Source: Candidatus Poribacteria bacterium | GTDB lineage: Bacteria > Poribacteria > WGA-4E > PCPOR2b | Reading direction: 5' to 3' | Length of the DNA stretch: 64,000 bases | Assembly: GCA_965116925.1 (NCBI GenBank) | Contig: OZ220744.1 | Location: forward strand, 4,544,001 to 4,608,000 | The notes under the pieces: model-generated | What the model was told of the DNA's origin: nothing | Seen by the model: only the letters and a program-made list of their open reading frames with translations | The model's database searches: none | Program-made: the position numbers and the translations under genes | In this document: positions 1 through 64,000 of the stretch, piece by piece | Position numbering within the stretch: the stretch's first letter is position 1 | Layout: every line of letters begins with the position of its first letter

Positions 1-146
1 TATGAATCCCTCTTCAATTTAAGTGAGGAATTCAAAAAATGTTAAAAACTGACAAGGGTATTGATACTCCGGCCTGGGTGCAGTGAGTTAGTAAGAAGGA
101 ACCACTAAACTGTAAATGAGAATTAGACAAAAAGGGAAGAGGTGAA

Positions 147-935
147 ATGTCTAACTACGAAACGCTTGGATGGAACTTGAGCGATGGGGTTGCTACAATC
201 ACGTTCAATCGGCCTCGGGCGGGAAACGCGTTAACAATGCAGATGGGACAGGAACTGATGGAGGCCTCAATCCGTTGCGATGACGATCCTGAGGTGCGAG
301 TGGTGGTGCTAACGGGTGCAGGACGGATGTTCTGTGTCGGGGCAGACCTAAAGCACTTTCCGTCAGCCGGACCGAAAATGGCAACTGAAATTAAGGTGCT
401 CACGACTTGGTTACACGCAGCTATCTCGCGCTTCGCACGGATGGACGCGCCACTAATTTGTGCCGTCAATGGGACAGCAGCCGGGGCAGGGATGAGTTTA
501 GCACTAATCGGGGATATGGCACTAGCAGCGGAATCCGCACAGTTTACGATGGCTTACTCACGGATCGCGCTAACACCGGACTGCTCCGCGACCTACTATC
601 TGCCACGGCTCGTGGGGTTCCGCCGGGCGTTTGAACTGTACTTGACTAGCCAGAGACTCTCAGCATCAGAAGCGGAAACGTGGGGGTTGGTCAACCGGGT
701 AGTGAAGGATGATGCGCTGGCAGCGGAAACACAGGTGCTCGCAGCACAACTAGCAGCAGGCCCAACACAGGCGATCGGTGCGACCAAACGGCTATTCCAT
801 AGTGCATGGACAGAATCACTAGAATCACAAATGGAGCAGGAGACACGGACAATCACAAACGCCGCTCGGTGTCCTGAAGCAGCGGAAGGCTTAAAGGCCT
901 TCTTCGAGAAGCGGAAACCCAACTTCTGTGGTTGA
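147..935 (+). CDS. Enoyl-CoA hydratase/isomerase (crotonase) family protein
   Basis: ATITFNRP, FCVGADL, ICAVNGTAAGAG and C-terminal FFEKRKPNF motifs; purine-rich RBS upstream. Confidence 0.92.
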   Translation: MSNYETLGWNLSDGVATITFNRPRAGNALTMQMGQELMEASIRCDDDPEVRVVVLTGAGRMFCVGADLKHFPSAGPKMATEIKVLTTWLHAAISRFARMDAPLICAVNGTAAGAGMSLALIGDMALAAESAQFTMAYSRIALTPDCSATYYLPRLVGFRRAFELYLTSQRLSASEAETWGLVNRVVKDDALAAETQVLAAQLAAGPTQAIGATKRLFHSAWTESLESQMEQETRTITNAARCPEAAEGLKAFFEKRKPNFCG

Positions 936-1023
936 ATATGGATATGTTAACATTAACCTTATCTGATAGGTAATGGCCACAAATGGTTTCATTCCTTAAA
1001 ACCTGTTAATAAAGAGAGAAGAA

Positions 1024-2007
1024 TTGATGAACAACAATAGACCGACGCGCATCGCCGATGTGATCGGTGGGCACATTCATCCAGCGATCTGTGTCACGCA
1101 GAGTGGGTCACTACTTGCTGTCTATAATAAAGAGGGCGGTGGTGGGAAGGAACTGCTGTTAAGCCGATCCAACGATGGCGGCATGGCGTGGAGTCCTTCC
1201 ACTCCCATTCCTACCATCCGTAACTGTTCAATCTATCCCGGCTCGTTGACAACCTTGAGCGATGGACGAATTTTGCTCAATTGGTCCTGCTATCATAAAG
1301 CGGGAGAAAGGTTGTGGCGGGAACCGCAATTTTCGATCAGTTCCGACGAGGGCGAAACGTGGTCAGAATCGCGGGATTACCCCATCACTGACCATACCAA
1401 CTATACTTGTATGCGCCATGCACCGGTCGAATGGTCAACCGATGCGTGGGTGTGTCCGTTCTATGACCGTACCGTGCTTTACGATATGGGGACGAATCAG
1501 ATTCGGACTTTTGGCGATGGACGCAACCACGGCATGGTGCCGATTGTGCGTACCCCCACAGGAACGCTAATTAGCGGTGCCCCGCAGACGGTTGCGCCCG
1601 TGCCGGTAGGGGTGCCGGGGAACATGGTCAGAGGGCTTCGTTCAACGAATGACGGTAACACATGGCACGCGTTAAATGCCTTTCCGCACTTTGGGGTTGC
1701 TGGATATGACCTAACTATATTGACAAACGGTTGGATTGCCTTAACCTACATTGTCTACGGCGTTGGCGTGGATGGGGAGTTTAGCTACGAACTGATTGTA
1801 TCGCGTGATGATGGGGCAACGTGGGATATTGAGGGCGCAATTGAAGTTCACAATCCGGGCAGGCGCATCATGGGGCGAGGCTGGCCCCGCACGGTGCAGA
1901 TTGATGCTGAGACCCTTGGCACCCTCTTTTATGATCTCAATCAGGATCAGCCCGGTGGACCGGGGGTGTTCTTTGTTCGGATACCACTGACGCGCCTGGG
2001 CGGTTGA
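1024..2007 (+). CDS. BNR/Asp-box repeat (sialidase-like beta-propeller) protein
   Basis: Four Asp boxes: SNDGGMAW, SSDEGETW, STNDGNTW, SRDDGATW. Confidence 0.8.
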   Translation: MMNNNRPTRIADVIGGHIHPAICVTQSGSLLAVYNKEGGGGKELLLSRSNDGGMAWSPSTPIPTIRNCSIYPGSLTTLSDGRILLNWSCYHKAGERLWREPQFSISSDEGETWSESRDYPITDHTNYTCMRHAPVEWSTDAWVCPFYDRTVLYDMGTNQIRTFGDGRNHGMVPIVRTPTGTLISGAPQTVAPVPVGVPGNMVRGLRSTNDGNTWHALNAFPHFGVAGYDLTILTNGWIALTYIVYGVGVDGEFSYELIVSRDDGATWDIEGAIEVHNPGRRIMGRGWPRTVQIDAETLGTLFYDLNQDQPGGPGVFFVRIPLTRLGG

Positions 2008-2038
2008 GGTAAGATACCCGAACCAAGAAAGGTTTTTC

Positions 2039-3493
2039 ATGTCTTCCAAGCATTCTTGGAAACGGTTCATCTTCATCTTAGTCGACGGTTCACCCTACCA
2101 GGTCTTTAACGATTTAGTCCAAGATGGCACTCTCCCAAACATCAAGAAATATGTGATAGACCGAGGTTCCTTCAAAAAAGCCGTTACCGCGTTTCCATCA
2201 ACAACAGGTCCGGCCTTCATCCCATTTTTTACGGGACAGTTTCCGGGTCCTGCGAATATCCCCGGTATCCGTTGGCTATCCAAAAAGCAGTTCCAAAACC
2301 CGCACCGATTCCGCAGCCCCGGAATATGCAGTTACATGGGGAGGGAAGCACTCTTTTTTTCAGCACACCTGCCGGACAGTCCAACCTTGTTCGACTTCTT
2401 CTCACCTGTGAATAATATCTATAATATTTTGACACGCGGCTGCCCACCATCGAGTAACTCAACTCGTTGGATAAAGCCGCTGGTATACACCTATGCCCAC
2501 TTCTCTAAGCGGTGGCAGTTTGCGAATATCATCGCCTCCCGGAAGTTACTGAAAGCTGTTAAAGGAGGCACTGAGTTTGTGATGTGCCTCTTTCCCGCTG
2601 TGGACACATTTTCACATCTGTCACATACGCGAGCACCCAATGTCATTGATGCCTATCGAGAGGTGGACCGAGCTGTTGGCGCGGTTTGCCAAATCTTGCA
2701 AGCGTCAAATGAATTTGATAATACCCTGATTATGATAACAAGTGATCACGGGATGAGCAACACCCACACGCATATTGACCTCCCACGTCACTTGGATAAT
2801 TTGGGTTGGCGTTGTCTCCACTATCCACTACTCTGGAGACAGCGAACCCAATCCGCCAGCATGGTTTCAGGGAACGGGATGACACATCTCTATTTTAGGG
2901 AGGGAGCGAGTGGGAACGGGAGATCCACCTCCAAGCCACAGAACGGTTGGGGTGAGCGTCTTTCTTTTGAACGATTGAGTCGGATGGGGGCCGTCCAACC
3001 ACTGTTAGAAATTGAAGGATTGGCTTTCGTTGCGGGGCAAAGCGATGATGGATCCATCATTGTACAAAACAGGAGCGGAGTCGGGAAAATCACCTGCGAA
3101 GCCGAAACTTTTTCGTATCAGTTTCAGGGGGACGATCCGTTGGGATACGGAATCCCCTATCAGAACCTGTCTTTCCGCGATGCGCTCATTCAAACCTATG
3201 AATCTGAGTACCCTGATGGACTGGTTCAACTCTGGCAAATTTTTCAAGGGGACCGAACGGGCGATCTAGTGCTGAGTGCCGACCCCGGATACGACTTGCG
3301 CGCCCGCTATGAATATCCTGAGCATCACGCGACTCACGGAGCCCTCAATGCAGAACAGATGTTCGTACCGCTCGCGATCAATCTTCCCATCGAAACAGAG
3401 TTTATCCGGACTGCTGATCTATTCCCGACCGTTTTAAGCCAGTTCGGACGTACTGTGGATCCGAGTCAAATTGATGGACAAATCCTTTGCTAA
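2039..3493 (+). CDS. Alkaline phosphatase superfamily / type I phosphodiesterase-nucleotide pyrophosphatase
   Basis: ILVDG, FPSTTGP (Thr nucleophile), DTFSH, TSDHG and HG metal-binding motifs. Confidence 0.85.
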   Translation: MSSKHSWKRFIFILVDGSPYQVFNDLVQDGTLPNIKKYVIDRGSFKKAVTAFPSTTGPAFIPFFTGQFPGPANIPGIRWLSKKQFQNPHRFRSPGICSYMGREALFFSAHLPDSPTLFDFFSPVNNIYNILTRGCPPSSNSTRWIKPLVYTYAHFSKRWQFANIIASRKLLKAVKGGTEFVMCLFPAVDTFSHLSHTRAPNVIDAYREVDRAVGAVCQILQASNEFDNTLIMITSDHGMSNTHTHIDLPRHLDNLGWRCLHYPLLWRQRTQSASMVSGNGMTHLYFREGASGNGRSTSKPQNGWGERLSFERLSRMGAVQPLLEIEGLAFVAGQSDDGSIIVQNRSGVGKITCEAETFSYQFQGDDPLGYGIPYQNLSFRDALIQTYESEYPDGLVQLWQIFQGDRTGDLVLSADPGYDLRARYEYPEHHATHGALNAEQMFVPLAINLPIETEFIRTADLFPTVLSQFGRTVDPSQIDGQILC

Positions 3494-4512
3494 ATCAACT
3501 CCTCGTTGTACGCGAACAGTGCCGGTGTGCCGCCGGTATGCAGAAAAATTACCGTCTCATCGGAGGAGATTCGCCCCTTTCGGATGTGATCAACCAAGCC
3601 GGCGAACCCCTTACTTGTGTAGGAGGGGTCGAGGAAGATTCCCTCTGTTTGCGCCACTAGTTTCAGGGCGTCAACACATTCGGGCGTGAGGATACCGTAA
3701 TCTTCTCCCACATAATCATCGGTGTTACGTACATCGTCATCGTTAATAACGATATCAATCCCCAAGATTTCTGCTGCATCGTTTGCAGCATTTCGGATGC
3801 GCTCTGCTCTATCCGCCCAGCCGATTGGCGCGATTCCAAAGGGTTTCAGGTTCATGCCCAGTGCTTTCGTTCCGAGGATCAATCCGCCTTGTGTTCCGCC
3901 CGCTGAAGCCGCGTAAATCCAATCGGCATCAATCCCCATCGCCCCCTGCTGTTCGTGGATTTCGGCAATACACCACGAAAAGGCAACGGCGGCGAGAGCT
4001 GTTGATCTGGGGGCAGCTAGGACGTGAGGTTTAAGACCCTTTTCCTTCAATTCTTCGGCGAGAGCATATTTAACAGCGTCAAGTTCGGCCCCCATAGATG
4101 CGTCAACAAATTCAACGTCTGCGCCAGCCAAATCGTCTAGCAGTACATTCCCCTGCCTGACGCTTTTATTGTCCCGAGAGAGCCGAAGATAACACTTCAA
4201 CCCCAATTTTGCCGAAGCGGCGGCAGCTTGCCGACAATGGTTTGATTGCGAGGCAGCACCTTGAATGATTGTGTCCGCTCCCTGATTGACTCCATCGCCG
4301 ATTGTAAAGGTTAATTGGCGCACCTTGTTCCCGCCGAACGCAAGTCCTGAACAGTCCTCACGTTTGATGAGGATGCGGGGACCGCCCAACGCTTGTGATA
4401 AGCGCGGACACTCTTCCAAAGGTGTTGGAAAATGTCCGAGATCGACCTGTGGGAGTTGGTTTATTTTTTTACAAAGTTGCTCTCTGGTAATGACAGCGTT
4501 TGACAAACTCAT
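3490..4512 (-). CDS. D-cysteine desulfhydrase / ACC deaminase family PLP enzyme
   Basis: FPTPLE, IKREDCSGLAFGGNKVR (PLP lysine), QSNHCR, EGIFLDPSYTSK, FLHTGGTPALF. Confidence 0.9.
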   Translation of the reverse strand: MSLSNAVITREQLCKKINQLPQVDLGHFPTPLEECPRLSQALGGPRILIKREDCSGLAFGGNKVRQLTFTIGDGVNQGADTIIQGAASQSNHCRQAAAASAKLGLKCYLRLSRDNKSVRQGNVLLDDLAGADVEFVDASMGAELDAVKYALAEELKEKGLKPHVLAAPRSTALAAVAFSWCIAEIHEQQGAMGIDADWIYAASAGGTQGGLILGTKALGMNLKPFGIAPIGWADRAERIRNAANDAAEILGIDIVINDDDVRNTDDYVGEDYGILTPECVDALKLVAQTEGIFLDPSYTSKGFAGLVDHIRKGRISSDETVIFLHTGGTPALFAYNEELI

Positions 4513-4904
4513 GATTTTTCCTCTTCAACCAACAATTCTTTTAATAAATTGGTCAATTCTTCGTTTCCTGATGTTAGCTCAAATACGCGTTTTATTTTAT
4601 CTTCGCGGTCAGTCTTGGACAGTCCACCCTCTGGCTCCCAGATGACCTCCAGTTGTCTAGGGTTGAGGCGGTCATAGTTGACTTTGACGATAGTGAGAGG
4701 GTAATTATCCGGCACCAGTATAATCCAGTCGACGGTTTCGCCTCGATCCGAATATTGACGGTCCGTTGTCAGCCGTCGATCGTTATGGGGGACCTCCCGC
4801 TTAATCCACTGTTTGCGCCCGAACGAATCTGTTTCATAATGTCCCACTTCCAGCCAACTGCGCCCTGCACCGTTGGGTTTGGTTGTAACATTAATCTGTG
4901 GCAC
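4509..4904 (-). CDS. Hypothetical protein (~131 aa)
   Basis: Stop overlaps the next start (ATGA); likely GTG start at 4904 after AAGGGGAGG; no motif recognised. Confidence 0.65.
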   Translation of the reverse strand: MPQINVTTKPNGAGRSWLEVGHYETDSFGRKQWIKREVPHNDRRLTTDRQYSDRGETVDWIILVPDNYPLTIVKVNYDRLNPRQLEVIWEPEGGLSKTDREDKIKRVFELTSGNEELTNLLKELLVEEEKS

Positions 4905-4924
4905 CGCTGTCCTCCCCTTCCTAT

Positions 4925-5938
4925 TCAATTCCGTTTGATTTGAACTGAGGCACTCTGTCCGTGGCTATCGGCAATCGCTTGACAGATCCGCATCACTTCG
5001 CAAGCATCAGCAAGGCTTGCCCGGGGTTGTCTGCCAGAGAGGATTGACTGGGCAAAATGCTCCATCTGTTCAAGATAGCCGTGGCGTCCGTAGCCACGAT
5101 AATGTGTGCCTTGATTCCATTCTAAGGTCGGAAAATCCCGATAGCCGCCGACTCCCCGCCACGCATCTGGCTTGAGATATTGAACGCGCTGCATGTTGTG
5201 GACATTGACCGCATGTCCACCGTCGCCAGCGACCATCACCGACGTTTCTAGTGCTGGTGCTCCCGCAACCATGTTTAGCGTACCGACTGCACCATTGTCA
5301 AACTGTAGAGAGACAGCAAACGCCATTCTACCACCTTCACCGAAATGCTCAAAAGCGCGGAGTCTTGTGACATCGCCCACCAGATATCTCATGCAATCCA
5401 CAATATGAACCCCTTGATCCAGCAGGTATGCCCACTCTAGCGCTTCATGGGCACCTCTTGGGCTCGGTGCTAGGTATCGCCCTTCAAATAGGATAGGTTC
5501 TCCAAATTCTGCTTGCGTGATAATTCGCCTTGCCATCCGGTGTGCAGGTGCATGGCGCCACATCGTCGCGACCATGCCAAATTTTCCCGTTCTCGCAGAG
5601 GTTTCGGAAAGCCGTTCGGCATCTTCCACATTGATTGCAGGTGGCTTTTCGATGAAGACGTGCTTTCCGAGTTCCATACAAGCGATCGCCATATCGGTGT
5701 GCATGGTCTTGGGGTGCCCAACAATCGCAACAACATCCAGTTCTTCTGTCTCAATCATCTCCCGATAATCTGTATACCACTGTTTGGCACCAAAGCGTAT
5801 GGCGTTGCTCTCAGCTTTCGCGGCTGATATATCGCACGTTGCAACAAAGTCAATTTCGGGGACCAACCGAACACACGGTTGCAGATTCCGGGTGGCATGC
5901 GACCCACAACCGATAAAACCCAATTTAATCTGTGCCAT
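4925..5938 (-). CDS. Gfo/Idh/MocA family oxidoreductase
   Basis: LGFIGCGSHA Rossmann motif, GKHVFIEKP, DQGVH; start moved to MAQIK at 5938. Confidence 0.9.
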   Translation of the reverse strand: MAQIKLGFIGCGSHATRNLQPCVRLVPEIDFVATCDISAAKAESNAIRFGAKQWYTDYREMIETEELDVVAIVGHPKTMHTDMAIACMELGKHVFIEKPPAINVEDAERLSETSARTGKFGMVATMWRHAPAHRMARRIITQAEFGEPILFEGRYLAPSPRGAHEALEWAYLLDQGVHIVDCMRYLVGDVTRLRAFEHFGEGGRMAFAVSLQFDNGAVGTLNMVAGAPALETSVMVAGDGGHAVNVHNMQRVQYLKPDAWRGVGGYRDFPTLEWNQGTHYRGYGRHGYLEQMEHFAQSILSGRQPRASLADACEVMRICQAIADSHGQSASVQIKRN

Positions 5939-5990
5939 GACAATCTCACCTATACCTTCAAACGCCTTTTTTGCCCTCCTTGGAGAGGTC

Positions 5991-6896
5991 TCATTCCACA
6001 GTATATGCCAACGCCATCTTCGCTCCATCGTTTACGGCGGATTTGGCCGCCGCCTCAATGAAGGCAACAATTTCTATGCTTTCAGAGATGTCAATCGGCG
6101 GCATTCCGGTCTCGAACATCTGGACAATCTGCTTGAGAAGTTCACGATAAATGTAACTTGCATTGATTGAGGTTCGCACAATGGATTTTTCACAATAGGC
6201 GGTGAAACCGTATCCTTGAGTTCCCTTCCGGATGCCGCGCATTGTGCCAACTCGTCCATCTTTCCAACGCCCGGTCACGACATCCACATCATCGTTCGAG
6301 ACCGACCAAACCGCTTCACACCCAGGTCCCATCAGCGCGTATAGCGTTTCCACGCCGTGGAGTCCGTAATGGAATAACCCCGGATTGCGTGGCTGGAGCG
6401 GTGCTGGCGAGCTAACTTCTACACCGAGAATCTTTCCCGTTTCTTCCTCTTTCCTCTTGATCTCGACAACTTCTAGACCGTAACGCAACGAGGAGGAGGT
6501 GAAGATTGGGACATTTTTTGATTGGGCGAGTGCTGCTAGGGCTTTCGCTTCCGATAGGTCACAGGTAAAGGGCTTATCCACAAATGCGGGCAATCCAGCT
6601 TCCAAGAACGGTGCTGTGCGTTTATAGTGGAAACTACCTTCGACCGACTCAATGAGCACGGCATCGATTTGTCCAATCATCTCCTCCGGTTTCTCCACCA
6701 ACGGCACGCCGTACTCCTGCATCTGTTTGGTATAGCCGGGGATGCGTTCAGGAGATAGTAGCGATTCCCCCGGACAACCGACCACAATTTTTGCCCCCTC
6801 TACCCACTGCTCCTCATCTACATCAATATGGTTGAGCCGCTTTGTAAATTCAACCACGTGGGATGTATCAAAATCAACAATTCCGAGCCGGATCAT
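5991..6896 (-). CDS. Gfo/Idh/MocA family oxidoreductase
   Basis: RLGIVDFDTSH, FVDKPF, SSSLRY, YGLHGVE. Confidence 0.88.
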   Translation of the reverse strand: MIRLGIVDFDTSHVVEFTKRLNHIDVDEEQWVEGAKIVVGCPGESLLSPERIPGYTKQMQEYGVPLVEKPEEMIGQIDAVLIESVEGSFHYKRTAPFLEAGLPAFVDKPFTCDLSEAKALAALAQSKNVPIFTSSSLRYGLEVVEIKRKEEETGKILGVEVSSPAPLQPRNPGLFHYGLHGVETLYALMGPGCEAVWSVSNDDVDVVTGRWKDGRVGTMRGIRKGTQGYGFTAYCEKSIVRTSINASYIYRELLKQIVQMFETGMPPIDISESIEIVAFIEAAAKSAVNDGAKMALAYTVE

Positions 6897-7082
6897 TCAT
6901 CCCTCCAAGCTATGTTACTAGTAGTCCTTTGGTTAATGAAATTAATTCTCTTGAGGAAGTTCTTACTGACAATCACAATACAGAATTTTCGCTGATTTCC
7001 CACTATTTTGTCAAGGTATTTTTCTCTATACATGGTACTAGGGCTATGATACAATGTCAGAAATCGGCTAGCATTTTTGAAT

Positions 7083-7992
7083 TATGGTAGATAATATAAA
7101 TAAGTGAACATTATTTAGAAATGTGTTACGATATAAGTATTATGAGATATTCACCCGATTTACGCAAACGCGTCCTTGATTTCATACAAGCCGGCGGCAG
7201 CAAAACAGAAGCCGCTAAACGGTTTAACGTCGGACGGACCACTATCTATAAGTGGCTAAACGCCCCGGATCCATTCGCTTATCAACGCCCCGGTCCCCGA
7301 GGGCCCCGGTCTATTGATTATGATGCGCTGAAACAACATGTTGCTGATTTTCCAGACCAGACCCTCAAAGAACGCGCCGTTCATTTTGGAGTGTCGACCT
7401 TCTGTATAGGGTATAGCCTCAAACGGCTAGGGTACACGCGAAAAAAAAAGACCCTCGGTTATAAGGAGCGGTGCGATGAAAAACGACACGCCTATCGTCA
7501 ACAACTCGAACAAGTCAAAATCGTTGGTAAATCCGTAGTTTATGCCGATGAGAGTGGCTTTCGAGACGACGGTTATAGACGGTATGGCTATGCGCCTTTA
7601 GGCACACCCGTGTTTGACCTTATATCCAGTCAACGCACTCGGACCACCACACTTATTGCCGCACGTTTTGAAGATACCTTCACTGCGGCACGGTTATTTG
7701 AAGGCAGTTGCAAAGCCAACGATTTCAATGATTGGTTAGCCGGGCAGTTATGTCCACGCTTGACTTCAAAACACGTCGTAATCCTTGATAATGCACGACT
7801 TCACAAAACGCCAAAGACCCGACAGTTAATAGAGGCTTCAGGGGCGAGTCTGATGTTTTTACCCCCTTATTCCCCGGATTACAATCCGATTGAACACGAT
7901 TTTGCTAATATAAAGCGAATCCAACAATATCAAACAGAAATGTCTATTGAGGATATTATTCAAATGTATCAGTAATTCTATCATCTACCATA
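7083..7992 (+). mobile_element. IS630-family insertion sequence, apparently intact
   Basis: TA|TGGTAGAT... at 7083 and ...ATCTACCA|TA ending at 7992 (imperfect terminal inverted repeats with TA duplication) flank a DDE transposase. Confidence 0.9.
7142..7975 (+). CDS. IS630-family DDE transposase
   Basis: N-terminal HTH (YSPDLRKRV...AAKRFNVGRTTIYKW), YADESGF, ILDNARLH, LPPYSPDYNPIE. Confidence 0.93.
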   Translation: MRYSPDLRKRVLDFIQAGGSKTEAAKRFNVGRTTIYKWLNAPDPFAYQRPGPRGPRSIDYDALKQHVADFPDQTLKERAVHFGVSTFCIGYSLKRLGYTRKKKTLGYKERCDEKRHAYRQQLEQVKIVGKSVVYADESGFRDDGYRRYGYAPLGTPVFDLISSQRTRTTTLIAARFEDTFTAARLFEGSCKANDFNDWLAGQLCPRLTSKHVVILDNARLHKTPKTRQLIEASGASLMFLPPYSPDYNPIEHDFANIKRIQQYQTEMSIEDIIQMYQ

Positions 7993-8022
7993 GTCGGTGT
8001 TGGAGTACATTATTTTTATTTT

Positions 8023-8154
8023 GGCTCATGTAAAAAGAAAGTGCAAAACACGAAGTGAAATCGTAGGGGCGGGGAAACCCCGCCCGCCGTAAGGGTTGGG
8101 TGACCCAACCCCTACGAATATTCGGCTTCTTTGCACTAAATCTTAACATGAGCG
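8023..8154. mobile_element. MITE family B copy 1 (GGCTCATG...CATGAGCG ends) carrying a GTAG REP doublet
   Basis: Inverted ends shared with 20370-20460 and 34364; TTTATTTT on both flanks (possible 8-bp TSD); internal GTAG-hairpin...hairpin-CTAC at 8063-8115. Confidence 0.7.
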
Positions 8155-8206
8155 TTTATTTTTTTTGTAAAATGATGTCCCGAACCTCTCGGCTTCCCAG
8201 TCTACT

Positions 8207-9022
8207 ATGAAATCGATATTGACGAAAAAGGTCATACGTTGGCGTAATTCCCGTCCCTCTCCGGCTGAGGACTCTCTCGTAGTTGAAGAGCCTCTCGAAA
8301 TTCGGGTGGGCGGACAGAGTCTGATAGTTGTGATGCGCACACCGGGACATGACTTTGATCTCGCCGCAGGATTTCTCTACACGGAGGGACTGATAAAATC
8401 GTCCGATGATATCGGGACAATCGCCTACTGTGAGGATGAGGATATCGAGGAGCCGGACCTGCAAAATATCATAAACGTTCACCTTACGAATGGGCAGGTT
8501 CTCGAAGAGCAGGAGGGGTGGCAACGGAACTTCCACGCGAACGCTAGTTGTGGGTTGTGCGGCAAAATGACTATCGAATCGGTTAAACAGGAGATTCCGC
8601 CAATAAAATCGGAGATTCAGATAGATCCAGCTGTTTTGTACCGGCTCAATGATACGCTGCGATCAGCACAATCGGTCTTTGAAGCAACGGGCGGATTGCA
8701 CGCCGCTGGGTTATTTGATGAACGGGGAGAGCTGCAAATTGTACGCGAGGATGTCGGGCGACACAATGCAGTGGATAAGGTGATTGGACATGCACTCTTG
8801 GTTGAAGAACTTCCATTAGATCAACACATTTTGATGGTGAGTGGACGAGCCAGTTTCGAGATTATCCAAAAAGCGTTATTCGCCCGAATACCAGTGATTG
8901 TAGCGGTTTCGGCGGCATCAAGCCTTGCCGCCGAAATGGCGCAAGAGGGTAAAATTACATTGATTGGGTTTATGCGTGGCAAAGGCATGACCGTCTACAG
9001 TTATCCGGACCGGATTCGGTAA
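8207..9022 (+). CDS. fdhD: Formate dehydrogenase accessory sulfurtransferase FdhD
   Basis: VVEEPLEI, MRTPG, SCGLCG, TGGLHAA, REDVGRHNAVDKVIG, SGRASFE. Confidence 0.95.
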   Translation: MKSILTKKVIRWRNSRPSPAEDSLVVEEPLEIRVGGQSLIVVMRTPGHDFDLAAGFLYTEGLIKSSDDIGTIAYCEDEDIEEPDLQNIINVHLTNGQVLEEQEGWQRNFHANASCGLCGKMTIESVKQEIPPIKSEIQIDPAVLYRLNDTLRSAQSVFEATGGLHAAGLFDERGELQIVREDVGRHNAVDKVIGHALLVEELPLDQHILMVSGRASFEIIQKALFARIPVIVAVSAASSLAAEMAQEGKITLIGFMRGKGMTVYSYPDRIR

Positions 9023-9107
9023 ATTGCAGCAGAATGGCAATAACGTTATAATCAGGTCTGGAACGTGTAAAAAACTCAACATATATGGTGAAGGAGGATT
9101 ATTCTAC

Positions 9108-9383
9108 ATGGAAGCGATTTTAGGCGCAGCCCAATCACTGGTGAATCTTTTGTTTTTAGTCGTTGTGCTGGGTACAGCAGGAATCTCGTGGTGGTTGTCC
9201 ACCAAATATCGTGAACGATACGCGGAATTTCCGTGGAATAAGGCGGCGATTATTCTCGGAATTGAAGTCCTAGCTTGGATTGCGTTCAACATCTTCTGGA
9301 GTTGGGTCACACATAATTGGTGGATTGCCATTGTTCTCATCGTTATTATTATTATCGTGTTAAAAAAGCGGAGACGCGAATAA
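9108..9383 (+). CDS. Small membrane protein (about 3 TM segments)
   Basis: AGGAGG RBS before ATG at 9108; hydrophobic segments and basic C-terminus. Confidence 0.7.
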   Translation: MEAILGAAQSLVNLLFLVVVLGTAGISWWLSTKYRERYAEFPWNKAAIILGIEVLAWIAFNIFWSWVTHNWWIAIVLIVIIIIVLKKRRRE

Positions 9384-9404
9384 AAAAGAAATGGAGTAAA
9401 TCTC

Positions 9405-10268
9405 ATGGGTAGAGTCAATCGTGCTATTGAACTTCTTGAGGGGAGACATACCCTCATTTACGGCGGCAGCGGAGATTTGTCATACGAGGGCGGTGTTAAC
9501 GCCTGTCATACGGATAACGATTTCCTCCTGCTCGAACAAGAGCATGTCGCACTGAACATACTGGGCGTGCGGGAATTCATGAGGGGATTGGCAGCAGCGG
9601 GACCCACAAAGAGTGGACATCCGACACCGACCGTGTTGGTCACACTGCCCGTGCAGGGCACCGACGAACACGTGATGCGGGCAAATGCTTGGATGGTAAC
9701 ACACTACCTTGACTGCGGTGTTCACGGCTTTGTGCTTTGTCACGCCGAGACTCCGGGAGCGGTGAAGGCACTGGTCGAATCCATGCGATTTCCCTTTAAT
9801 GACATTGGTGTAGGGGACGGGTTGGATGAGGGGCGCCGGGGTGCCGGCGGCGGTCCGGGGCATATCTGGGGAATGGATCACTCGGAATACCTGCGAAAGG
9901 CAGATGTCTGGCCTCTGAACCCGGAGGGCGAGTTAATCGTCGGGTTGAAAATCGAGAATCGCCGTGCCCTAGAGAATTGTGAAGCAACCTGTAAGGTGCC
10001 GGGTGTTACTTACACCGAGTGGGGTCCCGGTGACATGGGGTACTCGTTCGGCGATCCGGACGCACATGATCCTCCCTACAGCCCCGAAATGGCTGCGGCG
10101 CGTGCGCGAGTCAACGCTGCTCGAACAGCTGCAGGAATTGAGTTCTGTGATTCGATTAATGTTGATAACTATAAGGAGCAGATCGACAACGACATCTTGA
10201 TCTGCGGAGGCGGTCCCGAAATCGCAGCACTATGTCGCGAGTATACCAAGCGGACTATGCCGGCATAG
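9405..10268 (+). CDS. HpcH/HpaI aldolase / citrate lyase family protein
   Basis: EQEH, LDCGVHG, RRGAG, KIEN, EWGPGDMG motifs. Confidence 0.8.
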   Translation: MGRVNRAIELLEGRHTLIYGGSGDLSYEGGVNACHTDNDFLLLEQEHVALNILGVREFMRGLAAAGPTKSGHPTPTVLVTLPVQGTDEHVMRANAWMVTHYLDCGVHGFVLCHAETPGAVKALVESMRFPFNDIGVGDGLDEGRRGAGGGPGHIWGMDHSEYLRKADVWPLNPEGELIVGLKIENRRALENCEATCKVPGVTYTEWGPGDMGYSFGDPDAHDPPYSPEMAAARARVNAARTAAGIEFCDSINVDNYKEQIDNDILICGGGPEIAALCREYTKRTMPA

Positions 10269-10327
10269 TGTCCTTTTGTGAAAGATTGGTGGCTTGGTCT
10301 GATAAGGAAGGAATTTAATCTGAGGTT

Positions 10328-11269
10328 ATGGCAACCAAAATAGTGACAATGAATATGGACGATGCGTCCGCGGAGCGGATCCGTGCGGTGTCCGATCAGG
10401 TTGAACTTATAGTCGCCGGCTCTGAAGAGAAATTTGAGGCAGAACTCCCTAGCGCAGACATCCTGATTGGTGATGTTCGACCAAAATATTTCCCAACAGC
10501 GAAGCGGGTACGTTGGATGGCGTACTATTCGGCAGGGATTGACTTCCTGATGAGCCCGGAGATTGAAAAGAGTGATGTTATTATCACAACCGCGAAGGGC
10601 TTTGTCGGGATACACTTAGCGGAGCACGCATTCGCGCTCATCTTAGGTCTCACACGGGATGTCGCACTGGTAACTCGCAACGCCAGTTGGAGTAACAACC
10701 GTTTGATGGCGCGGGAACTAATCGATAGTACCATGGGGGTAATTGGACTAGGGGGTGCCGGGCGTGAGACAGCGAAACGCGCACACGCTTTTGGGATGCG
10801 GGTACTTGCCGTAGATCCGATGCCTGCGACGGTTCCCGATTATGTGGAGGCGTGTTGGGGATTAGACCGCTTCCATGATTTACTAGAGGTTTCCGATGTT
10901 GTTGTCATCTGCGCGCCGCTCACCCCGGAGACGGAGGAGATGTTCAATCGGGAGGCGTTTCGCCGTATGCAGCCCCACGCGTTACTAATCAATGTCAGTC
11001 GTGGTAGGATTGTCAACGAAGAGGCACTGATGGAGGCATTGGAACAGGGACTTATCGGCGGTGCCGGTTTGGATGTGCTGCCGGTGGAACCGGTGGCAGA
11101 TGATCATCCCTTGTGGAAGATGGAGAATGTGATTATTACCCCTCATATGGCTGGCAACTCGCCGATGCGGGGACCTCGATGGATGGACACATTCTGTGAG
11201 AATCTGAAACGATTTATGATGGGGGATGACGATCTGCTCAGCCGTTTCGACCAGACCAAAGGATATTAA
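10328..11269 (+). CDS. D-2-hydroxyacid dehydrogenase
   Basis: GVIGLGGAG, APLTPET, INVSRG, GAGLDV, ITPHMAG. Confidence 0.93.
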   Translation: MATKIVTMNMDDASAERIRAVSDQVELIVAGSEEKFEAELPSADILIGDVRPKYFPTAKRVRWMAYYSAGIDFLMSPEIEKSDVIITTAKGFVGIHLAEHAFALILGLTRDVALVTRNASWSNNRLMARELIDSTMGVIGLGGAGRETAKRAHAFGMRVLAVDPMPATVPDYVEACWGLDRFHDLLEVSDVVVICAPLTPETEEMFNREAFRRMQPHALLINVSRGRIVNEEALMEALEQGLIGGAGLDVLPVEPVADDHPLWKMENVIITPHMAGNSPMRGPRWMDTFCENLKRFMMGDDDLLSRFDQTKGY

Positions 11270-11397
11270 CTACTAGTCCTACTCGGCTCCGACTACGCCG
11301 AGAGTCTATGACTTGAATAGGTATATCCAAGCCATGCCCATTGATATGCAGTGGATTTGTCAATCCACGGCGACCGGTGATTGATTCGATTATTGAG

Positions 11398-12177
11398 TTA
11401 AGCGAGTGCTAGCAGGCAGTTATCGTCCAATGGTTCAATCGGCGTGAAGTCACGGTGAGCGATCCATTCTGGGCGTTTGAACTGGCGGATGTGGTTATCC
11501 ACATGGCAGAGGCTCAGATATACAATCACCCGATCCCACGGACTGATGTTAGGCGCGGAGGCGTGCACCATATTTGAGTGGAACATCAGCACGGTGCCCG
11601 GCAGCCCCTTGGGTGCGATGATCCCGCCTTCGTTTGCTAGGTGACGGATCCTGTCCTTGTCGAGTGTCCACAGCGGATAGGAGGTCGTCAATGTGTCATG
11701 TCCCGCCTCTATTACCCCCTGTTTGTGGCTACGCGGAATAAGGTAGAGAGGACCGTTGAATTCGGTTACCTCGTCAAGGAACACGGCAATGTTCATCGCC
11801 CGTGGTTGTGGCATCTGGTCATCGCGGGACCATGTGCCGTAGTCTTGGTGCCACTGCCAGACATCGCCGTTGAAAGCGGCTTTCCCGTTAATTTTGTACT
11901 GGTGCATGTACACCGGTCCACCAAGGAGCTGCATGACCGGCTCAATTAAGCGGGGATGCTGTCCCAAGCGGCTAAACGCCTCGTTGTAGGTATGTGCGGC
12001 GAAGGCAGTGCGAACCGCCTCCCCATCCTTTTCACGCCAGACCTCCTCGCGCCGCATGGCGAAAATCTTCGGGAGTTCATTTTTTAGGACATCGATTTCT
12101 GCTTGGCTGAACCGGTTTTTCAGGAGTACCCAACCGTCGGTATCGAAATGATGAAGCTGATCCTTTGTTAATTTCAT
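11398..12177 (-). CDS. PhyH-family Fe(II)/2-oxoglutarate dioxygenase (proline/ectoine hydroxylase-like)
   Basis: HQYKINGK, WQWHQDYGTW, NGPLYLIPRSH, HASAPN, R motif. Confidence 0.85.
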   Translation of the reverse strand: MKLTKDQLHHFDTDGWVLLKNRFSQAEIDVLKNELPKIFAMRREEVWREKDGEAVRTAFAAHTYNEAFSRLGQHPRLIEPVMQLLGGPVYMHQYKINGKAAFNGDVWQWHQDYGTWSRDDQMPQPRAMNIAVFLDEVTEFNGPLYLIPRSHKQGVIEAGHDTLTTSYPLWTLDKDRIRHLANEGGIIAPKGLPGTVLMFHSNMVHASAPNISPWDRVIVYLSLCHVDNHIRQFKRPEWIAHRDFTPIEPLDDNCLLALA

Positions 12178-12227
12178 GGCACGGTGCTCCTTGAGCCGTT
12201 CGGGGTTTTGAACTCTGGCTACCGCAT

Positions 12228-12306
12228 TTCTATATACATTGCGCTCCGCTGGAGCGCGGGGATTGGACGAATCGCTCTTCTATAGACATATTGCTCCTCT
12301 GGAGCG
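12228..12306. repeat. Tandem pair of short palindromic repeats (TTCTATAnACAT...GCTCCnCTGGAGCG)
   Basis: Two related ~30-bp units, each ending in a GCTCC-nct-GGAGC hairpin. Confidence 0.6.
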
Positions 12307-12366
12307 AAAGATAGGTTACTTCAGCTTTAACAGAAAACCGATGGATTTACGATAGCTATCGTTATA

Positions 12367-13887
12367 TCACTTGAATTGGAATGAGTAGAGCTTGGCGTTC
12401 TTGAAGTAGAAACGCAGCTTTATTGGTTTGCCAGCCAGTGTGCTCACGTCGGAATTACCGTTCCACGAAACGACTTGGCTAGTGCTTCCCACCGTGATTG
12501 AGTCAGCATCGTTGAAGCTAAATCCGGGCAACTTCTTATGGTTCGCCCTTAAAATTTCTACCTTTACTTCGCCGGGACTTGGACCCGCAGCAATCGGTGC
12601 CATGCTTGTGTTCAGATACAGGCGCGATCCGGAAAATCCGAATGGTCGAGTCGTCATCTGACCGAAGGACTCAGGTTCATGGAAGATTTGCCGCTCGCCA
12701 TAGATGTGTCGCAGCTCCTCCTCAGACCTATCCTTGACCACCCAACCCTTCCCACTGTCGAGAGAGACGAACCCGTCCAGACGTGAGACTGCCAGTCCAA
12801 TACCCTCCGCGGACTTGTCGCCCAACTCTAGAGCAATTTCAGGTGATCGGCTGTTGGTGCCGATGTAGTAGGTGAAGATGTTATCCCCGTGAATGATGGT
12901 GTCTTGAGCGTAGACGCTGCTGGAATCGAAATCCCCTCGTGCACCGCCGCGCGGGATGAAAGGCTCTCGGTAGTTGCGTTGAAAGTGGAATCCGTCTCGA
13001 CTGAAGACGATTTCGGGATGATGGGTCACGTTGGTGGTGCGGAAGATCCACAGCAGTCCAACGTAGACACCCTCGTAGGTGATGACCGGTAGGCTGTAGA
13101 ACTCGGTGTCAGGGAAGTCGTCTTTGTCCGGCACAAGAATAATCTCCGGCTCGCTCCAGTGGATCATGTCTGGGCTCTCAGCCCTGCCGATAAGCCGTTT
13201 TCCGTAAGGACCTCGCCAGTGGTGGCTTGCTTCCATAGTGACGTAGTACGTCTCGCGTATCGGGTCCCATCCTTGGAAACGACCCGCCCAACGTCCCAAC
13301 TCCTGTCCTGTATCAATGACGGGATTGCCTTTATAGGGAGTCCAGTTGATCCCATCCGGAGAATAGAAGAGATCGTATTGCATCCCGCGTTTCTGTGTGT
13401 CGCCGATCATGATTAACGCCTTGTACCGTTTGGCGGGATCTTTCTCGCGTAGGTCTTGGAATGCTGGTGCTGGGGGTAGACCCTCCTGTGTAGGAAGGAT
13501 GTTGTTGTCCGTCGAGCCATCGAATTCGACGAGTCCTAGCGATGGTCGTTCCCAGTGAATCCCGTCTTCAGAGGTTGCCAGGCACATCACGCTTCCTTGA
13601 GTGTCTAAGAGAAGCCCCGCGGCACCACCCGGAACCGGCTTCCCGTTTTCCAAATGGACGGTGATGGTTGCGGAGGAATACCACATTTTGAAGATCCCGT
13701 CAATCGGGTCAAAAATCACCTTATTGGGCCGCATGAAGTTTCCTTCCCACGGACGTTCCGGCCGGATGACAGGGTTGTTGTCCACCTTTACCGCGGGGTT
13801 CAGTCCCTGTTTTGCGTTGACCAAGCTCTCGATCAGGTAATCATCGAAAAAGAGCTGCTTGGTGGATCCAATATTGAGCATCGGCAT
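12367..13887 (-). CDS. Glycoside hydrolase-like five-bladed beta-propeller protein (GH32/GH43-like)
   Basis: NPVI, FKMWY, repeated SxDGIxW boxes, RLDGFVSL, C-terminal LAGKPIKLRF..KNAKLYSF. Confidence 0.7.
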   Translation of the reverse strand: MPMLNIGSTKQLFFDDYLIESLVNAKQGLNPAVKVDNNPVIRPERPWEGNFMRPNKVIFDPIDGIFKMWYSSATITVHLENGKPVPGGAAGLLLDTQGSVMCLATSEDGIHWERPSLGLVEFDGSTDNNILPTQEGLPPAPAFQDLREKDPAKRYKALIMIGDTQKRGMQYDLFYSPDGINWTPYKGNPVIDTGQELGRWAGRFQGWDPIRETYYVTMEASHHWRGPYGKRLIGRAESPDMIHWSEPEIILVPDKDDFPDTEFYSLPVITYEGVYVGLLWIFRTTNVTHHPEIVFSRDGFHFQRNYREPFIPRGGARGDFDSSSVYAQDTIIHGDNIFTYYIGTNSRSPEIALELGDKSAEGIGLAVSRLDGFVSLDSGKGWVVKDRSEEELRHIYGERQIFHEPESFGQMTTRPFGFSGSRLYLNTSMAPIAAGPSPGEVKVEILRANHKKLPGFSFNDADSITVGSTSQVVSWNGNSDVSTLAGKPIKLRFYFKNAKLYSFQFK

Positions 13888-13951
13888 GATTATTCTCCTT
13901 TACCAATTTTGGGAAGTAGGCGTTTACACGAGACTAACACCACTAAGTCAC

Positions 13952-14179
13952 TTACGATGGCTTCATTTTCATAAAGAGGCGCTGTTGTTCAACCAACCCG
14001 CTACTCAATCGCAACTCTCGGTTTTCAAAAGCCCATTGTAACATCCCATCCACTATGGCTTGGTTTTTTGCAAGATCATAGTTACGGAGTTCGTGACGTT
14101 TCACCGCTTTTAAGGCGACTGACGCACGTTTCCAGCTTTCAATCCATTGTTGAACATTCTCTTGAGGTGAAGTCTTCAT
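13952..14179 (-). CDS. Small hypothetical protein, possibly an orphan antitoxin-like gene
   Basis: 75-aa helical ORF with AAGGAAG RBS; WKRAS...SGLVEQQRLF pattern. Confidence 0.55.
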   Translation of the reverse strand: MKTSPQENVQQWIESWKRASVALKAVKRHELRNYDLAKNQAIVDGMLQWAFENRELRLSSGLVEQQRLFMKMKPS

Positions 14180-14201
14180 AGCAATCTTCCTTTTTCTTCT
14201 G

Positions 14202-14601
14202 TAGGACTTACGCAGTTAAAAGATGAGGTGTTAAGGTAGCATGAGTGAGATTAAAAAGGCTACGTTTCGCCTGCGAAAATCAAATTTTCCCATTTTTCCC
14301 GCGCAAATGGGAAAATTGCCCCTATTTCAGCATGAAACGTTTCGTCATGCCCACCAATCGTATTACAAACAGCTACAAACAATTACATTTTGCCTTCATC
14401 TTATCGTTGGGATTCTTATGGTTGATTGCAGATTGGGTAGGAGTTACGCACCTCCGTAGGGAATAACGATCGTTATTCCCTACAGAACCCTTGATGGTGG
14501 CTCCATTGTAGTTGCCCGATTCATCAGGTGTTGGACATTGTGTTCTGCAGCGATAAATCGCCGAACTACAGGGTTTTGAGCATTCAACTGCGTAAGTCCT
14601 A
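14202..14601. mobile_element. MITE-like element family C with perfect 16-bp terminal inverted repeats and nested palindromes
   Basis: TAGGACTTACGCAGTT (14202-14217) / AACTGCGTAAGTCCTA (14586-14601); no transposase inside. Confidence 0.7.
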
Positions 14602-14742
14602 TCTCTTTTTATCTGCGAAAATCAGCGAAATCTGCGTCCCTATTTGCTCTTAGGACTGAAGTGCATAAGTCCTATTCTGGCGTAAATAGCGATCAGTTTG
14701 TCGTAGAGCCAGCTACGAGTTTCTCCAAGCAAGAATCGGCAT

Positions 14743-16794
14743 CTACTGGACAGAATGAATCGTGGCCGTCACACCTTGTCCCGGGCGTTCCAAGTTACCA
14801 CTGTCGTCGACGGCTCGGCTTAGGATGGTGACGGTTCCCGGCTCTGTCGGCTGCCATTCATAGCTCCATGTCTCACATCCACTTGCTGGGTGCCAACTGA
14901 GGCCATTATCTACGGATACCTCGACCCCGGCGACTTGACCGTCAGTGTCTTGAGCGGTGCCGCGGATGACCAAAGTTTCCGGAGGCAGCGTCGCACCATC
15001 GGTTGGAACGAGGACCGTTGAAGCTGGAGGTTGCACATCGGTGGACGCGCTCGCCGGTGTCAGGTCATCTTGTAGCGTCTGCGGCTGCACATCCATGTCG
15101 GCAAACAGATTGACGGTCGCTTGTTGGATGTTCTTATCGGGACCGTTCAGATCCATACCCACTCGGGTGGAGCTAGAATTTGCACGCTCCGGCGGTATTC
15201 CTGTCTCGGTATCGTGGTGTGCATCCAAGCCCCAAGCCCATTGTATTGTGCCTGCGCCAAAAACCAACGCACCGCGGTGATTTGTAGAGTTACCTGCGCT
15301 ATTTGCAGACTGTTTGGGTGTCTCGCGACGATAGAGCGTCAGGTGATGCGTCGCGGTGCCCGAATCGTAAACTGTCCCGTTGTCCTGAAGGTAGGGAACG
15401 TTGTCGATGGTTGTCTCTGATAGGTGAAATAGACCGGGGGGCCGAAAGCCGTTGTCTATATCTTCATCCCACTCATGACCGAGCAGGCCCTTCAGCAAAA
15501 CGGCACTTTCGCCCGGCTTGAGTTTGGAGATTTCTGTGTTACGCCAGAATCGTAGGGCGGCGTATTTGGCTGGCACAATGAGCGGGTCGTTGCGCCATGC
15601 GTTCACCGTGAAGATGGTGCCGGTTAGGGCGTTTTCGGGCTGCGGTCCCTCCGGATTGAACGGTCGTGGATCACGCCATGTCCCGGTCCACACATCAGCG
15701 ACGGGATCAATTTTGGCGTTATCGTGTGTTTCCTTGTAGGTGACCAGCGTCCGATGCGGCACCTCTTCTCCGTCGATGGAAGTCTCCCATCGGGTTTTCC
15801 AAAATACTTCGTTACCGCTGAAAAAGGCGAGATTCACCCCTACATCGCGCGCTGCCTCGACATGCTGCCTCTGCTCAAGAGACCAGTATTCGTCGTGACC
15901 GACCGACAGAAACAGGCGATGCTTGCGAATCTCCTCACCGCGTCGATCACTATCGACACCGGTGAAGTAGGTGACATCGTAGCCGTTGGCTTCAAGCCAG
16001 CGGACACAAGGATATTCGGCGTTGAAAACCGTATTGACCGCCCGGTAATCGCGTGTCTTGAGCGGGCGGTTGTAACTCACCTTATAGGCACGGGGCGGAA
16101 TACCGATTGACCGTGGGAAACCCGGGTTAACGCGGCCATAGGTGCAGTAACCACCGTAGGGGTTGTAGGCTTGCCAAGTGGTATCGGAAGTTTGGAAGAG
16201 AATGTCGGAGTGACTGTCGTCGTTTCGCACGACGAAATAGATGTGGCTGGCTCGCGGTTCACGCAGGGCATTGGCAAGCCGTCCATGCCCCAACGCGCCG
16301 TAGGCGTGTGGTGAGGCAGTTGGTTTCTCCGTTGGGCCTTCTTGACTGTTGTCCGCCCGCCAACCTATGGGATCTGAGTCCTGTCGTACCAGACGCGCAA
16401 AATAGATTCCCGACGTTGCGTCTGAAGGTGCACCCCAAGATGCTGAGACTGCCCAGTTGCCACAATCGTAGAGGTGAGTGGCTTCGTCTCTTAGACCTTC
16501 CGGTTGATGCTGGGGCAGTTTGACCAATGGCTTGACCGTGTCAACACGACGCGCACCCATCCCACCGTAGTACCCCATTCGATAGATGTCTATCCGGTAG
16601 TCGGTCGAGTCAGTTTTGATCTTGAAGAAGATTGTCTCACCGCGATTGATGCTGATGTCATGACCGAAGCCTTGAATGGTTGGATCGCCCCAACCGTTGA
16701 TGTCCCATTCGGTTGGCGGATCCCCCGGCAGTTGGTTTTCTCGGACGATGTCATTGGCGGTTTGGGCATGATAATCCATCGATTCGAGGCTCAT
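14743..16794 (-). CDS. N,N-dimethylformamidase beta-subunit-like protein with C-terminal Ig-like domain
   Basis: IYRMGYYGGMGAR, TWQAYN, VSYNRP, WLEANGYDV, VGHDEYWS, FFSGNE; C-terminal VAGVEVSVD...SRAVDDSGNLE. Confidence 0.82.
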   Translation of the reverse strand: MSLESMDYHAQTANDIVRENQLPGDPPTEWDINGWGDPTIQGFGHDISINRGETIFFKIKTDSTDYRIDIYRMGYYGGMGARRVDTVKPLVKLPQHQPEGLRDEATHLYDCGNWAVSASWGAPSDATSGIYFARLVRQDSDPIGWRADNSQEGPTEKPTASPHAYGALGHGRLANALREPRASHIYFVVRNDDSHSDILFQTSDTTWQAYNPYGGYCTYGRVNPGFPRSIGIPPRAYKVSYNRPLKTRDYRAVNTVFNAEYPCVRWLEANGYDVTYFTGVDSDRRGEEIRKHRLFLSVGHDEYWSLEQRQHVEAARDVGVNLAFFSGNEVFWKTRWETSIDGEEVPHRTLVTYKETHDNAKIDPVADVWTGTWRDPRPFNPEGPQPENALTGTIFTVNAWRNDPLIVPAKYAALRFWRNTEISKLKPGESAVLLKGLLGHEWDEDIDNGFRPPGLFHLSETTIDNVPYLQDNGTVYDSGTATHHLTLYRRETPKQSANSAGNSTNHRGALVFGAGTIQWAWGLDAHHDTETGIPPERANSSSTRVGMDLNGPDKNIQQATVNLFADMDVQPQTLQDDLTPASASTDVQPPASTVLVPTDGATLPPETLVIRGTAQDTDGQVAGVEVSVDNGLSWHPASGCETWSYEWQPTEPGTVTILSRAVDDSGNLERPGQGVTATIHSVQ

Positions 16795-16859
16795 ATTGCT
16801 TTCCTTCTATTTTTACCCATCTGTGCTGCGTATCGATTCACAATCGCAGGTAAATGCTT

Positions 16860-17771
16860 TTATTGTCCCTGTGCTTCCGCCCAAGCCTTCAATGGAACAT
16901 CGTCCGGATTTTTTGTAATCCAGTATTGAGAGTGAGGTTGAAACTCAGGGGAAGTCCCCAACGGATTGTCCTTCGATGCCAATGCACCGAGTAATTGCTG
17001 TCGTATCGGTGAACTTTTGGCAATCAACTCTGGTGACTGCTCAATGAAGTCCGCCGGACGGAGCCACCGGTAGTGGTAGCCGACGTGCATAATCTTGCGC
17101 GTTTTGTCCGACAGATTCGGTCCGACACAGTGCCAAGTCGCTGTGCGCCACAGGACCGCGGCCCCGGGTTTCAACCTGAGTTCAACTGCCTCGGAGAGAT
17201 CAAGTTTACCTTGCGCTTCGCGCCATTCTTGTAGGGGGCGCAGGTGGCTACCCGGCATCAACCAGAGGTTGCCGGAATTGGACTCACTCAAATCAGAGAA
17301 GACGTAGAACACCTTAATCTCCATAAAGGGCAACCGCCCGTCCAGCGATGGTCCTTCAAAAAGCTCTTTGCCCGACAGATCTGGATGCCAACCGAGATTA
17401 TTGTAGCCAGCTTTCTGGTCGTCTCCGTCACCTACGCCAATAGCACCGGGCTTCAGGTCTTTTGGGTAAGGTGGACGGTAGTCGAGATGCGTGGTTCGGA
17501 TCTGGATATTCCAGCCGATAGCGTCAACAACCAACGGCAGCATTTTGGGGTGGTCAATTAGGTCAAGGAACGCCTCGTGCTGGGCTAACGCATTGCGGAT
17601 GGTGAAAGGGTCATTGGGTCCTCCGCCTTCGGCTTGACGAACCCTAACTTTTACTTCGTCAATGGCTGAAAGCAATCGGTCTAGCTCCTCTTGTGTCAAG
17701 AAATCTTCGAGGATAATATACCCTTTCTCGTCAAAGTCCTTCTCCTGCTGCGGTGTCATTGCTATTGACAT
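16860..17771 (-). CDS. Phytanoyl-CoA dioxygenase (PhyH) family protein
   Basis: FDEKGYIILEDFL, WHPD, GNLWLMPGSH, WHCVGPN..R. Confidence 0.88.
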   Translation of the reverse strand: MSIAMTPQQEKDFDEKGYIILEDFLTQEELDRLLSAIDEVKVRVRQAEGGGPNDPFTIRNALAQHEAFLDLIDHPKMLPLVVDAIGWNIQIRTTHLDYRPPYPKDLKPGAIGVGDGDDQKAGYNNLGWHPDLSGKELFEGPSLDGRLPFMEIKVFYVFSDLSESNSGNLWLMPGSHLRPLQEWREAQGKLDLSEAVELRLKPGAAVLWRTATWHCVGPNLSDKTRKIMHVGYHYRWLRPADFIEQSPELIAKSSPIRQQLLGALASKDNPLGTSPEFQPHSQYWITKNPDDVPLKAWAEAQGQ

Positions 17772-17829
17772 CGGTTTCTCTCCTTTTCATAGATTCGTTC
17801 AATACTACATAACACTCATTTATAGTGTA

Positions 17830-18219
17830 TCAGAAATAGATTAAGCGATAAATCCAGAGTCCTAGAACGAGAGCGATTCCAATTCCCGCAAGGGTATTTC
17901 GGATGGGGGCGGAGATTTGTAGCCAAGTATCTCGAAGCCGGGTCGGAGCGCATGAGATACCAAGAGCTAACGGAACCACAAAAAACACAAACGGATGATA
18001 ACCCCAAGCTGTAGCAAATTTACCTTGTGCAAGGGAAACACAGGCACGGGTCATGCCACAGCCGGGACACGATATATCCGTGATGAGGCGAAATAGACAA
18101 GGCATGAACTTCATCTTGTCGGGCGATATGCTTGACCATGCCGTGTATACAGTGACAAGGGCAAGTCCAATCAGGAAAAATCGTGCAAGATGTATGTGAT
18201 TAAACGTCTTCGCGTGCAT
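17830..18219 (-). CDS. DUF2752-like membrane protein
   Basis: CLFRLITDISCPGCGMTRA...AWGYHP; start moved to MHAK. Confidence 0.8.
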   Translation of the reverse strand: MHAKTFNHIHLARFFLIGLALVTVYTAWSSISPDKMKFMPCLFRLITDISCPGCGMTRACVSLAQGKFATAWGYHPFVFFVVPLALGISCAPTRLRDTWLQISAPIRNTLAGIGIALVLGLWIYRLIYF

Positions 18220-18583
18220 TGTAGAATTTGTTGATTTCCCACTGCTGGATTGCAAGCGATGCGATGCCAATACCAAAAAACGCGAGCAAGACACAAATCA
18301 CGGCTAAGGAATGATTCACGTGCAGACCGCTGTTCTCCTGAATTTCGTTGATTCCTACAGCCATCTTGTATTCGTAGTAGAGACCAAAAATACCACACGT
18401 CAGGATGCAGAGAAATAGCCAAAGCCAAAAACGATAATCGGTTCTCCCTAACCAGCCGTTGAGCGTTTCCATCTGTTTGTATTGCCAATACAGCGAGTAA
18501 ATCCCGCAGGTCAGAAGGCTAAAGATGATTCCGAAGGCGATACTTCTGACGCCGTCAGCCCTTGGATACGGGTAGTTCCGCAT
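18200..18583 (-). CDS. DUF4234-like membrane protein
   Basis: Duplicated LTCGIY/F.LYW/Y.YK motif and Q.EIN tail; GGAGG RBS. Confidence 0.8.
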   Translation of the reverse strand: MRNYPYPRADGVRSIAFGIIFSLLTCGIYSLYWQYKQMETLNGWLGRTDYRFWLWLFLCILTCGIFGLYYEYKMAVGINEIQENSGLHVNHSLAVICVLLAFFGIGIASLAIQQWEINKFYNAREDV

Positions 18584-18668
18584 GGTAGACCTCCTACCCT
18601 AAAAATTTAAGTGTGATCAGAAACAAAGGACCTAACCCTTGTCAGGGGATAAGCGGTAACACACCCAT

Positions 18669-20342
18669 CTATGACGGTGTCCACGCCCGCGGAGCAATGC
18701 CTTCGACGTGCGTTTTTACATCGACAACCACTGGCCTTTCCGCGGAGAAAGCCTGATCCAGTGCACTCGACAGTTCGCTCGGTTTATTGACTGTGATGCC
18801 GAGACAGCCCATCGATTCGGCAATTTTTGCGAAATCGGCGTCAGGGAACAGCCAGAGTTCATCGGAGCCTTTGGTCCGTCCGCCGTAGACAGATTCAACG
18901 CCGCCCTGCTCTTGATTCAGGGAATGATTGTTGTTGACCAGAATGACGGCATTAATTTCGGATTTCACGGCGGTTTCCAAATCTCCCAAGTGATACCAGA
19001 TGCCACCATCGCCGGTGAAGCAGAGTACGGGTCTATCCGGTTGAGCACATTTGGCACCCATCGCCGCAGGCAACCCCCAGCCGAGCGAACCGGAGCAGCG
19101 AATGAATATCTGATCGGGATGTTTGAGATCGAGCATCGTGCCGGTCCAGACTCCCGAATGCCCTGTGTCGGAGACCAGAATTGCATCAGATGGCAGCAGG
19201 TCGGTCAGTTCTTTGCAGAGGCGTTCCGGTCGCATCGGCACGATCTCCGAGTTTGCCATATCGCTGACGCTCTCTTTCCAGTTCCGAACCAGTTCTTGGA
19301 CTCGGTTGATCCATTCTGTCCGCGGTTCAGCGGTTTCCGCACCATCAATCATGCGGCGCAGCGAGTTTCTGATATCGCCCTGCATCCCCAACTGAATCGA
19401 GTAGTTGCGGCCCAGTTCCTCTGGATTGATATCGAGTTGGATGACCGGCGTTCCTTGCGGCGGGATGCTGTATCCGTTGGTCACCTGCCCGCCGGTATGG
19501 CTCCCAATGAAGAACACCAAATCCGCCTCACAGACCGCTTGGTTCGCACAATCTCGCGAGTATGAGCCGGGGACGCCGACCGCTAACGGATGGTCGTAGG
19601 GGAACATCGCCTTCGCGTTGAGAGCGGTGGCAACCGGTATGGAGAGTTTCTCCGCAAGCGCGATAAGTTCGGCACGCGCTCCTGAAGCGGTCACACCGCC
19701 ACCGGCAACGATGATGGGACGTTTGGCGTTGGCGAGCAGTTGGAGTGCTTCTGTTACTACCTCGATCTCCGCTTCGGGTCGGAAAGGCGGCAGTTGGGTA
19801 AAGGGTCCTTCGATAATAACTTCCAGATCCGCCTCGCGTTCTACGACTGCTTGACCGGCGAGACCTTCGAGATCCAGATGTACGGGTCCCGGGGTGCCGG
19901 ATGTGGCGGAACGGAAGGCTTGACGCAGGTAGATCGGGAGTTGTTCCGGCGTAGCGACAAATGCGCTATATTTGGTCACCGCTGAAAACGGGTTGATGTG
20001 ATCTACTTCCTGATACGCGTGGCGTTGTTGGTTGATTTGACTCTCCCGACCGGTGATAGCGATGACCGGGGAGCAAGCGAGGTAGGCATCTTGTAGTCCA
20101 GCGGCGAGATTAACCGCACCCACCGACTGCGCCATACAGAGGCTTGGTGCGCGTTTGACACGAGCGTAGGCATCTGCCATATATGCGGCGCCTTTTTCCC
20201 CGTGGGTTTGGACGCGCTTTATCCCCAGTTTTTCCATCTCCATCAACGCCCTCGGTGCGATGTAGGGCATAAAAAAGACGTGGGTAATTCCGTAACCGTG
20301 GACTGTATCTGCGATGAATTTACTTCCTGTCATTTGAGGCAT
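18669..20342 (-). CDS. Thiamine pyrophosphate-dependent enzyme (acetolactate synthase-like)
   Basis: HGEKGAAYMADAYAR, PGPVHLD, GSLGWGLPAAMGAK, GDGG...NN TPP motif. Confidence 0.92.
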   Translation of the reverse strand: MPQMTGSKFIADTVHGYGITHVFFMPYIAPRALMEMEKLGIKRVQTHGEKGAAYMADAYARVKRAPSLCMAQSVGAVNLAAGLQDAYLACSPVIAITGRESQINQQRHAYQEVDHINPFSAVTKYSAFVATPEQLPIYLRQAFRSATSGTPGPVHLDLEGLAGQAVVEREADLEVIIEGPFTQLPPFRPEAEIEVVTEALQLLANAKRPIIVAGGGVTASGARAELIALAEKLSIPVATALNAKAMFPYDHPLAVGVPGSYSRDCANQAVCEADLVFFIGSHTGGQVTNGYSIPPQGTPVIQLDINPEELGRNYSIQLGMQGDIRNSLRRMIDGAETAEPRTEWINRVQELVRNWKESVSDMANSEIVPMRPERLCKELTDLLPSDAILVSDTGHSGVWTGTMLDLKHPDQIFIRCSGSLGWGLPAAMGAKCAQPDRPVLCFTGDGGIWYHLGDLETAVKSEINAVILVNNNHSLNQEQGGVESVYGGRTKGSDELWLFPDADFAKIAESMGCLGITVNKPSELSSALDQAFSAERPVVVDVKTHVEGIAPRAWTPS

Positions 20343-20369
20343 ACTGTTTTCTCCTATGGGAACGATTTT

Positions 20370-20460
20370 GGCTCATGTAAAAACGAGGTGCAATACACGA
20401 AGAGAAACCGAGTTTTGAAGAAAAAACTCGGTTTCTTTGTACTAAATCTTAACATGAGCG
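20370..20460. mobile_element. MITE family B copy 2 with AGAAACCGAGTTTT-gaagaa-AAAACTCGGTTTCT hairpin
   Basis: Same ends as 8023-8154 but a different internal palindrome. Confidence 0.7.
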
Positions 20461-20465
20461 TTTTT

Positions 20466-21254
20466 CTACAGTTTTCTTGGGGTGCCACCATCGATATTTA
20501 TGATTTCGCCCGTTATGAATCGGGAATCATCGGAAACAAGGAAAAGTACTAAATTTGCTACATCTTCGGGATAGCCCGGACCGTCTAGTATCTGGGACAG
20601 ATCGAAGATCGGCTTGAAATAGTGATGTTCTCTGCCGCCGGTCGCCCCCGGGGTAAGGATTTGGCCGGGGCGCACGCAGTTGACTCGAATATTATGCTGT
20701 CCGCCCGTACTTGATGTGTACCGTGTAAAAGCCTCGACACCCGCTTTTGCCACGTAATATGAGGACGACGGCGTTCTGCCGGTTATATCATACATGTTTT
20801 TACTAAATCCGATGACAGCGGCAATGGAGGAGTTATTGACTATAGCACCGCCGCCTGCCTCTACCATGTGGGGCCAGACCGCTCGCGACATGTAGAAGGT
20901 GCCTGACAAGTTGACGTTAATTACCCGATCCCACCCCTCATCTCCTTCGTTGGGGAAGTTTTCTCCGGCTCCGCCGCCCGCGTTGTTAAAGAGGATATTA
21001 ATCGTACCGTATTTTGAGACCGCCGCTTCGACAGCCAAATCAACAGCACTACTATCTGAGACATCGCAAGAGATGAATGTCGCTTCGCCTCCCTCGCTAT
21101 TTATAGCCTCCTGAACTTGAGCCCCCTCCTCTACCCTTCTTGCCATGATGGCGACTTTCGCGCCTTCTTGGGCGAAGAGGTGGGCGGTCGCTTTACCGAT
21201 CCCGCTGTTTCCGCCTGTGACAACTGCAACTTTACCTTCTAGCCTTCCTGACAT
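20466..21254 (-). CDS. SDR family oxidoreductase
   Basis: TGGNSGIG, NNAG, YYVAK, VNCVRPG; start moved to MSGRLEGK after AGGAG. Confidence 0.93.
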   Translation of the reverse strand: MSGRLEGKVAVVTGGNSGIGKATAHLFAQEGAKVAIMARRVEEGAQVQEAINSEGGEATFISCDVSDSSAVDLAVEAAVSKYGTINILFNNAGGGAGENFPNEGDEGWDRVINVNLSGTFYMSRAVWPHMVEAGGGAIVNNSSIAAVIGFSKNMYDITGRTPSSSYYVAKAGVEAFTRYTSSTGGQHNIRVNCVRPGQILTPGATGGREHHYFKPIFDLSQILDGPGYPEDVANLVLFLVSDDSRFITGEIINIDGGTPRKL

Positions 21255-21292
21255 GATTTTTCTCCTTTGCACACATCCACAGTTTATCTGTT

Positions 21293-21526
21293 TATAGTAG
21301 ATTTTAGAATTAATGGGACACACCAAATCGGCGCAGTTAGAAACAGCGCCTACCAAACATGGGGAGCGAATCTGTTTTGGGACACACCAAATCGGCGCAG
21401 TTAGAAACAGCGCCTACCAAACATGGGGAGCGAATCTGTTTTGGGACACGTCAAATCGGCGCAGTTAGAAACAGCGCCTCAAACATGGGGAGCGAAAGTG
21501 TTTATTTATTTTTTGAATTCACTCTA
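21293..21526. mobile_element. MITE family A copy 1 with its 64-bp core amplified three times
   Basis: TATAGTAGATTTTAGAATTAAT... and ...GAATTCACTCTA ends; core units start at 21315, 21379 and 21443. Confidence 0.85.
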
Positions 21527-21534
21527 ACATTGCC

Positions 21535-21912
21535 TTAGTCTTCATATTCGACAACGACATCGTCGCCTTGGATCTTAACTGGGTAGGTTTTGGCTCGTAT
21601 CTCTGGATCTACCAAACAACGTCCGGTCGCAATATCGAACGCCCACTGGTGCCATGGACAGCGCAGCACCTCGCCTAAGCCGTCAACGGAGATTGTAGAG
21701 CCACGGGTAGAGGCGGGTGCATCGGTACTAACCCGACCGCTGAGTTCGCCGGTGCAGAGGGGACCGTTCTTGTGGGGACAGATGTTGCGTACGGCGTAGA
21801 ATGATCCGTTGACGTTAAAGACGCCAATACCAGCTCTGCCCCGGAACGGTACGACGATTTTGCGTTCGCCCGGTGGGATGTCCGCCACTTTACCGATAAC
21901 AACGCTTGCCAT
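21535..21912 (-). CDS. Rieske [2Fe-2S] ferredoxin
   Basis: CPH...CPWHQWAFD Rieske motifs. Confidence 0.92.
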   Translation of the reverse strand: MASVVIGKVADIPPGERKIVVPFRGRAGIGVFNVNGSFYAVRNICPHKNGPLCTGELSGRVSTDAPASTRGSTISVDGLGEVLRCPWHQWAFDIATGRCLVDPEIRAKTYPVKIQGDDVVVEYED

Positions 21913-21914
21913 GA

Positions 21915-23081
21915 TTAATTCCCTGTGTCTATCCGGAGCATATCGAGCGCATTACCGGCAAAGATTCGGTGGTGCAGGTCTTCATCGAGCTTGGGGAAGG
22001 TCGTTACCGGATCGTTCCAGTCGAAGTGCGGGAAGTCTGAGCAGAAGATTAGCGTTTCGTCTGCGTGCAGCATCTCCAACATCTGGTACATCTGCTCCGG
22101 TTTCTCCGGCTCGTGCATCGGTTGTGAACCGATTCGGATGTGCTCTCGGAAATACTCGCTCGGCAGTCGCTTGAGCCACGGGGTCTGGTCGCGCAGTGCT
22201 TTCCAGTCGGTGTCGAGATGCCACATTACAGAAACCGCCCAGAGCTGCTGCACTTCGATGAGGGCAAATTTAAAGTCTGGGAACTTCTCGAACACACCTT
22301 CGCAGATCAGAGATGTCGCATGTGCGCTAGCGACGGTAGGTCGGCTCATCCGCGATTCCATATAGTAAGTGGGATAGCCAACTGGGGTTGGGATGGTCCT
22401 CGCTGCGCCACCGCCTCCACCGATATGGGAAACCACCGGCAGTCCGTGCTGTTCGCACGCCTCCCAGATGGGATGATAGAAGCGATTGCCGAAGGGCATA
22501 CTTGTCCCCATCGGCACCATGACGGCAACGGTGTCCTTGCGGTCAGCCAGTCGATTGATTTCTTCGACTGCTTGGGGCGGGTCTGAAGGCGAAACGAGGA
22601 TGGCGTTGACGATACGCTCGTCGCGGTCGAGCCAATGTTCGATCGTCCAATCGTTGAACGCCGTGCACAGTGCGGCAGCCCAATCTGGATCAGGCAGTCC
22701 CGAATATCCGTAAAACACCGGGGGGCCGGTCAGGAGCCCGTAGTCGATATTCCAAGGATCCAGGTGTGTTTCTTGCAAGAATTCCAGCGTGAAATTGAAA
22801 TCGCGTGGATCGCCGCCGGTATTTTTTTTTGCCGGAACATCTTTGGTCTTCATGCGACCTTTCAGGTCTGTGCGGTTGGTCCGAATTGGGATGTTGGGAT
22901 ACCCACCCAGATGCAAACCTTGGTCTAGCAGATGCTCCTGATAGAATGTTGACAGATATGGTAGTAATTGTTCGGGGTTGCGAAAGTTGTGGTGGACATC
23001 GCAATCGACGATTGCGACGCCATTCTTGGGCTTGCCGGTCCAGCCCGGCGCAGTAATCGGTGTGGCTCCTATTTGGCTCAT
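21915..23081 (-). CDS. Amidohydrolase family protein (Amidohydro_2-like)
   Basis: DCDVHH, FNDW, YHPIW, SDFPHFD; start at MSQIG after AGGAGG. Confidence 0.88.
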   Translation of the reverse strand: MSQIGATPITAPGWTGKPKNGVAIVDCDVHHNFRNPEQLLPYLSTFYQEHLLDQGLHLGGYPNIPIRTNRTDLKGRMKTKDVPAKKNTGGDPRDFNFTLEFLQETHLDPWNIDYGLLTGPPVFYGYSGLPDPDWAAALCTAFNDWTIEHWLDRDERIVNAILVSPSDPPQAVEEINRLADRKDTVAVMVPMGTSMPFGNRFYHPIWEACEQHGLPVVSHIGGGGGAARTIPTPVGYPTYYMESRMSRPTVASAHATSLICEGVFEKFPDFKFALIEVQQLWAVSVMWHLDTDWKALRDQTPWLKRLPSEYFREHIRIGSQPMHEPEKPEQMYQMLEMLHADETLIFCSDFPHFDWNDPVTTFPKLDEDLHHRIFAGNALDMLRIDTGN

Positions 23082-23360
23082 ATAAATACCTCCTGACTCT
23101 TGAACTCCGCCTGACAAATCCTAATAATTTCGTTATAAGATACCATAGATAGGTGGGTAGATCAACAATTTATTTTTACGCGTTAGGGGTATTTAGCTCT
23201 TCTGTAGGAGGGATTTCCAAATCCCGACCCAGACGGGGAGAAAACCGAAGACTAAATGACCCTATAAAGTAGGTGCGATATTTGACATCAGGGGTAGATT
23301 TCAGGTAGAATAACGGTGGTATTTATACGACAATTTCCCCTCGCCGCAGATAAAGAAGAT

Positions 23361-26156
23361 ATGAAACCCGAAGACAGAGCAAGACAGCACATTGACCAAC
23401 TGCTTACCAAAACAGGCTGGACGATCCAAGATCGAGAGCAGATGAATCTTGGCGCATCGCAGGGGGTCGCAGTACGTGAATATCCTATGTCCTCCGGCCC
23501 CACAGATTATCTGCTATTTGTTGACAGAAAAGCGATTGGGGCGATTGAAGCCAAACCGGAGGGCACAACCCTTGGCGGTGTAGCCGAGCAAACCGAGAAG
23601 TACCTCACCGGGATTCTACGCAACCTGCAATACTATCAAAACCCCCTACCGTTTGGTTATGAAAGCACGGGTGTTGAAACGTTCTTCCGTGATCTACGAG
23701 ATCCGGACTCCCGCTCCCGCCGCGTTTTTGCCTTCCACACGCCGGAGACCTTGTTACAGTGGATTAGGCAGCAACGAACATTACGAGACTATCTCCAGAC
23801 ACTGCCCATACTAGAACAGCAGGATTTACGAAATTGTCAGATCGAGGCAATCACCAATCTAGAGAAGTCATTTGCTGCAGATCGCCCACGCGCGTTAATC
23901 CAAATGGCAACTGGCAGCGGGAAGACATACACCGCCGTGAGTTTCGTCTATCGTCTAATCAAGCACGCAAAAGCCGAGAGAATACTATTTCTTGTTGATC
24001 GCAGCAATCTTGGAAGACAAACACTCAAAGAATTTCAGCAGTATACCACGCCGGACGATGGCAGAAAATTCACCGAGTTTTACGATGTGCAACATCTCAC
24101 TACTAACCAGATAGATAAGGTAAGTAAAGTTTGTATCACCACGATTCAGCGGTTGTATTCGATGCTAAAAGGAGATTCGGATTTTGATGAGGAGAACGAG
24201 AGTGAATCACTATTCAACGGTGACTTGGGGAATCAATCCGCTGCAGAGATAGAGTACAACCCCAATATTCCGATTTCGACTTTTGACTGTATCATCACCG
24301 ACGAGTGCCACCGCTCGATCTATAACCGATGGCGACCCGTGCTAGAGTATTTTGATGCCTTTATCGTAGGTCTCACCGCTACACCTTCAAAGCAGACACT
24401 TGGATTTTTCAATCAGAACTTGGTCACGGAGTACCCCCACGAGCGGGCGGTCGCCGATGGCGTGAATGTAGGGTATGATGTGTATCGCATCAAGACTGAG
24501 ATCTCGGAGACAGGCGGCGAGATCCCTCCCGGCTTTTACGTTGACAAAAGGGACAAACTCACCCGCAAGACCCGATGGGAGATGTTGGATGAGGAGATGG
24601 AGTACAGTGCGAATCAACTTGACCGTGATGTGGTGGCACCCGACCAGATTCGCAAAGTGATTCAAACCTTCCGAGATAACCTGTTCACAGAGATTTTTCC
24701 CAGCAGAAAGCATGTCCCGAAAACGCTCATCTTTGCCAAAGACGACTCCCACGCTGAGGACATACTGCGTATCGTCCATGAGGAGTTTGGAAAGGGCAAC
24801 GACTTCTGCAAAAAAATTACCTACCGCACGACGGGCGATACAGCGGAAAACCTGCTCGCCAGCTTCCGCAATTCATACAATCCACGCATCGCTATAACGG
24901 TGGACATGGTCGCCACCGGCACAGATATCAAGCCTTTAGAGTGTATCATCTTCATGCGAAACATCAAATCGCGGGTCTATTTTGAGCAGATGAAGGGCAG
25001 AGGCACGCGCACGATTTCATCAACAGATTTACACGGGGTCACTCCCGACACCCATCACAAAACCCGTTTCGTAATTGTCGATGCCGTGGGCGTTTGTGAG
25101 AATGACAAAACCGATTCCCGACCGCTTGAGCGAAAACGGAGCGTACCGTTTGATAAGTTGCTTGAGTCTGTGATGCTTGGCAATCGAGACCCCGATACCT
25201 TAACCTCGTTGGCGGGCAGGCTCGCACAGCTTGACCGTGAGATTGGAGACGATGAGCGAAAGCGAGTCACCGAAGTGTCAGGGGGTCTCTCCTTGCAGCG
25301 TATGATCCACACCTTGTTTGATGCGATGGATCCAGATAAAGATCAACAGCTAATCGGGTTGATCGCATCACCTACGGAAACCCTAGTACCGGAGCATATT
25401 CGGCTATTGCTTGAATCCCCCGCAGAATCTTTAACGCAGGAACAAATTCAGGAAAGAGCAGATTGGCTTATCATGGAGGCGTGTAAACCCTTCGATAACC
25501 CGGACTTACGCAATACGCTCATTGACCTCAAAAGGCAGCAGGAGCAGACAATAGACACCGTAAGCCAAGATAACGTCACCTTTGCGGGATTTGATCAAGG
25601 GGCAGAGGCGTGGGCAGAGCAGCGCGTGGAGAGTTTCAAACAGTTTATTGCAGAGAACAGGGATGAACTGACAGCGATCCAGATCCTCTACAGCAAACCG
25701 TACGGCCAGCGACATCTCACATATCAACAGGTTGAACAGCTCGCTGAAGCGATCAAAAAGCCACCGTATCGCTTAACAACAGCGGAGCTATGGCGGGCGT
25801 ACGAGCAGTTGGATCAACTGAAAGTTAAGGGAGCGGGACCAGACAAGTTGTTGACGGACATCATCTCGTTGGTTCGGTTTGCAATCGACGATACCGCAAC
25901 GCTTGAGCCTTATAAAGAGACCGTCGATCAACGGTTCCAAGAATGGCTCAATAATCAGGAGGGCTCATTTTCAGCAGAACAGATGGCGTGGTTGGAAATG
26001 ATAAAAGACCACATCGCTACATCGGTACGCATTGAGATAGATGATTTTGAGAACGTACCGTTTCAAGCAAAAGGTGGGGCAAGCAAGGTGTATGATCTAT
26101 TTGGCGATGCGCTATATACAATTCTTGAGACGTTGAATGAGGGTTTGGCGGCGTAA
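23361..26156 (+). CDS. hsdR: Type I restriction enzyme R subunit
   Basis: DYLLF...IEAK nuclease motif, MATGSGKT, DECH, GLTATP, QMKGRGTR, EcoEI-like C-terminus. Confidence 0.93.
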   Translation: MKPEDRARQHIDQLLTKTGWTIQDREQMNLGASQGVAVREYPMSSGPTDYLLFVDRKAIGAIEAKPEGTTLGGVAEQTEKYLTGILRNLQYYQNPLPFGYESTGVETFFRDLRDPDSRSRRVFAFHTPETLLQWIRQQRTLRDYLQTLPILEQQDLRNCQIEAITNLEKSFAADRPRALIQMATGSGKTYTAVSFVYRLIKHAKAERILFLVDRSNLGRQTLKEFQQYTTPDDGRKFTEFYDVQHLTTNQIDKVSKVCITTIQRLYSMLKGDSDFDEENESESLFNGDLGNQSAAEIEYNPNIPISTFDCIITDECHRSIYNRWRPVLEYFDAFIVGLTATPSKQTLGFFNQNLVTEYPHERAVADGVNVGYDVYRIKTEISETGGEIPPGFYVDKRDKLTRKTRWEMLDEEMEYSANQLDRDVVAPDQIRKVIQTFRDNLFTEIFPSRKHVPKTLIFAKDDSHAEDILRIVHEEFGKGNDFCKKITYRTTGDTAENLLASFRNSYNPRIAITVDMVATGTDIKPLECIIFMRNIKSRVYFEQMKGRGTRTISSTDLHGVTPDTHHKTRFVIVDAVGVCENDKTDSRPLERKRSVPFDKLLESVMLGNRDPDTLTSLAGRLAQLDREIGDDERKRVTEVSGGLSLQRMIHTLFDAMDPDKDQQLIGLIASPTETLVPEHIRLLLESPAESLTQEQIQERADWLIMEACKPFDNPDLRNTLIDLKRQQEQTIDTVSQDNVTFAGFDQGAEAWAEQRVESFKQFIAENRDELTAIQILYSKPYGQRHLTYQQVEQLAEAIKKPPYRLTTAELWRAYEQLDQLKVKGAGPDKLLTDIISLVRFAIDDTATLEPYKETVDQRFQEWLNNQEGSFSAEQMAWLEMIKDHIATSVRIEIDDFENVPFQAKGGASKVYDLFGDALYTILETLNEGLAA

Positions 26157-26194
26157 GGTAGGCACCTTGATATGTTTCTCAATGACTCTATAGT

Positions 26195-26296
26195 GTTATT
26201 AGCGAGAACTTAACAAAACGCTAATAACGCTGCGTCTTATTAGCAAAAATGCAAATAAAACTTGCAAAAATACAAATAAAATTTGTGTCTTATTAA
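26195..26296 (+). promoter_or_regulatory. Repeated operator-like motifs upstream of fic
   Basis: GTTATTAGCG/CGCTAATAAC inverted pair, two TCTTATTA copies, and a 21-bp AT-rich tandem repeat. Confidence 0.45.
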
Positions 26297-26312
26297 TGGA
26301 AAGTGACAAAAA

Positions 26313-27503
26313 ATGAACCCGGAAGACTTCAAAAATTCAACTGCTGGTAAATGCCTTCGTATAATAACCCAGCCTCCATATTGGGCTTATGTACCGAATC
26401 CACTCCCACCAAAAATCGAACTGGATTGGGATTTGGCGAGCCTGCTATCAGAAGCAGACAGTAGGCTTGGGGAGTTATCCGGTGCAGGTCAACTGCTTCC
26501 GAATCCACATCTGTTGATTAGACCATTTATTCGGCGTGAAGCTGTAACTAGTTCAAGAATTGAAAACACTCAATCCGGTTTGGACGACCTCTTTTTCTTT
26601 GAGGCGGATGAAACAGAACGACCTCCTATGTCCGATGTAACAGAGATTATCAACTATGTCCTAGCCATGGAATATGGAATTAAACGATTGGAGGATTTGC
26701 CGATTAGTTATAGGCTCATCTGTGAAATACACGAGATCCTAATGAAGGGGGTGCGGGGTGAAAATGCAACCCCGGGGCAAGTGCGAACGAGCCAAAATTG
26801 GCTTGGTAGCCCCGGATGTACTTTGATGGAGGCAACTTATGTTCCTCCGCCAGTGCCAGAAATGCAGCGGTGTTTTTCGGACTTGGAAAGATACATACAT
26901 TCCAACGCAAAAGGACCAGCACTAATCCAGTGCGCTCTGGTTCATTATCAGTTTGAAGCAATTCACCCTTTTGTTGATGGCAATGGAAGAATCGGTAGGC
27001 TTTTGATCACGTTTATGTTATTGGAAAGGAGCTTGCTATCGCAGCCTCTCCTGTATCTTTCCGATTTTTTTGAACAGCACAGGGACGAGTATTATAGATT
27101 GCTGCTGAACGTAAGCCAAAAAGGGGACTGGAAGGCGTGGATCACATTTTTCTTAAACGGAGTTCGTCAACAGTCAGAAGATGCCCTTTTGACGATTCAA
27201 AAATTGCGTGCTCTACAAAACCGATACAAAGAAATTGCAGTCGGTCAAAGGGTGCCAAAGATTGTAAATCACTTAATTGACTATCTGTTTGCAAGTCCTG
27301 TTATTTCAGTTTCAGCATTATCGAAGACTTGGGAAATAACGTATTCTACCGTTCAGCGAGGGGTGAACTACCTTATCGAAAAAGGCATACTCCAGGAAAT
27401 AACTGGAGGCCAGCGAAACCGTCTGTTTGTTGCACATGAGATATATAATATAATCATGACAGAGAGAACAAAATCAATGAATCCAAAGAAGGATGTGATA
27501 TGA
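26313..27503 (+). CDS. Fic family protein with N-terminal inhibitory motif and C-terminal HTH
   Basis: HPFVDGNGRIGR catalytic motif; SSRIEN fits (S/T)xxxE(G/N). Confidence 0.92.
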   Translation: MNPEDFKNSTAGKCLRIITQPPYWAYVPNPLPPKIELDWDLASLLSEADSRLGELSGAGQLLPNPHLLIRPFIRREAVTSSRIENTQSGLDDLFFFEADETERPPMSDVTEIINYVLAMEYGIKRLEDLPISYRLICEIHEILMKGVRGENATPGQVRTSQNWLGSPGCTLMEATYVPPPVPEMQRCFSDLERYIHSNAKGPALIQCALVHYQFEAIHPFVDGNGRIGRLLITFMLLERSLLSQPLLYLSDFFEQHRDEYYRLLLNVSQKGDWKAWITFFLNGVRQQSEDALLTIQKLRALQNRYKEIAVGQRVPKIVNHLIDYLFASPVISVSALSKTWEITYSTVQRGVNYLIEKGILQEITGGQRNRLFVAHEIYNIIMTERTKSMNPKKDVI

Positions 27504-28936
27504 GCGAAACGGGTGTAGATTTATCTGAGTTGCCCGATGGGTGGGTATGGACGACGGTTAGAAGTGCTGTTGAGAAAGTGTCTCTAGGCAAAAAGAAACT
27601 TCAACAAAAAAACTATGAAACAGTAGGAAAGCTTCCGGTTATAGACCAAGGACTGTCTTTTATTGGTGGATATACTAATCATGAGGAACTAACAGTTGAG
27701 TGTCAGTTACCGATTGTAGTTTTTGGTGACCATACTAAGGCATTCAAGTATGTGGATTTTGATTTTGTAGCTGGTGCTGATGGAATAAAGGTGATTAGAC
27801 CTCAAGAAATGTACTATCCCAAACTGTTTTATTATTTTGCACGAGCAATTTCACTTCCAGAGAAAGGATATGCGAGACACTTTCAATTCCTAGAAAAGGC
27901 ACCAATTCCCCTTCCCCCACTTCCTGAACAACATCGCATCGTCGCCAAAATTGAAGAGCTTTTCACCAAACTTGATGCGGGCATAAACGAACTCCACAAG
28001 GCACAATCCCAACTCAAGCGCTATCGCCAATCCGTTCTGAAAGCTGCCTTTGAAGGCAAATTGACCGAAGAGTGGCGACTGGAACATCAAGACGAGATTG
28101 AACCTGCTTCTGTACTACTTGAGCGCATTCTCAAAGCGCGGCGCGAGAAGTGGGAGGCAGAGCAGCTTGAGCAGATGCAGGCAAAGGGGAAAATACTCAA
28201 AGATGATAGATGGAAGGCGAAGTATAAAGAACCTATTGCACCTGATACGAACAATCTACCCGAATTGCCAGAAGAGTGGACTTGGGCAACTGTTGAACAA
28301 CTCTTGACAAAAATCCAATACGGTTCCTCAAAAAAAACAGGTGATGATTCAAATGGTGTACCTGTGCTGAGGATGGGGAATATTGTTGACGGTAACATCG
28401 CTCCTGATAATCTGAAGTACCTCCCGAAAGAACACGATGAATTTCCAGAATTGTTGCTAAATAAAGGCGATTTGCTATTCAATCGCACAAATAGCCGTGA
28501 ATTAGTTGGCAAAACGGCAGTTTATACAGGAAACCCCAATCCATGTTCGTTTGCTTCATATTTGATTCGGGTACAGTTTAATCTACATATTGATTCGATG
28601 ATTGTAGCGTACTATATTAACTCCGTGTATGGTAAAAATTGGATTTTATCGGTCGTGTCTCAGCAGGCGGGGCAGGCAAATGTAAACGGCACAAAACTCA
28701 AACTTCTTGCAGTGCCTATGCTACCAGAAAAAGAGCAGCAGATCCTTGTCGAAGAAGTTGAACGCCATCTCTCCGCTGCCGACGAAGTAGAGAAAACCAT
28801 CACGGCGGAACTGAAACGCGCCGAGCAATTGCGGCAGTCCATTCTCAAAAAAGCCTTCTCCGGAAAACTGGTGCCGCAAGACCCGAACGATGAGCCTGTC
28901 AGCGTCCTGCTTGAGCGGATCAAAGCAGAGAAATAA
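27500..28936 (+). CDS. hsdS: Type I restriction-modification specificity subunit
   Basis: LPDGWVW, PLPPLPEQHRIVAKIEEL, RQSVLKAAFEGKL, second TRD, SILKKAFSGKLVPQDP. Confidence 0.94.
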   Translation: MSETGVDLSELPDGWVWTTVRSAVEKVSLGKKKLQQKNYETVGKLPVIDQGLSFIGGYTNHEELTVECQLPIVVFGDHTKAFKYVDFDFVAGADGIKVIRPQEMYYPKLFYYFARAISLPEKGYARHFQFLEKAPIPLPPLPEQHRIVAKIEELFTKLDAGINELHKAQSQLKRYRQSVLKAAFEGKLTEEWRLEHQDEIEPASVLLERILKARREKWEAEQLEQMQAKGKILKDDRWKAKYKEPIAPDTNNLPELPEEWTWATVEQLLTKIQYGSSKKTGDDSNGVPVLRMGNIVDGNIAPDNLKYLPKEHDEFPELLLNKGDLLFNRTNSRELVGKTAVYTGNPNPCSFASYLIRVQFNLHIDSMIVAYYINSVYGKNWILSVVSQQAGQANVNGTKLKLLAVPMLPEKEQQILVEEVERHLSAADEVEKTITAELKRAEQLRQSILKKAFSGKLVPQDPNDEPVSVLLERIKAEK

Positions 28937-28937
28937 A

Positions 28938-28966
28938 TTGCTTTTTGGTGAAAATTGTGTTATAAT
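28938..28966 (+). promoter_or_regulatory. Sigma70-type promoter immediately after hsdS
   Basis: TTGCTT-17 bp-TATAAT with extended -10 TG. Confidence 0.6.
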
Positions 28967-29035
28967 TAGTGTGATTAAGTAATAATATTAGTGTGAATAG
29001 AATTTTATTATTTACAAGATTTACGCACTTGAGAG

Positions 29036-29290
29036 TTTTGACCTGTCAGGGACCTGCCAAATCCCTGACATTTGGCGAGGTTATGGCGACATTTCGGTGA
29101 AAAACGGTTCATAAATAGTGCGTATTTGGCAGGTCAAAAAGCCGTCTGCACGCTCCTTCTGTTGGGTGGTAAAAATCTACAAATGCTCTGAAGCTAGGCC
29201 CCATCAGGGTTCAAAGCGATACCGGCAAATGATGAACCCCTGATGTGAGGTTGAATTTTTTTTTGGACCTGCCAGGGCCCTGCCAAATTG
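29036..29290. repeat. Cluster of direct and inverted GACCTGCCAAAT-type repeats and hairpins
   Basis: ~26-bp direct repeat at 29038 and 29262, inverted copy at 29124-29139, stems TGTCAGGGA/TCCCTGACA and CATCAGGGTTCA/TGAACCCCTGATG. Confidence 0.7.
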
Positions 29291-29598
29291 CCGAATCGTA
29301 CGGGGGTGAGATGTAAATAGCGATACCGATTTGCTTCATTTTTTTTCTTGTATATTTTAGAAAAAGAACCTGATATAATGATTGTCAAGTAAAAAAACGC
29401 CCCCAAATGGCTGGATATTTAGAGAGATTTCTTTTTCTCAGATACCGCTGTCAATTGGGGTTGATCTGTATACCATCAGCATGATTGCAAAACTTTTTGG
29501 TTTTCTGGTTAGAGAGGCATATAGAAAAGAACTTAGTGGGATGTAAAATAAGGGCTTATCGGCATACCCATTTCCTGTATTCACGGTCGGTGAACGTT

Positions 29599-30678
29599 AT
29601 GGACAATAAATCAAAATCAATATCCGCGGTAGATCTATTTTGTGGGGTTGGTGGTCTGACATACGGGCTTGAGCAAGCCGGCATAAAGGTGAACGCGGGG
29701 ATTGACATTGACGAAACGTGCAAATATGCCTACGAGGAAAACAACGAGGCAGACTTTATCTGCAAAGACATCGCTTCAGTAACCGACGAATATCTCTCCT
29801 CGTTATACCCAGAAGGCGACATCAAACTGCTCGTTGGGTGCGCCCCATGCCAACCGTTTTCCTATCATATGCGCAAATTCAAAAATCAAATACCTGACGA
29901 TCGGTGGGGAATGCTCGCTAACATGCAGGAATTAATCAAGAAGGTTAAGCCTGAAATTGTCTCCATGGAGAATGTTCCACTCATCCAAAAACATCAGGTT
30001 TTTACAGATTTTGTTGATACGCTTGATGATTTAGACTATCAGGTTCATCATGAGGTAGTATACTGCCCCGATTATGGGGTGCCGCAGAAACGCCGCCGTC
30101 TTGTACTCATTGCTTCTAAGTTTGGAGAGATTGTCCCTCTTCCTAAAACGTACGCCCCCTCTGAGCAAAAGGGTTTGAAATCCTATCAGGTCGTCAAGGA
30201 TGCCATTGGTGGCCTCCCCGCAATCACAGACGGTCAAGTGTGTGACAAAGACCCTCTTCATCGGTCGCGGAACCTCTCGGTCCTCAACAAAGAACGGATA
30301 AAACAGTCCTCGCCCGGCGGGACGTGGTTAGATTGGGATACTGAGCTGCGTGCCCCGTGCCACCAGAAGGCATCAGGCGCAACTTACAAGTCTGTTTACG
30401 CCCGTATGGAATGGGATAATCTTGCCCCGACCATCACAACACAGTTTTATTCTTTCGGTACAGGGCGGTTCGGCCATCCCGAGCAAGACCGAGCACTATC
30501 ACTCCGAGAGGGGGCACTTCTGCAAACATTTCCTTCAGATTACGACTTTATAGACCCGGCTGTCTCTATCTCATTCACGCGCATAGGTGTCCATATCGGA
30601 AACGCAGTCCCTGTCCAACTCGCAACAGTTATCGGTCAAAGTATCCAAAAGCACTTGGAGGCGGTCAACTATGAGTGA
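29599..30678 (+). CDS. DNA (cytosine-5) methyltransferase
   Basis: DLFCGVGG (motif I), APCQPFS (IV), ENV (VI), PQKRRR (VIII), REGALLQTFP, IGNAVP. Confidence 0.95.
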   Translation: MDNKSKSISAVDLFCGVGGLTYGLEQAGIKVNAGIDIDETCKYAYEENNEADFICKDIASVTDEYLSSLYPEGDIKLLVGCAPCQPFSYHMRKFKNQIPDDRWGMLANMQELIKKVKPEIVSMENVPLIQKHQVFTDFVDTLDDLDYQVHHEVVYCPDYGVPQKRRRLVLIASKFGEIVPLPKTYAPSEQKGLKSYQVVKDAIGGLPAITDGQVCDKDPLHRSRNLSVLNKERIKQSSPGGTWLDWDTELRAPCHQKASGATYKSVYARMEWDNLAPTITTQFYSFGTGRFGHPEQDRALSLREGALLQTFPSDYDFIDPAVSISFTRIGVHIGNAVPVQLATVIGQSIQKHLEAVNYE

Positions 30679-32668
30679 ACTCAAGTACGAAATGAGTATC
30701 AGCCTTAACGTCCTCAACCACCTTGGAATCAAACTTTACAGCAATGTGCCCGCGGTTTTGTCTGAGGTGGTTGCCAACTCTTGGGATGCCGACGCTTCAG
30801 AAGTTGATATTGAAATTGAGGATGGCAAAATCACCATCACTGATAATGGACACGGCATGACGTATGATGACATTAACAACAAGTACCTTACTGTTGGATA
30901 CGATCGCCGTGAGGAGGATAAGAAGCGGAATATGGTGCAAACCACCAACTACAAACGCCCCGTTATGGGGCGCAAGGGTATCGGGAAGCTATCTCTCTTT
31001 TCAATTGCCGATACTGTTGAGGTTCAGACCATTAGAGATGGGATAAAGAACGGCTTTGAGATGTCGGCGCGGAAGATTGAAAAACAAATTCGTGAACAAG
31101 GTGGCAATACCTATCACCCCGATTCGCTGCAGGATGACAAAATCACTCTTGATAGCGATGGAACGCGGATTGTCCTCACAGAACTAAAGAAACGAGTATA
31201 CCAAACCCCCATTGCCTTGAGAAAACGACTGGCGCGACGGTTCAGCATCATTGGAACAAAATATTTCACAGTTCGCATCAATGGCGATTCGGTTACAATC
31301 GCTGATCGTGACTACTTCCATAAACTCCACTATTTATGGCATTACGGCGAAGGAAGTGAGAAGTACGTAGATTTGTGCAACTCAAAAAAACTTGAATACC
31401 ACGAACCGGGAGATGGTCAAATTGGAGTAAAAGGAGAAGATAACACTGAGGTGGATAGATATCAAGTAACAGGTTGGATTGGCACGGTCAAAGAAGCACT
31501 AGATGTCAACGATCCCGATGACAACCTCAACAAAATCGTCATCATGGTTCGTGGGAAACTGGCACAGGAAGATATCCTTGAAGACTTTACTGAAGGTGGA
31601 TTATATACAAAGTATATCATCGGCGAAATCCACGCCGATTTCTTAGATCTTGATGACCAAGACGATATTGCAACAAGTAACCGTCAAGAGATTATCAAGG
31701 ATGACCCGCGATACGTAGCAATTAAGGACTGGGTTCAAGTCGCATTGAAAAATATTGAGAGTCAGTGGAGACACCGGCGTAAAGAAGCAGGGGCAAAAGA
31801 AGCCAGACGTATCCCTGCAATTGATGAATGGCTGAAGAGCTTGGATTCAGATAAGCGCAGGCAAGCAAAAGAAATGTTTGGAAAAATTGGTGAACTCACT
31901 TTGAAAGAAAAGGAGAGAATTGAACTATATAAGTATAGCGTATTAGCGTTTGAAAACCTTAGATACAAAGGCTCACTTTCTGCCCTCAATAATGTATCTC
32001 CCGCAAACCTCCAAGAATTTACCCAAATCTTCGCAGAACTGGATGATATTGAAGCCTCGCTTTACTACCAAATCGTTCAAGAGAGGCTGCAGATAATTGA
32101 TACCTTACGTGACCAAGCTAGGGACGATGTAGTTGAAAAGGTAATACAAAAACATCTCTATGAGCACCTCTGGTTACTCGATCCTTCTTGGGATAGGGCG
32201 ACAGAAACTCCGTTGATGGAGCAAAATGTTAGAGCTGCCTTTGATGAGGTTGATGCGACCCTAACTGAGGAAGAGAAAAGGGGCCGGTTTGACATCAAAT
32301 ACAAAATGACATCGGGGAAACATGTCATTATTGAACTTAAACGCGCCGGACGGAAATTAAGAAGTACCCAACTACAAGATCAAGTTGATAAATACAGAAA
32401 TGCGCTGAGAAAGATTGTTCAGGCAACAGGGAAGAACGAACCGATTGAAGTAGTATGCCTTGTCGGGCAACGACCTGAGGATTGGGAGACTTCTGAACAA
32501 GAGGATGAATCTAGGAGAGCTATGGAAGCCAAGAATACGCGAGTCGTTCTGTACCAAGGACTCATTGAGGATGCCTATAGGAGTTACCAAAAATTTCTGG
32601 AGCAGCAAGAAAAAGCGGGTCGTGTCTATGAACTCATTAAAAATATTGAGATTGAGAATGAATCGTAA
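30671..32668 (+). CDS. GHKL/MORC-type ATPase fused to a PD-(D/E)xK nuclease; probable cognate restriction endonuclease (HgiDII-like, tentative)
   Basis: EVVANSWDA, DNGHGM, GRKGIGK, GT GHKL motifs; C-terminal FDI...IIELKR; start overlaps the MTase stop. Confidence 0.8.
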   Translation: MSELKYEMSISLNVLNHLGIKLYSNVPAVLSEVVANSWDADASEVDIEIEDGKITITDNGHGMTYDDINNKYLTVGYDRREEDKKRNMVQTTNYKRPVMGRKGIGKLSLFSIADTVEVQTIRDGIKNGFEMSARKIEKQIREQGGNTYHPDSLQDDKITLDSDGTRIVLTELKKRVYQTPIALRKRLARRFSIIGTKYFTVRINGDSVTIADRDYFHKLHYLWHYGEGSEKYVDLCNSKKLEYHEPGDGQIGVKGEDNTEVDRYQVTGWIGTVKEALDVNDPDDNLNKIVIMVRGKLAQEDILEDFTEGGLYTKYIIGEIHADFLDLDDQDDIATSNRQEIIKDDPRYVAIKDWVQVALKNIESQWRHRRKEAGAKEARRIPAIDEWLKSLDSDKRRQAKEMFGKIGELTLKEKERIELYKYSVLAFENLRYKGSLSALNNVSPANLQEFTQIFAELDDIEASLYYQIVQERLQIIDTLRDQARDDVVEKVIQKHLYEHLWLLDPSWDRATETPLMEQNVRAAFDEVDATLTEEEKRGRFDIKYKMTSGKHVIIELKRAGRKLRSTQLQDQVDKYRNALRKIVQATGKNEPIEVVCLVGQRPEDWETSEQEDESRRAMEAKNTRVVLYQGLIEDAYRSYQKFLEQQEKAGRVYELIKNIEIENES

Positions 32669-32898
32669 ATGCGAAAAATGATGCAATCCAAAAACCTCAT
32701 CACCAGCGTTCTGTTTCCCTGCCCTGGGCATTCAGGTTACTCGGCGTGCTGAAGATGAAGATCCATTTGAACCACAGAATTATTGGGCTAGCAGATGGAA
32801 AGTTAATGCGATAGATCGAATCTATCCACTAGCATGGTTTACAGCCAATGCGTATACTGTTTATCTGACTGATATAAATACAGGAGAACCCTCCAAAA

Positions 32899-34356
32899 AT
32901 GTCAAACGATTCATCAGCCATTGTGCAAAAACTGTGGAATTATTGTAACGTCCTTCGCGATGATGGGATCAGCTATGGCGACTATGTGGAGCAGTTGACC
33001 TACCTTCTGTTTCTGAAAATGGCGGACGAGCAGACCAAACCGCCGTTTAGAAAAGAGTCCGTTGTTCCTGTAGGGCTAGACTGGGAGAGTCTCGTTGACA
33101 AGGAGGGAGCCGACCTTGAAACGCATTATCGCCAGATCCTCGACATGTTGGCACTGGAGAGCGGTACGCTAGGGGTGATCTTCAGAAAATCCCAAAACAG
33201 GATCCAAGACCCCGCCAAACTCAAGCGAATCATTCAACTGATCAACGATGAAACATGGATCGGGTTAGATATCGATGTGAAGGGGGACATTTACGAAGGG
33301 TTATTGCAGAAAAACGCAGAAGATATCAAAAGCGGTGCGGGCCAATACTTCACGCCCCGTCCCCTAATCAAGGCAATCGTAGAGGTGATGAAACCGGAAC
33401 CGAAGCAAACCATCTGCGATCCTGCATGCGGCACCGGCGGTTTTTTCTTAGCAGCCCATGACTATCTATCGAGCAAGAGCGACCAACTTGATAGAGAGCA
33501 GAAGCAGTTTCTCAGAGACGGGACCTTTCACGGTGTGGATCTTGTGGACAGTGTGGTGAGGCTATGTGTGATGAACCTGCACCTTCACGGCATCGGTGGA
33601 GATAAGAGTCCTGTGGAAACAGGGGATAGCCTGATTTCGGATACGGGTGAGCGTTTTGACATGGTATTGACCAATCCGCCCTTTGGCAAGAAGAGTAGCA
33701 TCACAATTGTAGATGAAAAGGGAGGGGCGGGAAAAAACGCGCTCACATACGAGCGGGAAGATTTTTGGGCGACCACCTCCAACAAGCAGCTTAACTTCCT
33801 TCAGCACGTCAAAACAATTCTGGAAATCAATGGCAGGGCAGCGGTTGTTGTGCCGGATAACGTCCTATTTGAAGGGGGCGCGGGGGAAACCGTTCGCAGG
33901 AAACTGCTGCACGAATGCGATGTCCATACATTGCTTAGACTCCCGACGGGCATCTTTTACGCACAAGGTGTCAAGGCAAATGTGCTGTTCTTCGACCGCA
34001 GACCCGCCAGCGAAACCCCGTGGACAGAGAAACTGTGGATATACGACCTACGCACCAATCAGCGATTCACGTTGAAAACGAAACAGATGCGCTACGACGA
34101 CCTTCACGATTTCATCGCCTGCTACAATCCCGACAACCGCCATGACCGGAAAGAGACCGATCAGTTTAAGTCTTTCTCCTACGATGAACTGATGCAGCGC
34201 GACAAGGTCAGTCTTGACATCTTCTGGTTGCGTGACGAAAGCCTTGAGGATACCGAGAATCTGCCGGAGCCTGATGAATTGGCAGAGGATATCGCTGCGA
34301 ACCTAGCTGCGGCGTTAGAGCAGTTTCAAGACATTTATGAGGGAGTCACTCAGTAA
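32899..34356 (+). CDS. hsdM: Type I restriction-modification N6-adenine methyltransferase subunit
   Basis: KLWNYCNVLRDDG, GQYFTPR, DPACGTGGF, NPPF. Confidence 0.95.
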   Translation: MSNDSSAIVQKLWNYCNVLRDDGISYGDYVEQLTYLLFLKMADEQTKPPFRKESVVPVGLDWESLVDKEGADLETHYRQILDMLALESGTLGVIFRKSQNRIQDPAKLKRIIQLINDETWIGLDIDVKGDIYEGLLQKNAEDIKSGAGQYFTPRPLIKAIVEVMKPEPKQTICDPACGTGGFFLAAHDYLSSKSDQLDREQKQFLRDGTFHGVDLVDSVVRLCVMNLHLHGIGGDKSPVETGDSLISDTGERFDMVLTNPPFGKKSSITIVDEKGGAGKNALTYEREDFWATTSNKQLNFLQHVKTILEINGRAAVVVPDNVLFEGGAGETVRRKLLHECDVHTLLRLPTGIFYAQGVKANVLFFDRRPASETPWTEKLWIYDLRTNQRFTLKTKQMRYDDLHDFIACYNPDNRHDRKETDQFKSFSYDELMQRDKVSLDIFWLRDESLEDTENLPEPDELAEDIAANLAAALEQFQDIYEGVTQ

Positions 34357-34363
34357 ATAGATT

Positions 34364-34421
34364 CGCTCATGTTAAGAAATAGTGCAAAGAAACCGAGTTT
34401 TGAAGAAAAAACTCGGTTTCT
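34364..34421. mobile_element. MITE family B partial copy, reverse orientation
   Basis: CGCTCATGTTAAGA end plus the same AGAAACCGAGTTTT hairpin as 20370-20460. Confidence 0.6.
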
Positions 34422-34508
34422 ATAAGTGTCGAGATATGAATCTTGACCTACAATCTATAATTCGATTCAACCCGTCCGGTTTAGACTTTCCAATCCGCTT
34501 TGGTCAAT

Positions 34509-34531
34509 GAGCGAGGGGACCTCGCCCCTAC
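34509..34531 (-). repeat. GTAG-type REP-like hairpin
   Basis: Minus strand reads GTAGGGGCGAGGTCCCCTCGCTC. Confidence 0.6.
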
Positions 34532-34564
34532 GATTACAGACAGCTTTACACATGTCAACACGCC

Positions 34565-35128
34565 CTAACTATTCAGGAAATTTTGCAACAGCTTTTTCCC
34601 CTCGCTGGTCAAGATTGATTCTGGGTGGAACTGCACCCCCCAGATCGGATAGTTCTTGTGTCGAAATCCCATAATTTCGTCTTGATTTGTCCACGCGGTG
34701 AGTTCAAGGCAATCCGGCAGCGTCTCCTTTTTCACGATGAGAGAGTGGTAACGTGTCGCCTCAAATGGGTTTTCGAGGTCGTCGAAAATCTGCTCACCGT
34801 TGTGGTGAATCATTGAGGTTTTGCCGTGCATCAGACGTCCGGCGCGGACGACATCGCCGCCAAATACATCGCCGATACACTGATGCCCCAAGCAGACACC
34901 GAGCAGGGGAACACGCCCTGCAAACTGACGGATCAGATTGCAGGAGATCCCCGCTTCCCGTGGTGTGCAGGGCCCCGGCGATATGACAATCTTCTCAGGG
35001 GCGAGATCTTCAATCTGGTCAAGCGTGATTTTGTCGTTGCGATGGACAACAAGGTTCGCTCCCAACTCGCCGAGATATTGCACGAGGTTATAGGTGAATG
35101 AGTCGTAATTGTCAATCATAAGTATCAT
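34565..35128 (-). CDS. trpG: Anthranilate synthase component II (glutamine amidotransferase)
   Basis: [35 protein letters not shown]. Confidence 0.95.
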
Positions 35129-35139
35129 CGTTTCTTCTC

Positions 35140-35826
35140 CTAACCGTTTCTGCGGATTCTCATCATCTCATCGCCGCCTTTCTGGAACTCATAAGGTACG
35201 CGACAAATATCAACCGTAAATCCAGCTTCCAAAAAATGTGATTGGATCGGTGTAATGTAGGGTGACTTTTCGCAATTCAATGTCAACAGTGGGAAAATTC
35301 GTACCTCTTGAGAAACGCGACAGAGTTCCTGTATAGAATCCCGATGAAAATCGAAAGATAGCTGAACAGAATACAGAAAAAGCAGATGCGAGCAGAGTAC
35401 CAGATCGAACTGGGAATCGGTGAAACTGAGTGTGGGCAGAGATTCAGGCAGATAACGTCCTTGCACCTTTCCCGCCTCAAAATCTTCCAGAAACTTCCTC
35501 ATGGTCTCAAGACGGTAGTGCCCCCAATGCACTGGATCCGCAAAGAAATCCCAAACGAAGTTATCAGAGTTTTGTTCCACTTGAGAGATGAGGGGATCGT
35601 AGTTCTCTTCAATTCTCCGCTCGATCTGTGCTTTTGAAAACGAGTAGATCGGATCAATTGACAGAACCGTATGCCCCAAGGTATTCATCTCGGTGTTAAA
35701 ACTGGCAGGGCCGTCACCGACACCGAGGATACGTAAGTTCAGTTCCTCATCGGAGAGATTGAACATCTGCGTGTATTCTTGCAATGATCTGCCCCAAGGG
35801 ATGACTTGGTCGAGTTTCACACTCAC
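35140..35826 (-). CDS. Class I SAM-dependent methyltransferase-like protein
   Basis: [37 protein letters not shown]. Confidence 0.8.
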
Positions 35827-35847
35827 GGTTTGCCTCCTGTCGTCGAT

Positions 35848-37332
35848 CTACTCTAATCCCGCTTCAGCGATTTCAATTGCCCTTAACACCGCTCGCGCCT
35901 TGTTGACCGTTTCTTCATACTCCGTTTCGGGCACAGAGTCTGCGACGATACCACCGCCCGCTTGGATGTAGGCAATTCCATCTTTGACGACGAGGGTGCG
36001 AATCGTGATCGCTGTGTCCGCATTGCCAGAAAAGCTGAAATAGCCAACGGCTCCGCCGTAGGGTCCCCGGCGGGTCGGTTCAAGCTCGTCGATAATCTCC
36101 ATCGCCCGGATCTTCGGGGCACCGGACAGCGTTCCAGCGGGCAGGCAGGCACGTATCACATCATAGGGGGTTTGCCCCTCGCGCAACTCTCCGATAACGT
36201 GCGAAACGATGTGCATCACATGTGAATAACGTTCGATTATCATCATCTCGCTTACGCGCACAGTATGGTATTCGCAGACGCGCCCTAGGTCGTTACGTCC
36301 GAGGTCAACGAGCATGACGTGCTCTGCCCGTTCCTTCGGGTCGGCAAGCAGTTCCATCCCCAATGCCTCATCTTCGGCTGGAGTCGCTCCACGTGGACGG
36401 GTTCCTGCGATTGGGCGCATCTCCGCAACACCGTCCTCAACGCGCACCATCATCTCCGGTGAGGCACCCGCAATCTGGAGTTCATCGAACTTGAGGTAGA
36501 ACATATAAGGCGATGGGTTGACAGTGCGCAAGGCACGATACGCATCGAATGTATCGACCGATATCGGAACACTAAAGCGCTGTGATGGCACAACCTGAAT
36601 GATGTCCCCCGCGGCGATATATTCCTTCGCCCGAAGGACAACCTGATGGTAATCGTCCTTCGTGAAGTTTGAGGTGACGGGCACACCGCTTGGACTGACA
36701 ACCGGCTTGTTTGTGTAATTCATCAACAACGGCTGCTTGAGTTTAGCGATCAGTTCGTCGATCTGATCAAGTGCTTTTTTATAGGCTTGGTCAACATCGC
36801 CGTTGATGTGGGCGTTGGCGACCACCTTGATCTGATGGTTCACATGGTCAAACACAAGCAGCGTATCGGTGACCATAAAAAAACAATCGGGTAGTTCTCG
36901 ATCATCTTCGGTAGTGTCGGGGAGTTCCTCGACGTAACGCACCATGTCGTAGTTCAGGTAGCCGACCGCTCCACCGTGAAATCGCGGCAATCCCTCGACT
37001 TCAACGGGTTGATAGTGAGCCATCAACTCTTCAAGCTCCTCTAACGGGTCTTTGCTTTTGAATTCAACCGTACCCCCGGTTCGGAGGTTATCAATCTGGA
37101 CCAGATTGCCCTTGCCCCTAAGTAGGACTGATGGATCACTGCCGAGAAACGAATATCGGGCGACGTGTTCACCGCCTTCGACGCTCTCCAGCAGAAATGC
37201 GTGGTCACTTCCTCCGATTTTGTAAAATGCGGATACAGGTGTTTCCATATCCGCCAGCATCGTCTTGTAGACGGGAATCAAGTTGCCGTGTTGTGCTTTT
37301 TCTCTAAAATCTTCTAAGTTTGGGTAATACAT
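35848..37332 (-). CDS. trpE: Anthranilate synthase component I
   Basis: LLES (Trp feedback site), [42 protein letters not shown]. Confidence 0.95.
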
Positions 37333-37352
37333 CGAAGTCTCCTTGAAAACTA

Positions 37353-37733
37353 TCAGTATACTGCATCTGGGTCAAAAACCTTTTCACCAACAATGTGCGT
37401 AGAGTTACCATCGGGGGAGACTTCCCGAAAGAAGCAGGAACGGTAGCCGACGTGGCACGCCCCGCCTTTCTGTTCGACTTTGATTAGTAGCGCATCGGCA
37501 TCACAATCAAAGGCGACCGTTCGCACGGTTTGCGTGTGTCCTGAAGTCTCCCCCTTGATCCAGTATTCCTGGCGGGAGCGGCTCCAAAAGCAGACACGCC
37601 CTGATTCTAATGTCTTCCGCACAGCCTCGCGGTTCATATAGCCGACCATGAGGACCTCTTTGTTTTCGTCATCCTGTATAATGGCAGGAATTAAACCGTT
37701 CTGATCGGTCTTGAGTTGATTTAGGATTTCCAT
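37353..37733 (-). CDS. hisI: Phosphoribosyl-AMP cyclohydrolase
   Basis: [38 protein letters not shown]. Confidence 0.96.
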
Positions 37734-37764
37734 TTTTTCTCCTTGCTCAACAGAAAATAGGCAT

Positions 37765-37806
37765 AAAAAAAGCCGTAGACAACGGGGTTCGTATGCCTAC
37801 GGCTTT
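37765..37806 (-). terminator. Intrinsic terminator (attenuator) upstream of hisI
   Basis: Minus strand AAAGCCGTAGGCA-loop-TGTCTACGGC followed by T7, about 30 nt before the hisI start. Confidence 0.85.
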
Positions 37807-37831
37807 GGTTTCTAGATATGAGTCCAAAGAT

Positions 37832-37933
37832 TTATCTCAACAAAGGCACACTGCTCCCCTCAACACGATGCCACCACCAGTGCCAATGATGAGATGCGAT
37901 TTGAAATTGTGGTTGTCGGTTCAGGGTTTGCAT
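37832..37933 (-). CDS. His/Trp-rich leader peptide MQTLNRQPQFQIASHHWHWWWHRVEGSSVPLLR
   Basis: Translated by hand: CAT CAT TGG CAC TGG TGG TGG CAT at 37868-37891; AAGG RBS; lies between promoter and terminator. Confidence 0.88.
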   Translation of the reverse strand: MQTLNRQPQFQIASHHWHWWWHRVEGSSVPLLR

Positions 37934-37970
37934 AGTACCTTTCAACTTCCTGTTTGTTCAGATTATGTAA

Positions 37971-38000
37971 AGCATATCACAATTTTAGTTTCGGTGTCAA
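37971..38000 (-). promoter_or_regulatory. Sigma70-type promoter of the leader-hisI-trpE operon
   Basis: Minus strand TTGACA-18 bp-TATGCT with extended -10 TG. Confidence 0.65.
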
Positions 38001-38021
38001 GAAAAATCCGATGCGGTGTTC

Positions 38022-38834
38022 TCACCCAACCAGCGGCTGCAAAAACTCGATGCTTCGACGGGCAATTGTCTCTGGATCCGGCTCAAAGTTGAAGACCTCG
38101 GTCGAGAGATAGCCTGTGTAATTGATTTCCTTCAATGCCTCGATAATTGGTGGGTAATCCACATTACCGGAGCCGGGGAGATATCCGTTATCGTCGTTGG
38201 TGTGAAAGTGCGCCACGTGTTCGGCGTATTTGCGGATCTGTGTGGGCATGTCCAAGTTTTCGGCTGCTGTACTCGTTACATCAAGGATGATTTGAAAAAT
38301 CGGATTATCGACTGCTTTGACCATCTCTACTGCGGCTGCCGGTGTATTGATAAAATTTGTATGTTGGCTTGCCAACGGTTCCATGCACAAAATGACACCC
38401 TGTTCTTGAGCGAATTCTGCACACGCTGCGAAGGTTTCCTGTGCATAGCTCCACGCTTGCTCTGGTGCCAGTGGATCCAGTACGTTGCGTTCATTGGGTG
38501 AACCGATGACCATAATCTTCCCACCCAGATCAGCACAACACGAAATCAGTTCAAAAAAATAGTCGCGTGTTTTCTCGCGGATATCTCCGTCGGGGTGATT
38601 GACGTGCAATCCTTTTGGTGAGACCAGCAGCCAATGTAGTCCAGCGATTTCGATTTTCGCTGTATCTGCCGCTTTTCGGATGCGATCTCTTTCGGCTTGG
38701 CTGATGTCCACCACCGATTCTGCAAGCGTGAAAGGTGCGAGTTCCACGGCATCGTAGCCGAGTTTGGCAGCGCACAGAAAAACATCTTCGATCCCCCAAT
38801 CCTCAAACATTTCGTTGCAGATAGCTAGTTTCAT
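38022..38834 (-). CDS. Sugar phosphate isomerase/epimerase (D-psicose/D-tagatose 3-epimerase-like)
   Basis: GYDAVELAPF, GLHWLL, MEPL, LD, HFHTND, PGSG, STEVF. Confidence 0.88.
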   Translation of the reverse strand: MKLAICNEMFEDWGIEDVFLCAAKLGYDAVELAPFTLAESVVDISQAERDRIRKAADTAKIEIAGLHWLLVSPKGLHVNHPDGDIREKTRDYFFELISCCADLGGKIMVIGSPNERNVLDPLAPEQAWSYAQETFAACAEFAQEQGVILCMEPLASQHTNFINTPAAAVEMVKAVDNPIFQIILDVTSTAAENLDMPTQIRKYAEHVAHFHTNDDNGYLPGSGNVDYPPIIEALKEINYTGYLSTEVFNFEPDPETIARRSIEFLQPLVG

Positions 38835-38872
38835 GGTTCACTCCTGGTTCCACTTATGGTGGATTTTGGAAT

Positions 38873-38980
38873 TATAGTAGATTTTAGAATTAATGAGACA
38901 CTCCAAATCGGCGCAGTTAGAAACAGTGCCTACCAAACATGGAGAGCGAAAGTGTCTATTTATTTTTTGAATTCACTATA
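38873..38980. mobile_element. MITE family A copy 2 (108 bp)
   Basis: TATAGTAGATTTTAGAATTAATGAGACAC...GAATTCACTATA. Confidence 0.85.
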
Positions 38981-39027
38981 ATTAGATGCTGTGAATGAGC
39001 GAAGTCAGCAACCTTGTTCGCGGAGTT

Positions 39028-39052
39028 ACGGCACACGGAGTGTGCCTACTAC
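39028..39052 (-). repeat. GTAG-type REP-like hairpin
   Basis: Minus strand GTAGTAGGCACACTCCGTGTGCCGT. Confidence 0.6.
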
Positions 39053-39054
39053 TA

Positions 39055-39651
39055 TTAAGGATCTTCCTTCCACCGTTGGATGAGATCTGTATCGATGTCA
39101 AATTGATCCAGTGCCTTTGTGACGATGAAATTGATCATATCGTCAACCGTTTTGGGGAAGTGGTAAAAACCCGGCATGGCAGGCAGCACCACCACGCCGA
39201 GTTGGGATAGCTTGAGCATATTTTCGAGATGGATGGCGCTGAGCGGCGTTTCTCGTGGCACGAGGACCAGTTTACGCCGCTCTTTGATACAGACATCGGC
39301 GGCGCGCTGGATGAGATTTCGGGAGATGCCCGCCGCTATCGCGCCGATAGTTCCCATGCTGCACGGTGCAACGACCATACCCGCAGTGCGGAAGGAGCCG
39401 CTGGCAATCGACGCTCCGATGTCGGACTGATGGTGGTAAATCACCTGATCTGACGGGTAGCCGATTAGGGATTTAAGGCGGAAATTGTCCAGATCTACAC
39501 GGAGCTGCAGCTCTTCCCACAACGCCCTTGCGCCGGAGTCGGAAATCGTCAGGTGGATTTCATAGTCGTCGCATCGGGTGAGAGTCTCTAGCAGACGCAC
39601 ACCGTAGATGACGGCACTTGCTCCCGTTATCCCGACAATTATACGTTTCAA
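39055..39651 (-). CDS. ubiX: Flavin prenyltransferase UbiX
   Basis: VGITGAS, IASGSF, PCSMGT, RAADVCIKERR, PRETP, PAMPGFYH; TTG start after GAGGAGG. Confidence 0.93.
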   Translation of the reverse strand: MKRIIVGITGASAVIYGVRLLETLTRCDDYEIHLTISDSGARALWEELQLRVDLDNFRLKSLIGYPSDQVIYHHQSDIGASIASGSFRTAGMVVAPCSMGTIGAIAAGISRNLIQRAADVCIKERRKLVLVPRETPLSAIHLENMLKLSQLGVVVLPAMPGFYHFPKTVDDMINFIVTKALDQFDIDTDLIQRWKEDP

Positions 39652-39676
39652 ACAATCCTCCTCTTTGTTCCCATTT

Positions 39677-40033
39677 TTACCGGTTCTGAACGTTCTTTAT
39701 CCAGTCTCCCAAGTTATTTTTCACTCGCATCAACCGGTCGGGAGAAATTTCGCCTATTGTTCCAGTCAAAATATTCCCTGAGACCACAGCGAGACGAGTT
39801 GTACGGATAACGCTCGCCGTTTTCAAACCGGAACGGACAAAGTCTGGAGAATCTTCATTGATAATTTCATCAAAACCTTCAACATATTGATTGAGATTTG
39901 ATGAAATCATACAAATTAGCCAGTCATCATAATTGCCGGGAATTTGTGCTAGCAGGAGTGCTGGACGTTGTTTTCCAGCACCCAAGTCGGTCTGTGGAAA
40001 ATTGAACAGAACAATCTGTCCTGCCCTTCTCAC
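39677..40033 (-). CDS. PemK/MazF-family toxin
   Basis: GQIVLFNFPQTD...KQRPALL, SGLKTASVIR; GTGA overlap with the upstream gene. Confidence 0.88.
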   Translation of the reverse strand: MRRAGQIVLFNFPQTDLGAGKQRPALLLAQIPGNYDDWLICMISSNLNQYVEGFDEIINEDSPDFVRSGLKTASVIRTTRLAVVSGNILTGTIGEISPDRLMRVKNNLGDWIKNVQNR

Positions 40034-40245
40034 ACCCACCTCTCCTTCAAATCGGATTCATCGTAGATTACATCTTCTTCTTCAATATCGCGCATCGCTG
40101 CAGCCAATGAAAGATGTGACCAATCCAAATTCTCTTTTCGCACACTTTGGCGCTGCATTAGAAATTCAATAAAATCCAATGCTTCTGCTTGTAATGGTTC
40201 AGGTAATCTCTGAACTTGCTCGTGAATTCTTTCAACAGTGGTCAT
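40030..40245 (-). CDS. Antitoxin (DUF2281-like)
   Basis: LPEPLQAEALDFIEFL pattern, acidic tail, coupled to PemK toxin. Confidence 0.8.
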   Translation of the reverse strand: MTTVERIHEQVQRLPEPLQAEALDFIEFLMQRQSVRKENLDWSHLSLAAAMRDIEEEDVIYDESDLKERWV

Positions 40246-40269
40246 AACAGCCTCCTGATAGAGGGCGTA

Positions 40270-41532
40270 CTACTCTTCATGGAACGGCGGTAGGTTGCCA
40301 TCGGTGTCGAACGCTAAAGGCTTCAGTTCGCCGGTAACCTCCAAATCGGTGCGGAGTTTTGCATCTTCGAGCAGGGCTTCGGAGATGTCCACCTCTGCGA
40401 GACCGAGGGTGCTTTCAATTCGCACTACTTTTGATTCTTCAGGCGGAGTGAGTCCAACCGTGTTCAATGCGATCTCAATAGCCTCGCGGTCTGTGTCGTA
40501 ATAGAAGGGCGTTTTCGACTTCTGCGGTCCCATTCCGGTGATACCATTCATATATGTCGCGTGCCGATCCATCTTTTCCACAAGGCGTGTTGTGGTGAAG
40601 TCCGCCAATCCAACGCCTGTTGCGTTACCATCGCTATCGTCGGTCAGATCTCGGACGAAGATTCGTACAATCGCGGGTTTTTCTGGCTCTGGTTCAAGGA
40701 TCTGCATCATTCGACCGATGATGTTGGTATCCATGCCTGTCCCGCTGATGTTTTTGCCCATCCAATCCACGATTAGAAGGTCAAAGGCATCAAACGGCAG
40801 ACGTCCCATCAGCGACTTGGATTCGACGAGGAGTTCACGTTCGCGACGCATGATTTCATCGGCGCGCATGGCGGCGACCTTCGCTGTCTGTTCGTGTGCG
40901 TTTTCGACCAGTCCAACTCCAAAACCAACCCTTCCAGCATCTATGAGCAAGCCGGTAACTGTCCGGATGATATGCTCGAATCCGTAGTGGAAGAAGGCAC
41001 GATGATACATATTCGCACCGTGCTGTTTGCCAAATCCGATCGTCAACATCTTCAGGGTGCCGCTCTCAACCGTGCCTCTGAAATCGGTGTGTGCTTTGAT
41101 CCGATTGACTGGAACAATGTGATCCGCGTTGGCGGCGTAGGTATCAAGGAATACTGGCAATCCGTCGGCGGTTTGACCGATTTCGACGACCTCCATTGTT
41201 GCCTTGATTGGTACACCGACTGTTTCTTCAGTGACGCCATAATGTTCTAGTACGGCTCGCTGTCCTTCTGCGGTTGCGCCCCCGTGGCTCCCCATCGCTG
41301 GTACGACAAACGGGTTTGCACCGATGTCCTTGAGGTATTCCGCCGTTGCTTTAATAACGGTGGCGATGTTTGCAACCCCTCGGCTGCCACCGCCAATAGC
41401 GACGGTATCTCCTTTGCCGATGATTGACGCCGTGCCGATTTGATCCAATTCCTCTTTAACTGCTGCGGGCAAATCTGCGACGACGGGAGCATCAAAATGT
41501 TGTTTTATACGAACCATTCTTGGTAGTGTCAT
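40270..41532 (-). CDS. Lactate racemase (LarA)-like / DUF362 domain protein
   Basis: GSRGVANI, PAMGSHGGAT, NRIKAHTDF, GKNISGTGMDTN. Confidence 0.78.
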   Translation of the reverse strand: MTLPRMVRIKQHFDAPVVADLPAAVKEELDQIGTASIIGKGDTVAIGGGSRGVANIATVIKATAEYLKDIGANPFVVPAMGSHGGATAEGQRAVLEHYGVTEETVGVPIKATMEVVEIGQTADGLPVFLDTYAANADHIVPVNRIKAHTDFRGTVESGTLKMLTIGFGKQHGANMYHRAFFHYGFEHIIRTVTGLLIDAGRVGFGVGLVENAHEQTAKVAAMRADEIMRRERELLVESKSLMGRLPFDAFDLLIVDWMGKNISGTGMDTNIIGRMMQILEPEPEKPAIVRIFVRDLTDDSDGNATGVGLADFTTTRLVEKMDRHATYMNGITGMGPQKSKTPFYYDTDREAIEIALNTVGLTPPEESKVVRIESTLGLAEVDISEALLEDAKLRTDLEVTGELKPLAFDTDGNLPPFHEE

Positions 41533-41699
41533 TGATTCAATCCTCCATATCTGTGAAATGTTGATACCATGTTACTAGAAGTTGGGGCGAATAACAAGAG
41601 AGAAATGCGTGAAACGTGATGCGTGAAACGTGACCCGTCCTAAATAAGGTTGACATGAGCGAAGGCAAAAATCAGTTCGTTCGAGTGGTTCTAGGCGCG

Positions 41700-42201
41700 C
41701 TAAAATGTCCGTCCACTTGCCTGAATGAACGGTTTGAGTTCTGTGACCAATTGCCGGAATTTGTCTGGGCGGAGCGATTGCGCCCCATCGGACAATGCGT
41801 TTTCAGGATCCGGATGCACTTCGATCATCAGTCCGTCCGCCCCTGCGGCGACCGCAGCCTTTGCCATTGGATTGACATATTCCCAATGCCCTGTCCCGTG
41901 GCTCGGATCGGCGATGATAGGCAGGTGACTCATCTTCTTGATTACCGGAATTGCATTCAGGTCAAAGGTGTTCCGCGTCGCCGTTTCAAAGGTACGGATG
42001 CCCCGCTCGCACAGGATGACGTTGTAATTCCCTTCGGAGAGGATATAGCAGCTCATGCTTGCCGCGTTCGTCCCCAATCGCTGCGATGACGGTATGCTTT
42101 GTGCCCTGAATAGGATGGGGTGTATAGTTGAGTTCCCTGATTTGAGCGATGACAGCGTCAATAGATTGTTGTTCCGCTCCTACTTTCATCACGATGACCA
42201 T
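41700..42201 (-). pseudogene. aroF: DAHP synthase (type I-beta) with internal deletion and frameshift
   Basis: N-terminal MVIVMK...IGDERGKH in one frame joins [20 protein letters not shown]...DPSHGTG...IEVHPDP in another; only 502 nt. Confidence 0.85.
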
Positions 42202-42261
42202 GATGTGTCTCCTTGATCAATCCGTTTTACTTTCACTAATGGTGGTTTTGGAAGAGCCAAC

Positions 42262-42369
42262 TATAGTGGATCTTAGAATTAATGAGACACGCCAAACCGG
42301 CGCAGTTGGAAACAGCGCCTACCAAATACGGGGGGCGAAAGTGTTTCTTTATTTTTAGAATTCACCATA
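42262..42369. mobile_element. MITE family A copy 3 (108 bp), overlapping the end of the upstream gene
   Basis: TATAGTGGATCTTAGAATTAATGAGACAC...GAATTCACCATA. Confidence 0.85.
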
Positions 42370-43947
42370 AGTTTGGCTCAAACTCACCCGCTCGATTTTT
42401 CCTGATTCAATCTGTAAGTCACGCCAATCGGAATTTGCATCCGTTTTCACTTTTGGTCGCCAAGAGAAGGATACCGTTGAATTGCCACCATTATAGAATA
42501 CCACATCCCCGTAACCCTCCATAGGCGGTCGTATCAGTGATAGGAGATTCCGAGGTAGGCAATGCTCACCGTCCTGCGTTCGTACTTCCAAGGTCGGCAC
42601 AACCGCGCTCTGGATTTCACGCGTACCAAGCAGAAGAGGCCCGTAGCACGAGGTGACGGCTCCATGTCCCCAATTCCGTCCATGTCCTGCTGCAACTGAG
42701 CAGACGGCACCGCCCATATCCGCGTGTTCCCTGCCGCCGCGAAGCACTCTCCGTGCGATCTTCAGGCGCGTGGAGGCACTTTGGAATGCCCGCATCGCAA
42801 ACTCCGGATTACCGCTGAGTTGGTAAGCGAGGGTCATGGCTGCTGTTGATGGTTCTCGAATCGGCTGCACCGAACCGTCGTCCGACCATTCGCCCCAATA
42901 TGCCATATCTGCACGGCGACCGACGCCGTGCTCCCGTCGTCGGACCTCCTGCGGAAAGATGAGGGCCAGGTGTCTTGGTATAGGTGGCATCCCTACCAGT
43001 TGACCGCGCATAGGCTGATCAAAAGTCGTGTCCTGAAATGTGCGGCGATAGTAACTGATTGCAGCAGCAGCAGGATCATGGTACGGATCAAGTACGGATT
43101 CAACGAGTGGTTCGACAATTCGTTTTGCCGCATCTCTGAAAATTGTATCTTCCGACAGATGGTAGAGATCGCCTAGCGCATAAATCGCACCGGAGGCGAG
43201 GAGATTTTCAATTCCCGCCAACGGATCGCCTGAGAGGTGATGCGTGCCGTGAGCGGCTATCCCGTGTAGATTTCTCTCTTCAACTTCCGCTTCGCCCACG
43301 CCATTTCCGTCCAAATCCCAGAGCAGGGGCATTGGTGACTTAGCAGCGATAATTCGCTCTGCCCGTTTCTGACCATAGCGCAGCGACCAATCGAGGTAGC
43401 GTTCCTCTCCCGTGATTCGATATGCTGCGAGGGCGATATGGATGAATCGGAAGTGCTCGGCAAGTTCATACGCCGTATCTGCATCGTTATGGACTGTTCG
43501 GCTGCCAATGTAGTAGCCGCAAAACGTGTCGCGGTCATAGTCGTACCAAGCGGGGATCTCCCCCACCCAATTCCCGATGTGCTCGGCGGCATCCATCAGC
43601 ATTGAGCGCGCTTCCTGATCGTCCGGCACAAGATCTATGTATCGTGGTAGGAATAGCAGAAACGGCTCCGTGCCGTGGTGCGCTTCCGCCTCCGGTTCAT
43701 AGCCGTGCAGACATTCGCGTTCAATCCAACCTGCCAATGCGGATTTCAGGTTTCCGAAATGTTTCAAAACGGTTTTATCGCCGGTCACAAGGTAGTGTGG
43801 AAACCACGCTAGGGCGTAGTTGGCTTCGTCTTCGCCGCCGCCGTTTGGTCCGGGCGGATCGAGCACCATGCTCTGCTTCAGCCATTGATCCATCTCCTTA
43901 CGGAGATCTACATAGTATTCGTAGCATTCTTGAAGGGTATTGTTCAT
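42355..43947 (-). CDS. Hypothetical protein (possible alpha/alpha-barrel glycosidase-like fold)
   Basis: Long ORF with GAGAGG RBS; repeated YxxTGDxxY/F-type helical motifs. Confidence 0.7.
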   Translation of the reverse strand: MNNTLQECYEYYVDLRKEMDQWLKQSMVLDPPGPNGGGEDEANYALAWFPHYLVTGDKTVLKHFGNLKSALAGWIERECLHGYEPEAEAHHGTEPFLLFLPRYIDLVPDDQEARSMLMDAAEHIGNWVGEIPAWYDYDRDTFCGYYIGSRTVHNDADTAYELAEHFRFIHIALAAYRITGEERYLDWSLRYGQKRAERIIAAKSPMPLLWDLDGNGVGEAEVEERNLHGIAAHGTHHLSGDPLAGIENLLASGAIYALGDLYHLSEDTIFRDAAKRIVEPLVESVLDPYHDPAAAAISYYRRTFQDTTFDQPMRGQLVGMPPIPRHLALIFPQEVRRREHGVGRRADMAYWGEWSDDGSVQPIREPSTAAMTLAYQLSGNPEFAMRAFQSASTRLKIARRVLRGGREHADMGGAVCSVAAGHGRNWGHGAVTSCYGPLLLGTREIQSAVVPTLEVRTQDGEHCLPRNLLSLIRPPMEGYGDVVFYNGGNSTVSFSWRPKVKTDANSDWRDLQIESGKIERVSLSQTYGEF

Positions 43948-43969
43948 TGGGTCCTCTCACAAGTTTAGG

Positions 43970-44983
43970 TCAAGCCTCTAACGGTGCTGGCAATTCAGGT
44001 AGGTATTGGTATTCCGGATCGGTTTCTTGTATCTTTAGGATCGTAATAATTTCCTTCCAGGTCTCATACAGACCGGTCGGACAATACGGAAGTTCATGTT
44101 TAATTAGCCTGTGCAATTTCCCTAGGTTGTAGCATGGGACTGCGGCATACATGTGGTGTTCTATGTGAAAATTCATGTGCCAGTATAGGAACTGAACCAA
44201 CGGATTAAGGATAATCGTCCGACAGCAGAGCCGGAAATCGGGCACATTATCCGTAAGTCCTACATGTTGGGTGGTATTGCAGAGGAAGAGGAGCCAGCCA
44301 CCGTATGCCGGAGCTAATGTAATAAGGACCGGCACCAGCCAGAGACCAAAGTAGAGCGAAATACCGACGATTAGGGCATGGCCCACGAGTTGGGTGCGAG
44401 CCCAGTTGAATAACTCCCGTCGTTTCTCCATATCCGACTCGGGAAACATGACTGTTTTTTCATGATCATCTAACTTGCCGAGACTGAGTCGAATAATCGA
44501 TTTCCACCGAGCGTAGAACCCCCATGGGTTCACAACCGCACTTTTGAGGAAGCCGGTGAATGTCAACTTTACTGGGAACACGACTTCATAATCGTCCGGA
44601 GGGTGCAGGGTATATTTGTGATGTTCGGAGTGGCTCGCCCAGAACCGAACGTGATTATATGCGCCAAGAAAACTAAAGATTCGCAGGAAGAAGACATTCA
44701 AGAATCTCGTCTTAAAAACCGAGTTGTGAACCAGTTCATGGAATCCGTTCAGGAGGAATGCCCAGATGGTTCCATGGAGGAATAGAATTAACAGTAATAC
44801 CGGCAACGGCAAGTGCGCTGCGGCGTAGAAAGCGGCGGTTCCTGTCAGTGCAAGTAATCCAAGGTGACCGAGGGTTTGGAGCATTCCTTTCCAATCGCTG
44901 CGTTGGTTGAGAGATCTAAATACTTCACGGTCAATCTGTGGTCTATACCAATTAATTTTTCGTTGATCTGCGTCATTGTTCAT
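43970..44983 (-). CDS. Fatty acid desaturase family protein
   Basis: His boxes HELVH, HSEHH, HIEHH. Confidence 0.88.
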   Translation of the reverse strand: MNNDADQRKINWYRPQIDREVFRSLNQRSDWKGMLQTLGHLGLLALTGTAAFYAAAHLPLPVLLLILFLHGTIWAFLLNGFHELVHNSVFKTRFLNVFFLRIFSFLGAYNHVRFWASHSEHHKYTLHPPDDYEVVFPVKLTFTGFLKSAVVNPWGFYARWKSIIRLSLGKLDDHEKTVMFPESDMEKRRELFNWARTQLVGHALIVGISLYFGLWLVPVLITLAPAYGGWLLFLCNTTQHVGLTDNVPDFRLCCRTIILNPLVQFLYWHMNFHIEHHMYAAVPCYNLGKLHRLIKHELPYCPTGLYETWKEIITILKIQETDPEYQYLPELPAPLEA

Positions 44984-45058
44984 GTGGCGTGTTTCCTTTC
45001 GTTTTGTTGGTAGAGGGAACGTACAAATTTGCTCTTACAGTAGCCTACGGTGTCTTCT

Positions 45059-45988
45059 TTACCCGCCTGCCTCGACTTGTTCAATAAGCGGCTTGAGATT
45101 AGCAAAGTTAATTCGCATTGCGTCTGCGCCGGAGCCATTCGATGGCAGGTAGTGTGTGGCGACTGCAAAAACGACATCACAGCGGTAGTCGCGGAGATTA
45201 CGCAGCACTGTCAGGTAATCGACATCACCTTCGCCCAACGGGCAGTACTCAAAATCAAGTTTTAAGCCGTCATTGACGCGCAAATCCTTCACATGGAGCG
45301 AATGGAGATAAGGGCACACATTCATAAAGCCTGTTGTCGCCGAATCCAATTCGCCGACGGTCAGGTTATCGGACGGATGCCACATAATTTTAATCCGCTC
45401 GGAGCCAACCCGTTCAACAAGCGCGCGACAGTGGTTGGTGGTGTTAGTATAGTGCCACGGCAGATTGGCGAGGACAACATCAATGTTATATTTTTCAGCT
45501 TCATCCGCCACGATCGCGAATATTCTGACCAATTTTTCCATATCAACGTCGGTGATGATACCTCCTCGCGTCAGCCAACGCATGGGCCATGTCGGCTTGC
45601 CGGCTGAATATTCGCCGGGCCATGCGAAAGTGTAAGCCAACACCGAATCCGCGCCAATACGGTTGGCAGCTCGCATACTCTGAGTGAGGAGATTAAAGTC
45701 TTTTCGGAACTCAGGATGGTCCTGCAGCGTGTCTAACTCTAGATCTGCCAAGTGGATATGACCAAAAGCACCACCGGTGCCAAGCATAAACAGTTCGACC
45801 CCGTGTCGGGCAGCTCGCTCACCAAGCTGATCGACGCTGGCATCGGTTACTTCACCACCGATTGCCCAGTCGAGGTCAGTGAACCAACCATACTTTGCGC
45901 CGAGCTCCTCCGCTAGGGCAAGTTCTTGGTCAAAAGGTAAGCCTGTCATTTGAAGAAACATCCCAATTTTGAATCGGTAGTCGGCCAT
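45059..45988 (-). CDS. Sugar phosphate isomerase/epimerase (AP endonuclease 2 TIM barrel)
   Basis: LHVKD, PLGEGDVDY, overall xylose-isomerase-like pattern. Confidence 0.8.
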   Translation of the reverse strand: MADYRFKIGMFLQMTGLPFDQELALAEELGAKYGWFTDLDWAIGGEVTDASVDQLGERAARHGVELFMLGTGGAFGHIHLADLELDTLQDHPEFRKDFNLLTQSMRAANRIGADSVLAYTFAWPGEYSAGKPTWPMRWLTRGGIITDVDMEKLVRIFAIVADEAEKYNIDVVLANLPWHYTNTTNHCRALVERVGSERIKIMWHPSDNLTVGELDSATTGFMNVCPYLHSLHVKDLRVNDGLKLDFEYCPLGEGDVDYLTVLRNLRDYRCDVVFAVATHYLPSNGSGADAMRINFANLKPLIEQVEAGG

Positions 45989-46186
45989 CGGTTATCATCT
46001 CCTGTTCACGTTGTCGTCGCCGCTATATTGACAGACGCATTATACCACAAAATTCTCAAAAATTCCTAATCGCTGTTGACATTTGACGTATTTTATACAT
46101 CTGTCGTCTGATTGGAGTTTTGGAGATCGGGCAAGATGCCCGACCTGCGGATATAGGAGGTTGATTTTCTAAACTAGCAACGTGGG

Positions 46187-48127
46187 TTAGTATATAAACC
46201 CATACATTCGTCTGCTAAGTATAACACCCAGTATGCTCCAGAAACTGGCAAGCGTGAATTCTCCTAAAATTAAACCAAGGAAGAAATATATGGCTCGGCG
46301 GTGCCCCTTCAGTCCTCCATATTTGAGGATGATCCATTTGGCGAACCAGCTAAGGAAAATAGAGAACCAGAAGGGGTTTATCGCATAGCCAGCCGATATA
46401 ACGTACCCTGCGGGGTGAAGTCCCCACCATAGAAATCTCATCCGCATTGCCATAAGGAAGATAACGCTGACAAACCCGGTGAGCATACTAGCTAAGTCAC
46501 TTGTCCTACCTTCTGTGGGAAAGGTGAGCCACTGTTCAAGCCGGCGAAAACCATCAGCAGCAAAACGCATCAGTGAACTTCCACCGTCCTTGTATCCGAT
46601 ATGCAGGTAAATCCAGAAGAATATCAACGCACTGAATACCATGGCTATGAGTATTGCAGAGAGTAATATTCTATTATTTAGTCTGGCTTCGTGTGCGAGT
46701 TTGAAGGACTCAAGCTGGTGCGGCATTGGATGTGGTCTGTAGGTACGGTTGAAGTAAAAGAAAAAGGAAAGTATCGTTAGGTTGGCAGCTCCAATACTTC
46801 GTGTGCCAAGCGCATTAACCATCATGATTGGTGGGTCGCCATAAGCAAAGTCGTGTATGGGGGTCCCAAATTCTACGCGTATTCGGGTGATGGCTATTGA
46901 GAAGGCAAGGTACAACAGAAAGAACAGCAGAATGACCCCTATCGACATCCCGGCTCTGTAGCAAAATAGGGTGATGAATGCCATCCCACCAAGGATTCCG
47001 CAGATCGCCCATCTGTACCGGATCGGTTCATGAGAATCATCAATTCCCCTTTTACCGATGATTGTTTTGAACACACGCACGAGATGCCTTCGACTCAGCC
47101 AGAGTGCGATGACTGCTATCCCCATAGCGCCTCCAAAGGTCTGCTGGTTCAGTTGTGCGAGATAGAAAGAGCCACTCAGTCCAGCGACTCCACGAAAACC
47201 GATCATGCTTCCGACAACTTTCTGGGCTTTCCAGAATAGATAGAAAAACCAGCAGGAAAAGGACATATCCAAGGGCATAAAGAAGGCAAGTCCTGCAATA
47301 CAGGGAACAAGCCCTACGGGCATCCAGCCGACAGCATTCCACGGCTTTTCTGTTAGATAGGCACCGATATTATGACGATAAGGGTTGAAACCGAGGTCGG
47401 GTATTACGGGATAGAGGTAATTGAGTCCGTTGATAAGGCTGATACCACCCCCAACGGTAAATCCAATCCACATCAGCTTATTAGCGAAAAAGCCTTCGCC
47501 AACCTTTGTCATTTCGAGTGGCAGTTGGATGATGGGATAGCTAAGTTTTTCTTCCTCAACCCACTGTCTCCTTATGACTACATTAATGCAGAGCATCACG
47601 AAAACCAAGACAATTGTAAAACTAACCCACGACAATGCCGGTACAAACCACCCCTCAATATACCGGAGGGTGTACAGACTGGAATCACCCTTGTAATAGG
47701 GTTCCAATATCCTTTTGTCACTTACCGCTATCCAAGTGGGGATATATTTATGAAAAAGGGTCCCCCAATCGTTCTCAATAGTTGCAAATCCAAAGGCGTG
47801 TTCTATGATGGGTGCGAGCGTCTGCATCATGTCAGTTGCACTTAAAGCTGATGCAATAGTCAACATCGCGTAGACGACAATCAAGTCGCCTTGGGAGAGG
47901 GAAATTTTAGGCAGGTACTTTCTCAGCAGTAGGTTCAGCGCAGCGAGGATGGAAATGAACAAAATGACGTTGAAGAACAGTGCCATGTTTGTAGAGACGG
48001 CTTGGTACTGGTAGGGTTGTTTGGCGAGGACAAGCCAATAGCTATTTAAGGGTATTAGGATTAACCCAATGGCGATTCCACGTAGCGTATTTCCCGATGA
48101 TTTCCTCGTCACCATGTCTTCTTCCAT
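46187..48127 (-). CDS. Large polytopic membrane protein (DUF6785-like, putative transporter)
   Basis: Many TM segments; RRQWVEEEKLSYPIIQLP, TRIRVEFG, HPMPHQLE, WGLHPAGY, FFLGLILG. Confidence 0.75.
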   Translation of the reverse strand: MEEDMVTRKSSGNTLRGIAIGLILIPLNSYWLVLAKQPYQYQAVSTNMALFFNVILFISILAALNLLLRKYLPKISLSQGDLIVVYAMLTIASALSATDMMQTLAPIIEHAFGFATIENDWGTLFHKYIPTWIAVSDKRILEPYYKGDSSLYTLRYIEGWFVPALSWVSFTIVLVFVMLCINVVIRRQWVEEEKLSYPIIQLPLEMTKVGEGFFANKLMWIGFTVGGGISLINGLNYLYPVIPDLGFNPYRHNIGAYLTEKPWNAVGWMPVGLVPCIAGLAFFMPLDMSFSCWFFYLFWKAQKVVGSMIGFRGVAGLSGSFYLAQLNQQTFGGAMGIAVIALWLSRRHLVRVFKTIIGKRGIDDSHEPIRYRWAICGILGGMAFITLFCYRAGMSIGVILLFFLLYLAFSIAITRIRVEFGTPIHDFAYGDPPIMMVNALGTRSIGAANLTILSFFFYFNRTYRPHPMPHQLESFKLAHEARLNNRILLSAILIAMVFSALIFFWIYLHIGYKDGGSSLMRFAADGFRRLEQWLTFPTEGRTSDLASMLTGFVSVIFLMAMRMRFLWWGLHPAGYVISAGYAINPFWFSIFLSWFAKWIILKYGGLKGHRRAIYFFLGLILGEFTLASFWSILGVILSRRMYGFIY

Positions 48128-48255
48128 AGAAGCTAGGCAGACAAAAGTTTAGGTCCCCGATTCTCGGAGGAGCACGACAGAAATCTGCTCAAACCGCGGA
48201 TTTCCGACCTCAAATTCAACGGGGTGTTGGATCGTTATTCTTTGTTTTTGTATCT

Positions 48256-49338
48256 TCACCCTATCCGCAGGCTCCGGTCTTCTAGTGGTAGATCTACTCG
48301 CACATTACCGCGTCGATGGGATTCGCGCATACCGATAGCAATCTCTAAAGCCTCTCTACCAAACTCTCCCGGACAGATTTGTTCTTCCCCGAGTTCGATA
48401 GATTTGCAAACCCCTTCCATAGCGTCCACCAGTGAGCTACGTGGATGCCAAGGATTGGGAAATTGACACTGAATGGGGCTGCCGTCTTCCGGATGCGTGC
48501 TCCAGAGTTCAAACTGTGCGTGGGCATTGCGCGAGACGATGCGTCCTTTGTCTCCGAGAAATTCCAGCGTCCATCCAAACCTTGAAGTGTCAGTTCGGCT
48601 GTTCATATATGTCCGCACACCGTTCTCGTAAACGATGTATCCGGTTCCGGAAAGATCTTGATCGGCTGCGGCTGCTTCATCGCTATCCATCACACCGAAA
48701 ACCCACTTGGCGGGCGCACCGGCGAAGAGACGGAGGAGGGCAAAGGTATGGCTGTGCAGGTTTGACAGACTGGAGGTGCTATGGCAGATCATCGATCGCA
48801 GTTCGCCAATTGCTCCGTCCGCGATTGCCTGTCGTGCATTGGTGTACCAGTTGTACCAGTTGAGGTGACAGGCAATTGCTAGAATCGTGCCGTGCTTCTG
48901 ACACGCTTCAATCATGGCATCCGCTTCGGCAAGGCTAGGACACATTGGCTTGGTAGCAAAGATTGCTTTGACGCCCAGCTCTGCCAAGCCGATGGTAACC
49001 TCTGCCCGTTCCGCTGGTCGGGTTGTCACAGAAACAATATCAGGTTGCTCTTTTTCGACCATCTCGTGGTAGTCGGTGTAAAGGGCTTCGACCCCCCAAC
49101 GCCGTTTGAAATCATCGAGTTTTGATTGGTCGACATCCGCAGCGGCAATCAGATCGACGTTTCTTGCTTCAAGCATCCCCGGTGCATGAGCAAAGGGCCA
49201 AGGGTAGTGTGGGTTACCGATTACTTCATCGTCGATGGTGCTGCCCATCCTGCCACACCCAACAACGGCACCACGGTAAATACGTTTGGGTTCACTTTCG
49301 TTGATAACACGAAATGCTTCTCCTATAGGTTGAGCCAT
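48256..49338 (-). CDS. Gfo/Idh/MocA family oxidoreductase
   Basis: VVGCGRMG, PDIVSVTT, ATKPM. Confidence 0.9.
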   Translation of the reverse strand: MAQPIGEAFRVINESEPKRIYRGAVVGCGRMGSTIDDEVIGNPHYPWPFAHAPGMLEARNVDLIAAADVDQSKLDDFKRRWGVEALYTDYHEMVEKEQPDIVSVTTRPAERAEVTIGLAELGVKAIFATKPMCPSLAEADAMIEACQKHGTILAIACHLNWYNWYTNARQAIADGAIGELRSMICHSTSSLSNLHSHTFALLRLFAGAPAKWVFGVMDSDEAAAADQDLSGTGYIVYENGVRTYMNSRTDTSRFGWTLEFLGDKGRIVSRNAHAQFELWSTHPEDGSPIQCQFPNPWHPRSSLVDAMEGVCKSIELGEEQICPGEFGREALEIAIGMRESHRRGNVRVDLPLEDRSLRIG

Positions 49339-49390
49339 GCGATTTTCCCTTTCCTGATCTGAGTTGATTGGCGATTATGTTTGATGTGCG

Positions 49391-50389
49391 CTACCCACTG
49401 CTTAGGCTTCGATCGGCTAGGGGCAGTTCGAGTTTCTCACCACCCCGCAGGTGCGATTCCCGCATCGCGATACCGATTTCAAGGGCTTCACGCCCGTATT
49501 CCCCGGGACACAGCGTTTCTGTGCTTTCGTCGAGATCTTTAATGAGTGCTTCAATAGCGGCTTGCTGAGAACTAACGAAGCGCTTTGGGTTGGGAAACTG
49601 CCGGCGTACAGGTTCTCCGGTCTGAGTACTGATGGAGCGATCCGGGTAACGGGTCCACATCTCAAAGTCGGCGTGCTCGTTGCGGGAGGAGAGCCAACCG
49701 TCACTTCCGATGAAATCGAATTGATGCCAGCCACCGGTGGTGATGAATCCCCGTACATCATTCTCGTAGAGAATCATGCCGCTCCGCCTGTTATCACTGT
49801 CGATATGTCCAACGACCCACTTGGCGGGTGCATCGGCAAACAGGCGAAACAGGGAAAGGGTATGTCCGCCGTGCATGTAGCTACAAAGCATTGATGCTAG
49901 CTTACCAATCTCTCCCGCTCGAATGGCTTCTAGACAGGCTAAAAACCAAGGGCTCCAGTTTTGGTGACAGGCAATCACTAGAAGGACGTCATGCTTTCGA
50001 CACGCCTCGATCATCGCGTCAGCTTCAGCAAGACTTGGTGCTATCGGCTTGGTTGCATATATTGCCTTGACCCCACCCGCTTCCGCTGTCCCGATAACCA
50101 CCTCCGCTCGTTCCGCAGGCCGGGTGGTTACACTCACAATGTCAGGTTTCTCGTTGGCAAGCATTTGCCGATAGTCGGTGTAGAGAGCATTGACGCCCCA
50201 ACGGCGTTTGAAATCCTCCAACTGGTCCGGCAACAGGTCTACCCCTGCGACCAATTCCACTCCCTTTGCTTCGACGTAGGCGGGCGCATGCGCCATCGGA
50301 TAAAAAAAATGGGGTCGTACATCGTCTTCGTCGTCGATAGTGCTCCCAATCCGTCCACAACCGATAACAGCTGCTCGATAGGCTGCCAT
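49391..50389 (-). CDS. Gfo/Idh/MocA family oxidoreductase (paralog of the adjacent gene)
   Basis: VIGCGRIG; shares blocks such as PDIVSVTTRPAERAEV and GREALEI with 48256-49338. Confidence 0.9.
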   Translation of the reverse strand: MAAYRAAVIGCGRIGSTIDDEDDVRPHFFYPMAHAPAYVEAKGVELVAGVDLLPDQLEDFKRRWGVNALYTDYRQMLANEKPDIVSVTTRPAERAEVVIGTAEAGGVKAIYATKPIAPSLAEADAMIEACRKHDVLLVIACHQNWSPWFLACLEAIRAGEIGKLASMLCSYMHGGHTLSLFRLFADAPAKWVVGHIDSDNRRSGMILYENDVRGFITTGGWHQFDFIGSDGWLSSRNEHADFEMWTRYPDRSISTQTGEPVRRQFPNPKRFVSSQQAAIEALIKDLDESTETLCPGEYGREALEIGIAMRESHLRGGEKLELPLADRSLSSG

Positions 50390-50447
50390 ATCAATTACCT
50401 CCTCAAGGCGCTCTAGCGGATATTTTTTTTAATCGTTCTGATAAACA

Positions 50448-50510
50448 AAGAGGGCAATCCCCTTTGTGTAGTGACAGACTGCCACCGAAACAGCAAGGAG
50501 ATCACCCTCT
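50448..50510 (-). terminator. Long imperfect stem-loop downstream of the LamG gene
   Basis: Minus strand AGAGGGTGATCTCCTT...AAGGGGATTGCCCTCT followed by TTGTTT. Confidence 0.5.
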
Positions 50511-50552
50511 CAGATTGCTACTTTGATTTCACGCACGGAGTATATCCCGTGG

Positions 50553-51344
50553 TTAGTGTGAGGCTTTAATTTGTCCCCATGTTGTAGTAAGGCTGTTGGC
50601 AGGATTGACGGATAAGAATGCGTCTTGTCCTGTCTCCATATTTGCCTTAATCTCCTCTTCACTCAGCTGCCGCGTCCAGAAGCGGAATTCATCGAGGAGG
50701 CCTGTGTATGGGTTGTTCCCATCAACGCGCTGTCCGAGATGGATGCCGAAAGCCTGATTTCTGGTAACAGAAGCCTCGTCTCCCTTACCTGAGCCGACTT
50801 TTCTGCCATCAACATATATGTCGAGTGTAGCACCTCTGCGGACAAAAGCGTAATGGTGCCACTGGCCATCATTATACGCCTTTGGCGTTTCCACGATGGG
50901 GCCATTAGGTTCTACACCATCCCAGAAGAGACATGTGATATTATTTGGGGGATGCGTTCTGATCCAGAACTGCGGTTCGCCACCACCGACATTGAATCCC
51001 CATATTAAACTTCCAGCATTTGCCTGTTCGTCATAATTGAACCAAATCTCTGTAGAGAAGTCGTCAGCCCCAACATCCATGGAGTCATGCCAAGGCATGT
51101 CTACAAAGCTTTTGCCATCCAGTTCAATTGCGCCGCCGTGTTTTCCGTTGGCAACAAACTTGGCATCCTGAATTAACTTACCGTCATTTACCCCCAAGGG
51201 GCTCAAATCTTCTGCCACATTTCCCTTCCCTTCATCCATTGGGAGGTAGATAACCAAACCGTCAGTGTCTGCCGCGGTGTGTCCCACGATAGGTATAAAC
51301 ACAAGGACAATGACTAACAATGCTGCAATGACATAGTTAAACAT
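50553..51344 (-). CDS. Secreted LamG/concanavalin-like domain protein
   Basis: Signal peptide, LVIYLPMDEG, WHHYAF, YVDG, GLLDEFRFW, C-terminal SVNPANSLTTTWGQIK. Confidence 0.88.
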   Translation of the reverse strand: MFNYVIAALLVIVLVFIPIVGHTAADTDGLVIYLPMDEGKGNVAEDLSPLGVNDGKLIQDAKFVANGKHGGAIELDGKSFVDMPWHDSMDVGADDFSTEIWFNYDEQANAGSLIWGFNVGGGEPQFWIRTHPPNNITCLFWDGVEPNGPIVETPKAYNDGQWHHYAFVRRGATLDIYVDGRKVGSGKGDEASVTRNQAFGIHLGQRVDGNNPYTGLLDEFRFWTRQLSEEEIKANMETGQDAFLSVNPANSLTTTWGQIKASH

Positions 51345-51797
51345 CAGTTGTTCCTCCTTTGACATATTCTCAGACCTAAAGGATTTGGCTACTTCCAAAT
51401 CCGTTTGTTAGTGAGATTTTGTTATTGATAACATTTGCTATTCAAAGGTAGTTTGACGGCGCCTTCCCGATGCAAGGTTGGGGCTGAGAAGCGTGCCATG
51501 GACAGTGTTCTGCCCACATTTACAAGAAGATATTGTAATCCCGGTTTTTATGCCTAGTGATTACAAACCATAGTAACCACGAAACCCTTGTAAATACAAG
51601 GGTTTGGTTTCGTTGGGTTGTCCCTATCTCCGGCTCTTGACGGAGCGGCCAAGTCCTTACGAAACCTCCGGTTTGGTTGTATCGCGCTGATGCATGCCAA
51701 ACCGTGAATCCACGATTCTGTAAACGTTATCTCCACGCAACGGAATCGGGAATACAGTTAGTCTATCTCCCAAAGCTAGAGCATTGGGTTCTATAAC

Positions 51798-51940
51798 TAT
51801 AGTGGACCTTAGAATTAATGAGACACTCAAAACCTGCGCAGTTGGAAACAGCACCTACCGGATTAGAGTGAATCCGGTGCGGTTACAAAACGCACCTACC
51901 GGGGGGCGAAAGTGGCTATTTATTTTTTCAATTCACTATA
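51798..51940. mobile_element. MITE family A copy 4 (143 bp) with an extra REP-like unit
   Basis: TATAGTGGACCTTAGAATTAATGAGACAC...AATTCACTATA; two ...CACCTACC hairpins inside. Confidence 0.82.
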
Positions 51941-52053
51941 AAGTGTCAAAAATTTTGAAGAATCGTGTTGTTCAACACGATGTTAAGTGCCAATCCATTA
52001 GAAGATAGTAATTGCGATTGAGAACGTTTTACCGGTCAATGCTATTAACGCGA

Positions 52054-52887
52054 TCACTCAAATCGGGCTTTGATCTGTCCCCAAGTTGTGGTTAGCATAC
52101 CATCGGGAGAAACACCCAGAAGCGGACCGAATCCCAACTTCATGTTGTCTTTTATCTCATTGACGGGCAGTGCACGATTCCAGACGCGCACCTCATCGAT
52201 GATGCCGTGGAAGTTTCTGAAACCAGCAAAACTCCCGCCGATTCGGAGGTCATTGTCAACATCTTTTAATGGGAGCGCCTCGTTTCCTTTATCCTCGAAC
52301 ACCAGTTTTCCATTGAGGTAAACGCGGTGCTCGCCCTCCTTCCAAGTCCCTGCGGCGTGATACCAGACATCGTTATTTACCTCAGCCTCCGGGTTCGGGT
52401 CATTGTTTTTCCTTGACCCCTTTTCTACGCTGAGTTGGAGGGTAAGTTTGACACCGTGCTTTCTAAACTTGAGCGCAAAGCCACCGCGCAACGGATCGCA
52501 GTCGCAACTATCGTTAGTAATTGACTCCTTGGCGATGAGTCGCGGAGCGGTAGAGATGCCCTCTCCTTTCATCAGGAACCAGCACTCGGCTGTGCCTGCG
52601 GATTCATGCAATTGAAGTTCCTTAGAATTTTTCGTTTCGATAATGACAACATCATCATCGCCATCAAATTCTATCGCCTTGCCATGCTTGCCCGGAACCC
52701 ATTGTGGTCCCCCTTCGAGTTTACCATGGTTTCCGAGTCGAGTCCGATCAAACGCTGTATCACCCTCCCCTTCATTAAATGGGAGGTAAAGGATCAAAGA
52801 GTCGTCATTTGCATATTTCTGGGCGTTGGTCAAAGATGGAAAGATTAACAGGCTGCCTATCGCGAAAGTGAGAAACAATATCCTCAT
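52054..52887 (-). CDS. Secreted LamG domain protein (paralog 1)
   Basis: Start MRILF; LYLPFNEGEG, WYHAAGTW, GIIDEVRVWNRAL, GVSPDGMLTTTWGQIK. Confidence 0.9.
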   Translation of the reverse strand: MRILFLTFAIGSLLIFPSLTNAQKYANDDSLILYLPFNEGEGDTAFDRTRLGNHGKLEGGPQWVPGKHGKAIEFDGDDDVVIIETKNSKELQLHESAGTAECWFLMKGEGISTAPRLIAKESITNDSCDCDPLRGGFALKFRKHGVKLTLQLSVEKGSRKNNDPNPEAEVNNDVWYHAAGTWKEGEHRVYLNGKLVFEDKGNEALPLKDVDNDLRIGGSFAGFRNFHGIIDEVRVWNRALPVNEIKDNMKLGFGPLLGVSPDGMLTTTWGQIKARFE

Positions 52888-53115
52888 GACTTTATCCTCT
52901 GAGATTTGGGTGTCGAGATATGAATCTCGACCTATAGGTTGAGCGCGGTGAAATCCCGATAGATTGGGATACTCGGAACGGCATCGGGAGATGCCCCGCC
53001 TACGCGTTGTCAAATGTCAACACACCCTAAATAGGATGTTGAGTACGAATCTATTACGATTACGAGATAGCAAGTGCAATCGGGAACGCGTTGCCGGTCA
53101 ATGCTATTAACGCAA

Positions 53116-53946
53116 TCACTCAAATCGTGCTTTGATCTGTCCCCAAGTAGTGGTTAACATACCCTCGGGAGAAACCCCCAGCAGTGAACCGAATCCCAAC
53201 TTCATGTTGTCTTTTATCTCATTTATGGGTAGCGCGCGATTCCAAACGCGCACTTCATCAATGATGCCTTGAAAGTTTCTGAGACCTGCGAAAGTCCCAC
53301 CGATTCGGAGGTCGTTGTCTACATCTTTCAGTGGGAGTGCCTGGTTTCCCTCATCCTCGAACACCAATTTCCCATTGAGGTAAACACGATGCTCGCCCTC
53401 CTCCCAGGTCCCGGCGACGTGATACCAGACATCGTTGTTTATAATAGCGTCCGGATTCGGGTCATTGTTTTTCCTTGACCCCTTTTCCACGCTGAGTTGG
53501 ATGTTAAATTTTCCGTGTTTTCTAAACTTGAGCGCAAAGCCACCGCGCAACGCGTCGCAGTCGCAATGATCGTTAGTAATTGATTCCTTAGCGATGAGTC
53601 GCGGAGCGGTAGAGATGCCCTCTCCTTTCATCAGGAACCAACACTCGGCTGTGCCTGCGGATTTATGCAATTGGAGTTCATTGGAATTTTTCGTTTCGAT
53701 GATCACAACATCGTCATCACCATCAAATTCTATTGCCTTGCCATGCTTTCCTGGCACCCATTGTGGACCCCCTTCGAGTTTACCATGGTTGCCAAGTTTA
53801 GTGCGATCAAAAGCTGTATCTCCCTCTCCTTCATTAAGTGGGAGGTACAGGATCAGAGAGTCGTCATTTGCATATTTCTGGGCGTTGGTCAAAGATGGAA
53901 GGATTAACAGGCTGCCTATCGCGAAAGTGAGCAACAATGTCCTCAT
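53116..53946 (-). CDS. Secreted LamG domain protein (paralog 2)
   Basis: Near-identical to paralog 1; AGGAGG RBS. Confidence 0.9.
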   Translation of the reverse strand: MRTLLLTFAIGSLLILPSLTNAQKYANDDSLILYLPLNEGEGDTAFDRTKLGNHGKLEGGPQWVPGKHGKAIEFDGDDDVVIIETKNSNELQLHKSAGTAECWFLMKGEGISTAPRLIAKESITNDHCDCDALRGGFALKFRKHGKFNIQLSVEKGSRKNNDPNPDAIINNDVWYHVAGTWEEGEHRVYLNGKLVFEDEGNQALPLKDVDNDLRIGGTFAGLRNFQGIIDEVRVWNRALPINEIKDNMKLGFGSLLGVSPEGMLTTTWGQIKARFE

Positions 53947-54645
53947 AACCGTATCCTCCTATTCCTAGGTTTCAGTTAATTTCTAACTTTCACACACTAC
54001 AACAAAATAGGGGAGATATACCCCAAAACGGTTAAGGAATGAGAATTTAACTACTGATACGTTTCGACCAACTCTTCCTCTTGCGAAGGAGAAATCAGAG
54101 CAGGTTAATGATGGAGTTATTTGGTTGCCAGTCCCAAATAACCTCTAACCTCACTGTGGATAGTATCCTTGATGGAGCTGCATGAATTGGAAACAGATAG
54201 TTCAAGCTCGAGTAATATTATAACACAGATTCCGGAAAAATAGAACATAAACTGCATTTGTAGCTGCAAGATACGAATGTTAGCAAAATTCCAACACAGT
54301 TTTTCATATCTTTCTGAGATTTTACCATTTTTTTGTAACTGTTTTGAATCTGTGCTATAATATCGACGGTTCTAGTCCAAAAGTACGATAAGAAATTGTT
54401 CGACAGTTTTGAGTGCTATCTTCCCCGTTTCATAGTGGGTTATGTGTATGTTTTGGAAAGATTAAAAGAGAGCGGTACTAATAGTCCATTCAAACCCTAA
54501 CGTCGGAGAAATGAGCCAGCGAGCGGCAGAGCCTGTCTCTGATGTAATCAAGACGCTGTGGTGCACCTCCAAACTAATTTCGTGGAGCAGTCACAGAAGG
54601 TAAAGGTTAAAATTACTGACAAATAGTAAATAGGAGGACAAGGTT

Positions 54646-55473
54646 ATGAAGACACTGTTTCTCGTTTTGGCGATAGCTAGTCTTTTGATGTTTCCGTCTT
54701 TAGCTCCTAGTCAGAAATATGCAAATGATGAATCTTTAATCCTGTACCTTCCATTTAATGAAGGGGAAGGAGATACGGCCTTTGATAGGTCCAGATTTGG
54801 TCACGACGGTAAGTTAGATGCACCAAAATGGGTTCCGGGCAAGTTTGGCAAGGCGTTAGAGTTTGATGGAGAAGATGATGTTGTCATCATTGAAACGAAA
54901 GATTCTAAGGAACTCCAGATGGAAGGCTCAGACGGTACACTGGAGTGTTGGTTTATGATGAAAGGAGAAGGCAACGCAAATCTTCCTCGACTTATTGCCA
55001 AAGAATCGGTGACCAACGACTGGGTTGTCACGCACGGACGCGGCGGTTATACACTCCGGTTTCAAAAGTATTCTAAGTTTAACCTCCAACTCAGTGTGGA
55101 GGAGGGATCACGGGAGATCAATAAAGAGAAAAAGGAGGCTGGTGTAGATTTCAATGTCTGGTATCATGCTGCCGGCACCTGGAAGAAGGCTGAGCAACGT
55201 GTTTATCTCAATGGGAAGTTGGTAAATGAGGATAAGGCGGCAGATCTGACATTTCCAGTGGAAGATAAGGAGAATGACCTGCGAATCGGGGGAACTTTCG
55301 CAGGGTTCAGAAACTTCCACGGCATCATCGATGAGGTGCGCATCTGGAATCGTGCGCTGCCTGTGAATGAGATAAAAGACAACATGAAGCTAGGGGTTGG
55401 TCCGCTTCTAAGCGTTTCTCCGGCTGGGCAGCTAACCACGGCTTGGGGACGGATCAAAGCATGGCGAAAGTGA
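54646..55473 (+). CDS. Secreted LamG domain protein (paralog 3, inverted)
   Basis: Same scaffold; C-terminal SVSPAGQLTTAWGRIK. Confidence 0.9.
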   Translation: MKTLFLVLAIASLLMFPSLAPSQKYANDESLILYLPFNEGEGDTAFDRSRFGHDGKLDAPKWVPGKFGKALEFDGEDDVVIIETKDSKELQMEGSDGTLECWFMMKGEGNANLPRLIAKESVTNDWVVTHGRGGYTLRFQKYSKFNLQLSVEEGSREINKEKKEAGVDFNVWYHAAGTWKKAEQRVYLNGKLVNEDKAADLTFPVEDKENDLRIGGTFAGFRNFHGIIDEVRIWNRALPVNEIKDNMKLGVGPLLSVSPAGQLTTAWGRIKAWRK

Positions 55474-55552
55474 TAAAGATTCTGGCATACTCCAAGCCCA
55501 AACGTCTTCGCCTGAATTTGCTATCACACATAAAGAGAGGTGATCCCCCGGA

Positions 55553-56644
55553 TCAGAAGCGGATGAGTCCGCGTGCAACTTCCCCGTTCAGCATGTCATC
55601 AAACGCTTCATTCACCTCTTCTAATTGGTAGGTTCGGGTAATCAGTTCATCCAACTTGAGAATACCAGCGCGATAAAGCGCAAGTAGACGTGGCATGTCA
55701 TAGCGGGGACGCGCCGAACCGTAGTTACTGCCCATTATCGTTTTTTCACCCCAGAACACAATCGCTGCGTCGAGGGACAGCGGTTCGAGAGGTGGCGCAC
55801 CAACCCAGATCGCTTTTCCTCGATTGCGTATTGCTTGCACTGTTTGTTCATAGGTGGTGCGTGTGCCGATCGCCTCAAACGCATAATCTGCGCCCAACCC
55901 ATCTGTCAAGGCTTGAATCTCTGGGATCGGATCGACTTCGCTGGCGTTGATTGTGTGCGTGGCACCAAACTGGCGTGCCATTTCCAGCTTTGCGTCCACC
56001 AGATCGACTACAATAATTCTCTCAGCACCGGCGATGGCTGCTCCCTGAACGACGTTTAAGCCGATGCCGCCGGCACCAAAAAGCACGACGCTACTTCCTG
56101 GCCTCACTTGAGCGGTATTGGTCGCTGCACAAACCCCTGTTGTGACACTACAACCGATGAGGGCAGCCGTATCCAGCGAGATGTCATCATCGAGCGGGAT
56201 AGCGCATTCCTGCGGAATCACGCTGTATTCTGCAAAGGAAGCCACCATCCCAAAATGGTAGATGGGCACCCCATTCTTTTTATAACGCGTTGTGCCGTCA
56301 AGCAGGTTTCCACGTCCGCCCTGTCTTGACTTCATGCAGAGATTGCCATACCCTTGCGTGCAATAGCTACAGTGACCGCACGATGGAACCCATGAGAGAA
56401 TCACGCGATCACCCGGTTTCACTAGGGTAACGCCTGAACCGACCTCCTCGACCACGCCTGCACCTTCATCTCCTAACACGATAGGGAACGGAACACTCAA
56501 CAGGCCGGTGATTGCGTGGTGGCAGCTATGGCAGACGCCAGTCGCTGCCATCTTGACAACAATTTCACCTGCTTTGGGCGCTTCCATCTCGATATCTTCT
56601 ACGACAACCGGTTGGTTCAGTCCATATAAAACAGCAGCTTTCAT
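55553..56644 (-). CDS. Zn-dependent alcohol dehydrogenase
   Basis: GVCHS, GDEGAG, CGHCSYC...C, GCSVTTG, GAGGIG. Confidence 0.93.
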   Translation of the reverse strand: MKAAVLYGLNQPVVVEDIEMEAPKAGEIVVKMAATGVCHSCHHAITGLLSVPFPIVLGDEGAGVVEEVGSGVTLVKPGDRVILSWVPSCGHCSYCTQGYGNLCMKSRQGGRGNLLDGTTRYKKNGVPIYHFGMVASFAEYSVIPQECAIPLDDDISLDTAALIGCSVTTGVCAATNTAQVRPGSSVVLFGAGGIGLNVVQGAAIAGAERIIVVDLVDAKLEMARQFGATHTINASEVDPIPEIQALTDGLGADYAFEAIGTRTTYEQTVQAIRNRGKAIWVGAPPLEPLSLDAAIVFWGEKTIMGSNYGSARPRYDMPRLLALYRAGILKLDELITRTYQLEEVNEAFDDMLNGEVARGLIRF

Positions 56645-56702
56645 AATTTTTTTCTCCAGTGGTTAGGCTATTCCTCGATCTTTGCTCATTTGTAACGGCA
56701 GA

Positions 56703-56777
56703 CTAGAGTTCAATGTAAACGACTTGGTGAGGTCGAATAGACAGTAATGCTTTGCGTAGTTTCGGTATCATCGGTAG
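56703..56777 (-). pseudogene. Probable C-terminal remnant of a DUF5615 PIN-like toxin
   Basis: Minus strand reads LPMIPKLRKALLSIRPHQVVYIEL* directly after the DUF433 gene. Confidence 0.5.
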
Positions 56778-57004
56778 ATTACCAGCATCTCCTTTGCCAG
56801 TTCCAATGTTTGGATAGCTTGGTCACGACTTACAGAAGGAAAATCATCCAAGAATTCGTCAAGGCTATCGCCGGCTTCCAAATAGTCCATCAGGTTTTTG
56901 ATGGGAACGCGTGTACTCTTAAACACAGGTGTACCCGAAAGAATTTCGTCATCACATGTGATGACGCTGTCCATTGAGATCGTTTTTCGTTCTTTAGGCT
57001 TCAT
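56768..57004 (-). CDS. DUF433 domain protein (antitoxin-like)
   Basis: ILSGTPVFKSTRVPI, LEAGDSLDEFLDDFPSV. Confidence 0.9.
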   Translation of the reverse strand: MKPKERKTISMDSVITCDDEILSGTPVFKSTRVPIKNLMDYLEAGDSLDEFLDDFPSVSRDQAIQTLELAKEMLVIYR

Positions 57005-57037
57005 GATTTGCTACCTTCTTCTAAAGCGAGGGCAAAG

Positions 57038-57496
57038 CTACTGCATATCGCGAATTATTGTCGCCAAACGGATGCGTTGCTCCAACAGTTCAAGTTTTAC
57101 TTCTGTCTCATCACTGTCTGTTGCGGTAGCCCTTGACATAATCCACTGGAGCTGTTCCTCGTGCATGGCTTTGTACTCGCGAAACTCCCTGATCGCGATA
57201 TTAGGTTGATTTTGTGCTACTGCGAGTTGAAGCCGTGCTTCAGATAGTTTAAGTTGTGCTTCTCTTACTTCTATAGAGGTGATAAGTCCAATATCCTCTT
57301 TAGTTTCCGCCTGCAAAAGTGTTTGTTCACGTAATTCGACGGTTTCTTGAAGTGCTTGGATAATCTCTTGTTGCATCTGAGCCTTAAGCCCAGCACCTTG
57401 AGCAGGGGTTGAAGACGAAGATAGGTTCAGAATAACGATGACCGAACCGATAGCAGTCAAAATACTAAGGCTGGCGATGATGTGGCGGGAAAACAT
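57038..57496 (-). CDS. Hypothetical exported or membrane-anchored coiled-coil protein
   Basis: N-terminal hydrophobic segment; helical, Glu/Gln/Leu-rich; AGGAGG RBS. Confidence 0.7.
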   Translation of the reverse strand: MFSRHIIASLSILTAIGSVIVILNLSSSSTPAQGAGLKAQMQQEIIQALQETVELREQTLLQAETKEDIGLITSIEVREAQLKLSEARLQLAVAQNQPNIAIREFREYKAMHEEQLQWIMSRATATDSDETEVKLELLEQRIRLATIIRDMQ

Positions 57497-57729
57497 AGCG
57501 ATTCCTCCTAACTTCTTACTCGATTGTATTTCTGTCGTATAATGTCAGATAGAACCAAATCCGACAAAGTGGTGCTCGGTTGCACAACCTTACCAACATT
57601 TTAACATTTTCAGTTAAGCCAATACCAACCAAATTGAATAACAAAGCCAGATTGCTAATGAGTTATATCAGTTTTTGTTATCTCCATTTGAAACAGAATA
57701 CGGCATACTGTGAAGGTATACCCCAGTAT

Positions 57730-59748
57730 CTACCGTGAGCCGCCAAAGAAGATTCGCATGTGGATAATGTCGCCTACGATTGTCCAGAAACCCCCAACCA
57801 TATATCCTCCCAAAATCAGTCCCAGGAAGAATGGCCGCGCCTGTCGATGGAGCTTGAGCCCACCATATTTAAGGACAATCCACTTGGCGATAAAGCCGAT
57901 AAGAACAGAGAACCAGAAGACATTAATGTCATGACTATTGGAAATGGCGTACCCCACCGGGTGAAACGGAAACCATAAAAATAACCTTCGCATCACAGTG
58001 AAGAAGAGGACAAACATAAAACCAACCCCTATAGCCCCTGCCCCGGTATAATCAAATTCAGACGGATTCAGCATCCAGTTCTGTAGGCGAACATACCCGG
58101 CATTTGCAAATCGTTCAAGGGAGCTACCTCCGGACTCGAAAGCGATATGCAAATAGACCCAGAAGAAGCTGAGGGTTCCTACAATCAGGGCGAGGGTCAT
58201 AGCAATAACTAACCCGCTAGTACCTCTCCTTGTTCGATTGGCTAGAGCGAATCCTTCGATTTGATGGGGCATCGGGTGCGCGCGGTAGGTAAAGTTAAAA
58301 AAATTAAGCATTGTCAACACTGTTAAGTTCCGAGCACCGAAACGACGAGATCCCAGAACATCGGGCAGAATTTGATCGGGCCCCGTAAAGACAAAATCGT
58401 GAAACGGGGCACCGAATTCGGCTCGAATCCGCGTCACGCCAAGTGATACGAGGTAGTAGAGTATAAAAAAGGTGATACCGATCCAAACGGCGAGCCCTGC
58501 CCGCCAGAGAAAAAGTGTTAGGAAACCGATACCTCCGATAGTACCGAGGAGCGCGGTGCTATAGCGCATCGGTTCATGAGAATCGTCCAATCTGCTGTCG
58601 CCTAGTATACGCTTAACAACCGCGACGAGATGTCTCCAGTTTGACCACAATGCCACCAATACAATGCCGAGCAGCGCGCCAAATGACTGCTGAATTTGAA
58701 CAACGGCATAGGAACCCGCAACGAACTGAAGTCCCATTGCGACGACAACCACTTTCTGAATCTTCCAGAACCAATAGAAAATCCAGCAAGAAAAGGACAT
58801 CTCTAACGGCATAAAGAACGATAAACCAACCATTGGAAGAATAACCCCAGTTGGTATCCACCCCATTGCGTTCCACGGTTTGGCTGTGAAATATGTGCCT
58901 AAGTTGTGATAGTAAGGGCTCCACTTAATGGACGGGATGGTGGGAAAAATCCAACCCAACCCATTAATTAGTGCAACCCCACCCGAAATGCCAATCCCAA
59001 GCCACAATCCCTTATTCCTGAAGATTGCGGACGTCGAATCTGTCATCTCTAGGGGGAGCTGAATAATTGGATAGGATAGCTTCTCATTTTCAACCCATGC
59101 CCTTCTGACAATCACATTGATACAGATCATCACAAAAACGAGTACCACGACGAAAGCCGACCACCACAGACAGGGCATCAGCCAACTGTTAATATGTTTG
59201 TCAATATAGAGGGTTGAATCCCCCTTATAATACGTATCTAGTATATTTCTATCGCTGACCGAAAGCCATGACGGAATATGTCGCCAAAACAGTTCTCTCC
59301 ACTCATTTTCAGGCGTGGCGTGCCGGAAGGGGACCTCCATGATGGTTGTGAGCGTTTGCATCATTTGGAACGATTGAATCGCAGAGGTCAAACTGAGCAG
59401 AATATAGACTGTTATCAATTCCCCTTGGGTCAAAGCAAGTTGGGGTGCGAATCGCCTTAAGGGAAAGTTTAGAAGTAGCAGCACACCAATAATGAAGATG
59501 ACATTAAAGAAAGGCGATATAATTGTGGGAACGGATTGATACTGGTAGGGTTGTCGAGAAATTACCAGCCAATAGGCATTGATGGGGATTAAAATTAGAG
59601 CTAGCCATACAGCGCGCGTAGAAATCATTGATGGCAGAGAAGCGGCTGATGAACGTCTTGGGTTCATAGCTTCACCGAAAAAGGGATCCCGTGTTTGTGA
59701 GGCAGATTGGGAATCTGCCTCACAAAAGAGTTGCGTCTCTATCATCAA
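57730..59748 (-). CDS. Large polytopic membrane protein (DUF6785-like), paralog of 46187-48127
   Basis: Shared motifs QPYQYQ, EKLSYPIIQLPLEMT, TRIRAEFG, HPMPHQ, FPFHPVGY; true start may be 59667. Confidence 0.75.
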   Translation of the reverse strand: MMIETQLFCEADSQSASQTRDPFFGEAMNPRRSSAASLPSMISTRAVWLALILIPINAYWLVISRQPYQYQSVPTIISPFFNVIFIIGVLLLLNFPLRRFAPQLALTQGELITVYILLSLTSAIQSFQMMQTLTTIMEVPFRHATPENEWRELFWRHIPSWLSVSDRNILDTYYKGDSTLYIDKHINSWLMPCLWWSAFVVVLVFVMICINVIVRRAWVENEKLSYPIIQLPLEMTDSTSAIFRNKGLWLGIGISGGVALINGLGWIFPTIPSIKWSPYYHNLGTYFTAKPWNAMGWIPTGVILPMVGLSFFMPLEMSFSCWIFYWFWKIQKVVVVAMGLQFVAGSYAVVQIQQSFGALLGIVLVALWSNWRHLVAVVKRILGDSRLDDSHEPMRYSTALLGTIGGIGFLTLFLWRAGLAVWIGITFFILYYLVSLGVTRIRAEFGAPFHDFVFTGPDQILPDVLGSRRFGARNLTVLTMLNFFNFTYRAHPMPHQIEGFALANRTRRGTSGLVIAMTLALIVGTLSFFWVYLHIAFESGGSSLERFANAGYVRLQNWMLNPSEFDYTGAGAIGVGFMFVLFFTVMRRLFLWFPFHPVGYAISNSHDINVFWFSVLIGFIAKWIVLKYGGLKLHRQARPFFLGLILGGYMVGGFWTIVGDIIHMRIFFGGSR

Positions 59749-59767
59749 ATAGGATGAGGTGCATAGA

Positions 59768-61309
59768 CTATTTGATGATTATCATCTTCTTCGTCGTGGC
59801 AAAATCGCCTGCTTGTAGGTGATAGAAATAGATGCCGCTGGACACAGGTTCGCCTGTATCGTTACGACCATTCCAGTAAATCGCTCTCTCTTTTGACGTA
59901 TATATAGCGGCGGGTTGATGTCCGACGTCGAATGTACGGACAACGTAACCTGTCAAATCAGAGATAGTCAAAGTGACGAAGGCGTCTTCTGCCAACTGAT
60001 ACGGGATCCATGTCTCGGGATTGAACGGATTTGGGAAGTTTTGGTACAGAGCATTTCTGCGTATCTGTCCCCACAAGACAACCTGCTTCCCCAAGGGTTC
60101 GACTGGAAGTGCCAAATCAAAGGCATTATAGATATAGGCTGCACCCGTACCGCCATTTTTCAAGCTGGAACCAGTGATGCCATGATTGGCACTGAGGGAG
60201 ACGGAAACGCCGAATCTCTCGCTTGCCTCTACGTCGCTAGCAATCAGCTTCGCCCTTTCAACCCAAGCGTTACCCTTACGCAAAAAGGAATAGACCGCGC
60301 CGGAGTTGCTTCCTTTAGCATCGTGCCGGTACGATCCCACGAGAGCACCAATATTTCCGGTGGCTCCATTGATGGAGACGGAAATTCCGAAGTCGTCCTT
60401 TGGTTGCCCATCGCTGGCTGTAAGTTTCGCCTCTTCTTTCCATTTGTCTCCGTCGCGCACAAAGACATACGCCGCACCAGTACCTTTATTGTGCCCATAC
60501 GCCCCGACAATAGCGTACCTTCCACTGAGGTCAACGGAAAATCCAAATTCGGCGTTCCTCGCCCCGTCGCTGGCAACGAGCTTCGCTTCCTGTGTCCAAA
60601 GCTGCCTGACGCGCTTGTAGACATACACCGAACCGGACCGATTTCCTTTATCATCGTCCCAAAGAGCTCCGATGATAGCGTGGTCCCCGTCGATGGCGAC
60701 AGCAGAACCAAAGATGTCCCCTCCCTCCGCGTCGCGGGGTGTAAATTTTTGTTGCTCTACCCATTTGTCCTTAACGCGTACGTAGACAAACACCGAGCCG
60801 GAGTCAGCTCCTTTATCGTTGTCTTGGGGTACTCCGGCAATGGCGGTGTCCCCGCTGATGTCGACAGAAAAAGCGAAACTGTCATTTGCTTCCCCATCGT
60901 CGGGATCGAGTTTACCGTGTTCTTTCCAATTTTTTCCATCGCGCTGGTAGATATAGGCTGAACCTGACCATATATCATCGTGATGAGAACTGACGATCGC
61001 CCAGTCGCCATCGATGGATACAGAACGACCGAAGAAGTCGCCTCCCGCTCCATCTTTGGCAGTGAGTTTCGCCTGCTGAGCCCAAACCCCTCCATCGAGG
61101 AAGAAAATATAGGCTGAACCAGACCGGTCTCCGTCATCATCGTTACCCGGGGCACCGACAATGGCGTAGTTTCCGCTGATGGAGACAGACGTGCTGAAAT
61201 TGTCATCCGCCGCAGCATCACCGGCGGTCAGTTTGACTTCTTCGGCGTGGATTCCGGTTGCTTGACACATCGCCAACATTACAACAAACAGGATCGGTAC
61301 TTTTTTCAT
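59768..61309 (-). CDS. Secreted FG-GAP (integrin-like) repeat propeller protein with C-terminal FlgD-Ig-like domain
   Basis: Signal peptide; seven FGxSVxIxGxxAIVGA...GxAYxF repeats; QNFPNPFNPETWIPY...SSGIYFYHL..KMIIIK. Confidence 0.88.
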   Translation of the reverse strand: MKKVPILFVVMLAMCQATGIHAEEVKLTAGDAAADDNFSTSVSISGNYAIVGAPGNDDDGDRSGSAYIFFLDGGVWAQQAKLTAKDGAGGDFFGRSVSIDGDWAIVSSHHDDIWSGSAYIYQRDGKNWKEHGKLDPDDGEANDSFAFSVDISGDTAIAGVPQDNDKGADSGSVFVYVRVKDKWVEQQKFTPRDAEGGDIFGSAVAIDGDHAIIGALWDDDKGNRSGSVYVYKRVRQLWTQEAKLVASDGARNAEFGFSVDLSGRYAIVGAYGHNKGTGAAYVFVRDGDKWKEEAKLTASDGQPKDDFGISVSINGATGNIGALVGSYRHDAKGSNSGAVYSFLRKGNAWVERAKLIASDVEASERFGVSVSLSANHGITGSSLKNGGTGAAYIYNAFDLALPVEPLGKQVVLWGQIRRNALYQNFPNPFNPETWIPYQLAEDAFVTLTISDLTGYVVRTFDVGHQPAAIYTSKERAIYWNGRNDTGEPVSSGIYFYHLQAGDFATTKKMIIIK

Positions 61310-61542
61310 GATTGTTTTCCTTTGGCTTTTTTCCTCACCTTGGATAGGTCAGAGAGTTGCGGTCAGTTTGCAGGGATATACGAATGAGTGGTTGAGCAAA
61401 TAAACGGATCTAAGCCTTCAGAGTTTTGTGAATTTCCTTAGGCTGAACGAGGTAAAATCAGGACTGGTTGGGACAATTCAGATGGCGGATTGCTGAAGTG
61501 AAATTGATGCAACAGCAATCTCTTTATAGATTTCGACCCTTC

Positions 61543-63093
61543 TCACCTTCCACTTTTTTCATGGTCAGCGAGAACTGCATGTGCGGCGTTGTGCCCGGGT
61601 GCGCCACTTACTTCGCCCCCCGGATGCGTTCCGGCACCGCACATATACATTCCCTCAATCGGTGTGCGATAGCCACCACGTGCGAACAACCTGTCACCCA
61701 GTAATTGCCCGGGGACATGACTCGTGTGATGAATATTGCCGTCAGTCAAGTATACCCGACGCTCCAGATCCATCGGCGTATACACTAGCCAATCAATGAT
61801 AGATTTACGGAAGTTTGGCGCGTATTCGGTCAGTACGTCAATTAGCCGGTTGCCTTCTTGCTCACGCAGTTGGTCCCATGTCCCGTCTTTCGGCTTAACC
61901 GGCTCATATCGTACCCACATCGAAACGATGTGAGTATCTTCTGGTGCTACGGTTCGATCATAGACAGTTGGAATCTGAACATCAATGATTGGGTAACGCG
62001 TGGGGCGCCCTTCCATCGCGTCCTGTGCCGATTTTCGATAGTAGTCGGTGGATGGACAGATGCGTATTGAAGCAACATAGCGTGGGTCGTAATCGGGTCC
62101 GAGGTGCCGACTAAAGTCAGGCAGTTCACTGACTGCTGCGTGAAATTTCAACGTACCAAAGTCAGTGTCTAGTTCGGTGACTGCTTGGACAACACTGGGT
62201 TCTAAATGTTCAGCACCGACTAACCCTAGGAACGTTCGCTTAGGATCTGCATTGGAAAGGACTAACTTGCTGTGTAACACCTGTCCATCGGTCAACTCCA
62301 CACCTTGTGCCTGCCCATTCTCGATCAGAATTCGCTTGACTTCTGCACCCAGACGAATCTTTGCGCCGAAGCTCTGCGCCGCTCGTGCCATCGCTGTGGT
62401 AAGCGTTCCCATTCCGCCGGTAGCCAAGCCGAGATTGTGTGGGGCAGCCAGCAGGTTCGGTTTAATCGAAGCGTAGCCGAACAACACACCCGGCTCATCC
62501 ATGTTCTTCATGTCTAGCGTGTGCATGACCGAAGCCTTCACTTCGTCCGTCTCGAACATTTCGTCGAGCAATTCGGTAAGCGTCCCGTTGAGCAGGCGGT
62601 CAAGTAACGCTTCGTTCCCGGTACTGCTGACGCGCTCGCACAACTCGGCGACCGTCGGCGGCTCAGTGAGGAAGTATTCATTGAATAGCCCACCCGCCCG
62701 TTTCCAAAAGTTGATCCATTTGCGGTAGCCAACGGCATCTCGCTCGGAGAATTTCTCTATCTCCCGGCAGGTACGCTCGGTATCCCCCCAATGCAGCAGA
62801 TAACGATTATCAGGCAATGGAAAAAATCGCTCTGGATCAAGTGCCTGTACGCGATAGCCGTGCTTATAGAGGTCCAAGTCGCGTACAATCTTGTCCTGTA
62901 AAATGTGAACGATAAACGAACAGGTAGAGATGTGATAGCCGGGAAAAATTTCCTCAGTCGTGCAGGCACCACCCACCACGTGCCGCCGTTCCAAGACCAG
63001 TACTTCCAACCCGGCTCGTGCGAGGTAGGCTGCAGCAACCAACCCATTGTGTCCCCCACCAACAATAATGGCATCGTATGGAGCTATGTTCAT
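61543..63093 (-). CDS. Phytoene desaturase-like FAD-dependent oxidoreductase
   Basis: VGGGHNGL, LERRHVVGGAC, GGMG, CGAGTHPGGEVSGAPGHNAA; start after GGGAGG. Confidence 0.88.
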   Translation of the reverse strand: MNIAPYDAIIVGGGHNGLVAAAYLARAGLEVLVLERRHVVGGACTTEEIFPGYHISTCSFIVHILQDKIVRDLDLYKHGYRVQALDPERFFPLPDNRYLLHWGDTERTCREIEKFSERDAVGYRKWINFWKRAGGLFNEYFLTEPPTVAELCERVSSTGNEALLDRLLNGTLTELLDEMFETDEVKASVMHTLDMKNMDEPGVLFGYASIKPNLLAAPHNLGLATGGMGTLTTAMARAAQSFGAKIRLGAEVKRILIENGQAQGVELTDGQVLHSKLVLSNADPKRTFLGLVGAEHLEPSVVQAVTELDTDFGTLKFHAAVSELPDFSRHLGPDYDPRYVASIRICPSTDYYRKSAQDAMEGRPTRYPIIDVQIPTVYDRTVAPEDTHIVSMWVRYEPVKPKDGTWDQLREQEGNRLIDVLTEYAPNFRKSIIDWLVYTPMDLERRVYLTDGNIHHTSHVPGQLLGDRLFARGGYRTPIEGMYMCGAGTHPGGEVSGAPGHNAAHAVLADHEKSGR

Positions 63094-63152
63094 TGGGATG
63101 GTTACCTCCCCGGTCGATTCTCTGACCGTGGATTTCACTCCGAAGTCAAGGA

Positions 63153-64000
63153 TTACGCCTCCGCATATACTACACCTTCAATGTCGCGTGTCTCCGAGCC
63201 TTGGTCGCCTCCCCAAGACATGAAGTAGAAAATCATAAAACGGTCATCATTCAGTGGGATAATGCTAGAATAGCCGCCGATTGTACGACCGACGGTTACC
63301 GGCTCGTGGACAGAGCGGGTTGACCATACTAGTGTGGGTGAGTTGCGCCATGTGCCGTTCCAGTCGCCTTCGTGGGAGTAGTCACTAAATCCAACGCCGC
63401 ACCAGCCTTGATCCAGATCGCCAACCCAGCGGTATGAGCAGAGTAGTGTGCCTTTACGGGTGAGAAATAGTGTGGGTGAATGTCCATAGATGGGATACAT
63501 GGTCAGTTCCAAATCGGACCATGTGCGTCCTTTGTCTTCTGAGAAGGTCCAGTAGAGGGGCATCATACCGTGCCCCGCGGGGGAGTCGTCACTTGCAACC
63601 ATTGCCATCAGTCTGCCATCGGGTAGTTCGATCAGCTCGTTTTGAGCGATGACACCGCGGCAGAGAACGACGCCTTCATCCCAAGTGCGACCACCGTCAA
63701 CTGACCGTAGCTGCGCACTTGCTGCAACCCGTTCGCCTCGAAGGCGTCCCCACACCGGCATGAGCAATGTGCCATCGGATAACTCGCGGATTTTACCGTA
63801 GGTGTGCACGTCGGACCAATCAAAGTTAGCAATCCCGTCTCCGACAAGCTCAGGTTCGGACCAAGATTCGCCGGCGTCTGTAGATCGGCATAGATATATG
63901 CCCTGATGAGGACCTCCTATGCCAGAGATGGGTAACAATATCGTTCCGTCGTTAAGCTCCGCCATGCCGTGATAAGCGAGAAATGAGGTTGGATGGTCAG
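63153..64000 (-). CDS. BNR/Asp-box sialidase-like protein, 5' end beyond the window
   Basis: STDAGESW, SVDGGRTW, SEDKGRTW; frame stays open to the window edge. Confidence 0.78.
   Translation of the reverse strand, partial: DHPTSFLAYHGMAELNDGTILLPISGIGGPHQGIYLCRSTDAGESWSEPELVGDGIANFDWSDVHTYGKIRELSDGTLLMPVWGRLRGERVAASAQLRSVDGGRTWDEGVVLCRGVIAQNELIELPDGRLMAMVASDDSPAGHGMMPLYWTFSEDKGRTWSDLELTMYPIYGHSPTLFLTRKGTLLCSYRWVGDLDQGWCGVGFSDYSHEGDWNGTWRNSPTLVWSTRSVHEPVTVGRTIGGYSSIIPLNDDRFMIFYFMSWGGDQGSETRDIEGVVYAEA

Follow-up and report, generated by a model that had tools for sequence, protein, structure and literature searches.

In Salmonella and E. coli, the his leader (hisL, RF00514) carries seven consecutive His codons and stands ahead of hisG and with it the entire his operon. 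Other leaders read several amino acids with OR logic, namely thrL (Thr, Ile), ilvL (Leu, Ile, Val) and the Phe/Tyr leaders of aro genes. In each of these multivalent leaders the amino acids stem from a single branched pathway, whereas His and Trp belong to separate pathways. Genes of these two pathways do stand side by side in the his-trp clusters of Actinobacteria, which also have PriA, and in B. subtilis, where hisC lies inside the trp cluster. The trp leaders of E. coli (trpL, RF00513), Bacteroidota, Rhizobiales and Actinobacteria have a short ORF upstream of trpE in which Trp codons stand in tandem. Their four-region layout (protector, antiterminator, terminator and T tract) is set out in PMC2659441 and PMC1262725.

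The locus described here shares features with each of these systems and departs from each. Like the trp leaders, it has a short ORF with tandem Trp codons ahead of trpE; unlike trpL, its first gene is hisI, and His codons stand before and between the Trp codons, an arrangement seen in 1/69 of the pure trp leaders sampled. As in hisL, there are His codons in the leader ORF and a his gene under putative stalling control. In contrast to hisL, however, the 1 to 4 His codons of these leaders are mixed with Trp, a single his gene (hisI) is covered and there is no sequence match. Unlike thrL and ilvL, the leader mixes two separate pathways and its operon holds genes of both. The window, by which we mean the whole 64,000-nucleotide stretch analysed, comes from a genome whose closest named relatives are Ca. 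Poribacteria, and the element and its operon are laid out in it as follows:

37971..38000, minus strand: sigma-70-type promoter TTGACA-18-TATGCT with extended TG (-35 TTGACA at 38000-37995, 18-nt spacer, -10 TATGCT at 37976-37971, preceded by TG; promoter scan 10/12; layout recurs at homologous leaders)
37938..37951, minus strand: purine-rich ribosome-binding region (AGGAAG..GAAAGG) of the leader ORF, seen in the sequence and retained within the genus
37832..37933, minus strand: leader ORF, 33 aa, MQTLNRQPQFQIASHHWHWWWHRVEGSSVPLLR, with homologues at 69 loci
37868..37891, minus strand: control codons H-H-W-H-W-W-W-H (codons 15-22), from codon tables
37880..37895, minus strand: region 1, predicted 5' strand of the protector helix, spanning the S-H-H-W-H codons; partner at about 37851-37834 (folding)
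37844..37851, minus strand: region 2, GTGTGCCT, common to protector and antiterminator (folding; covaries with region 3 across families)
37824..37829, minus strand: CTTTGG, predicted auxiliary antiterminator helix with partner CCAAAG at 37808-37803 (fold; poorly conserved)
37791..37798, minus strand: region 3, AGGCATAC, inner 5' arm of the terminator, which also pairs with region 2 (folding)
37765..37806, minus strand: intrinsic terminator hairpin (3:4) and T7 tract (folding)
37353..37733, minus strand: hisI, phosphoribosyl-AMP cyclohydrolase, 126 aa, monofunctional (NF000768 over cut-off; PF01502)
35848..37332, minus strand: trpE, anthranilate synthase component I (TIGR00564 over cut-off)
35140..35826, minus strand: methyltransferase-like ORF, a lineage-specific insert (Pfam Methyltransf_11 sub-threshold, E 0.003)
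34565..35128, minus strand: trpG, glutamine amidotransferase subunit (TIGR00566 and NF005799 over cut-off)

The promoter, 33-codon ORF, H/W run, terminator with T7 and gene order claimed in the preliminary description were all found at its minus-strand coordinates, and translation bore out that His and Trp are confined to the run and occur nowhere else in the leader ORF. The promoter match by itself is not significant (2 sites vs 2.5 in shuffles); the same TTGACA-spacer-TATNNT layout was seen again upstream of most of the homologous leaders displayed. The run stands alone in its genome: among 61,304 short ATG ORFs, only the window leader has at least six H/W within eight codons. Searches with the window leader matched no leader family in Rfam to E 10, including Trp_leader RF00513 and His_leader RF00514, and returned nothing relevant from Pfam to E 1 or NCBIfam, the Pfam trp leader peptides included. 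A T-box or riboswitch was considered and set aside, there being no Rfam match for the window element. Of 18 RNA runs, all in the form of contigs, four were compared with the stretch: two cover it in a single contig, and none reveals starts, ends or levels.

The order hisI-trpE-MTase-trpG also stood, as did the naming of hisI, trpE and trpG; the label "MTase" did not stand equally well, since the NCBIfam search of that ORF (35140-35826) gave no match and only the sub-threshold Methyltransf_11 hit speaks for it. The insert between trpE and trpG is present in the window and in genus g11 and missing from the other loci that were long enough to judge. Converging on trpG from the plus strand (27500-34356) are genes that look, by eye, like restriction-modification genes, presumably type I specificity-like, cytosine methyltransferase-like, 693-aa ATPase-like and type I methyltransferase-like ORFs.

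How would such a leader act as a switch? RNA polymerase would initiate near 37965 and a ribosome would begin to translate the leader ORF. As long as charged tRNA-His and tRNA-Trp were ample, this ribosome would move past codon 24 to the stop and cover region 2 (GTGTGCCT), upon which the 3:4 hairpin would form and transcription would stop at the T tract, near 37765. A shortage of either tRNA would stall the ribosome in the H/W run, and region 2 would pair with AGGCATAC; no terminator would then form and hisI-trpE-trpG would be transcribed, an OR response to shortage of His or Trp.

We examined the folds on which this scheme depends. The window terminator hairpin (37806-37769) is predicted at -22.3 kcal/mol (z -5.5, equalled by 0/200 shuffles) and is followed by a T7 tract at 37771-37765 on the minus strand; a consensus terminator scan, limited to loops of no more than 8, did not detect this longer-looped hairpin. 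Three mutually exclusive folds are similar in strength (protector -22.1, antiterminator -20.1, terminator -22.3), and of these only the terminator lies beyond shuffles, the protector and antiterminator alone falling within them (z -0.9 and -1.4). Both alternative pairings proposed earlier, CTTTGG with CCAAAG and TGCCT with AGGCA, form in a fold of 37860-37785. The conserved antiterminator pairing is GTGTGCCT:AGGCATAC, and the CTTTGG:CCAAAG helix varies even inside the genus. The protector (1:2) helix forms in a truncated transcript and is absent from the longer equilibrium fold. Its partner varies between families: the region 1 duplex (about -17 kcal/mol) is that of families f1 and f3, and other families use other partners.

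The preliminary description had also suggested folding the leader RNA with ribosome-masked segments, and the outcome in this model agreed with the scheme: a stall on His or Trp codons is predicted to keep the antiterminator, and a ribosome at the stop to free the terminator. Here the model is one of equilibrium and the ribosome an assumed 11-nt footprint beyond the A site. In the window, the terminator arm was sequestered up to codon 23-24 and free from codon 25 to the stop. Across all leaders, placing the A site on His codons left the arm sequestered (P over 0.5) in 66/67, placing it on Trp codons did so in 68/69, and a ribosome at the stop freed the arm in 64/69. The window model without a ribosome also favours the antiterminator (0.75); therefore the model shows compatibility with the switch, not specificity for the His codons.

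Poribacteria supplied the comparison in relatives that the preliminary description had proposed, for codon runs as well as stems. hisI is present in 171/176 Poribacteria genomes, and upstream DNA was examined for part of the hisI-bearing ones, family f2 being sampled at 20/112. The leader was found at 69 of 77 hisI-first loci, in at least eight families; these 77 comprise the 72 of the main leader tally and five leaderless or cut-off loci counted as misses. The eight misses are two contig-end cuts, one long upstream frame, four leaderless loci and one decayed leader. Two of the 69 leaders share one genome, and at one locus (L096) the contig stops before trpE. The leader frame and H/W run are retained while the upstream gene differs between loci, and far relatives carry runs such as HWHWWHH, HHHWCWWH, RHWHWR, HWHWGW, HRHWRR and WWWHW. 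Two loci are peculiar: at L003, leader and terminator are tandemly duplicated upstream of hisI, the second copy beginning with the first codons of hisI, and at L012 an in-frame insertion splits the run (HHW...WH), which probably weakens the sensor.

The RNA elements are conserved along with the codons. A terminator (median -19.1 kcal/mol) is present in 69/69 leaders, as is a region-2:region-3 duplex (median -12.8, weak at about -7 in three). Regions 2 and 3 covary between families, as GTGTGCCT:AGGCATAC, GTATGCC:GGCATAC, GTGTGC:GCACAC and GGAGCGTGCCCG:CGGGCATGCTCC, and in the GTGTGC:GCACAC family the terminator is likewise altered, to CCTTATGC:GCATAAGG. These helix pairs were taken from anchored duplexes, as a mixed alignment displaces region 2 between families. 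The locus has features of leader-peptide attenuators (clustered codons for the product amino acids, a terminator before the first gene and a covarying, mutually exclusive antiterminator), and it has that of multivalent leaders, in that codons of two amino acids appear to be under selection in the control window (about three contrasts). Conservation, covariation and masked folding support the attenuator reading well. We put the probability at roughly 0.78 that this is a classical ribosome-mediated attenuator with a stall-controlled terminator and OR logic over His-tRNA and Trp-tRNA; translation of the leader ORF, termination and a response to each amino acid are predictions made at the level of sequence.

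That the ORF goes untranslated, or that the terminator is a constitutive one between the upstream epimerase-like gene and the operon, we regard as scarcely credible: the S. coelicolor ilvB leader did look classical while its codons had no regulatory effect (PMC1262725), but here the H/W run is unique in the genome, frame and run are kept as the upstream gene changes, the antiterminator covaries and a promoter of its own lies between upstream gene and leader.

Are the His codons part of the signal? We compared hisI-linked leaders with leaders of pure trp operons, drawn from trpE loci of Bacteroidota (70), Alphaproteobacteria (14) and Gammaproteobacteria (32; a class-wide search had given three usable loci and was repeated at order level); about three of the Bacteroidota picks are doubtful ORFs. 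His directly 5' of Trp (H-W) occurred in 65/69 hisI-linked Poribacteria leaders, or in 56/58 when the set was limited, as in the controls, to leaders with W-W. Among pure trp leaders it occurred in 0/44 from Bacteroidota, 0/5 from Alphaproteobacteria and 1/20 from Gammaproteobacteria, in total 1/69. The codon between Trp codons in hisI-linked leaders is His in 58/62 (51 CAT, 7 CAC), Tyr in two, Cys in one, Pro in one and Arg in none. The codon after the Trp run, in contrast, alternates between His (23) and Arg (32), and His in this position also follows the Trp run in 15/69 pure trp leaders (10/20 in Gammaproteobacteria). We therefore rejected a trailing His (W-W-H) as evidence of His sensing; its recurrence in pure trp leaders of Gammaproteobacteria and some Bacteroidota probably reflects a TGGCA pairing motif. 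Counterexamples without hisI are one Pseudoalteromonas trp leader with HHWWW and two pattern-picked Bacteroidota trp leaders with KHWWH. No His-only leader was found upstream of hisI where this gene stands alone. Two tandem Trp-rich short ORFs precede trpE in Pseudoalteromonas (L410/L481) and at L507, L508 and L514; these are possible tandem trp attenuators, with a terminator after the first ORF and, in L481, also after the second.

Poribacteria also provide a natural control. In six genomes of the phylum, trpE (or trpS-trpE) follows the leader and hisI lies elsewhere. The homologous region 2 and the terminator are kept in 6/6 of these leaders, and H-W is found in 0/6, against 65/69 with hisI. 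Their runs read KRWWY, RRWCH, SRWRH, NWCWWWR, TWCWWR and FWRWWWR. Four of them are intact (KRWWY, NWCWWWR, TWCWWR, FWRWWWR) and have no His near the run; the other two have decayed to one Trp each, with His after Trp only. One hisI-less leader aligns nearly codon by codon with that of the window (FQIARNWCWWWR vs FQIASHHWHWWWHR). In the TrpE tree, the hisI-less genomes form two separate clades, and the sister group of one of these consists of hisI-linked f4-family members with the leader runs FHHW, FHYW and QHFW. A query with a hisI-less TrpE returned mostly Paenibacillus, and 12 loci from this and the following search were examined. Three loci, L615 (Desulfobacterales), L580 and L587, had hisI-less trpE leaders (NNWWWWTALEVCPPS and AWAWRWH), and the L615 leader shares a V-C-P ending with the hisI-less Poribacteria leaders.

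The pairing of His codons with hisI is seen again in a second phylum, which, together with the contrast inside Poribacteria, favours the dual His and Trp reading advanced in the preliminary description. In Chthoniobacterales (Verrucomicrobiota), hisI-trpE-trpG stands behind leaders of 8-12 aa, for example MKLSQHWWHI, MNFNLHWWQL and MTKLWHWWHF. Out of 30 Chthoniobacterales trpE loci, 16 have hisI in front, 12 of these with a leader; a terminator was detected in 6/12 of these leaders and by the same test in none of the other six. At the 14 hisI-less trpE loci no leader was found, a Trp-only one included. H-W is present in 19/20 hisI-linked Chthoniobacterales leaders after four pattern-picked loci were dropped. 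A scan of genome contigs for HWWH with a terminator end gave at least 120 matches; among the matches listed were 36 short-ORF cases, of which seven stood before hisI (Verrucomicrobiota or unclassified entries), two before trpE (Bacteroidota) and the remainder without his or trp genes nearby.

The Chthoniobacterales leader RNA is unlike that of Poribacteria in sequence and layout, and Chthoniobacterales TrpE is nested within TrpE of other lineages whose hisF-hisI-trpE clusters lack a leader. A single TrpE clade for Poribacteria and Chthoniobacterales was rejected with p-AU 6e-6 (quick tree, LG+G4). The simplest reading of these sequences is that the H/W leader has two origins, in Poribacteria and in Chthoniobacterales, the alternative being one old origin followed by many losses. 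Because kin are not independent, Fisher p-values were set aside, and these comparisons amount to about three contrasts, which all point in the same direction and are too few for a sign test.

The strongest competitor to a dual switch is an attenuator that is Trp-only in purpose, in which the His codons are kept for protector pairing (TGGCAY, TCTCAT) and a response to His, if there is one, would be incidental or of too little strength to matter. The protector TCTCATCATTGGCAY:RTGCCTTTGYTGAGA of families f1 and f3 joins the S-H-H-W-H codons to the V-P-L-L-R codons; the His codons sit in this helix, and RNA pairing therefore also conserves them. The core codon is nearly always CAT (51/58), trailing His is frequent in pure trp leaders, three of those have H-W, and trp attenuators typically have repeated complementary triples, as stated in PMC1262725. 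Yet the pairing partner of the His codons changes between families while H-W persists, and in the six hisI-less genomes W-C-W, W-R-W and R-W-W fit into the same RNA design. Arg, which is compatible with the pairing, is absent from the core of 62 hisI-linked leaders, although at this codon it would weaken the protector duplex by only about 0-2 kcal/mol, and an Arg core codon does occur in one hisI-less leader. Finally, Chthoniobacterales show H-W with an unrelated RNA design. We consequently regard a Trp-only purpose as unlikely, and take the comparative data to argue that the His response of the leader was selected.

A broader sensor, reacting to slow translation or to aromatic amino acids (Trp, His, Tyr, Phe), or acting through the nascent peptide rather than His-tRNA as such, seems to us improbable to a greater degree. 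Some leaders have Tyr or Phe in place of His (WYWW twice, QHFW, FHYW, FHHW), but these variants number 5/69 and come mostly from a single family in which the Trp run has decayed. The remaining peptide is freely variable, from 8 to 33 aa across two phyla, and a separate leader, with Phe/Tyr/Leu codons, precedes DAHP synthase in the genome. In the masked-fold model, stalling at any position as far as codon 23 is predicted to give read-through, and PMC4046918 shows for the his leader of Salmonella that de-attenuation follows from any slow codon or codon pair within the control window. The latter observation fits a broader sensor; it also means that His starvation should act mechanically once the leader ORF is translated.

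On balance, we favour a true His-OR-Trp switch: the two-pathway leader would have had two origins, one in Poribacteria and one in Chthoniobacterales, in both cases when hisI came first before trpE, and the His codons would have been lost where hisI left the Poribacteria operon, so that the codons of the leader would follow the genes of the operon in gain as in loss.

Why would hisI and trpE share a leader? The order hisF-hisI-trpE-trpG is seen in several other phyla, among them Omnitrophota, and in other Verrucomicrobiota; no leader lies between hisF and hisI in these clusters. The order suggests that hisI was a passenger needing protection from Trp-only control. A broken cluster of this kind may have left hisI as first gene; a Trp-only switch would then shut off a His enzyme at plentiful Trp, and His codons may have been selected as an override. 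The preliminary description had instead appealed to the use of PRPP by both pathways, an explanation that is unsupported and unneeded: the PRPP-using genes hisG and trpD are located elsewhere, and the genome leader scan flagged nothing before either. Carriage of hisI from a hisF-hisI-trpE-trpG cluster accounts for the arrangement more simply. Searches for other his and trp genes placed them at scattered sites on the chromosome, hisG lying 4.4 Mb from the window operon. A PriA-type link through a shared HisA/TrpF enzyme was rejected; unlike PriA-type his-trp clusters, the window genome has a separate true trpF, so that no shared enzyme is needed. A second, divergent trpF-like gene lies at C1:2612868-2613512, and trpD is present as two near-identical tandem copies (C1:6119790-6121900, plus strand).

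Two further candidate leaders were noted in the same genome. At C1:6257798-6258000 (plus strand), a candidate attenuator precedes a class-I DAHP synthase (MKNFCPHTHIAHQTTLYFLYLYLFLLYLCCDGGRVDFASEM; terminator about -23 kcal/mol); its run of Tyr/Phe/Leu codons was found at 17/19 homologous loci. In the window itself, 41700-42161 (minus strand) holds a partial class I-beta DAHP-synthase frame that covers only the C-terminal third of the models and looks truncated. At C1:1533803-1533600 (minus strand), a Met-rich leader (core TMYMPGM) with a terminator precedes a threonine-synthase-family gene. By a simple filter, this leader is present in the window genome, in 17/19 other members of the genus and in one other genus, and in no other families; Met codons, instead of Thr/Ile, are unusual before thrC.

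We found no description of a His+Trp leader in the open-access literature, and the accessible parts of PMC4833913, PMC1183508, PMC1262725, PMC2965389, PMC4046918 and PMC2659441 describe none; a prior printed description is likely absent. If the dual reading is true, a textbook control mechanism that serves one pathway would be extended to a pair of separate pathways, and this in an uncultured phylum where gene regulation has hardly been studied. At about 240 bases, the element would be a compact two-input sensor for synthetic biology. For the evolution of leaders, Poribacteria would constitute a natural experiment, the same switch occurring with and without His codons to match the presence of hisI, and the second phylum would be an apparently independent repeat of that match.
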